Source: Octopus vulgaris (lineage: Eukaryota). Taken from it: a stretch of DNA of 64,000 nucleotides. This document shows, piece by piece, positions 1-64,000 of the stretch. The position numbers and the translations under genes are program-made. The notes under the pieces were generated by a model. It did no database searches. It worked only from the letters and a program-made list of their open reading frames with translations, and was not told the origin of the DNA. The DNA lies in NCBI GenBank assembly GCA_951406725.2, contig OX597827.1, forward strand, positions 76,942,001 to 77,006,000, written 5' to 3'. Position 1 is the first letter of the stretch. Each line of letters opens with the position of its first letter.

Positions 1-858
1 CACTGACACACACACACACACACACACACACATTCACTGATACACTCATACACACACATACACACACTCACTCACTGACACACACACACACTCACTGATA
101 CACACATATATACACATACACGCATACACTCTCACTTATACACACACACATTCATACATACACACTCATTCACACACACACACTCACTGACACACACACA
201 CACACAGACACACACTCACACACAGACACACACATACAAACACAGACACTGACACACACACACACACACACACTCACTGATACACTCATACACACACAGA
301 CACACACTCACACACAGACACACACATACAAACACAGACACTGACACACACACACGCACACGTACAGACACTGACACACACATACACACACAGACACACA
401 CACACACACTGACACACACACACACATCTATAGGTGCACACACTTCCTTTCATAACAATAACAGTGATAAACTCACAAACAGACCAATATAGCAACACTT
501 CACATTCACACGCATACACACACCCACGTAGACTTACAATGCCATTATTGTAATCATACACATACGCATACACATACATACAAATGTCTGAGTGTGTGTG
601 TGTGTGTACATAAAGACACACACGCACACACACACACATTTCTGTTGATGTTACCAAAAAAGCATTTAAGAATTCACAACCATATTAGAGTCCAACATTC
701 TAATACACAACCCACTGGATTACTGGATTAGCCTTAATTAATTAATTACACAACACACACACACACATATATATATAATATATGTGTATATATATGTGTG
801 TGTATATATATACATGTATATATATATATGTATATATATATACATGTATATATATATA

Positions 859-946
<88 letters not shown>

Positions 947-996
947 ATATACATACACATACATATGTTGTATATATGTATGTATTTGTGTGTGTT

Positions 997-1044
<48 letters not shown>

Positions 1045-1080
1045 TCTTTAAGCTTATGGTTTGTGTGTGTGTGTGTGTGT
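1..1080. repeat. Compound (CA)n/(TA)n/(TG)n microsatellite field
   Basis: Direct reading: CACA/CACT arrays 1-640 and TATA arrays 770-1035. Confidence 0.95.
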
Positions 1081-1092
1081 GAGCGTGTATAC

Positions 1093-1260
1093 GTGCAGGA
1101 GTGGCTGTGTGGTAAGTAGCTTGCTTCCCAACCACATGGTCCCGGGTTCAGTCTCACTGTGTGGCACCTCGGACAAGTGTCTTCTACTCTAGCCTCAGGC
1201 TGACCAAAGCTTTGTTAGTGGATTTGGTAGACGGAAACTGAAAGAAGCCCATCGTTTATG

Positions 1261-1294
<34 letters not shown>

Positions 1295-1519
1295 CACACA
1301 CATATATGTATGTATATATTTATGTGCGTGTGTGTGTGTGTGTTTGATAACCGATGTTGGTGTGTTTACTTCCCAGTCACTCAGCAGTTCGGCAAAAGAA
1401 ACTGATGGAATAAGTACAAGGCTTACACAGAATAAGTCCTGGGGCTGATTTGTTCGACTAAAGGCAGTGCTCCAGCATGGCCGCAGTCAAATGACTGAAG
1501 CAAGTAAAAGAACAAAAGA
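1093..1519 (+). mobile_element. tRNA-derived SINE, family A, full length
   Basis: A-box-like TGGCTGTGTGG, B-box-like GGTTCAGTCTC, internal (TA)/(TG) linker, 3' tail GTAAAAGAACAAAAGA; near-identical to 48014-48432, 54204-54607 and 57484-57879. Confidence 0.9.
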
Positions 1520-1622
1520 TTATACATGGGGATGGGCATGGAATAAAGACACACACACACACACTATTTTTATTTGATTTTCGCTTTAGTTTTTGTTTAT
1601 ATTATTTTTTGTTTATATGTCT

Positions 1623-1665
1623 ATCAAAGCTCTTTCATGACACATTCTCTGACGTCATCAGTGAC
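1623..1665 (-). ncRNA. Degenerate minimal type I hammerhead ribozyme motif
   Basis: Minus strand GUCA-CUGAUGA-(18 nt, poor stem II)-GAA-AGAGCU-U-UGAU; stem I GUCA/UGAU. Confidence 0.4.
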
Positions 1666-1735
1666 TCTATGTCCAATGTGTGTCCTCTTGTCCTGCTTTT
1701 CCCATTTTGTGCTATATATACACATATACATATAT

Positions 1736-1774
1736 GTCTTTCTGCGAAGAGCGTAGGCTCGAAACGTAAAAGAC
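1736..1774 (+). ncRNA. Minimal hammerhead variant (GAGC/GCTC family), shortened core
   Basis: GTCTTT-CTGCGA-A-GAGC(GTAG)GCTC-GAA-ACGT-A-AAAGAC: perfect 6-bp stem I, 4-bp stem II, palindromic ACGT; element continues to about 1871 and ends in (TA)n. Confidence 0.65.
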
Positions 1775-1869
1775 TTGTTCTATTTCTATTCCTGAGAGCC
1801 ATACTAATACATTTGTTTGTTTGTACTCCACCTGCCTTCGTCTTTTGTTTATTTTCGTAAACCTTCCCG

Positions 1870-1923
<54 letters not shown>

Positions 1924-2022
1924 ATATTATTATTATTATTATTATTATTGTTATTAATAGCAATGGTATGACAACAAAAGAATGAAAGAGACCTCGATAT
2001 TATGTAAATAGAGGAATTTATC

Positions 2023-2148
2023 TGTAATATAATATGTGACAATTATTTGGTTGCCATGATAAAACTCCAAGATTTTTTTGATGGTCTTAATAACTGACGA
2101 GATGCCGGAGCAAACTTATGGCAACCAAATAATTGTCACATATTATAT

Positions 2149-2152
<4 letters not shown>
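2023..2152. repeat. Perfect 35-bp inverted repeat with 60-bp spacer containing CTGACGA
   Basis: 2023-2057 is the exact reverse complement of 2118-2152. Confidence 0.9.
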
Positions 2153-2193
<41 letters not shown>

Positions 2194-2220
2194 TTTACTT
2201 AAAGCAGCAGAAAATTCAAC

Positions 2221-2268
2221 AAAACCTGTTACTCTGAGTTTCCCGTTGCCGTTCATCGGACAGTTTTT
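2221..2268 (-). ncRNA. Minimal hammerhead variant (AAAACTGT family, U4C)
   Basis: Minus strand CUGU-CCGAUGA-ACG(GCAA)CGG-GAA-ACUCAGAGU-A-ACAG; same family as 14142-14187. Confidence 0.65.
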
Positions 2269-2270
2269 GC

Positions 2271-2301
<31 letters not shown>

Positions 2302-2423
2302 AGAAAGAGATGGACGCTTCAATTCTATACTGCTGCCGCATTATGTCGTACGCGAATGGTAGGATTTGCATCCCTAACCAAGAATTTTTGATGTAACACA
2401 TGTCCTTGTGGAAGCTGTTGTGC

Positions 2424-2501
2424 GCGGCTGAAGAAGGCCACAGACATACATTATGCATTGTTATAAATCTGTCTAATAAAGGCCCGAAACATATGTACCG
2501 C
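2424..2501 (+). ncRNA. Type I hammerhead ribozyme with long loop II
   Basis: GCGG-CTGAAGA-A-GGCC...GGCC-C-GAA-ACATATGT-A-CCGC: canonical core, perfect palindromic stem III, GUA cleavage triplet. Confidence 0.75.
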
Positions 2502-2534
2502 TGAATCCTTCGCATCATGTTTTTATTTTGATCA

Positions 2535-2577
<43 letters not shown>

Positions 2578-2579
2578 TA

Positions 2580-2740
2580 GGCATGGTTGTATGGTAAGAC
2601 ACTTTCTTCTCAACCACATTGTTCTGGGTTCAATCACATTGCATTGCACCTCGGGCAAGTGTCTTCTACTGTAGCCTTGGGCCAACCAACCAAAGCCTTG
2701 TGAGTGGATATAACAGACGGAAACTGAAAGAAGCCCATAA
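2580..2740 (+). mobile_element. SINE family A, 5' half
   Basis: Homologous to 1093-1255. Confidence 0.85.
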
Positions 2741-3835
2741 TGTACATACATACATACAGACAGGCAGGCAAACAGACAGGCAAGCAGACAGACATATACA
2801 TGTGTGTGTGTGTGTGAGATCAACTTTGAGATATTGAATTTCACAAAGAGGAGGATAAAGGAGTGAAGGGATTAGCAAATTTGCTGTAGGAAGAGAAGAC
2901 ATGTCTATCTCGGCAGAGATGGAATCTGAACAACATATTATTTATGTTTCCGTTCCTGCTCCGAGAGTCTGTCCTTGTCAAGTCTTCCCACATTTCATCT
3001 TCATAACAATCATCCCTTCATCACTCTTCTGTCTATGGCTCTGCCCATTCAGCTGCTGTAGTTATATGAGAGTAGAACTGTTCATATTTCATCCTGTCCT
3101 TTGTACTATTAGTTATCCCTCTCTCATTGGGACCTCTTCCTTTTGTCACCCTTCCTTTCTTCTCAGTATTGTCCCTTTGTATATTATACTTTCTACTGAA
3201 CTATGGTTTGGCTCTCATATCTCATCTGCCATCCACTTTTCTTCCTCGCTCTCTATGTCCACAACAATGTACCCCTGATCTCCATGTCTGTCAATGCCCC
3301 TCCTCTCCCCTCTCTCTCTCTTTCTCTCCCTCTCCCTCTCCCCCACACACTTCACATTATCTCCCTAGTTCTCCACTATCTCCTCTCCTTTATCACATTG
3401 CTCCTCTCCACCTCCTGTTTGTACTGTCATTTATCACCTCCCCTCCCTGAACAAATCCTATTTCCTTCACCTTCCCACTCCAAACTAATATTCACCACTA
3501 ATATATGTATGAAGGGCTTCTTTCAGTTTCTGTATACCAAATCCATTCACAAGGCTTTGGTCGGCCCAAGGCTATGGTAGAAGACACTTGCCCAAGGTGG
3601 CAATGACTAGTGACTGAGACCTTTGGCGATAGTCCGTGCTTGTACCTGTATTTCAAAGCCAGCCTTGTCACACACTGTGCCACGCTGAATCTCCCCTAGA
3701 ACTACGTTAAGGGTACATGTATCTGTGGAGTACTCAGCCACTTACATGTTAATTTCACAAGCAGGCTGTTCCATTGATCGGGTTAACTGGAACCCTCGTC
3801 ATTGTAACTGATGGGGTGCCACAATATATTTCATC

Positions 3836-4071
3836 ATCATCATCATCATCATCGTTTAACGTCTGTTTTCCATGCTAGCATGGGTTGGACGGTTCGACCA
3901 GGGTCTGGGAAGCCAAGAGGCTGCACCAGGCCAAGTCTGATCTGGCAGTGTTTCTACAGCTGGATGCCCTTCCTAATGCCAACCACTCCGTGAGTGTAGT
4001 GGGTGCTTTTTACGTGCCAGACGAGGCTGGCAAACGGCCACAATCGGATGGTGCCTTTTACGTGCCACCGG
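3836..4071 (-). mobile_element. SINE-like family B (GTGCCNNTGGCAC modules, (GAT)n tail)
   Basis: Reverse complement of GGTTGGCRTTAGGAAGGGCATCCAGCTGTAGAAAC...CCATGCTAGCATGG...(GAT)n. Confidence 0.85.
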
Positions 4072-4089
4072 CATATATATATATATGCA

Positions 4090-4625
4090 TACCTTTCCTT
4101 CATTGGACACTAAACTCTGTTTGCGAAGACCTGTTGAGGCAAGTGAAATCGAAATCACATTCGATGACTGGCATCCGTGCTTGTGGAGTGCTAAGAGCAC
4201 CATCCAAGCATGATTGTTGCTAGAGCAGCTAACTGGCTTCTGTGCCAGTGGCACATACAAAAGCACCATTCGAGCGTGATTGTTACCAGCGTCACCTTAC
4301 TGGTACTTGTACCGGTGGAACGTAAAAAAGACATTTAATCGAGGTCGTTGCCAGTGCCACTGGATTAGCTCCTGTGCAGGTGGCACATAAAAAATACCAT
4401 TCGAGCATGGCTGTTGCCAGTACCGCCTGACTGACCCTCGTGCCGGTGGTACATAAAAGTACCCACTACACTCTTGGAGTGGTTTGTGTTAGGAAGGGCA
4501 TCTAGCTGTAGAAACTCTGCCAGATCAGATTGGAGCCTGGTGCAGCCATCTGGTTCGCCAGTCCTCAATCAAATCGTCCAACCCATGCTAGCACAAAAAG
4601 CAGACGTTAAATGATGATGATGAGG
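4090..4625 (+). mobile_element. SINE-like family B, apparently full length
   Basis: Head CATTGGACACTAAAC...GAGGCAAGTGAAATCG shared with 32460 and 52147; repeated GTGCC..GGCAC-AAAAAGCACC modules; (GAT)n tail. Confidence 0.85.
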
Positions 4626-4676
4626 AGGATATTACTTAACAGCTGTTTATACACATACTAACAAAATCTTTATAAA

Positions 4677-4713
4677 CTGTTATTCAGAGTTTCACATCAC
4701 CATTTGTCAGACA
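4677..4713 (-). ncRNA. Decayed hammerhead motif (AAAACTGT family)
   Basis: Minus strand UGU-CUGACAA-AUG..UGU-GAA-ACUCUGAAU-A-ACA; core mutated. Confidence 0.45.
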
Positions 4714-4807
4714 ATAATGATAATGCACACGGTGCGTATATATGTAACCACATGTGAATCGTTGGCGATTTTCTTCCTCTGTCTTCCCTTCTTTTGGACT
4801 TTCCTCT

Positions 4808-4843
4808 GTTTCTGAAGAAGAGTGTCTGCTCGAAACGTTAAAC
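4808..4843 (+). ncRNA. Minimal type I hammerhead ribozyme, canonical core
   Basis: GTTT-CTGAAGA-A-GAGT(GTCT)GCTC-GAA-ACGT-T-AAAC, inside a ~195-bp element (about 4745-4940) bounded by TA-rich tracts. Confidence 0.75.
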
Positions 4844-5051
4844 CATCTTTCTTTCCTTTCCTGAGCATCTGCTAATAAATTACATGTACCACATCCTCAC
4901 GTTGTTGTGTTTATGTGTTTGTTCTTTTTTGGACTTACTATATATAAATATACATAATGTACTGATCCGTGATAGAAAATTAAACGAAAAATGTACTCCA
5001 TCCAATGAGAGATAAATATTATTATTTAAAGGACACAATACACGTATCAAA

Positions 5052-5103
5052 GCACACTAATAGCTTCATTTTTTGAGAGAACTCAAACATATTCTTCAGG
5101 TGC
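5052..5103 (-). ncRNA. Degenerate hammerhead motif
   Basis: Minus strand GCAC-CUGAAGA-AU..UUUGAG(UUCU)CUCAAA..AU-GAA-GCUAUU-A-GUGU; A15.1 is G. Confidence 0.5.
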
Positions 5104-5258
5104 AAAAGTAAATGCCGAACAATGGAATAAGTGCTCAACACTGCACTGGTGGATACAAATTCTTTATTTGTGAATTAAGGCTACCATTGGTTTCATGTTA
5201 TGAAAAGTAGGAAAATATCCTAGTGTCTTAACAATTTTCAAGTATATATATATATAAA

Positions 5259-5570
5259 GTGGAGGCGCAATGGCCCAGTGGTTAGGGCAGCGGACTCGCA
5301 GTCGTAGGATCGCGGTTTCGATTACCAGACCGGGTGTTGTGAGTGTTTATTGAGCGAAAACACCTAAAACTCCACGAGGCTCCGGCAGGGGGGTGGGGGT
5401 GGCGATCCCTGCTGTACTCTTTCACCACAACTTTCTCTCACTCTTTCTTCTGTTGGCCTGCTTGCTTAGCCAGCAGGGTGGCGTCATTTCAAGGCTAAAA
5501 CAATGTGAAGCGCATTGTGACCAGCGATGTGTAACAACATCTGATAGCCTGGTCGGTCACAGTCACGGTG
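5259..5570 (+). mobile_element. tRNA-derived SINE, family D
   Basis: A-box TGGCCCAGTGG, B-box-like GGTTTCGATTACC; near-identical copy at 29802-30115; partial copies at 32033, 41360 and 51875. Confidence 0.9.
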
Positions 5571-5851
5571 TATATATATATAAATACCCATTTGAGGTAA
5601 GACATTACTATTGATCACTAATATTTTTTCCTATCTTGTCTGTAATGGATTTGTGACTATTTGGTGGTATAGAAGTATTTTTTTACTTCTATCATTAGCG
5701 ATATAGGTACTCATATAGTACCCTTGTGTATATATGTACGTATCTAATATTGTATGTATATATTATATATATTCAAAATGTGACCACGTGTGTACCGTTG
5801 GCGATTTTTTTTTCCTCTGTCTTTCCTTCTCTGGATCTTTCCTTCTCCTAT

Positions 5852-5886
5852 GTTTCCGACGAAGAGCTCCGCTCGAAACGTTAAAC
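5852..5886 (+). ncRNA. Minimal hammerhead variant (GAGC/GCTC family, U4C)
   Basis: GTTT-CCGACGA-A-GAGC(TCC)GCTC-GAA-ACGT-T-AAAC, in element about 5772-5978 homologous to 32190-32408. Confidence 0.7.
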
Positions 5887-5977
5887 TCTCCTTCTTTCCT
5901 GAGCGTCCAATAATACTATATTTGTTCCACGTCCTCGCGTTGTTGTGTTTTTTTGTGCTTTCTTGTTTGGATTAACT

Positions 5978-6073
<96 letters not shown>

Positions 6074-6299
6074 CAAGAGAGGGAGGGAGAATTGAAGACT
6101 TTGAAGACTTACAGAATGGAGTATGGGAAATCAGCAACCTTCCATCTTAATAAACCACTGTTCTTCCTGAATGTTGATTTTTTTTATACATTCACTACAC
6201 ATTGCTTGAAGCTAACTTTCTTCCTACACCTTGATCCTTGGATCTTGTATTTATTTATATATACATACATATATGTATGTATGTACATACACACGTACA

Positions 6300-7338
6300 T
6301 ATATATATGTACTTAAGCACATACACACACACACACAAGTATACCACCACTACCACTACCAACCCAACTACTAATCACACCACCATTGCTGCCAACCCCT
6401 ATACTACGACCCATACCACTATAACCAACCACCACCACCACCACCACCACCACCGTCGCCGCCGCCCCCACCACTGTCTCCACCCACTTCCCAACCAACA
6501 CCACTCACCTTTTCCTGTACTCTCCCTCCCCCCCGCCTCTAGCACCACCATTCCTTGTTCCCCACCCTCCCACCCTTCTCCACTGATGAACTCAGCCACT
6601 CCTACATTCCACCACCTTAGGGTGGAAGGGGAGGGGACGGGGTGGGTGGCGGAGTGGCGGGGTGGGGTGGGGGTATGCAGGGTGTCTTGGGTGTTGTGTG
6701 CCCTACCACCAGCCTACTCTTCCTCCTCCTCCTCCTCCACCCCCACTAACATCTACATCTCATTTACATTGTTCCACCACCACCACCACCGCCAGAAACA
6801 CCACCACCACCCCAAACCCAGGGCACCTGTACACTGATGAAAAGGGTATGTTGAGGGTGGAGAGCAGTGTGTGTGTTCGCCTGTGTGTGTGTGTGTGCTA
6901 GGTGGTGGTGGGTAGGGGAGATCAAGGTGTCTTGGTGAAGGTGGTGGTGGTGGTGGTTATGGTGTTGGTAGTGATGATGATGATGATGATGGTAATGGTA
7001 TGTTTGTTAGTAGCAATGGTGGCAGTGGTGGGGGGTGGGGGTATGTCAGAGTGGAATGAAGCAAGGGTATGGCTGAGTGGTGGTGGTTGGTAGTGGGGGG
7101 AACGAGGTGTGTGTGAGAAAGAGAAAGAGAGGAGGAGAGACAAACTGGCAGCCTGGTGATGGTGGTGGTGGTGGTGGTTGTGGTGGTGGAGGCGGTCATG
7201 ACGGCTGGTGGGGCGTGGTGGTACATTCTAGCAATGCTGGCGATGGTGGTGGGGTGGCGAGGGTATGTCGATGGCACTGTTTGTATGATGGTGGTGGTGG
7301 TGGTGATGATGGTTGCGGCGGTGTGTAGGTTGTGTGTA

Positions 7339-7374
<36 letters not shown>

Positions 7375-10300
7375 TCACGTGGTGGTGTGTATGTTGTTAG
7401 ATGCTGGTGGCGGTGGTAGTGGTATTGAGGATGGTAGCGGCGGTGCATAAGCTTGTGCGTGTGTATGTGTGTGGTTATGCCTCTGTCGTGTGTGTATAGG
7501 TGTGTGTATATGTGTGTATGTGTGTGTGTGTATGTGCGTGTATATGTGTGTGTGTATGTGTGTGTATATGTGTGTGTGTGTATGTGTGTGTGTGCATGTG
7601 TGTGTATATATGTGTGTATGTGTGTGTGTATGTGTGTGTATATGTGTGTGTATGTGTGTATATGTGTGTGTATATGTGCGTGTATGTGTGTATATGTGTG
7701 TATGTGTGTATATGTGTGTATATGTGTGTGTGTATGTATGTGTATATATATATATGTGTATGTGTGTGTGAAGGTGCTGGGATATTTTTGTGGAAATGGT
7801 GTTGGTGGGTGCAATGTGTGTGTGTGTGTGTATATATATATATGTGTGTGCGTGAGTGTGTGTATATATATATATGCAGCTGTTTCTGTGCGCATGTGTG
7901 CGTTTGTTATGGTGATGTAAGGGTGGCTGAGAGGGTGAAAGGGTGTATAAATTGGATGTGTGTATATACGTGTGGATGCATATTGTGCATGCATATATCT
8001 TTCTGTACGTCTGCGTGTGTGTAAGTGCGTGTGTATATGTGTGTATGTATCAATATTCATGTGTATGCCTCTGTGCGTGCATGTGTATGTATGTATGTGT
8101 GTATGTATCTACGTGTGTATGTGTGTATGTATGCATGAATGTGTGTACGTATGTATGTGTGTGTATATATTTATGTATATATGTATGTGTGTGTGTGTGT
8201 ATATGTATGCATGAATGTATGTATGTATGTGTGTGTGTGTATGTATATGAATGTATGATGTATGTGTGTGTGTGTGTATATGTATGCATGAATGTATGTA
8301 TGTATGTGTGTGTATATATTTATGTATATATGTATGTGTGTGTGTGTATATATTTATGTATATATGTATGTATGTGTGTGTATATATTTATGTATATATA
8401 TGTATGTATGTGTGTGTATATTATGTATATATGTATGTGTGTGTATGCATGAATGTATGTATGTGTATGTGTGTGTGTGTGTGTGTTTGTTATGGTGGTG
8501 GGTGAAGTAAAAGGGTGTATGAACTGAAGATCTAATGTAGAGAAAAGACACGGTGGTGGTGGTGATGGTGGCGGTGGTGGAGGTGAAGTGAGATGTCGGT
8601 GGTGGTGGTGGTGGTGGTGGTGGTGAGGGTGGAAGCGGTCGGGGGGTGGGGGGGGGCCGGGAAGAATTGACATGTGACGTAGGGTGGGGAGAGTGAGAGG
8701 TGGAGGGGGAACGTGCGTGCGTTTAAAGCAAAGGGTTAGAGGTGGGAGTGGGGGTGAGGAAGTGGCGGGGTGGGTGAGGTGAGGGGAGGAAGAGGGCTGC
8801 GTTCAGTGTTGTTATTGTTGTTGTTGTTGATGTCTTTGCTGCTGTTGTTGTTGTTGTTATTGTTGGTGTTGGTGGTGGTGGTGGTGGTGGTGGTGGAGGG
8901 GGGGTGAAACGCTGAAGAACGCAAGTTGGGAGAATCGAGGGTGAAGGGAGGTGGAGGAGGGGGGGCCTGGTGGAAGAGCGGTGGTGGTGATGGAGGGCGG
9001 ATGGGCGGGTGGGTGTGTGGAGACAGGACATGTGACGTGCAGGGACGACGGGAAGGAGAAGTAGAGAGGTGACGAGGTGGAAGGGGGGGGGGGGGGAATG
9101 ATGGCAAAGCTAGCGTTGTTTGTGAAGGTGGTGGTGGCGGTGGCGGTGGTGGTGTTTGGCTGTTCGGCTACGATGCTGGCGACGGTAGCGGTGGCGGTGG
9201 CTATACTGGAAGTGGTGGTGGTAAGGGTGGTGGTGGAGGCAGCAGTGGCGCTGTTGTTTGCGGATATAATGATGATGATGATGGTGGAGATGGTGGTGGA
9301 GATGGCAGGACTGTAGGTGAAGGCTGTTGTCATAGCGGAGGTGGTGGTGGTGGTGGTGGTGGTGGCGGTGATTGTGCTAGCGTTGTTACTAATGGTGGTG
9401 GTGGTGTTGGCGTTACTGGTGGTGGTGGTGGTGGTGGTGGGGAGGATGTAGATAGAGGTTGTGAAGGTGATAGTGTTGTGGTGGTGGTGGTGGCGATGGT
9501 GGTAGGAAGAAGGGTAAAGGGGGAAAAAAAAAGCTAAAGAAGTCTTGCTGGTAATGGTGGGGAAGTAGTGTCGTGTGGGAGAAGGGAGGAGGAGGAGGAG
9601 GGAAGCACAATAACGTTGGCGGAGGAGCAGGTGACGTTATAGTGGTGGAGGTGGTGGTGGTGGCGGTGGAGACGGCGACGACGGCGGTGAGCTGAAATAT
9701 TTAGGAAGTGAAGTGTGTGGCAGCGGTGACGGCGAGGAGGTGAAGGAGAATATGACGAGGAGGAGGGAGGAGGGAGGAGGGTGCGAGGTGAATAAGGAGC
9801 GGTGCTAGGTGAAGGGGAGGAGGGAGGTGAATATGTGTGCGTATGTGTGTGTGTGTGTGTCCGTGTTGAATACATGTGTATGTGTATTCGTGCGTGTATG
9901 TGTACATGCGCGTGTGTTTGCGTCTGCTGCTTTCCTACTGTGTGTATGTGTGTCTGTTTGTGTGTGAGTGTATCTGTCTACGAGCGTGTGTGTGTCTGTG
10001 TGTGCTTGTGCGTGTTTTGTGTATGTGTTTCTGTTTGTGCGTCAACTTACACACACACAAACACACATATGCACACACACACACACTAACACATACATAT
10101 GCACACATACACATACGTGTGTATGTGTGTGCTGACGTATTTATACATGTGAATGTGTATGCGTGTGTGTGTGTGTGTGTGTGTGTGAATGTTTGCCTTA
10201 TCTCTGTCAATACGATGTCTGATGTGTGTGTGTGTGTGTGTGTATGTATGTGTGTGTGTCTGTTCTCTATGTGTAAGTATGTGTCTGCGTCAGCCTGGTC

Positions 10301-10834
10301 TCTGTACACGTGTGTGCGTATGTGCAAATCTATGTCTCACATATATGTGTGTGTATGTGTGCGTGTGTTGTTTGCGTATGCAATTGTATATGCTTTGAGA
10401 ATGTTCGCATTTGTGTATGTGTGTGTGTGCGTATGAAAGAGAGGGTGACGTTGGAGAAGTCGGAGGAGCGGAGGTAGAATAGATAGAGGCGGTGGTGGTG
10501 GTGGTGATGGTGGTGGTGGTGGTGGTGGCGGTGGTGGGTGTTGAATGTACAGACAGCTAGGTGAATGGGTGGGTGGAGGGAATGAGGTGGAGGTCTGTGT
10601 GTGTGTGTGTGTTGTAGTGGTGATGATGATGATGATGATGGCAATGGTGTGATGGTGTGCTGGAGGGGGAGGCGGAGGTGGTGAGATAGTGGTGTGATGA
10701 TGGTGTGCTGTAATGGTTTGGTGGCGGTGGTGGTGGTGGTGGTGTTGGTGTTAGTGTTGGTGGTAGTATGATGCAGAAGTAGTGGTATAAAAGTGGTCAT
10801 GCGTTGGTGTTGGCTAATGTTGTAGTAGTAGTAA

Positions 10835-10868
<34 letters not shown>

Positions 10869-11087
10869 GTTTGTTGTTGTTGTTGTGGTGGTGGTGGTGG
10901 TAGTGGTAGTGGTAGCGGTGGTGGTGGTAGTGGTAGCGGTGGAAGTGGTAATGGTGGTGATAGTAGTATAGTGGTATAGGTGGTAGTAGGTGTGGTGGCA
11001 GTGATAATGTAGTAGTAGTGGTGGTGGTGGTGGTTGCCTTGGTAGTAGTGGTGGTGGTAGTGGTAATGGTGGAGGTATGTAGTATAG

Positions 11088-11134
<47 letters not shown>

Positions 11135-11500
11135 GGTGGTGGTGGTATGAAATATAGAGGTGTGGGATGGCAACTTTGTGGGGGTGTAATGATAAGCTGG
11201 TGGTAACGGGGTGGTATAGGGATTGGGTGCTAATGTGGTGGTGGTGGAGGTGGTGGTGGTGCTGCTGTTTGTGTAGTAGTATAACTGTGATGTAATGGTA
11301 TAGCAACAATGGAGTGTTGTTTTAGTGGTATTCTAGTGAAGTAGAATATAATGGTGTAATGAGAAAACAGGATAAATATGTGTGTGTATATGTGTGTGTG
11401 TATGTGTAAGTATATATATATATGTGTGTGTGTGTGTGTGAGTGTGTGTATATACATATATATATATATACATACATACATACATACATATATGCATATA
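6300..11500. repeat. SINE-free domain of (GGT)n/(GT)n/(GAT)n/(TAG)n simple repeats with G-runs
   Basis: No copy of SINE families A-E seen over about 5 kb; strong G+T excess on + strand from about 6860. Confidence 0.8.
8600..9800. promoter_or_regulatory. Candidate CpG-retaining promoter or enhancer with repeated E-box/CRE composite sites and GC boxes
   Basis: GACATGTGACGT at 8669-8680 and 9027-9038, CAGGTGACGT at 9628-9637, GGGCGG at 8995 and 9003, many intact CpGs. Confidence 0.35.
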
Positions 11501-12982
11501 CACACACATGTATATAAACCTTGTAAGTGGAATTGGTAGATGGAAACAGAAAGAAGCCTGTTGCATATATCCATGTGTCTGTCTGTCTGACTGTCCTTGT
11601 GCCCACACTCCCTATCCGCACTGCTTAGCAATGTGTGTTGGTTTGTTTACATCCCTGTCACCTTGCCCTTCGGTAAGAGGCAACTGATCAAATAAGAAAC
11701 AAGCTTTTTACAAAAAAAAAAATATGTACTGGGTTTATTGTGTTCCACTGAAACCCTTCAGATTGGTGCTCCAGCATGACCACAGTGCAATGACTGAAGC
11801 CAAGGCTAAAAGGTCAAAGATGTGTGTGTGAGTGAGTGGGTGGGTGGGTGTATTTGTAGCAGGTGAGAATGGGTAGGGGCTTGTTGTGTATAAAAAGGAA
11901 ATAGTATAGGGGAGAAAAGTAAACCTTGAGGCACACCAGGAATGAAAGAGGGGTGGGGAGGGAAGAGGCATATAGGGGAGTGGTAGTGGTAGGTGATATA
12001 ATGTAGGTGGTGGCTGCAACAGCAGCAGCAGTAGTGGTGGTGGTGGTGATGATGGTAGCAGCAGCAGTAGCAATAGAAGTTGTTGTAGTGTGGTAGTGGT
12101 GGCAGCAGGAGCCGCAGCAGCAGAGGTGGTGGTGGTGGTGGTGGTGGTGGTGGTGGTGGTGGTAGTAGTAGTAGTTATAGCAGTAGTGATGGTAGTGGTG
12201 GTGCTGGTGGTGGTGGTGCTTCTAATAGTAGTAGTAGGTGTGGTAGTGTGTCATGTTTTGAAGTTAAAGTCATGTTCAGAGAAGGAATTCAAAAGGGGGT
12301 GGGAAGGGGCATAACTGAGGCAGGGGAAAAAGGATTGGGTTTGATACTTAAATACAAGGGCTGGATATGGTGGGTACAATGTGAGTGTTAGTGAGAAATT
12401 GGGCTGGAAAGGTAGACAAAAGAATGAGAAGGGACAGAGGAGCAGTTGGCCATAAAGAGCAGAGGCCATTATAGTAGAGGTAGACAAAACAGGGGGAGGA
12501 CAGAGCACAGATTGGAATGTATTGGGGTGTGACTTCTTGTCATTCACTGTAGGGGCTTCTCTTTCAATATAGCCCAGCATGTAGGCATATAGCAGCAGTA
12601 GGAGCATTGTGGTCATCATCATCATCATCATCATCATCATCAGTGAATGTCCATTTCCCATGCTGGCATGGGTTGGAACAGTTTGACAGGAGCTGGTCAA
12701 CCAGAGAGCTGCACCAAGTTCCACTTGCCTCTTTTCTCCTGGCTTCTATGGCTGGATGCCCTTCCCTAATAGCAACTGATTTACAGGGTGTACTGGGTGC
12801 TTTCTAGGTTGCACCAGGATGGGTGCTTTCTCCATGGCACCAACACCCACAAGTTCTCAAGACAAGGACCTTCTCAACTGAGAGAGAGAGCAACCAAGAG
12901 ATTGGAGAATGATTACAAGACAGAGGTAGCCATTCCATAACAAACATAGAGATGGCGTAATGAACTCCCATGTGAGTCTCAC

Positions 12983-13462
12983 TTAACCCTTTCATTACCG
13001 TATTTCTATTGAGATGCTCTGTGTTTCTTTAAATTACTTTAAATATAACAAAGAATTTAGTAAAATAACTTAGTTATCATTCAGCTAGTGTTAGGAAACA
13101 TAAATTGTGACTAAGGTTTGGTGGAAGATTTTAATTCAGAACTTATGAAAACAAGACATTTGTACTCAGAGCCAGAGCTGGTTTCAGCTGGGTTGGTATC
13201 AAAAGGGTTAAGAATTGTTTCTCTATTATATATTTTAACACTTTTGTAACCATATTTCTATTGAGATGCTCTGTGTTTCTTTCAATTACTTTAAAATATA
13301 ACAAAGAGTTTAGTAAAACAACTTAGTTATCATGAAGCTAGTGTTAGGAACATAAATTGTGACTAAGGTTTAGTGGGAGATTTTAATTCAAAACTTATGA
13401 AAACAAGGCATTTGTACTCAGATACAGAGCCGGGGTTGCCGGGTTGGTAATGAAAGGGTTAA
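12983..13462 (+). mobile_element. Two tandem piggyBac-like MITEs (TTAA-CCCTTT...AAAGGG-TTAA), 252-bp period
   Basis: TTAA at 12983, 13208, 13235 and 13459; short terminal inverted repeats; 23-bp spacer. Confidence 0.8.
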
Positions 13463-13863
13463 ACTTTGAAAAGGGGTTAATAGTTATTGTTGGGAGAATT
13501 ATATGCTGGTCCTATAGTGCAAGGCCAGTTCTTGTTAGGTGAAAGAGGTTAAGCATTTACTGTGAGAGGTCAAGGATACGTAGCAGTTTTCAGAATTCTG
13601 GTTTTGGTGTTCTTTCCTGTTATACTTGTTTTAGTCATTGGACGACGGCCATACTGGAGCATCACCCTGAAAGATTTTGTCTTTAGTTGAGTGAATTGGT
13701 TCCAGTATTTATTTATCTATTTATGTATTTTAGCTGAATCACTAAGTTACAGGGGACATAAACACACCAACACCAGTTATCAAGAGGTGGGGAAGGGACA
13801 AACGCAGACACAACCACAAATACACACACATATGACACATTAAAAAGCAGCAAAAATATCACA

Positions 13864-13909
13864 AAAACTGTTACTCAAAGTTTCATGTTTCCGTTTGTTG
13901 GACAGTTTT
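13864..13909 (-). ncRNA. Decayed hammerhead motif (AAAACTGT family), inverted partner of 14142-14187
   Basis: Minus strand AAAACUGU-CCAACAA-ACG(GAAA)CAU-GAA-ACUUUGAGU-A-ACAGUUUU; core changes consistent with CpG decay. Confidence 0.55.
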
Positions 13910-14141
13910 GGTGGTGGTGGTGGTGGTTGGTGGTGGTGGTGGTGGTGGTGGTGGTGGTGGTGGTGGTGCAGTGATAGTTATAACACTGATGTGGTGGGAT
14001 GTGTAGGCAGTGGTGTGGAGGTTTCAGTTAGGTTGTAGTTCTTGCTTGTTTAAACTGTTTGTGCAGTTCTTCCCTGCACAAACAGACCTATGATCAAAGG
14101 CGTTCCAGCTGTGACCATCCCACTTTTATCTTTTTCTAAAT

Positions 14142-14187
14142 AAAACTGTCCGACGAATGGGAACGTGAAACTCTGAGTAACAGTTTT
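14142..14187 (+). ncRNA. Minimal hammerhead variant (U4C) with 8-bp stem I
   Basis: AAAACTGT-CCGACGA-ATG(GGAA)CGT-GAA-ACTCTGAGT-A-ACAGTTTT. Confidence 0.75.
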
Positions 14188-14289
14188 TGCGATATTTTTG
14201 CTGCTTTTTAATAAAGCATATTACTCTACCTCTGGTATTCGAGTACTATTTTTTCCACCTTGTTTCATATTTATGTGCTTACTCAGGTG

Positions 14290-14521
14290 GGCCTCCGTGC
14301 CGGTGGCACATAAAAAGCACCATCCGACCATGGCCGTCTGCCAGCCCCATCTGGCACCTGTGTCAGTGGCACGTAAAAAGCACCCACTACACTCACAGTG
14401 GTTGGCGTTAGGAAGGGCATCCAGTCGTAGAAGCATTGCCAGATCAGACTGGGCCTGGTGCAGCCTTCCCAGTCCCCAGTTGAACCGTCCTACCCATGCC
14501 AGCATGGAAAGTAGACGCTAA

Positions 14522-14553
<32 letters not shown>
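14290..14553 (+). mobile_element. SINE-like family B, 3' part
   Basis: Shared modules and (GAT)n tail. Confidence 0.85.
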
Positions 14554-14554
<1 letters not shown>

Positions 14555-14752
14555 GGTGCCTTGTTGTAACACTACTCTATATTGATACGTCTACCTTTAC
14601 GGTGTTTTATTTTACTGGAAAGTAATACGTTTATATTGCAATATTTTATTTTTCATTGAAAACGTTTTCACTGTTTTCGTTCTGTTTACAGCTAAGCATT
14701 CAGGCGAGTATACTGACATTGATGTAGCAACATTTGAAATATTGTCCAGGTA

Positions 14753-14827
14753 AATGCAGCTGATATAGACTGATCAAATTTACATTGACAAACGTATTTG
14801 AAGAGTCTGAAACCTAGGTACTGTATT
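14753..14827 (+). ncRNA. Hammerhead fold with damaged core inside a 427-bp terminally redundant unit
   Basis: AATGCAG-CTGATAT-AGAC...GTCT-GAA-ACCTAGGT-A-CTGTATT: 7-bp stem I, 4-bp stem II with TCAAAT/ATTTGA extension, perfect palindrome ACCTAGGT. Confidence 0.65.
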
Positions 14828-15048
14828 ATCCGATTCTGGGTTGTCCATTTATCAAATGTTCTTCCTAGAGGTAAGACAAATTTTTCATGCTTGTTTCACT
14901 CACACGTCTTGGCCAGTATATACGCAGTGAAGCTTTATTATAGCATCATAATTGCATCAACTGCTATTTCCAGTGAATATTGGTGCCTTGTTGTACCACA
15001 AATCTATATATTTATATATATATATATATATGTATTTCTATATTTATG

Positions 15049-15104
<56 letters not shown>

Positions 15105-15141
15105 ATATATATATATATATATATGTATTTCTATATTTTTG

Positions 15142-15195
<54 letters not shown>

Positions 15196-15501
15196 ATATA
15201 TATATATATATATATTTGTATATTTTTGTAGATATATATATATATATATATATATATAATAATATTAGTGGAGTAAATCCAAACTTATAGGGAAAAATTA
15301 GATTTAGGATTAAATCTAATTTTACAGTATAAATAAATTTTTAAATTAAAAAATTTTAATTTTAAAATAAAATTTTTAATTTAAATTTTGAATTTTATAT
15401 TTTATATATTTTGTATATTATATTAATTAATTTTATTTCTATGTTTTGGCTTATGTTTTTCACTGTTTGATTTGCCTAATAGTGGTTTTATCTCTAATTT
15501 A

Positions 15502-15536
<35 letters not shown>

Positions 15537-15537
<1 letters not shown>

Positions 15538-15704
15538 ATGGATCAAAACAATTTGATTCAAATTCATTGGCACTCTTAAGTCTGAAGCACAATGCTAGCT
15601 GTCAGCCATTTTGAATTTGATTTAAATTCAAAATGGCTGATGACTAGTATTGTGCTTGAAGCTCAAGAGACCAACAAATTTGAATCAAACCATTTTGATC
15701 CATA
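15537..15704. mobile_element. Fully palindromic ~168-bp MITE or foldback element flanked by TA
   Basis: TATGGATCAAAA...TTTTGATCCATA; arms pair imperfectly up to the central TTGAATTTGATTTAAATTCAA. Confidence 0.7.
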
Positions 15705-15784
15705 CATATAACGCCCAATAAATTGGTTGAGTGCCTTTCTTTCATCTGTCCACTCACTCATGTATATATATATATATATATATA

Positions 15785-16400
15785 TCACCAGCATCACCTT
15801 ACTAGCACATTCAAGCGATATCATTGCCAGTGCCACTGGACTGGCTCCTGTGCAGGTGGCAGGTGAAAAATACCACTTCAGCATGGCTGTTGTCAGTACC
15901 GCCTAACTGGCCCTCATGCCGGTGACATGTAAAAACACCCACTACACTCTCGGAGTGGTTGGTGTTAGGAAGGGCATCCACCTGCAGAAACTCTGCCAGA
16001 TCAGATTGGAGTCTGGTGCAGCCATCTGGTTCGCCAGCTCTCGGTCAAATTGTCCAACCCATGCTAGCATGGAAAGCGGATGTTAAATGAAGGTGATGAT
16101 GATGGTGATGATGGGCTGTTGCCAGCCTCACCTGGCCCCCGTGCCGGTGGCACGTAAAAAGCACCATCCAATCGTGGCTGTTTGCCAGCCTCATCTGGCA
16201 CCTGTGCAGGTGGCACATAAAAAGCACCCACTACACTCTCGGTGTGGTTGGCGTTAGGAAGGGCATCCAGCTATAGAAACATTGCCAGATCAGACTGGGC
16301 CTGGCGCAGCGTTCTGGCTTCCCAGACCCCAGTTGAACCGTCCAACCCATGCTAGCATGGAAAACGGACGTTAAACGATGATGATGATGATGATGATGAT
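15785..16400 (+). mobile_element. Two tandem SINE-like family B copies
   Basis: Two successive bodies ending in (GAT)n at about 16110 and 16400. Confidence 0.85.
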
Positions 16401-16405
16401 ATATA

Positions 16406-16657
16406 TTGCGTTGGTGCATAATTATTGCGGCTATTTTCCAACAAATTTTATTCAATTTATTCAACAAATTTTATTCAACAAAAACATATTTAAATGACGG
16501 TCTGACCGTCTGCCAAGCAAATGGGAAGCAGTAATTGAAGTAGATGGTGAATATGCTCCAGGATAATCATTTAAAGATGTTTTTGTTACATGTTGTTATT
16601 GTTTTTGTTGAATAAAATTTGTTGAAAAAAAGCCACAATAGTTATACACCAACCCAA
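16406..16657 (+). mobile_element. Internally deleted mariner element
   Basis: TA target duplications at 16404-5 and 16658-9; ~50-bp imperfect TIRs TTG(C/G)GTTGGTG(C/T)ATAA...; interior encodes DRLPSKWEAVIEVDGEY, resembling the mariner transposase C-terminus. Confidence 0.85.
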
Positions 16658-17079
16658 TACACACATACACACACACACATATACATATACATATAGATTA
16701 TAAATATTTATATATGTATATATACAAATATATACTGGTCTCTTATGGGCTTCTTACAGTTTCTATCTACCAAATCTACCCACAAGGCTTTGGTCAGCCC
16801 AAGGCCAAAGGCACTTGTCCAAGGTGCCACACAGTGAAACTGAACCAGGTACTGTGTGGTTGGGAAGTAAACTTCTTACCACACAGCCACACCTGCGCCT
16901 ATGGATCTGACAAGAGATGGTTCTAATCCTTTGGTGGCCAGTTTTGCCAGATTTGCATAACAGACACGGGGCTTTGCTTGTAGTAGTAGTAGTAATAGTT
17001 ATGGTGAAATAGTGGTGGTCATGTACTTTCAGAAATGGCGGTATGTGTTGCAGTGGTGATGTAGTGTGATCAGTGGTAG

Positions 17080-17712
17080 TTGAATGAGTATTGGTAACAG
17101 TGTCAGTGTGATTGCAGTAGAAGTAGTAGTAGTACTGGTGGTGGAGGTGTTGGTGGTAACAGTGCCGGTGGTGGTGGTGGTGGTAGTAGTGATGGTGGGC
17201 ATGACTGTGATGGCAGCAGTGGTGGTGGTAATAGTCGTGGTTGTAGTTACTGTAGCGATTATGGTGGTTGTAGTAGTTATGGTGGTGGTGGTGGTGGTGG
17301 TAGCAGTGATGGTGGGCATGGCTGTGATGGCAGTGGTGGTAGTAGTTGTAGTGGTCATGGTGGTGGTGGTGGTGGTGGTGGTGGTAGCAGTGATGTGGCC
17401 ATGGCTGTGATGGCAGTGGTGGTGGTAGTTGTAGCAGTGGTGGTAGTAGTGATGGTTACAGTAGCAGTGATGGTGGTGGTGGCAGTGGTTGTGGTAATGA
17501 TAGTCATGGTTGTAGTTGCTGTAGTGATTATGGTGGTTGTAGTGGTCATGGTGGTGGTAGTGGTGGTGGCGGTGGTGGTGGTGGTGGCGGCGGCGGCGGC
17601 GGCAGTAGTGGTGGTGGCGGCGGTGGTGGTGGTGGTGGCGGCGGCGGCGGCAGTAGTGGTGGGGGCGGCGGCGGCGGCGGTGGTGGTGGTGGTGGTGGTG
17701 GTGGTGGTGCAG
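17080..17712. repeat. (GTG/GTA/GCG)n trinucleotide array with higher-order units
   Basis: Recurring CATG(A/G)CTGTGATGGCAG units at about 17200, 17317 and 17400. Confidence 0.85.
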
Positions 17713-18332
17713 TGATAGTTATAACACTGACGTGGTAGGATGTATAGGCAGTGGTGTGGCGGTTTCAGTTAGGTTGTAGTTCTTTCTTGTCTTGACCCAG
17801 GGCCATCCTTGCACAGAGAGACTTACGATCAAAGGCATTCCAGCTGTGACCATCCCACTTTTATCTTTTACCTACCAGGAGGGAACCCAAGCCCAACATC
17901 ATGCAACATATTCCCTTGGGGGAGGTCCTGTATGAAATGTGGAAAGATGGGGTTAAGCTCCCTTTGTAATCACAAGGTTCTGAGTTCAGTCTCACTGTGT
18001 GGCACTTTGGGTAGCCCTAGGTCAACCAATGCCTTGTGAGTGAATTTGGTAGGTGGAAACTGTGTAGAAGCCCTTCGCGTTTATATCTTTTACTTGTTCC
18101 AGTCATTAGACTGCCCCCATGCTGGGGCACCGCCTTCAATTTTTAGCTGACTGCATCAACCCCAGGACTTACCTTTTAAGTCCAGCATGCATTCTGTCAG
18201 TCTATTTTGCTGAACTACTAAGTGATTGGGATGTAAACACACCGACACCGGTTGTCAAATGGTGGTGGAGGACAAACATAGACAGAAAAACACACACACA
18301 GATTTACATACATATACATACATATGTGTATA

Positions 18333-18730
18333 TCTTTATATATAAAAGTCAAGTTGTGTGTCTGTCTCCTACGATTTAGATTCCTAACTACTCCCACATT
18401 TTGCGGTGCAGTTTAACCAAAAGCGGGTATCTTATAGTCGTGATTCATATCGAGCCCTTCTGGGTATTAGCGCGCGTCTACGATAAGTCTACGATTTTTA
18501 AAATAATTTACCATCATTTTTTTCCATTTTAATGCATTTTTTTCGCTATTATATAAGGGAAGTAACTCTCTAAAAATGTCTACGATGAGTCAACGATTTA
18601 AAAAAAAATTTACCATAATTTTTTTTCCATTTTTAATGCATTTTTTTTGCTATTTTTCGGCTATAACTCTCTAAAAATGCTTATATAGTTATTTCCCTTA
18701 CAAACCGAGCAACGCCGGGCGATACTGCTA

Positions 18731-18731
<1 letters not shown>
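18333..18731 (+). mobile_element. Complete non-autonomous Helitron
   Basis: 5' A|TCTTTATATATAAAAG; 3' hairpin CCGAGCAACGCCGG followed by CTAG|T; AT target site and no TSD. Confidence 0.8.
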
Positions 18732-18794
<63 letters not shown>

Positions 18795-18805
<11 letters not shown>

Positions 18806-19075
18806 AAGCTGAAGTTGTCTCTGTGTGTATGGCAGGTTTGGTAGCCTTCAACTAACACTATCTCCTCCGAGACCATGCGGTGCAAGTTGACCAAAATTGA
18901 GAGTATGATAGAAGAAGGCCTGTTCTTCCTTCCGTAAAAGAAAAAATTCAAATCAGACCAAGTTAAGACCAAAAATTATTTACATCAAAAAGGTGCTTTT
19001 TTTCTATGAAAATCCCTATTTTTTACGATTTTTTGACTGCTGTGTCGCCATTTTTTGGTGTATTTCAACCAGAAA
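18795..19075 (+). mobile_element. 5' part of a second Helitron-like element
   Basis: Begins TATAAAGCTGAAGTTGTCTCTGTGTG, similar to the 5' end at 18333; no 3' terminus seen. Confidence 0.45.
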
Positions 19076-19343
19076 TAGATTTTCAGTGTAGTTCGAAACT
19101 TGAGCTTCATTTTGCTTTATATATGACAGGTTTCTTTTAGTTTCTGTCTACCAAATCCACTCACAAGGCTTTCATCATCTTGATGCTATTTTGGAAAAAA
19201 CTTGCCCTAGTTACCACATGGTGGGACTGAACCCAAAACCATGTGGTTGAGATGCAAACCTCCTACCACACAGCTACACATGCACCTACTGATATTGAGC
19301 AGTGAGAATGGGTGCTCTACACTGCATTGGGAATAAATATTCT

Positions 19344-19526
19344 TTATTTGTAAGTTAACAAAGCAACCATTGGTTTCTTGCTGACAATTCTCAGCAATTA
19401 TCAATCCTGCCATATGAGACAGTCATCTAAAATGGAGATGAGCACCAATGTCCCATGTGGCAGGATTGATAATTGCTAAGAATTCTTGACATGAAACCAA
19501 TGGTAGCCTTGTTAACCCACAAATAA
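19344..19526. repeat. ~75-bp imperfect inverted repeat of hammerhead-bearing fragments
   Basis: Right arm: (A)TGTC...GACAT-GAA-ACCAATGGT-A-GCC; left arm on minus strand retains GAUGA-C-UGUC; related fragment at 5165-5200. Confidence 0.7.
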
Positions 19527-20339
19527 CGTAAATAGATAGATATATCATTTACTTCTTTTGGTCACTAAACTGTGGCCATGCTAGAGCAACACCTTAAAGA
19601 ATTTTAGTTGAACAAATCAACACTAATGCTGTACTTATTCTACTGGTCTGTTTTGCTGAACCACTAAGTTACGTGAAACATACCAACACCAGTTGTCAAG
19701 CAACACACACATTTGTACAATGGGCTTCTTTCAGTTTCCATCCACCAAATCCATTCACAAGGCTTTGGTCAGCCCGAGGCTATAGTAGAAGACACTTACT
19801 TGCCCAAGGTACCATGCAGTGGGACTGAACCTGGAACCATGTGGTTGGGAAGCAAACATCTTACCACGCAACTGCACCTGTCTTTTGTTTTTTGTGTTTG
19901 TGTCTTCCAACACTGCTTGACAACTGGTATTGGTTTGTTTACATCCCAAAAGAGATCCAATAGAATACATACTAGACTTTAAATTAAGTCCTTGGATCAA
20001 TTTGTTTGAACAGAAACCCTCCAAAGCAGTGCTCCAGCATGGCCACAGTCAAAATGCCCGAAACAAGAAAAACGTAAAGGATGAAGGACAACCATGCAGA
20101 GACGTCTTGCTGGTTTGCAATGGTATAGTATGAAAGGATCGGTGGTTCCATGGTTGTTAGCTCTAGGTCAAGACATTCCAGCTATGGCCATCCTGTCTTC
20201 TCCAAGGTCTTTCTCAAATGACATTGTCATATATGATGTCCCCTTATTTTTTCATTCAGTGGAATGTTATTTGTGGCAGATTTGGCTGTTGTTTCTAACA
20301 TCTTGCACAACCACATAGTTGGTTCAGATGGCAGTTAGG

Positions 20340-28140
<7,801 letters not shown>

Positions 28141-28165
28141 ACTTACATACCATACATATATATAT

Positions 28166-28293
<128 letters not shown>

Positions 28294-28346
28294 TATATAA
28301 ATATATACGTGTGTATATATAAATATGTGTGTTTGTGTGTGAGTTT

Positions 28347-28390
<44 letters not shown>

Positions 28391-28444
28391 CATAGATATA
28401 TATACAACATACATGTGTATGTATATTATATTTGTGTGTGCATA

Positions 28445-28555
28445 GATCAGACTGGAGCCTGGTGCAGCCTCCTGGCTCCCCAGACTCCAGTCGAACCATC
28501 CAACCCATGCTACCATGGAAAACGGACGTTAAACGATGATGATGATGTTGATGAT
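28445..28555 (+). mobile_element. SINE-like family B, 3' end
   Basis: AGATCAGACTGGAGCC...GGAAAACGGACGTTAAAC(GAT)n. Confidence 0.8.
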
Positions 28556-28564
28556 GTATATATG

Positions 28565-28612
<48 letters not shown>

Positions 28613-29410
28613 AAAAATACTCACACATACACACATGTGCACATACACACATGTGCACATACACACACACACACTCATACTGTCATGTAAACATTCATAC
28701 AGCCCTACACATCAATAGACACACATACATGCACACACAAACGTGTGCACATGCACGCACACACACACACACATGCCCCCACAAACATACAGTGACACCC
28801 ACCCACAAATCCAGCTTTCTACATCTGGAAATATGAAACATCCCTAGTATTCAGACACAAGCATGGCAGTCTGCTAAAATGTTTCCTTGCCAACCACATG
28901 GTTCTGGGTTCAGTTCCACTGCGTGGCACCTTGGACAAGTGTCTTCTACTATAACCTCAGGCCAACCAAAGCCTTCGTAGTGGCTTTGGTTGAGAGAAAG
29001 TGAAAGTAGTCCACTGAATATATACTTAGTCGCAGGTGTGGCTGTGTGGTAAGAAGCTTGCTTCCCAACCACATGGTTACATGTTCAATCCCACTGCATA
29101 ACACCTTGGACAAGTGTCTTCTACTATAGCCTTGGGCCAACCAAAGCCACAGAATTTATACCAAAACAGACGATAGAGCTTGGTGTTGCTCTCCAGCTTG
29201 TCAGGCTCCTGTGAAATTGTTCAATCTTTGCCAGCATCTTGAAAAACGGATTTAAATGATGATAATGATGATGTATGTAGGTGTGTGTGTGTGTTAGTGT
29301 CTGCATGCATGTGTATGTGTGTATATATATATATATGTATATGTATGTATATTTGTATATTGCGTGTTTATATGTATAAATATATGTGTGTGTGTGTGTT
29401 TGTGTGTGTA

Positions 29411-29528
29411 TCGAAGAGCGTAGGCTCGAAACGTAAAAGACTTTTTCTATTCCTGAGCGCTATTCTAATACATTTGTTTGTTTGTACTCCACCTGCCTTC
29501 GTCTTTTGTTTATTTTCGTAAACTTTCC

Positions 29529-29532
<4 letters not shown>
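29411..29532 (+). mobile_element. GAGC/GCTC hammerhead element, 5'-truncated within the core
   Basis: TCGAAGAGCGTAGGCTCGAAACGTAAAAGAC... nearly identical to 1745-1871. Confidence 0.75.
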
Positions 29533-29585
<53 letters not shown>

Positions 29586-29649
29586 AATCGCTAGCTTCTG
29601 CACGCATTTTTTTCTCTCCTTGTTTCTCTCCGTGTTTCTTTTCTGTGTA

Positions 29650-29687
29650 TCTTTCTGTTGAAGAGCGTAGGCTCGAAACGTTAAAGA
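29650..29687 (+). ncRNA. Minimal hammerhead variant (A6U)
   Basis: TCTTT-CTGTTGA-A-GAGC(GTAG)GCTC-GAA-ACGT-T-AAAGA, in element about 29581-29786. Confidence 0.65.
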
Positions 29688-29801
29688 CTTGCTTTATTTA
29701 TATTCCTGAGCGCCATACTAATACAATTGTTTGTTTGTACTCCACCTGTCTTCGTCTTTTGTTTATTTTCATAAAGCTTCTCGTTATATATATATATATA
29801 C

Positions 29802-30115
29802 GTGGAGGCGCAATGGCCTAGTGGTTAGAGCAGCGGACTCGCTGTTGCAGGATCACAATTTCGATTCCCAGACCGGGCGTTGTGAGTGTCTATTGAGCGA
29901 AAACACCTAAAGCTCCACGAGGCTCCAGCAGGGGAAGGTGGTGGCGATCCCTGCTGTACTCTTTCGCCACAACTTTCTCTCACTCTTTCTTCTGTTGGCC
30001 TGCTCGCTTAGCCAGCTGGGTGGCATCATTTGAAGGCTAAAACAATGCGAAGCGCATTGTGACCAGCGATGTGTAGCAACATCTAATAGCCTGGTCGGTC
30101 ACAGTGATCACGGTG
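29802..30115 (+). mobile_element. tRNA-derived SINE, family D
   Basis: Homologous to 5259-5570. Confidence 0.9.
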
Positions 30116-30535
30116 ATATATATGTATATATAACACGCTCATATATGTACAGGTTTATCATCATCAATATCATCATTTAACGTCCATTTTCTATGCTGGC
30201 ATGGGTTAGACCATTTGACTGGGGCTGGTAATCTGGAGGGTTGCACCACACTCCATCTGTCTGTTCTGACACAGTTTCTACAGCAGGATACCCTTCCTAA
30301 CACCAACCATTCTACTGAGAGTACAAGGTGTCCTTCATATGTCACTGGCACAGGTGCCTCTCACATGTCTCCAGCATATACACATATACATACATACATA
30401 CATACATACATACATGCAGTCAGTCGCCATGGTAGATCATTAGCAGCTACAATTTTTTTCTCTCCTTTTTTTCTCTCCTTTTTTCTCTCTCCTTTTTTTC
30501 TCTCCTTGTTTCTCTCCTTGTTTTTTTCTGTGTCC

Positions 30536-30571
30536 CTTTCTATAGAAGAGCGTAGGCTCGAAATGTAAAAG
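30536..30571 (+). ncRNA. Decayed GAGC/GCTC hammerhead motif
   Basis: CTTT-CTATAGA-A-GAGC(GTAG)GCTC-GAA-ATGT-A-AAAG, in element about 30420-30665. Confidence 0.5.
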
Positions 30572-30663
30572 ACTTTTTCTATTCCTGAATGTTATACTAA
30601 TACATCTGTTTGTTTTGTACACCACCTGTCTTCGTCTTTTGTTTTTTTCGTAAACTCTCCCTT

Positions 30664-30732
<69 letters not shown>

Positions 30733-30737
30733 CCAAC

Positions 30738-30875
30738 TATTGAAAAGGTTGCAAGACGCAACAAAAATTTTAGGAAAATAAAAATAAGAAATAAGTAGAA
30801 ATTTTACCGGTGAGTGTGTTACATTATAAGGCGCAAAAAGAAAATGACTCTCCCCAGACACAACAGAATATGCTT
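30738..30875. repeat. Unclassified AT-rich interspersed repeat
   Basis: Reverse-complement copy at about 62810-62945. Confidence 0.8.
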
Positions 30876-30962
30876 CAACATACGAACTTATATAAAGAAT
30901 CTAGCAAACCAAATCCAAAAACGAAATATATATATATATAAGTATATATAATTATATTAATA

Positions 30963-32034
30963 CTAGCTGACATACCTGATAATTCCCGGGAAAGCGGGGC
31001 TTATCCCTTGGTTCCGTTCTTATAATTGTGCCACTAATCCAATAACAACAATACAAAGAATGCATTTGCAAAGAATACCAAACTGTCTTACATAGGATCT
31101 TGTTTTTAGGAAATCCCAATAAGTTATGAATACCCAAATTGTTAAGTCAGTTATGTAATAACATGAAATTAGTTACCCGATAGTAAGAATTTAAATAATG
31201 TAGCCCCGAAAAGGGCTTTAATGCGTTCATAGAGTATATAGGACTTAGGAGGAAATACCAATAAGGTATGTATACCTTAATTGTGAGGCATGTTACATAA
31301 TAACAAGCTAATGAGATATGAGATAATAACAATTCAAAGTAAATAACTCTGAAAAGGGCTTTTGTGTGTTCCCAGAGAATATTACCCTCAGGGGCGCTAG
31401 TGTTCAAATAGATTTACAATGAATGTAGAATAGACTGACATTTAGCTTTACAGGAGACATACAAACAAATTTGCATATAGATTTAAAAATAAAATAATGT
31501 TGCCAGCCTCGCCTGGCCCCCGTGCCAGTGGCACGTAAAAAGCACCATCCATCCGTGGCCGTTTGTCAGCTCCGTCTGGCACCTGTGCGGGTGGCACATA
31601 AAAAGTACCCACTAAATAATAAAAACCTGATGATTTGGTGAATCTTATTAAGTTTGCAGAGCTTCTTGATAAACAACAATTTTGGTCTTTCCTTGTGGGG
31701 CATAAATAAACAAATGATTAGGATTGCCGACTCTTGAGCATCCTACATAAAGTTGGCCATGGGAGAAAACTGGTTCTGCAAGGTTCAGACCTACCACAGC
31801 CAAGGTCTGCCCTTGGGCCTTGTTAATGCTCCTTGCAAAGCTCAGTTCCAAAGGGAATTGCAGGTGCTTGCACTGGAAAGGCATATCCGAGGGAAGTCAT
31901 GGGCCATTGCAAAGCTTTGGTGGATTGAGATTTTGAAGCAGCAAAACTGGTGGCCCAATCTTAAGGTACAAGTTGTGAGGTGGGAGGCCTGGTGGTGTTA
32001 GACTATTCAAGGATTCAACTGGATAATTCACAGC
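30963..32034 (-). mobile_element. 3' remnant of an autonomous Helitron, interrupted by a family B fragment at about 31499-31613
   Basis: Minus-strand 3' end with imperfect hairpin followed by CTAG|T at 30963; helicase-coding fragment upstream. Confidence 0.75.
31648..32034 (-). pseudogene. Helitron RepHel PIF1-like helicase C-terminal fragment
   Basis: [77 protein letters not shown]...VFSHGQLYVGCSRV; matches PIF1/Helitron motifs; in-frame stop and an apparent internal deletion after CNG. Confidence 0.9.
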
Positions 32035-32269
32035 TTCTGTTGGCCTGCTCGCTTAGTCAACAGGGTGGTGTCATTTGAAGGCTAAAACAATGCAAAGCGC
32101 ATTGTTACCAGCGATGTATAGCAGCATCTGATAACCTGGTCAGTCACAATGATCACGGTGATATATATCTATATATATATATATACACACATTCAAAATG
32201 TGACCACGTGTGTATCATTGTCGATTTTTTTCCTCCGTCTTGCCTTCTTTGGATCTTTCCTTTTCCTAT

Positions 32270-32304
32270 GTTTCTGACGAAGAGCTCCGCTCGAAACGTT
32301 AAAT
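32270..32304 (+). ncRNA. Minimal type I hammerhead ribozyme, canonical core
   Basis: GTTT-CTGACGA-A-GAGC(TCC)GCTC-GAA-ACGT-T-AAAT, in element about 32190-32408 flanked by (TA)n. Confidence 0.78.
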
Positions 32305-32459
32305 CCTCCTTCTTTCTTTCCTTTCCTGAGCGTCCAATAATACTATACTTGTTCCACATCCTCGCGTTGTTGTGTTTTCTCTTTGTGTTTTCATGTTTGG
32401 ATTAACTATATATATATATATACACATATATACACAAGCATATATACTTATGAGTACCC

Positions 32460-33280
32460 CTCATTCATTGGACTATAAACTTGAGGCAAGTAAAATCAAA
32501 ATCAAAATTGCTGACGTGGCCGATGACAGTACCACCTGATTGGCACTTGTGCCAGTGGAACGTTAAAAGCACATCCGCGCATGATCGTTGCCATGGTCGT
32601 GGATTGGTTCCCATGCCGGTGGCACGTAAAAATCACCATTCGAGAGTGATCGTTGCCAGCATCGCCTTACCAACACATGGTGAGGGCGCGTGACTTAGTG
32701 GTTAGGGCATTCGGCTCATGATCGTAAGGTTGTGAGTTCGATTCCCGGCGACGCGTTGTGTCCTTGAGCAAGACACTTTATTTCACGCTGCTCCAGTCCA
32801 CTCAGCTGGCAAAAATGAGTTGTACTTGTATTTCAAAGGGTCAGCCTTGTCACTCTCTGTGTCACGCTGATTATCCCCGAGAACTACGTTAAGGGTACAC
32901 ATGTCTGTGGAATGCTCAGCCATTTGCACATTAATTTCACGAGCAAGCTGTTCCGTTGATCGTATCAGCTGGGACCCTCGTCGTCGTAACCGGCGGAGTC
33001 TTTTTTTACCAACACATGTGCTGGTGGTACATGAAAAAACAACATTTGAGCCTGGTCGTTTCCAGTGCCGCCTAACTAGCCCTTGTGCCAGTGGCATATA
33101 AAAGCACCCATTACACTCTCAGAGAGGTTGGCGTTAGGAAAGGCATCCCGCTGTAGAAACTTTGCCAGATTAGATTGGAGCTTGATACAGCCATCTGGTT
33201 CGCCAGTCCCCAGTCAAACTGTCCAACCCATGCCAGCATGGAAAGCAGACGTTAAACGACGACGATAATGATGATGATGA
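32460..33280 (+). mobile_element. SINE-like family B hosting a nested family E SINE
   Basis: Family B head at 32460; body resumes after 33018; (GAT)n tail. Confidence 0.8.
32680..33005 (+). mobile_element. tRNA-derived SINE, family E, full length with 13-bp TSD
   Basis: A-box TGACTTAGTGG, B-box GAGTTCGATTCCC; TTACCAACACATG duplicated at 32667-32679 and 33006-33018; partial copies at about 3640-3820 and 55470-55640. Confidence 0.9.
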
Positions 33281-33410
33281 TACATACATACATACATAAA
33301 TATATATATAGATTGTGTGTATATGTTAATATGTATACATACACATATATATATCTGTATATATACATATATACATTCATATATATATATACAAATACTT
33401 ATATATATAC

Positions 33411-33473
<63 letters not shown>

Positions 33474-33505
33474 CATACATACACATATATATATACTATA
33501 TATAT

Positions 33506-33579
<74 letters not shown>

Positions 33580-34722
33580 CTATATATACATATATATATA
33601 TGGATGCACTTGTGTATTGAGTTTCTGTTTTCCTTCTTTGTCCCACCAAACATGTGCCTGGCTCTGTTTGTGTGTGTGTGTATGCTTGTGTCTGAGCATA
33701 CGCATGTGTGTGTGCCTGTTTGTATGTGTGTGTGTTTGTGTGTATACAATGACAGAGTGTATTCCTTTATCTCTGTTAACATAGATACATGCCACACCTA
33801 TGTTATATACACCTATCACCTCCATACACAACACACCACACCTCTACACTTGATCACTGTACATACATTCCTTAGCATAGAGAAGTGTCACACACACAAA
33901 CACACACACACACACACACATACACACACACATAAACACACACCCAAACACACAGATGCAAACACACACACAGCTAAAAACACACACGCACGAACACACA
34001 CACATAAACACACAAACACGCGCACACGCGTAAACTCACACGCATAAGCACACGCACAAACACACACACACATAAACACACACACACAAACACACACACA
34101 CACACACACGCGCACGCATAAACACCCACACACACATAAACACATGCACGAACACATAAACACACACACATAAATACACACAAACACACGTAAACACATG
34201 CACAAACACACACACATACAAACACACACACACACACATCTGTAGTGAAAATAAAGGATTATACTCCAGGTTCTGTCTTGTGAATCACACATTATTATTA
34301 TTGAATTGAAGGCTTCTTCGTCTGTTGGTTTTGAGTTCAAATTCAGCTGAGGTTGACTTTTGGACTTGATAAAATAAATACCAGTTGAGCATTGGGGGCC
34401 GTTGTAATCGACGTACCACCTCCCTAAAATTGCTGGCCTTGGGCCAAAATTTAAAACCATTATTATTATGGAGTAAAGATTTTTGCCAACATAACATGGC
34501 AGTCCTGGTTTAGGATGAATGTTACTGTAATTTAGCCCCAGGAGACATCGTCTCCAGGTGGCTGTACGATACAATCTGTCTCCTTATATTTTTGAACAAG
34601 GGAATCTAGCACCTCCACTCAGCTCAAAACAATATCTGTGTCCTAAACCAGGACTGCCATGTCCCGGGTTTTAAATCCAGTATAGTAGAAAATAGGAAAA
34701 CTGAACATCAATATCTTGAAGT

Positions 34723-34807
34723 CTTCTACATACGTTTCGACGGATGCACTCCAGAAATGTCTCACAGGATAAATTATGGTCAGCAAGGCATCACTCTCAT
34801 CAGGAAG
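34723..34807 (-). ncRNA. Type I hammerhead ribozyme with long stem-loop II
   Basis: Minus strand CUUC-CUGAUGA-GAguGAUGC...GCAUCcgUC-GAA-ACGUAUGU-A-GAAG; truncated inverted relative at about 36605-36692. Confidence 0.72.
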
Positions 34808-35005
34808 GATATAAATAACAAACTCATCAAACGGACAGACATGTTAACAGAAATAGAAAATTCTATAAAATGTAACGTATTTCTATTCATATGCACACAC
34901 GCATACACACAATCAAATATGTGACATGTAAACATAAACATGATATACGTCCCAAAAAACACAAACCTGTCCAAACACATATACATACGCACTCATTAAT
35001 ATAAA

Positions 35006-35065
<60 letters not shown>

Positions 35066-35097
35066 AATAGACATATATGTATATATACATATATATA

Positions 35098-35135
<38 letters not shown>

Positions 35136-35160
35136 TATGTATTGTGATATTTTTATTAAA

Positions 35161-35252
35161 GTCTCATTTATATCTATATATTGACCAACCATAAAGGGCT
35201 AATATTGGTAAAATGAGACATAATTATCGACATGCCCGAAACAGCTGTAAGA
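35161..35252 (+). ncRNA. Hammerhead 3' half whose core is replaced by a short inverted duplication
   Basis: GGGC...GCCC-GAA-ACAGCTGT-A-AGA; 35161-35186 is an imperfect inverted copy of 35197-35219. Confidence 0.5.
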
Positions 35253-35498
35253 TCTAATGTATGTTTATATTTATATTTACTTGTATTTATATTCTTTTTT
35301 ATATATATTCTAATTATTATACGACACTACTCTTTTATGTACACTTTTTTATGTACATTCCTTTATGTACACTGATTTGTTCTGCTTTTTATATTTAACC
35401 CTACAGTCTCTTATGTGGTGGTTTAATAAAGCATGTGATTGAGTATTATCTGGTAATTGATATTTGATTTAGATGTATTTCTCCATTTTCTTATCTTG

Positions 35499-35596
<98 letters not shown>

Positions 35597-35654
35597 TATA
35601 AGTTACACAAAAATCAGAACCTGCCTGCAGCTCTTGGTGGTCCAAATTGGAGGG

Positions 35655-35780
35655 ACAATCTATGTGGGTGTCTTTTCAAAATATTGACAAGTTTAAAAAG
35701 CCACATCAGATGCCATGATGGTGCTAAGGTGTCGGTACAGGAGGTGGTCAAACTCTGCATAAGGAGTAGACAACCACCAT
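35655..35780 (+). mobile_element. Possible non-LTR retrotransposon 3' end (C2H2-like motif)
   Basis: Translates [20 protein letters not shown], resembling the terminal zinc finger of some RTE-type ORF2 proteins; short, no flanking exon signals. Confidence 0.4.
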
Positions 35781-36246
35781 ATATATATAAATATATATAT
35801 ATACGTACATATACACATATATATATTTTTAAATATATATATTTAAATAGATACACACATAGGTAGAAATATACTCACACACATATGCATGTATATTTAT
35901 ACATATACTCATACATATTTTTGCACCAACAACATAGAAACATACTTCTACGGAAGTATATGTTTATGATCACATACCTATATACACATAAATAAACGAT
36001 CGTATACATACACAAAAGCACACACATCCTAAAATATCAACAGACCCAAACACATAGTTGTATACACATATACACACTTACTTAAGCGCATATACGTTGT
36101 TGTGCATTTGCAAGATACTTACATACAAACAGGGGATGTTAGGAATTTAAAATGATGTTATTGAATCGAACCAGATATTGAGAGAGAAAGGAGAAGATGT
36201 ATAGAAAGACTGGGAGGGGGAAAGAAAGGAAGGTAACACAAAGTAA

Positions 36247-36289
<43 letters not shown>

Positions 36290-36693
36290 GGGGCAAATTG
36301 TAAATATAAAAAAAAATGCATGAAAAGAAAGGAAAGAAGGGGAGAGGGAGGAAAAATTATGGGAAGTAAGATGGAAGAAAAAAATAAAAGAAAATTTGTA
36401 GAAATTATTCTTAGGTTATGGGAGTTCACACACATAGAGAAGGGTCCACACATTCCAAAACATCCACAGACACAAACACACTATAGCACAACCATACACA
36501 CACTTACTAAGCAAATATATATTATTGAGCACACTGAAAATATACATACATACGATAGCAAAACGTGGTTATATACACATATACATAGCCAGGTAGTAAT
36601 TTAAAAATTTCTATTTCTGTTAACATGTCTGTCTAATAAGTTTGTTATTTTTATCCTCCCTGATAAGATTGATGCACTGTTGACCATAATTTA

Positions 36694-36732
<39 letters not shown>

Positions 36733-37238
36733 TATATGGTCAATTTGCAAATTTGTGTCAAATAATTTTGTGTAGATATAAGGGTACAAATAGGCCAAAA
36801 ATCACATAAAATGTGGTTCTACATAATTTGGAGAAAAGAAAAAAGGTTTATGTTGTAACAGATAAGTGAAAGCTCATATGTGAAAATCGTAGCAATATAA
36901 AGCAAAAGAAACAACAATCAAAGGAGTGTGCAATCAAAAGAGTGTTCACCAAAGTGAGAAACAGAAGAGAATCTGATGTTTTGGGGGATTACTTTTTCGA
37001 AATACAAGTACTACTCAATTTTGCCAGCTGAATGGAATGGACCAACATGAAGTAGAAAGTCTTGCTCAAGGACAAAATGCACTACATGTGCATTGGGCAT
37101 GTTAGAACTGTCTAACCATCCAATCTATGAAGGAATAGACAACAGACAGTGAACAATTCTTTTATTCTTTTATTCTTTCATTTGTTTCAGTCATTTGACT
37201 GTGGCCATGCTGGAGCTCTGCCTTTAGTCAAACAAATC

Positions 37239-37352
<114 letters not shown>

Positions 37353-37688
37353 TAACATCATATATGTATATGTACATATGTATATATTTATATAGAGACA
37401 CTTACGCAAGACAAACACATACGCACCCAGTCTGCCACATTGAAGCACATATATACACATCACTAAACACATGCACACCAGGCATGTATATATACACATA
37501 TATACACCAAGTACACACATGCAAGATATCATCACAGTTATCAGCTGCCACATCTGAAATACTATACTCAGTAATATATATATATATATATATATATATA
37601 CACCTCATTTTACATAGATACATACATATGTGTGTGTGTGTGTGTGCGTGTATGCATGTATGTATGCATGTAAGTATATGTATATGTA

Positions 37689-37729
<41 letters not shown>

Positions 37730-37807
37730 ATATATGTAAATGTGTATACATATGTATGTAGGTATGCATATAGATGTATATATATGTGTGTGTATATATA
37801 TATATAT

Positions 37808-37850
<43 letters not shown>

Positions 37851-38228
37851 CATACACAGATCACACTACATTCACACACACACACATGCACACACATGCA
37901 CACACACACACAGGCACACATGCACAGTTCATGCTCCAAACAAACACTAGACACACATGCATCACACTGCACACACACACTGCACACACACACACACTTA
38001 TACACATACATACACACAGCAACATATCACACACACACGCACACACGATGACACCGCTGGAGCAGCCCCACCCCCACGGTCACCCCTCCCTCGCACCCAC
38101 CCACACACCCATTCTCGTCCCACATGCCTCATTAATGTTTCATTATTAACTGCCTCAAACTATCTCCAGCTCTTGTCTGACTGTCTGTCTGTCTGTCCGA
38201 ATGCATGCCTGCCCGTCTGTAAAGGAGT

Positions 38229-38304
<76 letters not shown>

Positions 38305-38459
38305 CATAAAATAAGCATGAATACGCACGTACACATTTACACACACAATACAGATATCTAACTCTACATATGAACCTGCGATATACACACATATTTATGT
38401 AGCTATAGAAATATATCTATAACTACGAAATATGTACTTGTGTGTGAGTGTGTGAATAT

Positions 38460-39100
<641 letters not shown>

Positions 39101-39581
39101 TATGTATATATGTGTGGATGAGTGTGAATATATATATATAGAAAGATAGATAGATAGATATGCATACATGGATGTATGTGTGTGTGTGTGTGTGCGCGCA
39201 CTGGCACATATGTGCGTATGTATTTCTGAATATACCACCTTTGAAATCACAATCAGAATCATTTTATTGTACCAGTCTGATAATTTAGAGGAGGCCTTTA
39301 GTGGTTTGACTGCCTCCCTAAAAAAAATCAGAAACATAAAAGGGATTTCTGAAAAATGAAAAAAAAATGTCAGATGGACTCCTAATGGCGAAACCGGACC
39401 TCAGCCAGCCAACCATTCAAGCATACACTCAGGGTCAATCAGCTGTGACAAACTCAATCATCGACCGACTTCCAGCCATAAAACAACCACAAAACTGAAA
39501 GTAAATAAATATAAGGTGTTGCTCCAGCATGATCGCAGTCCTAAGACTGAAACTGTTAAAAGAATCAATGAATATATACAT

Positions 39582-39617
<36 letters not shown>

Positions 39618-39621
39618 GTCG

Positions 39622-39671
<50 letters not shown>

Positions 39672-40084
39672 GTCGTCGTCATTGTCATTTGATGTCCATT
39701 TTCCATGCTGGCATGAGTTGGACAGTTTGACATGAGCTGGCAAGGCCAGGAGCCCCTCTAGGGTCCAGTTCCCTGTCTTGGCATGGTTTCTACAGCTGGA
39801 TGTCCTTCCTAATGCCAACCACTTTACAGTGTCTACTGGGGGCTTTTTATATGATACCATCACCAGTATTTTACTTGTGGCTCCGAATCTGACAATATAT
39901 ATATATATAATTAGGGTGCAGCAAAAAAATTTACTTTACCACACACCAAACTTTTAGAAATAGCAGCCAAAGAATTTAGCTATTTCCTCTACTATAAGAA
40001 GAGTCTCCCAGACAATGTATACTCAAAAACAATTCACGTAAGCATAGAGGGAAAAATAATGAAAGATCACTCGAAAATCAATTA

Positions 40085-40167
40085 CTTGTGAACGTGTTTC
40101 TGGGTTAGTTAGATATAGAGATGCTAGAAATACATACCTATTCCAACATTCCTGTCATCAGTCCAAG
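40085..40167 (-). ncRNA. Degenerate hammerhead-like motif
   Basis: Minus strand CUUGGA-CUGAUGA-(long)-GAA-ACACGU-U-CACAAG; stems I and II imperfect. Confidence 0.3.
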
Positions 40168-40202
40168 ATTTCGTTAAATTTAAATTTGAGAGCACTGAAC
40201 CC

Positions 40203-40248
<46 letters not shown>

Positions 40249-40340
40249 TAGTGAGAATTTACAAAAAAAAAAACAAAAGATGAAGACAGGTGTGTAAGCA
40301 ATAAACAGATGTATTAGTTTAACACTTGGGAAGAGAGAAA

Positions 40341-40378
40341 GTCTTTTACATTTCGAGCCTACGCTCTTTGGCAGAAAG
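40341..40378 (-). ncRNA. Decayed GAGC/GCTC hammerhead motif
   Basis: Minus strand CUUU-CUGCCAA-A-GAGC(GUAG)GCUC-GAA-AUGU-A-AAAG, in element about 40250-40432. Confidence 0.5.
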
Positions 40379-40432
40379 GAACACAGAAATAAACAAGGAG
40401 AGAAAATAGAAAAAGGCTAGCGATCTATCATA

Positions 40433-40472
<40 letters not shown>

Positions 40473-40599
40473 TGGTCATTCCAAGTATAGAGTTTGCACA
40501 CAGTGCTATTGAATCAAGGGTTTTATTTGAAGTGTAACAGTGTTTACCATCTTTATTACCTACATGTTGATGCTAAGAAAAAAGTTAGACAAAAGAAGA

Positions 40600-40800
40600 A
40601 TCAGGAGTAGATTACAAGAGAGAAGACCGTGGTGATATGGTCATGTGATGAATGATCCAAATGCTACATGTGACTGTAACCTGTAGAAGAGGAAGACCAA
40701 AGAAGAAGCACCATGTGGTAACGGAGACTGATCTCATGGAGGAAATGACAAAGGTCTGAGACGACCAGCAAATCACTGTGTGCCAAGAAGACTGTCATGG
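40600..40800 (+). mobile_element. Decayed RTE-type LINE 3' coding fragment
   Basis: Frameshifted YGHVM and RRGRPKK motifs, typical of the RTE ORF2 C-terminus. Confidence 0.5.
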
Positions 40801-41446
40801 CAAAATTGGGGTCCTCAAAGCATTACGTTTACATCTACAGGCACACAACTAGCTCCATCCCCACCCCCACACCCACTGCTACCAGGACCCTACATCACTC
40901 AGCACCCAATATGCCTCTGCCAAACCTTCTCCACTCCCTCGTCTTCTTATAACCCATCCCTCCATCATTCCTCTGACCATGGCACTATTCAGCTGCTATA
41001 ATTTTATGAGAACAGAACAATGTACTTCTGCCCACATTTGTGCTGCCCTGGGACCGCTATCCCCTTGTCTCTCATTTCCCATTCTCCATATTATCCTATC
41101 CCACTTTATTTTCCCACTGGTCACCCCTAGCTGTGTCACCAGTTATCTCCCCCTTTGCCCCCCTCAGCTACATCTCATTCATATCTCATTCCCAAAGCCC
41201 TCTCACACCAGCCACTGACTGCCCTCACCACTTCTTTTCATCACTCCCTTACATCTCTCAGATCAACATCTCTATCACTGCACCTCCCTCTCTTCACTCT
41301 CCGTCTCTTTCCACTCTCCCCCTCTCCCTTTCTCTCTATTTCTCTCCCTTTATATATATATCAGATGTTGCTACACATCGCTGGTCACAATGCGCTTCAC
41401 ATTGTTTTAGCCTTCATATGATGCCACCCCGCTGGCTAAGCGAGCA

Positions 41447-41504
<58 letters not shown>

Positions 41505-41527
41505 CATACATACATATATACATATAT

Positions 41528-41575
<48 letters not shown>

Positions 41576-41650
41576 TCATATACATGCATATATATATATA
41601 TATATATATATATACTCATATACATGCATATATATATATATATATATATG

Positions 41651-41696
<46 letters not shown>

Positions 41697-41711
41697 CATA
41701 TATACATATAT

Positions 41712-41757
<46 letters not shown>

Positions 41758-41836
41758 TAAATATTAGGGAATAAATCCAAATTTACAGGGAAAAAAAATC
41801 AGATTTAGGATTAAATCCAATTTTATAGTAAAATAT

Positions 41837-42152
41837 TATAAAATATTATTAGAGACAAAACCACTATTTTGCAAAACAAACAAGGAAAGACTTAATCAAT
41901 ACATAAAATTTTAATAAATAGTCAAAAAAACCACCACTACAATCGTTTCTTGTCTTGATCGACAATCTTCAGGTGGACTTCCAATAAGTCAATTTCAAAT
42001 TATGAAGTCATAATTTGAAATTGACTTAGAAGATTGTCGATCAAGACAAGAAACGATTGTAGTGGCGGTTTTTTTGACTATTTATTAAAATTTTATGTAT
42101 TGATTAAGTCTTTCCTTGTTTGTTTTGCAAAATAGTGGTTTTGTCTCTAATA

Positions 42153-42162
<10 letters not shown>
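41837..42162. repeat. Near-perfect ~133-bp inverted repeat with an inner 21-bp palindrome, flanked by (TA)n
   Basis: 41837-41970 is the reverse complement of 42029-42162; inner TAAGTCAATTTCAAATTATGA-AG-TCATAATTTGAAATTGACTTA. Confidence 0.95.
41934..41976 (-). ncRNA. Minimal type I hammerhead ribozyme, fully canonical
   Basis: Minus strand CCAC-CUGAAGA-UUGUC(GAUCAA)GACAA-GAA-ACGAUUGU-A-GUGG; predicted cut between 41938 and 41937. Confidence 0.85.
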
Positions 42163-42184
<22 letters not shown>

Positions 42185-42194
42185 CTCATATACA

Positions 42195-42233
<39 letters not shown>

Positions 42234-43450
42234 TGTGCTTTAGAAGACATGTCTAGCCAACAAGTGAAATCGTAGTCGTGTCTGATACTGGTGTCATGTA
42301 ACAGGCAGCCATGCCCGTTTGAGTGCTGGGCCTCATGGAAGTCACGTGACCAATGCCAGTGTCACCTAAAAACATCCGTACGGAGCTGACATAAGACTTC
42401 AGTAGAGACATGTAGAGAAACTCCACCAAAAACTAAGAATACCCCACATGTTATTTCCATCTCTTCAGTGTTCTGTAGTGATCGGTAGATAAAATTAGGG
42501 TTCATCACAGAGTTTAAAAGAGGGTCTAAACTTCATCAGAGAGTTTAAAAGAGGGTCTATGAGGTTCAGAGGGCTAATGTATGTATATATAAAATTACAT
42601 ATGCACACTCATATATACATATATATATGACAGGCTTCTTACAGTTTCCATCTAGCAAATCCACACACAAGGCCCGAGGTTATAGTAGAAGACACTTGCC
42701 CAAAGTGCCACGCAGTGGGACTGAACCCGGAGCCATGTGGTTGGGAAGCAAGCTTCTTACCACACAGCCATTCCTGCGTTTATATATATATCCATATTTT
42801 CTTGTTTTGCAGGTTACTTGTCAACCTCAAGACATTTATACGGCATCCAGGACGTTCTGTGAAGTGGTGGCCATTAAGAAGGACGTCAAGACATAGCAGC
42901 AATGCCAAAGGTGACACTCGTGCTTGTTGCGGCCCCCGCGACTCACTGCATCCTGCCAAACCACCCAACCCAGATCAGCATGGGAGACATGCATGAAATG
43001 ATGTTGAGGAGGATAATAAAGAAGAATATGAGTGCGTGTGTGTTTGTGTGTGCATGTTTTATCTATTATAGTTAACCTTTTAATTGTTTCAATCATTAGA
43101 CTGTGGCCATGCTGGGGCACCAACTTGAAGAAACTTTAGCCCAATGAATCAAACCCAGTACTTATATATATATATATATATATTGGCGTTAGGAAGGGCA
43201 TCAAGCCGTAGAAACACTGCCAGATCTGACTGGGCCTGGTGCAGCCTTCTGGCTTCACAGACCCCAGTTGAACCGTCCAACCCATGCTAGCAGGGAAAAC
43301 AGACATTAAACGATGATGATGATGATGATATAAGTACTGGGTTTGATTCATTTGACTATATATATATGTATGTATGTATGTATGTATATATATATACATA
43401 CATATATATATATATATGTATATACATAAAAATATATATATATATATATG

Positions 43451-43485
<35 letters not shown>

Positions 43486-43730
43486 TTGTGTATGTATATA
43501 TATATATATACACATACATATATATATATACATGTATATATATATATATATGTGTGTATATATATATATATTTAAGTAGGTGAATGAATTATCCAATGTT
43601 TATCGTCAGCATGGAAAATTCGTTTAACCGAAACCTGGGTAGCAAATTCACGTCAGAAAACACGGTTGAAGCTTTGTTTACCATGTAGGCAATCATCGAA
43701 ATTTTTGTTTGTCTTGTTGTCGAGAGAGGC

Positions 43731-43826
43731 TCCTTTTCTTTCCTGATGAGAAGATTGCATAATGCACCCTTTATTCCTTCGGAATGAAAATATGCTGTCT
43801 TCGAAACATGTGTCGAGAGTAAAGGA
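43731..43826 (+). ncRNA. Type I hammerhead ribozyme, canonical, GUC cleavage site
   Basis: TCCTTTTCTTTC-CTGATGA-GAAGA...TCTTC-GAA-ACATGTGT-C-GAGAGTAAAGGA; 11 of 12 positions paired in stem I; predicted cut after 43814. Confidence 0.85.
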
Positions 43827-43861
43827 ATTTTGTTAACATCTTCGTTCAACTCCATTCTTTC

Positions 43862-43913
<52 letters not shown>

Positions 43914-43975
43914 ATATATACTTTATTCAAAGCTGCAGAAACAGCATATTAAATAAAGCATATTACTCTACCACT

Positions 43976-44023
<48 letters not shown>

Positions 44024-44034
44024 GTATATATATA

Positions 44035-44084
<50 letters not shown>

Positions 44085-44659
44085 TATATACATATATAAG
44101 TTTATATATACACACACATATATATATATGTGTGTATGTATATATACATGCAGACGTAGAGACTGAGACAGAGAGGGGAGGGGGTTGACAAAGGTCCTTG
44201 TCACAAATGGTGAGACATTGTGCTGGAACAGACTGGTTGAAGAATTTGCTAGCATGAAAAAAACACATGTAAAGGGATTGATGATGATGGTGATGATGAT
44301 GATGATGATGATGATATGTATGTGTGTGTGTGTATGCGTGTGTGTGTGTAACTTAGACAACTGAGATCCCCACCACCCCCACCACCGCCAACACCACCAC
44401 CACCACCACCACCACCACCAACATCCACTACCACCACCACCACCACCACCGCCACCACTACCACTACCACCACCAACATCACTGCCACCATCACCATCAC
44501 CACTACCACCACCAACATCACTGCCACCATCACCACCACCACCACCACCAACACGCCCTAGTGTCAGACTTCATCTCACAGTAAACCAAATGTTTTTATT
44601 TCCTGTATGATTCATACCAACAGAGACCATCACTGGTTTACCAACTCTACACCATAGCA

Positions 44660-44701
<42 letters not shown>

Positions 44702-44905
44702 TGGAGAGATAGAGATATAACTATATAGATAATGTGTGTGCATGAGTGTGTGTGTGTGAGTGTGTGTGTGTGCGCGTGTGTGTGTGTGTGTCCATACACA
44801 TGTTCATATATAGATTGGTATATACGTATAAGTACATCTACATTATACATATGTATATATGTGTTTGTGTGTATATATATATGTGTGTGTATGTATCTAT
44901 ATATG

Positions 44906-44959
<54 letters not shown>

Positions 44960-45619
44960 TAGATAGATAGATAGATATATATACATATACATATACATAT
45001 GCATATATATATATATATGTATATATATACATACATACATGCATATATATATATATATGCACATACACACACACATGATACATATATATATATATACATT
45101 ACTATCCTTTTGTGTCTATCTTCTATGCTTACATACTTTACATACACATACATCGACTTATGTACACATACATACATTTATATACATCACCATCATCATC
45201 ATCATCATCACCATCATCATCATCACCATCATCATAATCATCATCATCATCACCATCATCATCACCATCATCCTTCTCATGATTTAACCACCCTCTTACA
45301 TGCTGCTGCTGCCACTTGGGTTGTTCAACAGGATCCAACGAACTCAATTGGGGGTTTGGGGGAATCCCTTATTCATTCTGGAGTCTACTTTGGCCAGGCC
45401 ACCACCGCCACAGAATGCTCTTCCAAACGCCAAGCCCTTTCCATAGAGTGCTGGATGATACTTGCTCTACAGCTGGTTGCCATGTAAATTGCAGGACATG
45501 AGAACTGACCCCCTCAGCTGAGTAGGAGAAAAATAGAGAGGAAACTGGATCTGTGTCAAATGTTGAGATGTTAAGGTCTGAAAGAAGGGACAGGACCCAG
45601 TCTTTTGTTGTAGGTGATA

Positions 45620-45750
45620 TATGAAGAGGTGCTGAAAAGTTCCTGGTTTTAAGGGTATCATGGAAGGCCTGGAAGGAGGCCCAAACTTCTGATTTCTTTT
45701 ACAGGGCTTAGAAAGGCCTGAAGGACTGCAGCAGTAAGTGTGTGAGCCTC
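45620..45750 (+). mobile_element. Possible mariner-like fragment
   Basis: TIR-like TATGAAGAGGTGCTGAAAAGTTCC followed by FFYR/GLE..L..KCV-like remnants; second TIR not seen. Confidence 0.35.
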
Positions 45751-45762
45751 CTGTATTTAGGT

Positions 45763-46155
45763 GCAGGCGTGGCTGTGTGGTAAGAAGCTTGCTTCACAAC
45801 CTCATGGTTTCCGGGTTCAGTCCCTTACTGTGGTACCTTGGGCAAGTGCCTTCTACTATAGCCTTGAGTCAAGCAAAGCCCTGTGATTGAATTTCATAGA
45901 TAGAAAGTGGAAGAAGCCTGTTCTATACATTGTGTGTGTGTGTGTGAGTGTTTCCCTCCCACCACCACCACCGCTTGAAAACTGCTGTTGGTTTGTTTAC
46001 GTCCCTGTAACTAAGCAGTTTGGCAAAAGAGACTGATATAATAACTACCAGACTTTAAAACAAACAAGGTAAGTACTGGGTGGGGTTTGATTCTTCAAAG
46101 TGGTGCCCCAGCATGGCCGCAGTTCAATGACTGAAACAAGTAACAGATGAAAGAT
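45763..46155 (+). mobile_element. SINE family A
   Basis: Homologous to 1093-1519. Confidence 0.85.
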
Positions 46156-46832
46156 ATATGATATCTCTGAATTATACAGGTGTGGGTGGGAGTAATCAGG
46201 GTAGAGGTGGATTGAGAAATGAAGATAGTGATGACGAGGTATCAGAGGGGTCCTCAAGGTACAAAAAGGGGAATTGAAGAGAGAAGGGTCTGAAGATTGG
46301 GAAGGGAAGGGTAGATGGTAGAATTTGGAAGTGTATATGAAAATAATGAGGAGTGGTTAATGAGTAAGTGAGATAAATATAGTGGATGGCGAATGAAGGT
46401 GGAGGGGTTGTCAATAATAAATATGATGGAAGTTAGGGGAGAAGAGGTGATGACTGCCAGTACAGAAATGGTGAAGAGCAGCAGAATGATATTAATTGCA
46501 GCAATTGTATAAGTGGTACAGAGGGAATAGAGGTGGGTGGCTTCAAAAATGTGATGGATGTGATGAAATTGTAGTTGTGGCAGATGCTGGAGCCATGCAA
46601 CTAGCACATAAAAACACCCATTACATTCTCGGAGTGGTTGGCATGTTAGGAAGGGCATTCAACTGTAAAAGCTATGCCGAATCAAACTGGAGTCTGGTGT
46701 AGTCCTCAGCTTACCAGCCCTGGTCAAACCATCCAACCCATACCGGCATGGACAATGAATGCTAAATGAGGATGATGATGATGATGATGATGATGCTTGA
46801 TTTTGAAATTCATATCTCTAGCAGTCAAGTAT

Positions 46833-46879
46833 CCATCACTGATGACATCAAAGGAGATTGAAATCATGTGATCTGGTGG
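46833..46879 (+). ncRNA. Minimal type I hammerhead ribozyme, AUC cleavage site
   Basis: CCATCA-CTGATGA-C-ATC(AAAGGA)GAT-T-GAA-ATCATGTGAT-C-TGGTGG; 6-bp stem I; C-U mismatch at the base of stem II. Confidence 0.72.
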
Positions 46880-47056
46880 TCTGGGCACAGGAGTTGGTGG
46901 TTATCTGCCCTCTGGCTCTATAAACAAACAAGCATGCTTTCTGCACCAAAGCCAATATGAGAGTTTCTCTCATAATACAATTCTGTATTTCAGAGATGAG
47001 GAATTATGTACATTATTTACAATTGATAGATATTTGTCCTCATCTTGTTTGTTGTT

Positions 47057-47102
47057 AACACAATGTTTCGGCTGATATACCCTCCAGCCTTCATCAGGTG
47101 TC
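47057..47102 (-). ncRNA. Minimal hammerhead motif in the inverted arm
   Basis: Exact reverse complement of 47366-47411. Confidence 0.7.
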
Positions 47103-47200
47103 TTGGGGAAATTTCGAACCTGGATTCTCATTCCTAAGGTATTTTTTGATGTTGTTATTATTGTTGTTGTTGTTGTTATTATTCAGGTCACTACGCCTGT

Positions 47201-47275
47201 GGGCATATGGCATAGTGGTTAACAGCACAGGCTACAAACCCCAAGATTCCGAGTTCGATTCCAAGCAGTGACCTA

Positions 47276-47313
<38 letters not shown>

Positions 47314-47429
47314 CAACATTGAAAAATACCTTAGGAGTGAGAACCTCGGTTCAAAATTTCCCCAAGACACCTGATGAAGGCTGGAGGGTATATCAGCCGA
47401 AACATTGTGTTAACAACAAACAAGATGAG
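47201..47429 (+). mobile_element. tRNA-headed SINE-like element carrying a hammerhead
   Basis: A-box TGGCATAGTGG 47208-47218, B-box GAGTTCGATTCC 47251-47262, (TAA)n linker, then HHR. Confidence 0.78.
47366..47411 (+). ncRNA. Minimal type I hammerhead motif
   Basis: GACAC-CTGATGA-A-GGCTG(GAGGGTATAT)CAGCC-GAA-ACAT-T-GTGTT; ACAT is one CpG-type change from palindromic ACGT. Confidence 0.72.
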
Positions 47430-48013
47430 ATCAGATTTGAGCCTGGTGCAGCTTTCTGGCTCACCAGTCCTCAGTTAAACTGTCCAACCCATGCCAGCAT
47501 GGAAAGCAAACATTAAACGACGATGACATTGATGATGATGATGATGATGATAATATCGTAATTGTTTACAAATACCGAACATTCAAATAGTGAGTGAGAG
47601 ACCTCGCCATTTTTACATCAATACCAGAAGTTGACATTGAAAAACCTTTTGAAAGAAGTGAATCGTAAATATAAAGCAATATTTTTTTTATTTAAAAAAA
47701 AAAATCAAATGAAGACCCTATTATAGGTCAAAGGTCAAATTATTCATGTATGGAAGTATGAAAGTAATCGGTAAAGCCGTTTTCATGTGAAAAGCAAATA
47801 CACACATTGGCTTCTTTTAGATTCCATCTACCAAATCCATCAGAAGGCTTTGGTCACCCCAAGGCTATAGTAGAAGACTCTTGCCCATGGTGCCACGCAG
47901 TGGGACTGAACCCAGAACCATGTGGTTATGAAACAAGCTTCTTACCACACAGTAACACCCGCACCTCAAAATTTCATGAAAATTCCTGATTAATTCAAAA
48001 CTGCAAATAAATA

Positions 48014-48176
48014 AGGCATAATGGCTGTGTGATATGAAGCTTGCTAACCAACCACATGGTTTCGGGTTCAGTCCCACTGCGTGGCATGTTGGGCAAGTAT
48101 CTTCTACTATAGCCCCGGGCCAACCAATGCCTTGTGAGTGGATTTGGTAGACGGAAACTGAAAGAAGCCTGTCGTA

Positions 48177-48217
<41 letters not shown>

Positions 48218-48432
48218 TTGTGTGTCTGTGTTTGTCCCCTTAGCATTGCTTGACAACCGATGCTGGTGTGTTTATGTCCCCGTCACTTAGCGGTTCGGCA
48301 AAAAGAGACCGATAGAATAAGTACTGGGCTTACAAAGAATAAGTCCCGGGGTCAATTTGCTCGACTAAAGGCGGTGCTCCAGCATGGCCACAGTCAAATG
48401 ACTGAAACAAGTAAAAGAGTAAAGAGTAAGAG
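48014..48432 (+). mobile_element. SINE family A, full length, head-to-head with a minus-strand 5' half at 47808-47965
   Basis: B-box GGTTCAGTCCC; tail GTAAAAGAGTAAAGAG. Confidence 0.9.
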
Positions 48433-48684
48433 TATACATTTAACAGAATAATCTGAACAGGAAAACGTTGAACACTAACAATACATTCCTGGTATCCTCT
48501 CTTTGTCTGTGGGGTTCATCAATGTCCAAGGTTTTCTGAAAAGCTTCTCATGAACATTCTGAACAGTTCAGTCTGCTTCAAACTCATCCTTTATTCAAGT
48601 GATGGTGAGTCATGTAAGTGGAGTGATTTGAAAATCCCTTTCACACTGTCTTTGCCCAGTGTTTTCAAAACTTCCAGTTGTAGT

Positions 48685-49435
48685 TTATCCTGTTCATTAC
48701 CAACCTGGCTGAAACCAGCTCTGGCTCTGTAGTCCAAATGTCTTGTTTTCATAAGTTTTGAATTAAAATCTTCCACCAAACCTTAGTCACAATTTACATT
48801 CCTAACACTAGATTAATGATAACTAAGTTATTTTACTAAGTTCTTTGTTATATTTAAAATTAATTGAAAGAAACACAGAGCATCTCAAACACAGAGCATC
48901 TCAACAGAAATATGGTAACGAAAGGGTTAAAATATATGATAGAGAAACAATTCTTAACCCTTTTGATACCAACCAGGCTGAAACCAACTCTGGATCTGAG
49001 TACAAATGTCTTGTTTTCATAAGTTTTGAATGAAAATCTTCCACCAAACCTCAGTCACAATTTATGTTCCTAAAACTAGCTTAATGATAACTAAGTTATT
49101 TTACTAAATTCTTTGTTATATTTAAAATTAATTGAAAGAAACACAGAGCATCTCAACAGAAATACGGTAACAAAAGGGTTAAAATATATAATAGAAAAAC
49201 AATTCTTAACCCTTTTGATACCAACCTGGCTGAAACCAGCTCTGGCTCTGTAGTACAAATGTCTTGTTTTCATAAGTTTTGAATTAAAATCTTCCACCAA
49301 ACCTTAGTCACAATTTATGTTCCTAACACTAGCTGAATGATAACTAAGTTATTTTACTAAATTCTTTGTTATATTTAAAATTAATTGAAAGAAACACAGA
49401 GCATCTCAACATAAATACGGTAACGAAAGGGCTAA
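48685..49435 (-). mobile_element. Three tandem piggyBac-like MITEs, 252-bp period
   Basis: Reverse complement of the 12983-13462 unit, with the same spacer; TTAA starts at 48954 and 49206. Confidence 0.8.
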
Positions 49436-49657
49436 GAATGAATTTCCTTTGTTCAAAGCTTAGTCTTGCTCCCTTCCTTATTTCTAAGGGGCCAAATCTA
49501 AAAAAGGAAGTAAAATTGAGTTTATCAGCTGTTAAAGTGAGTATAGAGTCTTTTGAGACACCCTGAATAGATGTATATACGTGTTTGTGTATATGTGTGT
49601 ATGAGCAGTTAGATATATATATATATATAATATGTATGTGTGTGTATGTGTGTGTAT

Positions 49658-49704
<47 letters not shown>

Positions 49705-50289
49705 TGTATATATACATATATAGAGATAGATAGATAGGTAGGTAGATAGATAGATAGATAGACAGATATATATATATATATATATATAAACGTAGAGTAG
49801 ATGAAACCATGGCGACTGAAGAAGGGGTTTTTTTCTTTGTGTTATTTGTCCTGTACTCTATTTTTTTGTTGTTTAAAAAAAATGTCCAGTTCCTTGGGTT
49901 TGTGTCTATGTTTTTGTTTCTCATTGTGTTCGACGTTTTTTTTGGTGTCCTGTACTCATATATGCGTGTATATATACATGTAGAGGTAGGTACGTACATA
50001 TATGTATATATATATGCATATGTTTTATTTATGAATATATATATATATACATACTTATATAGATAGATAGATCGATAGATAAATAGATAGATAGATAGTT
50101 AGATAGATAGATTGATAGATAGATGGATAGATAGATAGATTGATAGATAGATGGATAGATAGATAGATATAGATATATATTAATACATATAATCACACAC
50201 ATGTACAAACATACAATACGCATGGCCACACACACACACCCACACACCCACACATACACACGCACATGCACGCACACACACACACAGGT

Positions 50290-50455
50290 CGTGGCCATAA
50301 CAGAGGAGTTTAAGACTTGCTGCCTGTGGGAACTTCTCTACACCATTGACCTGCTTCTCACAAAAGAATCTTATAAAGAATTACAGAAGAAATTCCAAGC
50401 ATGAGAAAACAATCTAGAAACTGAGGGCCTGAAAGGGAACAGAGCAAAGACAGGA
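50290..50455 (+). pseudogene. RTE-type LINE reverse transcriptase fragment
   Basis: AITEEFKTCCLWELLYTIDLLL...*ENNLETEGLKGNRAKT, a decayed (P)WELLYADDL and GLKVNxxKT; catalytic motif lost and stop present. Confidence 0.7.
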
Positions 50456-50990
50456 CAGTTATGTCATCTGAGAAATACAGGACCAGGCTTGATTGGGGCA
50501 GAAATGGGGTCTAAGGAATATAAATGATGTACCGTGTAGCTAATTGAAACTATGGGTGTACAAGAGACACAGTGGGAGTAGCAGCAGAAATACGAGGAAG
50601 AAGGATTTGATGAGTCACAAACATGTGACAGAGTAGTTAGTGCTTCTTTTCTTGTTTTGGTCAGACATTCTGGAACAGCAACTTGAAGAATTTTTAGGCA
50701 ATCCAATTGACCCCAATACTTATTACCATTTTAAGCACCTGGTGTTTATTCTATGAGTATCTTTTGCTGGACTACTAGAATGTGGGGATGTAAACAAACC
50801 AATAAACCCCGGTTGTCAATTGGTGGGGGACAAATACAAAAACAAAGACATGCGTACGTACTTCCCATCTTTCCTGAGCGTCCAATAATACTTTATTTGT
50901 TCCACGTCCTCTCGTTGTGCTTTTTTGTTTTTTTGTGTTTTCTTGTTTGGATTAACTTTATATATATATATATATATACATACATATATA

Positions 50991-51274
50991 TTGTTTGTTC
51001 GTTCTCGAACCATGCCTGGCTCATAAGGGCCGGTTTCCCGGTTTCCTTGGCGTATAGGTTCCTCACCTGGACGAGACGCCGGTCTGTCACAGGTGAGTTG
51101 CAAGATGCAGGAGGAAAGAGTGAGAGAAAGTTGTGGTGAAAGAGTCAGCAGAAGTTCGCCATTACCTTCTGCCGGAGCCGCGTGGAACTTAGGTGTTTTG
51201 CTCATAAACACATACATCACCCAGTCTGAGGTTCGAAACCGTGATCCCTCGACCACTAGGCCATGTGCCTCCAC
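50991..51274 (-). mobile_element. SINE with a family D-like head and a different 3' tail
   Basis: Head and middle match 5259-5445; the remainder is unrelated to the family D tail. Confidence 0.75.
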
Positions 51275-51758
51275 ATACATATATATATATATACATATAT
51301 ATATACATACGTATACATATATATGTATACATATATATGCATGTATATATATATATATATATATATCATATATATCTATATATCTATATATAGATATATA
51401 GATATATATATATAGATATATATATTATTCTTTTATTCCTTTACTTGTTTCAGTCCTTTGACTGCAGCCATGCTGGAGCACGGCATTTAGTTAAGCAAAT
51501 CGACCCCAGGACTTATTCTTTGTAAGCCTAGTACTTATTCTATTGGTTTCTTATTCTATCGATCTTTTTATAAATATATATATACAACAGGCTTCTTTCA
51601 GTTTCCATCTACCAAATCCACTCACAAGGATTTGGTCAGCTCGAGGCTGTAGTAGGAGACACTTACCTACAGTGCCAAGCAGTGGGACTGAACCCAGAAC
51701 CATTTGGTTGGTAAGAAAGCTACTTACCACACAGCCACCCCTGCGCCTATATATATAA

Positions 51759-51870
<112 letters not shown>

Positions 51871-52146
51871 TGGTATCATGGTATTGACCAGACTGTCGGA
51901 TGTTGTTATACATCAGTGGTCACAATACGCTTGGCTTTGTTTTAGCAAAATCAATAAAAAGAGCCAGTGAAGTTGTCAAGGGGAATGGAAAATCCTGTAT
52001 TTCAGTCAGAATCTTTCATTGAGGGAGAAGTTGACAGGAGCGAAATTAATGAGAGACGGCAGTGTTCTACACCCTCTGAGTAAGGGTCTTCCACTGGGAT
52101 CTGCCCTTTTAATCACTCCTTTTTTTTTTCTGTCTATATTTATTAC

Positions 52147-52517
52147 GAACCTGTTGAGGCAAGTGAAATCAAAATCGAAATCGCTCAAAAATCAATGGAA
52201 ATTGTTGTTGTGATACCCTGCCGGTGGCATGTAAAAGAACCATTCAAACGTGACCGTTGCCAGCGCCGCCCTGACTGGCCTCCATGCTGGTGGCACGTAA
52301 AAAGCACCAACCGATTGTGGCCGCAGCCAGCCTCGCCTGGCACGTAAAAAGCACCCACTACACTCACGGAGTGGTTGGCGCTAGGAAGGGCATCCAGCTG
52401 TAGAATCACTGCCAGATTAGACTGGGCCTGGTGCAGCCTTCTGGCTTCCCAGACCCCAGTCAAACCGTCCGACCCATGCTAGCATGGCAAATGGATGTTA
52501 AACAATGATGATGATGA
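52147..52517 (+). mobile_element. SINE-like family B
   Basis: Head, modules and (GAT)n tail present. Confidence 0.85.
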
Positions 52518-53209
52518 TATATTTATTATGAACTTTCTGCACCACTGCAAAACATACAGACAATTTCTTACAGACATAACACCACACACACATGCATGCA
52601 CACACACATTCACATAGCTACACAACTACTCTAAGACTATTCAAATAATCTGGGAATCTGACTGCACAACAACAGACTTAATCTAACACCTACCAAATCC
52701 ACTGCCTTCCCTCCCACCCAGCAACACCACACAGCACCACATACATCTCAGCCTCCCACTCAACAATACACACATACTCCATACAAGCCACACCCATGAA
52801 CCACACCACCAACAGACAACAGCCATAGGCCACACCCACATCTACAGACCACACCCAAAGATCATATCCACATGGACCACACCCAAAGACCATCCACACA
52901 ACAAAACAATGTCTGACCTCCTGGCCATGGAACAAGCTCAGTTCTGTTGCCACAGCCTGCACCGTCCATGTCTCACTCCACGCAAAACCATCTCCAAATA
53001 CTGAAACGCATTTACAACACCCCCAGGGCATTGCAACAAAGTCCTTAGAACACTATCTCTCCTGCTCAACCTCGGATAAACATAATCAATAAATATACTT
53101 TTCTGGTGTGGCCAGCAGCAGAATCCGTGGCCATACAGGAATGGAGTGGACAATGGAGAGAGTGTGATATCTCCAGACCATCACTTTATTGTAATATAGG
53201 TTCTCACCA

Positions 53210-53620
53210 AGGTGGCGAGCCAGCAGAAACATTAGTATGCTGGACAAAGCGCTTAGCGGTATTTCGCCTGTTGTTACATTCTGAGTTCAAATTCCACAGA
53301 GGTCAACTTTTCCTTTCATCCTTTCATGGTCGATAAATTAAGTACCAGTTTTGCACTGGGATCTATATAATCGACTTAATCCCTTTGTTTGTCTTTGTTT
53401 GTCCCCTCTATATTTAGCCCCCTGTGGGCAATAAAGAAATAAGAAATGTTAGCACACTGGACAAAGCACTTAGTGGTATTTCGCCTGTTGTTACATTCTG
53501 AGTTCAAATTCCGCTGAGGTCAACTTTTCTTTTCATCCTTTCAGGGTCAATAAATTAAGTACCAGTTGCATACTAGGGTCAATCAAATCTCACCAAAATT
53601 TCAGGCCTTGTGCGTATTGC
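53210..53620 (+). mobile_element. SINE family C, two tandem copies
   Basis: B-box GAGTTCAAATTCC followed by TTTCATCCTTTCNNGGTCRATAAATTAAGTACCAGTT, which resembles the Nin/Deu-type central domain (from memory). Confidence 0.8.
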
Positions 53621-54203
53621 AGAAAGTAGAAAGGAGTACAGGCTCTCACCACAACAGAAATATTGACCTGTTCAGAGGAGAGGGTGCAATATGTCACACT
53701 TTATCATATCTTGTATCTTTTATTTGTTTCAGTCATTAGGCTGTGGCCATGCTGGGGCACCACCTCAAAGAATTTTTAGTCAAGTGAACAGACCTCATTA
53801 CTTATTCTATCGGTCTCATTTGCTGAATACTGATTGTAGGGGACAATCACAAACACAAGGACACACATACACAGATATATACACATATACAAACAGCTTC
53901 ATTCAGTTTCCTTCTACCAAATCCACTCACAAGGCTTTGGTCAACCCAAAACTATAGCAGACAACTCTTTTCCAAGGTACCACACAATGGGACTGAACCC
54001 TGAACCATGTGGTTGGGAAGCCAACTTCATACCACACAGCCATGCCTGCATTTTTACCACAATAGAAAGACCTTGATGATATTTTGGTGGTCAGCCTCTA
54101 ATCAAATGCAGGATATCTTCCACACAATTATGACATAATCCACATTTTTTTGGTGCAGCTGTAGATTTAATGGTTTAAGTGTCTCTTTTTTTTTTTGCCT
54201 ATG

Positions 54204-54607
54204 AGGCGTAGGAGTGGCTGTGTGGTAAGTAGCTTGCTTATGAACCACATGGTTCCAGGTTCAATCCCACAGCAAGTGTCTTCTACTATAGCCTCAAGCC
54301 GACCAAAGCCTTGTGAATGGATTTGGTAGATGGAAACTGAAAGAAACCCGTCATATATATGTATATGTATATATATGTGTGTGTATATATTTGTGTGTCT
54401 GTGTTTGTCCCCCCAACATCGCTTGACAACCGATGCTGGTGTGTTTACATCCCCGTACCTTAGCAGTTCGGCAAAAGAGACCGATAGAATAAGTACTAGG
54501 CTTCCAAAGAATAAGTCCTGGGGTTGATCTGCTCAACTAAAGGCAGTGCTCCAGCATGGCCACAGTCAAATGACTGAAACAAGTAAAACAGTAAAAGAGT
54601 AAAAGAG
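54204..54607 (+). mobile_element. SINE family A
   Basis: Homologous to 1093-1519. Confidence 0.9.
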
Positions 54608-54744
54608 GTATTTCCTAGCTGTCTCCTTCTCTAAGATTGCAAAAGTATAACCTCCAAGATGTGATATGATATAATGGTTTCATGTCCAAGGAAGGTTAGA
54701 CTGCATGTTAATCTAAACATGATCCAAGGAATCACTAGCATGCT

Positions 54745-55400
54745 GGGCAAAGGGCAACTTTGCCTTTCATCCCTTTCAAGGTCGATAGAGTAAGTACCCA
54801 TTGAGCACTTGGGTCAATGTAACTGACTTACCCCCTCCCCTGAACTTGCTGGCCTTGCGCTAAAATTTGAAGCCAATATTGACATCATTCTGCAAGGGTC
54901 AACTTTGCCGTCCATCCTTTCGGGGCCAATAAAATAAAACCAGTTGATCACTTGGGTCAATTTAATCAACTTGCTCCCCCCCACCACCACATCCCCCCCC
55001 ACCACCACCACCAAAAAAATTGCTGGCCTGGTAACAAAATTTGCAATCCATATCAACATCATCCACAAGGCAGCAAGCTGGCAGAATCGTCAGTACCAGT
55101 TACGCACTGGGGTTGATGTAATCGACTTAATCCCTTTGTCTGTCCTTGTTTGTCCCCTCTATGTTTAGCCCCTTGTGGGCTATAAAGATATAAGACTCAT
55201 TAGCACACTAGACGAAATGATTAGCAGCATTTTGTCTGACTTTACATTCTGAGTTCAAATCCTGCCGAGGTCGATTTTGCCTTTTGCCCTTCTGGGGTTA
55301 ATAAAATAAGTACCAGTTGAGCACTGGGGTTGATATAATCAACTTACCCCCTCCCCTCAAATTGCTGGACTGATATTGCTGAAATTTGAAACCAATAATG
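54745..55400 (+). mobile_element. Cluster of family C SINE fragments
   Basis: Repeated ACTTTGCC(T/G)T(T/C)CATCC...AGTACC...CTGGGGTTGAT units. Confidence 0.75.
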
Positions 55401-55700
55401 TTACTATTTGCCGTTAACCCCTTCAAGTTTACTGGAAACATATCCTTTGTTTCATGTGGCTCCTGTCCCCTTGGCTGGCAAAAGTGAGCTGTGCCATCAC
55501 TGTCACGATCTGTGCCATACTGTGCTTGAGAAAAGTGTTAAGATCATGCAAGTCTCAGCCACTTACATGTTGATCTCATGAGCAGGCTGTTCCACTGATC
55601 GGACAAACTGGAACACTCGTTGTTGGGACGAACAGAGTGACAGTTTTATATGTAAATATATAAATATACATATATATACATATGTATACGTATATATATA

Positions 55701-55853
<153 letters not shown>

Positions 55854-55909
55854 TTATATATACATATATATATAACACACACAAAATATATATACACACA
55901 CACATATAT

Positions 55910-55945
<36 letters not shown>

Positions 55946-56189
55946 GCATTTATATATATATGCCTATAAATCTAAATATATAGATGTTCACCAGACACAC
56001 AGACACAACACACACACATACAAACACATGTGTGGGTGCGTGTGCTATATGTATATGCAGAGAGAGCGTGAGAGAGAGAGTGAGAAGTGATGCCGCATGT
56101 AATTAGTATACTAATACAACAGACGCTACTTACCCACCTCCAGCTAGCTGGCAGCAGTATATATATATATATAGATGTATATATATCTT

Positions 56190-56243
<54 letters not shown>

Positions 56244-56439
56244 TCTTTGCACATACATATATATATATATATATGTATTTGTTGATATATATATATGTGT
56301 GTATATATTTCTATCCGTGTATATATGACTTATACACTTGTATTGCACGGGGTATAGATTTAGATTCATTGTTGGGTTGCGTCATGGCTGATAGCAAAGT
56401 GGTGGGCCGTTGCTATCTTCCATCCTTTTCTTTCTTTTA

Positions 56440-56548
<109 letters not shown>

Positions 56549-56709
56549 GTATGTGTGTATACACACACACACACTCACACATTCACACATATTTACATAT
56601 ATGTGTGCCTGTATTTATGCATAAAAGCATATATATATATGTGTGTGTGTGTGTGTATCTATGTATGTATATATACATCAGTATATATAACTTTGTGTAT
56701 ATGTGTGTG

Positions 56710-56771
<62 letters not shown>

Positions 56772-57483
56772 ATGTGTATGTATATGTGAAAAATGCATAT
56801 ATATATATATATGTATGTATATACACACACATATACACACATATACATGTGCATATCCATGTATATATTTATATGTTTATATTTGTGTGTATATCAATAT
56901 CTATTTTTATGAGTGGTGTGTGTGTGTTTGTGTGTGTGTGTGCATGCATACATGTGCACATGTGCATGTATATACAGCTATACAGGAGAGAGAAGTGGGA
57001 GAGGAAGAGAGAGATAGTTTCACTGAAACCAAAAAAAAAATTCGCAAACTGTTACTCTGAGACTTGCCAATGTAGAATTAATATAACCACACAGATAAAC
57101 AAGAATCAAATTAAAGATCTATACATCAATAAATATATTGTTTAATGAGTTCTATAAAAGGGATCAGAAGTTTGAGCCTGTTCTCAAATGACTAAGACAG
57201 TATGCGCCACTGAGGGGTTGAAATCATACCAAAACTTGGTGTTTAGTTGGCCATTGATGTCACATGGTGTTTAGCTTGAATGTTTTTCTCTCACAAAGGT
57301 GAAACGAATAAATTTTTCTTCAAGAAAGACTCCTACCTGTCTTTCGTGTTGTGTTTACCAGGACACGTTAGAATTAGATGTCCGGGTCTTTATGTTTCTC
57401 TGTATGTATAAGTGTGTGTGTGTGCATGCGTGCGTATGTGAGTGCATATCTATATATGTATATTTATAAATATATGTATGTAT

Positions 57484-57879
57484 AGGCACAGGAGTGGCTG
57501 TGTGGCAAGAAGCTTGCTTCCCAACCACATGGTTCCGGGTTCATTCCCACTGCGTGGCACCTTGGGCAAGTGTCTTCTACTATAGCCTCGGGCCGACCAA
57601 AGCCTTGTGAGTGGATTTGGTAGACGGAAACTGAAAGAAGCCCATCGTATATATACATATATATGTGTATATGTTTGTGTGTCTGTTTGTCTCCCCCACC
57701 ATCGCTTGACAACCGATGTTGGTGTGTTTACGTCTCCGTAAATTAGCGATGCCACAAAAGAGACCAATAGAATTAGTATTTGGTTATAAAAAATAAGTCT
57801 TGGGGTCGATTTGTTCGACTAAAGGCAGTGCTCCGGCATGGCCGCTATCAAATGACTGAAATAAGTAAAAGAATAAAAG
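57484..57879 (+). mobile_element. SINE family A, full length
   Basis: Homologous to 1093-1519. Confidence 0.9.
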
Positions 57880-58534
57880 GTGTGTCTGTTTATATCTATA
57901 TCTGTCTATCTACGCACACACAAGCACACACACACTTATATATAGATAGAAACTGAAAGAAGTGTACTGTATATGTACATGTGTGTGTGTGTGTACGTGT
58001 GTGTGTGTATGTGTGTGTACGTGTGTGTGTGTACGTGTGTGTGTGTACGTGTGTGTGTGTACGTGTGTGTGTGTACGTGTGTGTGTGTACGTGTGTGCGT
58101 GTGTACGTGTGTGTGTGTACGTGTGTGTGTGTACGTGTGTGTGTGTGTGTGTGTGTACGTGTGTGTGTACGTGTGTGTGTGTGTGTGTGTGTGTGTGCGT
58201 TTGTTCTTTATGGCTCATTACCTGACAACTGGTGCTAGTTTGTTTACATCCCCATATCTATTTCTCTGTTTATCTCTCTCTATCGTCCTCTCTCTCTCTC
58301 TTTCACTCTCCCTCTCTTTCTTCCCTCCCCTTCTCTCTCTCTAAATCGTTTACTCTTTCTCCTTATCGCTCTCTGTGTCACCCTTTCGCTCTAAATTTAG
58401 TGGAGAAATGGGGTCGGGGTGATCTTGACTCATTTCAGAAGAGAGAATGGCTTGGTGCTTCGTGGGACTATTGGCGGAGGGAGTGACGAGCACACAGAGT
58501 TTTCTGAGCATGTGCGCACACACACACACACACA

Positions 58535-58628
<94 letters not shown>

Positions 58629-58919
58629 CACACACACACGCACACATATGGATGTTTATGTATGTACACAACAACACTGACAGACATGCAGACACACAAA
58701 TATAAGCATGTATTCAGATACTTTCACACACACACACACACATACACACACAGGCACACATACACACACATCTGTAACTCAATGCAGAACAAATATTTCA
58801 AGGGGCTTAATTTAGTTTTGTTGCCGATGTTTCTGTCTCTTGCTAAGACACACAGGACACATTGGTGAAAGATATACACATACACAGATAGCTACATACT
58901 CACACACACACACAAACAC

Positions 58920-58920
58920 A

Positions 58921-58983
<63 letters not shown>

Positions 58984-59007
58984 AATCATAATCATCATCA
59001 TCACCAC

Positions 59008-59054
<47 letters not shown>

Positions 59055-59055
59055 A

Positions 59056-59093
<38 letters not shown>

Positions 59094-59187
59094 CATCATC
59101 ATCATCATCATCATCCTCCCCCTCCTCCTCATCATCAACATCACCACCACCGCCACCACCACCACACCACCATCACCATCATCATCC

Positions 59188-59229
<42 letters not shown>

Positions 59230-59260
59230 CCACCATCATCATCATTATCATCATTATTAA
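58920..59260. repeat. Long (CAT)n array
   Basis: Direct reading. Confidence 0.95.
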
Positions 59261-59676
59261 ACATTGTTTAAACATCCACCTTTCCATGCTTGTATGGGTT
59301 GGACAGAATTTGTTGTGTCAGACTTCCTAATTAAGGGGTGCCCTTCCTGTTGCCGACCCTCGCCTGCTTCCCTACGAGGCAATACTTCCCCATGACCAGA
59401 CATTTTTTTCCACAGAATATTGGTAAGGAAGGAAGGAAGGACAGCGCTTGCTGCATGAAGGTGGCAGATGCTTACAACCAGCAAGTCATGTTAGGGCAAT
59501 GAGACAGTGACACATACACACAAACACACACACTCACACGCATGCACACAAACACATACACACTCACACGCATGCACACAAACACATACACACTCACACG
59601 CATGCACACAAACACACAACTCAGCTAACACACAGCCCACACACACATACATGCACACACACAGTTCACACACACA

Positions 59677-60010
59677 GCCCTGACTGGCTTCCGTGCCGGT
59701 GGCACATAAAAAGCACCATCCGTGCCGGTGGCACATAAAAAGCACCATCCGTGCCGGTGGCACATAAAAAGCACCATCCGACCGTGGCCGTTTGCCAGCC
59801 TCGTCTGGCACCTGTGCCGGTGGCACGTAAAAAGCACCCACTACACTCATGGAATGGTTGGCGTTAGGAAGGGCATCCAGCCGTAGAAACATTGCCAGAT
59901 CAGACTGGGCCTGGCGCAGCCTTCTGGCTTCCCAGACCCCAGTTGCACCGTCCAACCCATGCCAGCATGGAAAGCGGACGCTAAACGATGATGATGATGA
60001 TGATGATGAT
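59677..60010 (+). mobile_element. SINE-like family B with a triplicated 29-bp module
   Basis: CCGTGCCGGTGGCACATAAAAAGCACCAT three times at 59691-59777. Confidence 0.85.
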
Positions 60011-60674
60011 ACACACATACACACACGATATAGACACTGTGATGAATTATTTTAATCTTGGCTTTATATAGTCTCTCATCATCTTCATTGTCATCATCTT
60101 CATCATCATCATCATCATCGTCATCGTCGTTGTCGTCATCGTCGTCGTCAACTGGTAGCCTGCGGAACTCAATGGGTTTCAATCTCCATTGGGATAAAAG
60201 AACAAATTTTCTGGAGTTTCTGGGGTTCAGTTGAATGGTGATTAGATAGTAGGGCAGGTTGTGACAGACAGACAGACTGATAGATACTTGATGATAAATA
60301 TCTCAGGTTTTTTTAATCAGCTGAACTGTCTATAATTGACTTGTAATGAAGATGGTTGAGTATTCCATAGTCACAAGTAAACATAATGTAAGCTTCACAA
60401 TTAAAGAAATTGTCCATCCGACAGGCTTCGACACAGTTTCTGTTTATTGAATTTCAATCTGAAAGCTTGGATGAAGCTGAAATTTTGGTTCAAAGAAGAC
60501 ACCTGGCCAACACGTCATGAAGTAGAATTGAACCTGTGACCTTGTGATTGCAAAGCAGGCATCTTGTACATTTGGCCATGCCGACAGCATAAACATATAA
60601 ATACACACACACACGCACACATGAACACACCCACACACACACACACACACACACACTCACTCATTCACACACAT

Positions 60675-60714
<40 letters not shown>

Positions 60715-61089
60715 ACACACACACACACACACATTTCCATTTTATTGCTTCAGTCTAGACATATGCCTCGATGGTCGAGACCTAAATAATTAACAATTAT
60801 TTATAATTATCCATTAATTACTTTGTGTTTTTTGGTGTTTTAATGTGTCTGCGTTTTCAGTGAAGGTAAATGTGTTTGTGTGCATGTATGTGTGTGGGTG
60901 TGCATGCGTGCATGTGTATGTGTGTGTGTGCACATGTATGTGTATGTGTGTGGCTGTGCATGTGTGTGTATATGTGCGCATGTGTGTGTGTGTGTGCACA
61001 TGTATGTGTGTATGTATGACCAAACACTGACCTATCTAGGACAGTGCTGCAACTATTGCTACAGTTGCTGCTGCTGCTGCTACTGCTGT

Positions 61090-61121
<32 letters not shown>

Positions 61122-61224
61122 TTGCTGTTGTTGCTGCTGCTGGTGCTGCTGTCACTATTATTCCATTTATGTCCCTTCTCTACACTGGTATGGGTTAAAC
61201 AGACCATCACAATTCAAATTAGAT

Positions 61225-61880
61225 CTCATTTCTTTATTGCCCACAAGGGGCTAAACACAGAGGTGACAAACAAGGACAGACAAAGGGATTAAGTCGATTA
61301 CATCGACCCCAGTGCGCAACTGGTACTTAATTTATCGACCCCGAAAGGATGAACAGCACAGTCGACCTCGGTGAAAGGCAAAGTCGATCTGGTTCAAAGT
61401 TACTGCCTTCCTAGGTGAACTTGGACACCTCTATCTTGCTCACGCATTCCCCTCTGGTGTGGTTTCTACAGCAAGATAGCTGATCCTTACACCAATCCCT
61501 TTACAGTATATTCAGGGTGCACTTTTATATGTTTCTTTACTACCCACAAGGGGCTAAACACAGAGGGGACAAACAAGGACAGACAAAGAGATTAAGTCGA
61601 TTACATCGAAACCAGCGCGTAACTGGTACTTAATTTATCGACCCCAAAAGGATGAAAGACAAAGTCGACCTTGGCGGAATTTGAGCTTGGAACGTAAAGA
61701 CAGACAAAATATCACTAAGCATTTCACATGGCTTGCTAACGTTTCTGCCAGCTCACAGCCTTAACTTATGGCACTTATTTACTTATGGGAGATATGGACC
61801 CTTTATGAGAAATACACAGACGAAATACGGCTATGCATTTCGCCCGGTGTGCTAACGTTTCTGCCAACTCGCCGCCTCTT
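61225..61880 (-). mobile_element. Cluster of family C SINEs
   Basis: Reverse complement of the 53210-53440 type. Confidence 0.8.
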
Positions 61881-63075
61881 ATAATGGCACCAACACCAGG
61901 GAAGTTCCCATGTCCATAGCCAGATGGAAGATCCCACATGAATCTGTTAGTGTTTCTGCTCAATGACCAACCACTTGACCCACAGAGGACTAAGAGCATT
62001 CTATTGTGGCACCAACACTAGTGATGTTGCCTTGTTCCTCAGAAAGCCATCAGCAGCATCTCTACTGATTGAAGGCGGTGTGACAACAAAAGGGAACAGG
62101 AGAGAAAGTGATGATGAAAGAAACAGAATGGGTGGATGAAGGCAGCAGGAGTTTGATGGGAGAAACAGAGGGATTGGAATAAAATGGTTGTAGAGGAAAG
62201 TGTAGTGGAAGAGAGACAGTGATGGGGGGAGTAAGAAGAGAAAGAGAAGGTCAGAGAGTGGTGGAGGGAGCAATATGGACAGATGTAGAAGGACTGTAGG
62301 CTATAAAGACATCAAAGATGGATTACAGTACAGCTATGTTTGTATGCGACAACCTCAAGTCATGAGTCAAACTGTTATGAAGTAGGTATGTACATATATG
62401 GATGGATTTATATATTATTTGTATTATACATATATACATACATATATCCATATATACATATATAAATTAAATTAGAGACAAAACCACTATTAGGCAAATC
62501 AAACAGTGAAAAACATAAACCAAAAACATAGAAATAAAATTAATCAATATAATATACAAAATATATAAAATATAAAATTCAAAATTTAAATTATTTTAAA
62601 TTTAAAGTTAAAAATTTAAAATTATTAATTTATATTTATAAATTTATATATATATATATATATATATTTTTTTATTATTAAATATATATAACTATCAAAA
62701 AGCATTAAAAAGTTTAATATAAGATATATTATATTTATAATAATAATATTAGGGAATATGATGCCAAACTTGTTTTGTAATTTACTTAATTATGGGTATA
62801 TGTTTTATCGCATATTCTGTTGTGTCTGGGGAGAGTCATTTTCTTTTTGTGCCTTATAATGTAACAGACTCACTGGTAAAATTTCCACTTTTTTCTTACT
62901 TTTGTTTTCCTAAAATTTTCGTTGCGTCTTGCAACCTTTTCAATAATCTTGACTCTTTTATTCTTTTATCATATATTTAATTTTTTTCTATATGGTATGA
63001 TTTACTTATATCATTGTTGAATTGCTACATGGTGGTTCTTCTCTAATTTATAAACATATATTATATATATTTATA

Positions 63076-63133
<58 letters not shown>

Positions 63134-63158
63134 TATTATTTATATATATATATTTATT

Positions 63159-63198
<40 letters not shown>

Positions 63199-63484
63199 AC
63201 AAAGGGTGAAATTATATATTTGGTATATACCAAATATATACGTTTTATTTATTTTTTATTTATTATTTTGCACATTACTTAATCATCGTTATATATTTTA
63301 TCTTATCTTATAAATCTTTCTATATGTAATTTTCTAGATGGTATAATTTAATTTTTCATTATTGAATTGATAAAAGGTGTTTTTTATCTAATTTATATAT
63401 ATTTTTTAATATTTTGTGAAATTTGATTTAGTATTTCTAAATTGAATTTTTCCCTGTAAGTTTGGAATAATATTCCCTCATATT

Positions 63485-63747
63485 TGCCAGCACTGCCTTG
63501 GCTGGCTTCCATGCCAGTGGCAAGTTAAAAGCACCAACCGATCATGGCCAATGCAAGACCCCCCTGGCACCTGTGCAGGTGGCACGTAAAAAGCACCCAC
63601 TATACTCATGGAGTGGTTGGCGTTAGGAAGGGCGTCCAGCTGTAGAAACACTGCCAGATCAGACTGGAGCCTGGTGCAGCCTCCTGGCTTCCCAGACCCC
63701 GGTCGAACTGTCCAACCCATGCTAGCATGGAAAACAGACGTAAACGA

Positions 63748-63752
<5 letters not shown>
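63485..63752 (+). mobile_element. SINE-like family B, 3' part
   Basis: Shared modules and tail. Confidence 0.85.
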
Positions 63753-63784
<32 letters not shown>

Positions 63785-63785
63785 C

Positions 63786-63818
<33 letters not shown>

Positions 63819-63962
63819 TGTGTATTATAGACAAAAGTAGAAAGCATTAATTATCATCCAAGCATCATGAAATTACTAATGAAGACAGTCATGCAATATC
63901 AATATATATAATCACCATAAGCATGGGAAAATGTATGTGTGTGTATGTATATATGTGTGTGT

Positions 63963-63994
<32 letters not shown>

Positions 63995-64000
63995 CCATAT

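What the first reader, a model, noticed from the sequence alone, without database searches (positions are those of the whole stretch)
41755..42162. Young-looking palindromic insertion with a textbook minimal hammerhead
Seen: ~133-bp arms differing at only about two positions, a nested 21-bp perfect palindrome at the centre, and an HHR with all core nucleotides and perfect stems I and II. A transcript through the locus would form long dsRNA that sequesters the ribozyme, and the DNA could extrude a cruciform. Inference: a recent Penelope-type inverted insertion and a possible endo-siRNA or ADAR substrate.
Basis: partly seen in the sequence, partly recalled or inferred. Interest (0 to 1): 0.7.

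Follow-up and report, generated by a model that had tools for sequence, protein, structure and literature searches.

The report
Spliced Penelope leader pasted twice, head-to-head
The palindrome is real and is one of hundreds of similar insertions: two back-to-back DNA copies of the intron-less front end of a young Penelope-type jumping gene, likely made by copying one spliced RNA twice from two fixed points, which offers a way to test how these elements build inverted ends and keep their introns.

Summary
The palindrome is real, but it is one inverted repeat: 134-bp outer arms with 1 mismatch, a 14-bp deletion in the right arm, and 21-bp inner arms. One hammerhead is intact (minus strand); the deletion destroys the other. 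The element sits in (TA)n and has hundreds of relatives.

I found the parent: a 6.0-kb Penelope-like element with an 839-aa ORF bearing Hydra-clade motifs. Its pLTR holds a 23-nt exon, a 1,818-nt GT-AG intron and the hammerhead exon. The window copy lacks exactly that intron.

Across copies, one arm ends at leader position ~172 and the other at ~255 (24/25 and 27/28 pairs). Both arms share a common allele (65/65). Spliced and unspliced arms never pair (0/47). Spliced arms stop at the inferred transcription start; unspliced ones carry upstream DNA (26/26).

Best reading: two target-primed reverse transcriptions on one sense, spliced RNA. Cleavage, transcription of this locus, cruciform and ADAR editing are untested, and endo-siRNA is unlikely in a mollusc.

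The parts
41749..42008 (-). Long arm: copy of the spliced leader of the element, position 1 (inferred transcription start, 42008) to ~255-260
   Evidence: Aligned to exon 1 + exon 2 of parent L187: 2 substitutions, 1 indel; coordinates
41986..42008 (-). Exon 1 (23 nt); in the parent it is followed by a GTAAGT donor
41985..41986 (-). Splice junction: the 1,818-nt GT-AG intron of the parent pLTR is missing exactly here
   Evidence: intron L187:608-2425; 271 junction matches genome-wide
41934..41976 (-). Type I minimal hammerhead, all core bases present, predicted cut after 41938; activity not shown
41749..41836 (-). One-sided tail (~85 nt) between the two inferred reverse-transcription start sites
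42008..42162 (+). Short arm: second, inverted copy of the spliced leader, positions 4 to ~172, ending in (TA)n
   Evidence: 53 of 56 inverted arms end at 164-178
42028..42029 (+). Site of a 14-bp deletion that removes stem I 5' strand and CU of the short arm's hammerhead
42005..42008 (.). Head-to-head junction; the long arm keeps the full 5' end, 1-nt overlap; 21 such junctions against 9 of the mirror form genome-wide
41450..41754 (.). Left (TA)n compound microsatellite, the target
42161..42232 (.). Right (TA)n microsatellite; shares a 13-nt interruption with the left flank, so no clear target-site duplication can be called

Best explanation
The palindrome is two head-to-head copies of the intron-less 5' leader of a Penelope-like retrotransposon with Hydra-clade motifs, inserted in (TA)n, and was likely made when the element's enzyme copied one spliced, sense-strand RNA twice from two fixed internal start points and the two cDNA ends were joined. 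SHOWN: parent structure (exon 1, 1,818-nt intron, hammerhead exon, 839-aa ORF, second pLTR); exact loss of the intron in both arms; two fixed 3' ends; one-long-one-short pairing; allele sharing between arms; (TA)n flanks. INFERRED: the transcription start at leader position 1; cutting of both target strands by the GIY-YIG domain; priming of each cut end at leader ~255 and ~172, both UUUAUA sites that can pair with a TATA primer; repeated use of one RNA; end joining through 1-5 nt of microhomology; the 14-bp deletion arising during or after insertion. Because the start sites also exist in the cap-proximal pLTR, priming there would give short spliced copies like this one, while priming in the downstream pLTR of a read-through RNA would give long copies that keep the intron. 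This copy is most likely a dead-end product, without a function of its own.
For: Parent: L187 has two pLTRs (2061 of 2074 aligned bases identical, period 5,998 bp) around an open 839-aa frame; other copies are 98-99.9% identical. The ORF aligns to a Pfam-positive PLE protein (prob. 95%, E 1.8e-8), and its model's 7 best PDB matches are telomerase RTs. Splicing: GTAAGT...TTTTAG with no repeat at the junction. A second isoform uses a donor 4 nt downstream, and sources whose first donor reads GAAAGT match a GAAA junction form. There are 271 spliced junction matches, but only 5 matches with upstream DNA. 26 of 26 intron-bearing exon-1 copies among the first 30 of 291 matches carry upstream DNA. 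Fixed ends: 24 of 25 head-to-head pairs among the first 100 of 1,394 matches and 27 of 28 paired loci among 40 more are long+short. One template: 65 of 65 pairs agree at a common G/A site, and 46 of 47 classifiable pairs agree in isoform, none spliced/unspliced; 0 of 40 further spliced loci have intron sequence within 2.3 kb. Two cDNAs, not a hairpin: the short arm reaches further 5' in 11 and the long arm in 9 of 38 abutting pairs; both mirror junctions occur (21:9); in L241 and L247 the long arm starts at 175-176, right at the second site, with no overlap; L029 has different isoforms in its two arms. Fits in vitro data on an Anolis PLE: both strands cut and extended, two internal starts bounding the tail, uncleaved RNA the main template (PMC11167929).
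Against: No biochemistry, and no RNA reads that show the start site or splicing; all is read from genomic copies. Central deletions or arm-to-arm conversion after insertion could mimic unequal 5' ends and allele sharing (10 shared singleton variants against 36 one-arm singletons). Four loci (5 arms) hold upstream DNA plus the spliced junction and could act as intron-less masters. L029 breaks the one-RNA rule. The pair sample is mixed and partly pattern-selected, with one locus counted twice (L093 = L096). The Anolis start sites are not homologous to the target, whereas these look microhomology-guided, and the tail is ~85 nt, not 30-40. This copy's own junction (42000-42027) was not covered in 4 of 4 runs at 98% likeness, so the locus itself has no independent read support. 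Pfam finds neither RT nor GIY-YIG in the ORF or its 13 aligned homologues.
Confidence: 0.75

Rival explanations
1. Fold-back: one cDNA primed at ~255 runs to the RNA 5' end, hairpins on itself, and second-strand synthesis stops at ~172 where it anneals to (TA)n; mirror forms arise later by repair.
For: Predicts shared alleles and isoforms in both arms; the commoner junction keeps the full 5' end in the long arm (21 of 30); exon 1 holds a small natural hairpin.
Against: Cannot give short arms that reach further 5' than the long arm (11 of 38), non-overlapping arms that meet at the second site (L241, L247), lone short arms (7 of 40) or discordant isoforms (L029) without extra events.
Confidence: 0.12
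2. The short copies come from one or a few intron-less, non-autonomous master copies (SINE- or retrozyme-like), not from fresh splicing of the parent's RNA; the joining mechanism could still be dual priming.
For: Four loci carry upstream DNA with the spliced junction; related short subfamilies exist whose intron-bearing source I did not see.
Against: Two splice isoforms occur, and the same variants segregate in spliced and unspliced copies; no tandem array of the short unit was seen in the loci examined.
Confidence: 0.1
3. Self-priming on an antisense template, as proposed for rotifer Penelope palindromes (PMC3846280, Discussion).
For: Head-to-head palindromic junctions are what that model was made to explain.
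Against: Both arms carry an exact GT-AG splice junction and stop at one 5' boundary, which needs a sense, spliced RNA.
Confidence: 0.03
4. The palindrome is a functional hairpin locus (siRNA, ADAR or cruciform signal) or an assembly fold-back.
For: Very stable predicted hairpin; the private junction was not seen in 4 runs.
Against: One of hundreds of like insertions; asymmetric arms with biological end points; no sign of a host exon; no dedicated siRNA pathway reported in molluscs.
Confidence: 0.05

Closest known systems
Hydra-clade Penelope-like elements (Craig et al. 2021, PMC8557442; seen: passages, section 11, supplement part 2 of 59 and a term search)
   Same: Single ORF with C-terminal GIY-YIG-type domain, DKT, CxCx5C, CxxC and CxH motifs, no CCHH, hammerhead near the 3' end, (TA)n targets, inverted 5'-truncated copy and tail.
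   Different: Unit is 6.0 kb with a 1.8-kb pLTR intron (the clade is described as generally <3 kb); KWK for RWK; Asn-rich insert; the hammerhead differs from the listed Hydra-1_Obim; a large class of spliced leader-only copies.
Poseidon element of Anolis, PAc (Frangieh et al. 2024, PMC11167929; seen: parts 1-2 of 4 of the text)
   Same: Two internal start sites bounding the tail, AT-rich targets, both strands used, hammerhead not cut in the template.
   Different: PAc starts lie inside the ORF, are not homologous to the target and bound a 30-40-nt tail; here they lie upstream of the ORF, resemble the (TA)n target and are ~85 nt apart.
Drosophila virilis Penelope and Adineta vaga Penelope families (PMC2377424 passages; PMC3846280 passages and Discussion; PMC4209133 parts 1-2 of 4)
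   Same: Intron in the pLTR 5' UTR just upstream of the hammerhead, Inr-like TCACT, head-to-head inverted pLTR with a junction palindrome.
   Different: Those papers stress intron retention; in the passages read I saw no spliced genomic copies, and they leave sense versus antisense template open.
L1 twin priming (recalled, no paper read)
   Same: Two target ends prime on one RNA and give an inversion joined by microhomology.
   Different: Here the second site is fixed and the two cDNAs usually overlap, giving a palindrome.
Animal non-LTR retrozymes (bioRxiv 10.64898/2026.07.22.740005; seen: part 1 of 5)
   Same: Short, non-coding, type I hammerhead, derived from a PLE pLTR.
   Different: Defined as direct tandem repeats with two or more hammerheads; this is an inverted pair with one intact motif.

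Membership tests
EN+ Penelope-like elements | Parent ORF with telomerase-like RT | tested here: met
   hhalign to a Pfam-positive PLE protein E 1.8e-8; best fold matches are TERTs; Pfam RVT_1 itself not hit
EN+ Penelope-like elements | C-terminal GIY-YIG endonuclease | tested here: inconclusive
   YIG, R, H, E, N pattern conserved in the alignment; no Pfam hit; top fold hits cover the RT only
EN+ Penelope-like elements | Tandem pLTRs with hammerhead | tested here: met
   L187
EN+ Penelope-like elements | Inverted 5'-truncated copy and one-sided tail | tested here: met
   56 of 81 sampled loci have an inverted arm; tail ~85 nt, longer than the 30-40 nt in print
EN+ Penelope-like elements | Intron retained in genomic copies | tested here: not met
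   Not met for this copy and 271 junction matches; met for long copies
Hydra clade | DKT, CxCx5C, CxxC, CxH motifs; no CCHH | tested here: met
Hydra clade | RWK motif | tested here: inconclusive
   KWK in this ORF; RWK or RWR in most homologues
Hydra clade | (TA)n insertion preference | tested here: met
Hydra clade | Generally short (<3 kb) | tested here: not met
   Period 5,998 bp; a typical rather than defining trait in the paper
Hydra clade | Placement in the RT tree with named Hydra elements | not tested
   No named Hydra sequence was available as a tool object; filing rests on motifs
Minimal type I hammerhead | Core CUGANGA / GAAA / NUH, stems I and II, self-complementary loop III | tested here: met
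   core and stems invariant while N7 and loop II vary across 13 variants; covariation not above shuffles
Minimal type I hammerhead | G10.1-C11.1 pair | tested here: not met
   U-A here; A-U, U-G or unpaired in relatives
Minimal type I hammerhead | Self-cleavage as monomer or dimer | not testable with these tools
   Active fold has ~1% stem I probability in the monomer; 5' ends cluster just downstream of the cut site, a hint only
Non-LTR retrozyme | Direct tandem units, two or more intact hammerheads | tested here: not met
MITE / fold-back DNA transposon | Symmetric termini and a fixed internal structure | tested here: not met
   Unequal ends, variable centres, splice junction; family definition recalled

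The most novel reading that the evidence does not exclude
This family is a natural record of the Penelope-like cycle. A protein dimer sits on one sense RNA at two fixed sites and primes both ends of a cut in (TA)n. The cap-proximal pLTR intron is spliced and the downstream pLTR intron is not, so 'intron retention' follows from which pLTR is primed and needs no antisense template. A second cluster of 5' ends just past the hammerhead cut site records cleavage in vivo.
Probability: 0.4. Interest if true: 0.7.

Novelty: new variant of a known kind. Interest (0 to 1): 0.5.

Why it matters
The locus itself is ordinary retrotransposon debris. The family matters because how Penelope-like elements make head-to-head repeats and keep introns is called open in the papers read (PMC3846280 Discussion; PMC8557442 passages). 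Hundreds of spliced, start-site-bounded palindromes argue for a sense template and dual priming. An intact young ORF with two mapped start sites gives a ready in vitro test.

Tried and rejected
Rfam: no hammerhead family at E<=10 over 41800-42000. The whole-window scan listed mostly repeat-driven miRNA matches, all below their gathering scores among the 150 of 296 shown.

The abundant 781-aa GIY-YIG family was my first candidate parent; its ends do not match this unit.

I first read depth 26 and 41 over 42012-42025 (95% likeness) as support for this copy's junction. At 98% there was no cover in X1, X2, X3 or X6, so I withdrew it. Absence in contigs is no proof of polymorphism. Run X12 is only guessed to be RNA, so it shows no transcription.

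A cap-derived extra G at position -1 is possible but confounded by the palindrome and by microhomology: inconclusive. Target-site duplications could not be called in microsatellites. Hammerhead covariation is not above shuffled controls. The PDB sequence search with the alignment found nothing.

Literature searches for spliced genomic PLE copies and for hammerhead palindromes found none in the listings. Arkhipova 2003, 2005 and 2006 and Lunse 2017 (recalled) were not read and may bear on this, as may 58 unread parts of the PMC8557442 supplement.

Full report
Observation. Window 41749-42162 holds one inverted repeat inside (TA)n. The outer arms are 134 bp with one mismatch, and the inner arms are 21 bp and perfect. 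A 14-bp stretch (41971-41984) lacks a partner because it is deleted from the right arm. The left arm runs ~85 bp further. The fold is far beyond chance (z -36). A type I hammerhead with full core is on the minus strand; the plus-strand copy lost stem I 5' and CU. Rfam does not detect it, and it lacks G10.1-C11.1.

Family. The window lies in a 2.8-Gb genome. It is an octopus by inference from a named homologue and earlier notes of the scan. The long arm has 1,413 candidate matches, 40 scored, most with an inverted partner. A 29-mer of the tail occurs 2,195 times, related subfamilies included, control 0. Of 81 loci taken in order along C1 from the first 100 listed, 56 have an inverted arm, and 53 of these end at leader 164-178.

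Parent. Some copies continue upstream into a GT-rich kilobase ending in TTTTAG. Following this gave L187: exon 1 (23 nt), a 1,818-nt intron from GTAAGT to TTTTAG, exon 2 with the hammerhead, an open 839-aa frame, and a second pLTR 5,998 bp on. Other ORF copies are 98-99.9% identical. Pfam misses the protein, but it aligns to a Pfam-positive PLE protein, and its model (pLDDT 78.7) best matches telomerase RTs. Its motifs fit the Hydra clade of Craig et al.. The published Hydra-1_Obim has a different hammerhead. No tree was built.

The copy is spliced. Both arms join exon 1 to exon 2 exactly. The junction occurs 271 times, but only 5 times with upstream DNA (a longer pattern, so slightly stricter). 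Among the first 30 of 291 matches of exon 1 followed by G, 26 bear the intron and all 26 carry upstream DNA; 3 are spliced at a donor 4 nt downstream, and 1 is unclassified. Sources with a mutated first donor exist, and so do junctions that fit their second donor. I infer a transcription start at leader position 1, inside an Inr-like TCACT (compare), and a sense template.

Two fixed starts, one template. Among the first 100 of 1,394 matches at the internal site, 52 stop there and 46 run on; 24 of 25 head-to-head pairs join one of each. In 40 further spliced loci, 27 of 28 paired ones do the same, 12 have no partner, and none has intron sequence nearby. In 90 arm pairs pooled from all loci then held (mixed selection, one duplicate), 47 were classifiable in both arms: 28 spliced/spliced, 13 unspliced/unspliced, 5 alternative/alternative and 1 discordant between the two spliced forms; 43 were truncated or unclassified in at least one arm. 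All 65 pairs covering a common G/A site agree, against about 53% expected if independent.

Dual priming or fold-back. Either arm can reach further 5' (11 short, 9 long, 18 equal of 38). Both mirror junctions exist (21 and 9). In L241 and L247 the long arm begins at the second site with no overlap. These favour two cDNAs. Later deletion or conversion in palindromes is the main caveat. The picture agrees with the Anolis PLE in vitro and disfavours antisense self-priming for the spliced class.

Hammerhead. Core and stems are invariant across 13 variants while N7 and loop II change, and loop III stays self-complementary; formal covariation is not significant. The active fold is rare in the monomer, as expected for dimer-type motifs. 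This copy's template was uncleaved, since it keeps sequence upstream of the cut. Of 45 arm 5' ends between leader 30 and 170, 3 fall before the cut site and 26 within 72-100, none at 70-74 (arms of one locus are not independent). Cleaved templates, RT stalling or AT-rich microhomology could each explain this.

Function of this copy. It differs from the parent by one private substitution, one shared substitution, one homopolymer indel and the deletion, so it is young. Its junction was not found in four runs, which neither confirms nor refutes it. No host exon was detected, no transcription is shown, and molluscs are reported to lack a dedicated siRNA pathway. It is most likely inert.

Verdict. 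This is a known kind of insertion from a family I did not find described. The spliced, start-bounded class is a variant I did not find in the searches run or in the scan's notes. The short/long rule and the Hydra link were noted before on other DNA of this genome; I reached both before that look-up. Interest 0.5.

Noticed in passing
window 47039-47429: Another head-to-head palindrome with a hammerhead motif on each strand (47097 -, 47371 +), ending in (TTA)n, with a SINE- or tRNA-like piece in the centre; a different family.
   Followed up: partly
window 15244-15505 and 62461-62544: Older, hammerhead-less remnants related to the same family: an inverted stub and a lone short arm.
   Followed up: partly
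window 15535-15706 and 19344-19526: Two diverged short palindromes (77-81% arm identity), no hammerhead by pattern; MITE-like, unclassified.
   Followed up: no
window 47809-48169 and 53839-54412: Inverted pairs of a very common SINE-like repeat.
   Followed up: no
L046-L061, e.g. L049:768-4471: Abundant young RT + GIY-YIG family with many open 781-aa frames and an overlapping upstream 479-aa frame of no known family; no hammerhead found by pattern at its ends.
   Followed up: partly
L187:2709-5228, residues ~490-600: Asn-rich, low-confidence insert between RT thumb and endonuclease linker, as described for rotifer Penelope families.
   Followed up: no
L187:585-620 and window 41973-41990: Splicing creates a 5-bp hairpin (exon 1 end with exon 2 start) next to hammerhead stem I, so splicing could change ribozyme folding.
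   Followed up: partly
L261: A short arm joined directly to TTAGGG-type repeats, suggesting insertion at telomeric repeats.
   Followed up: no
L095, L080, L091: A diverged subfamily whose hammerhead has a much longer stem II and a perfect CGAUCG loop III.
   Followed up: no
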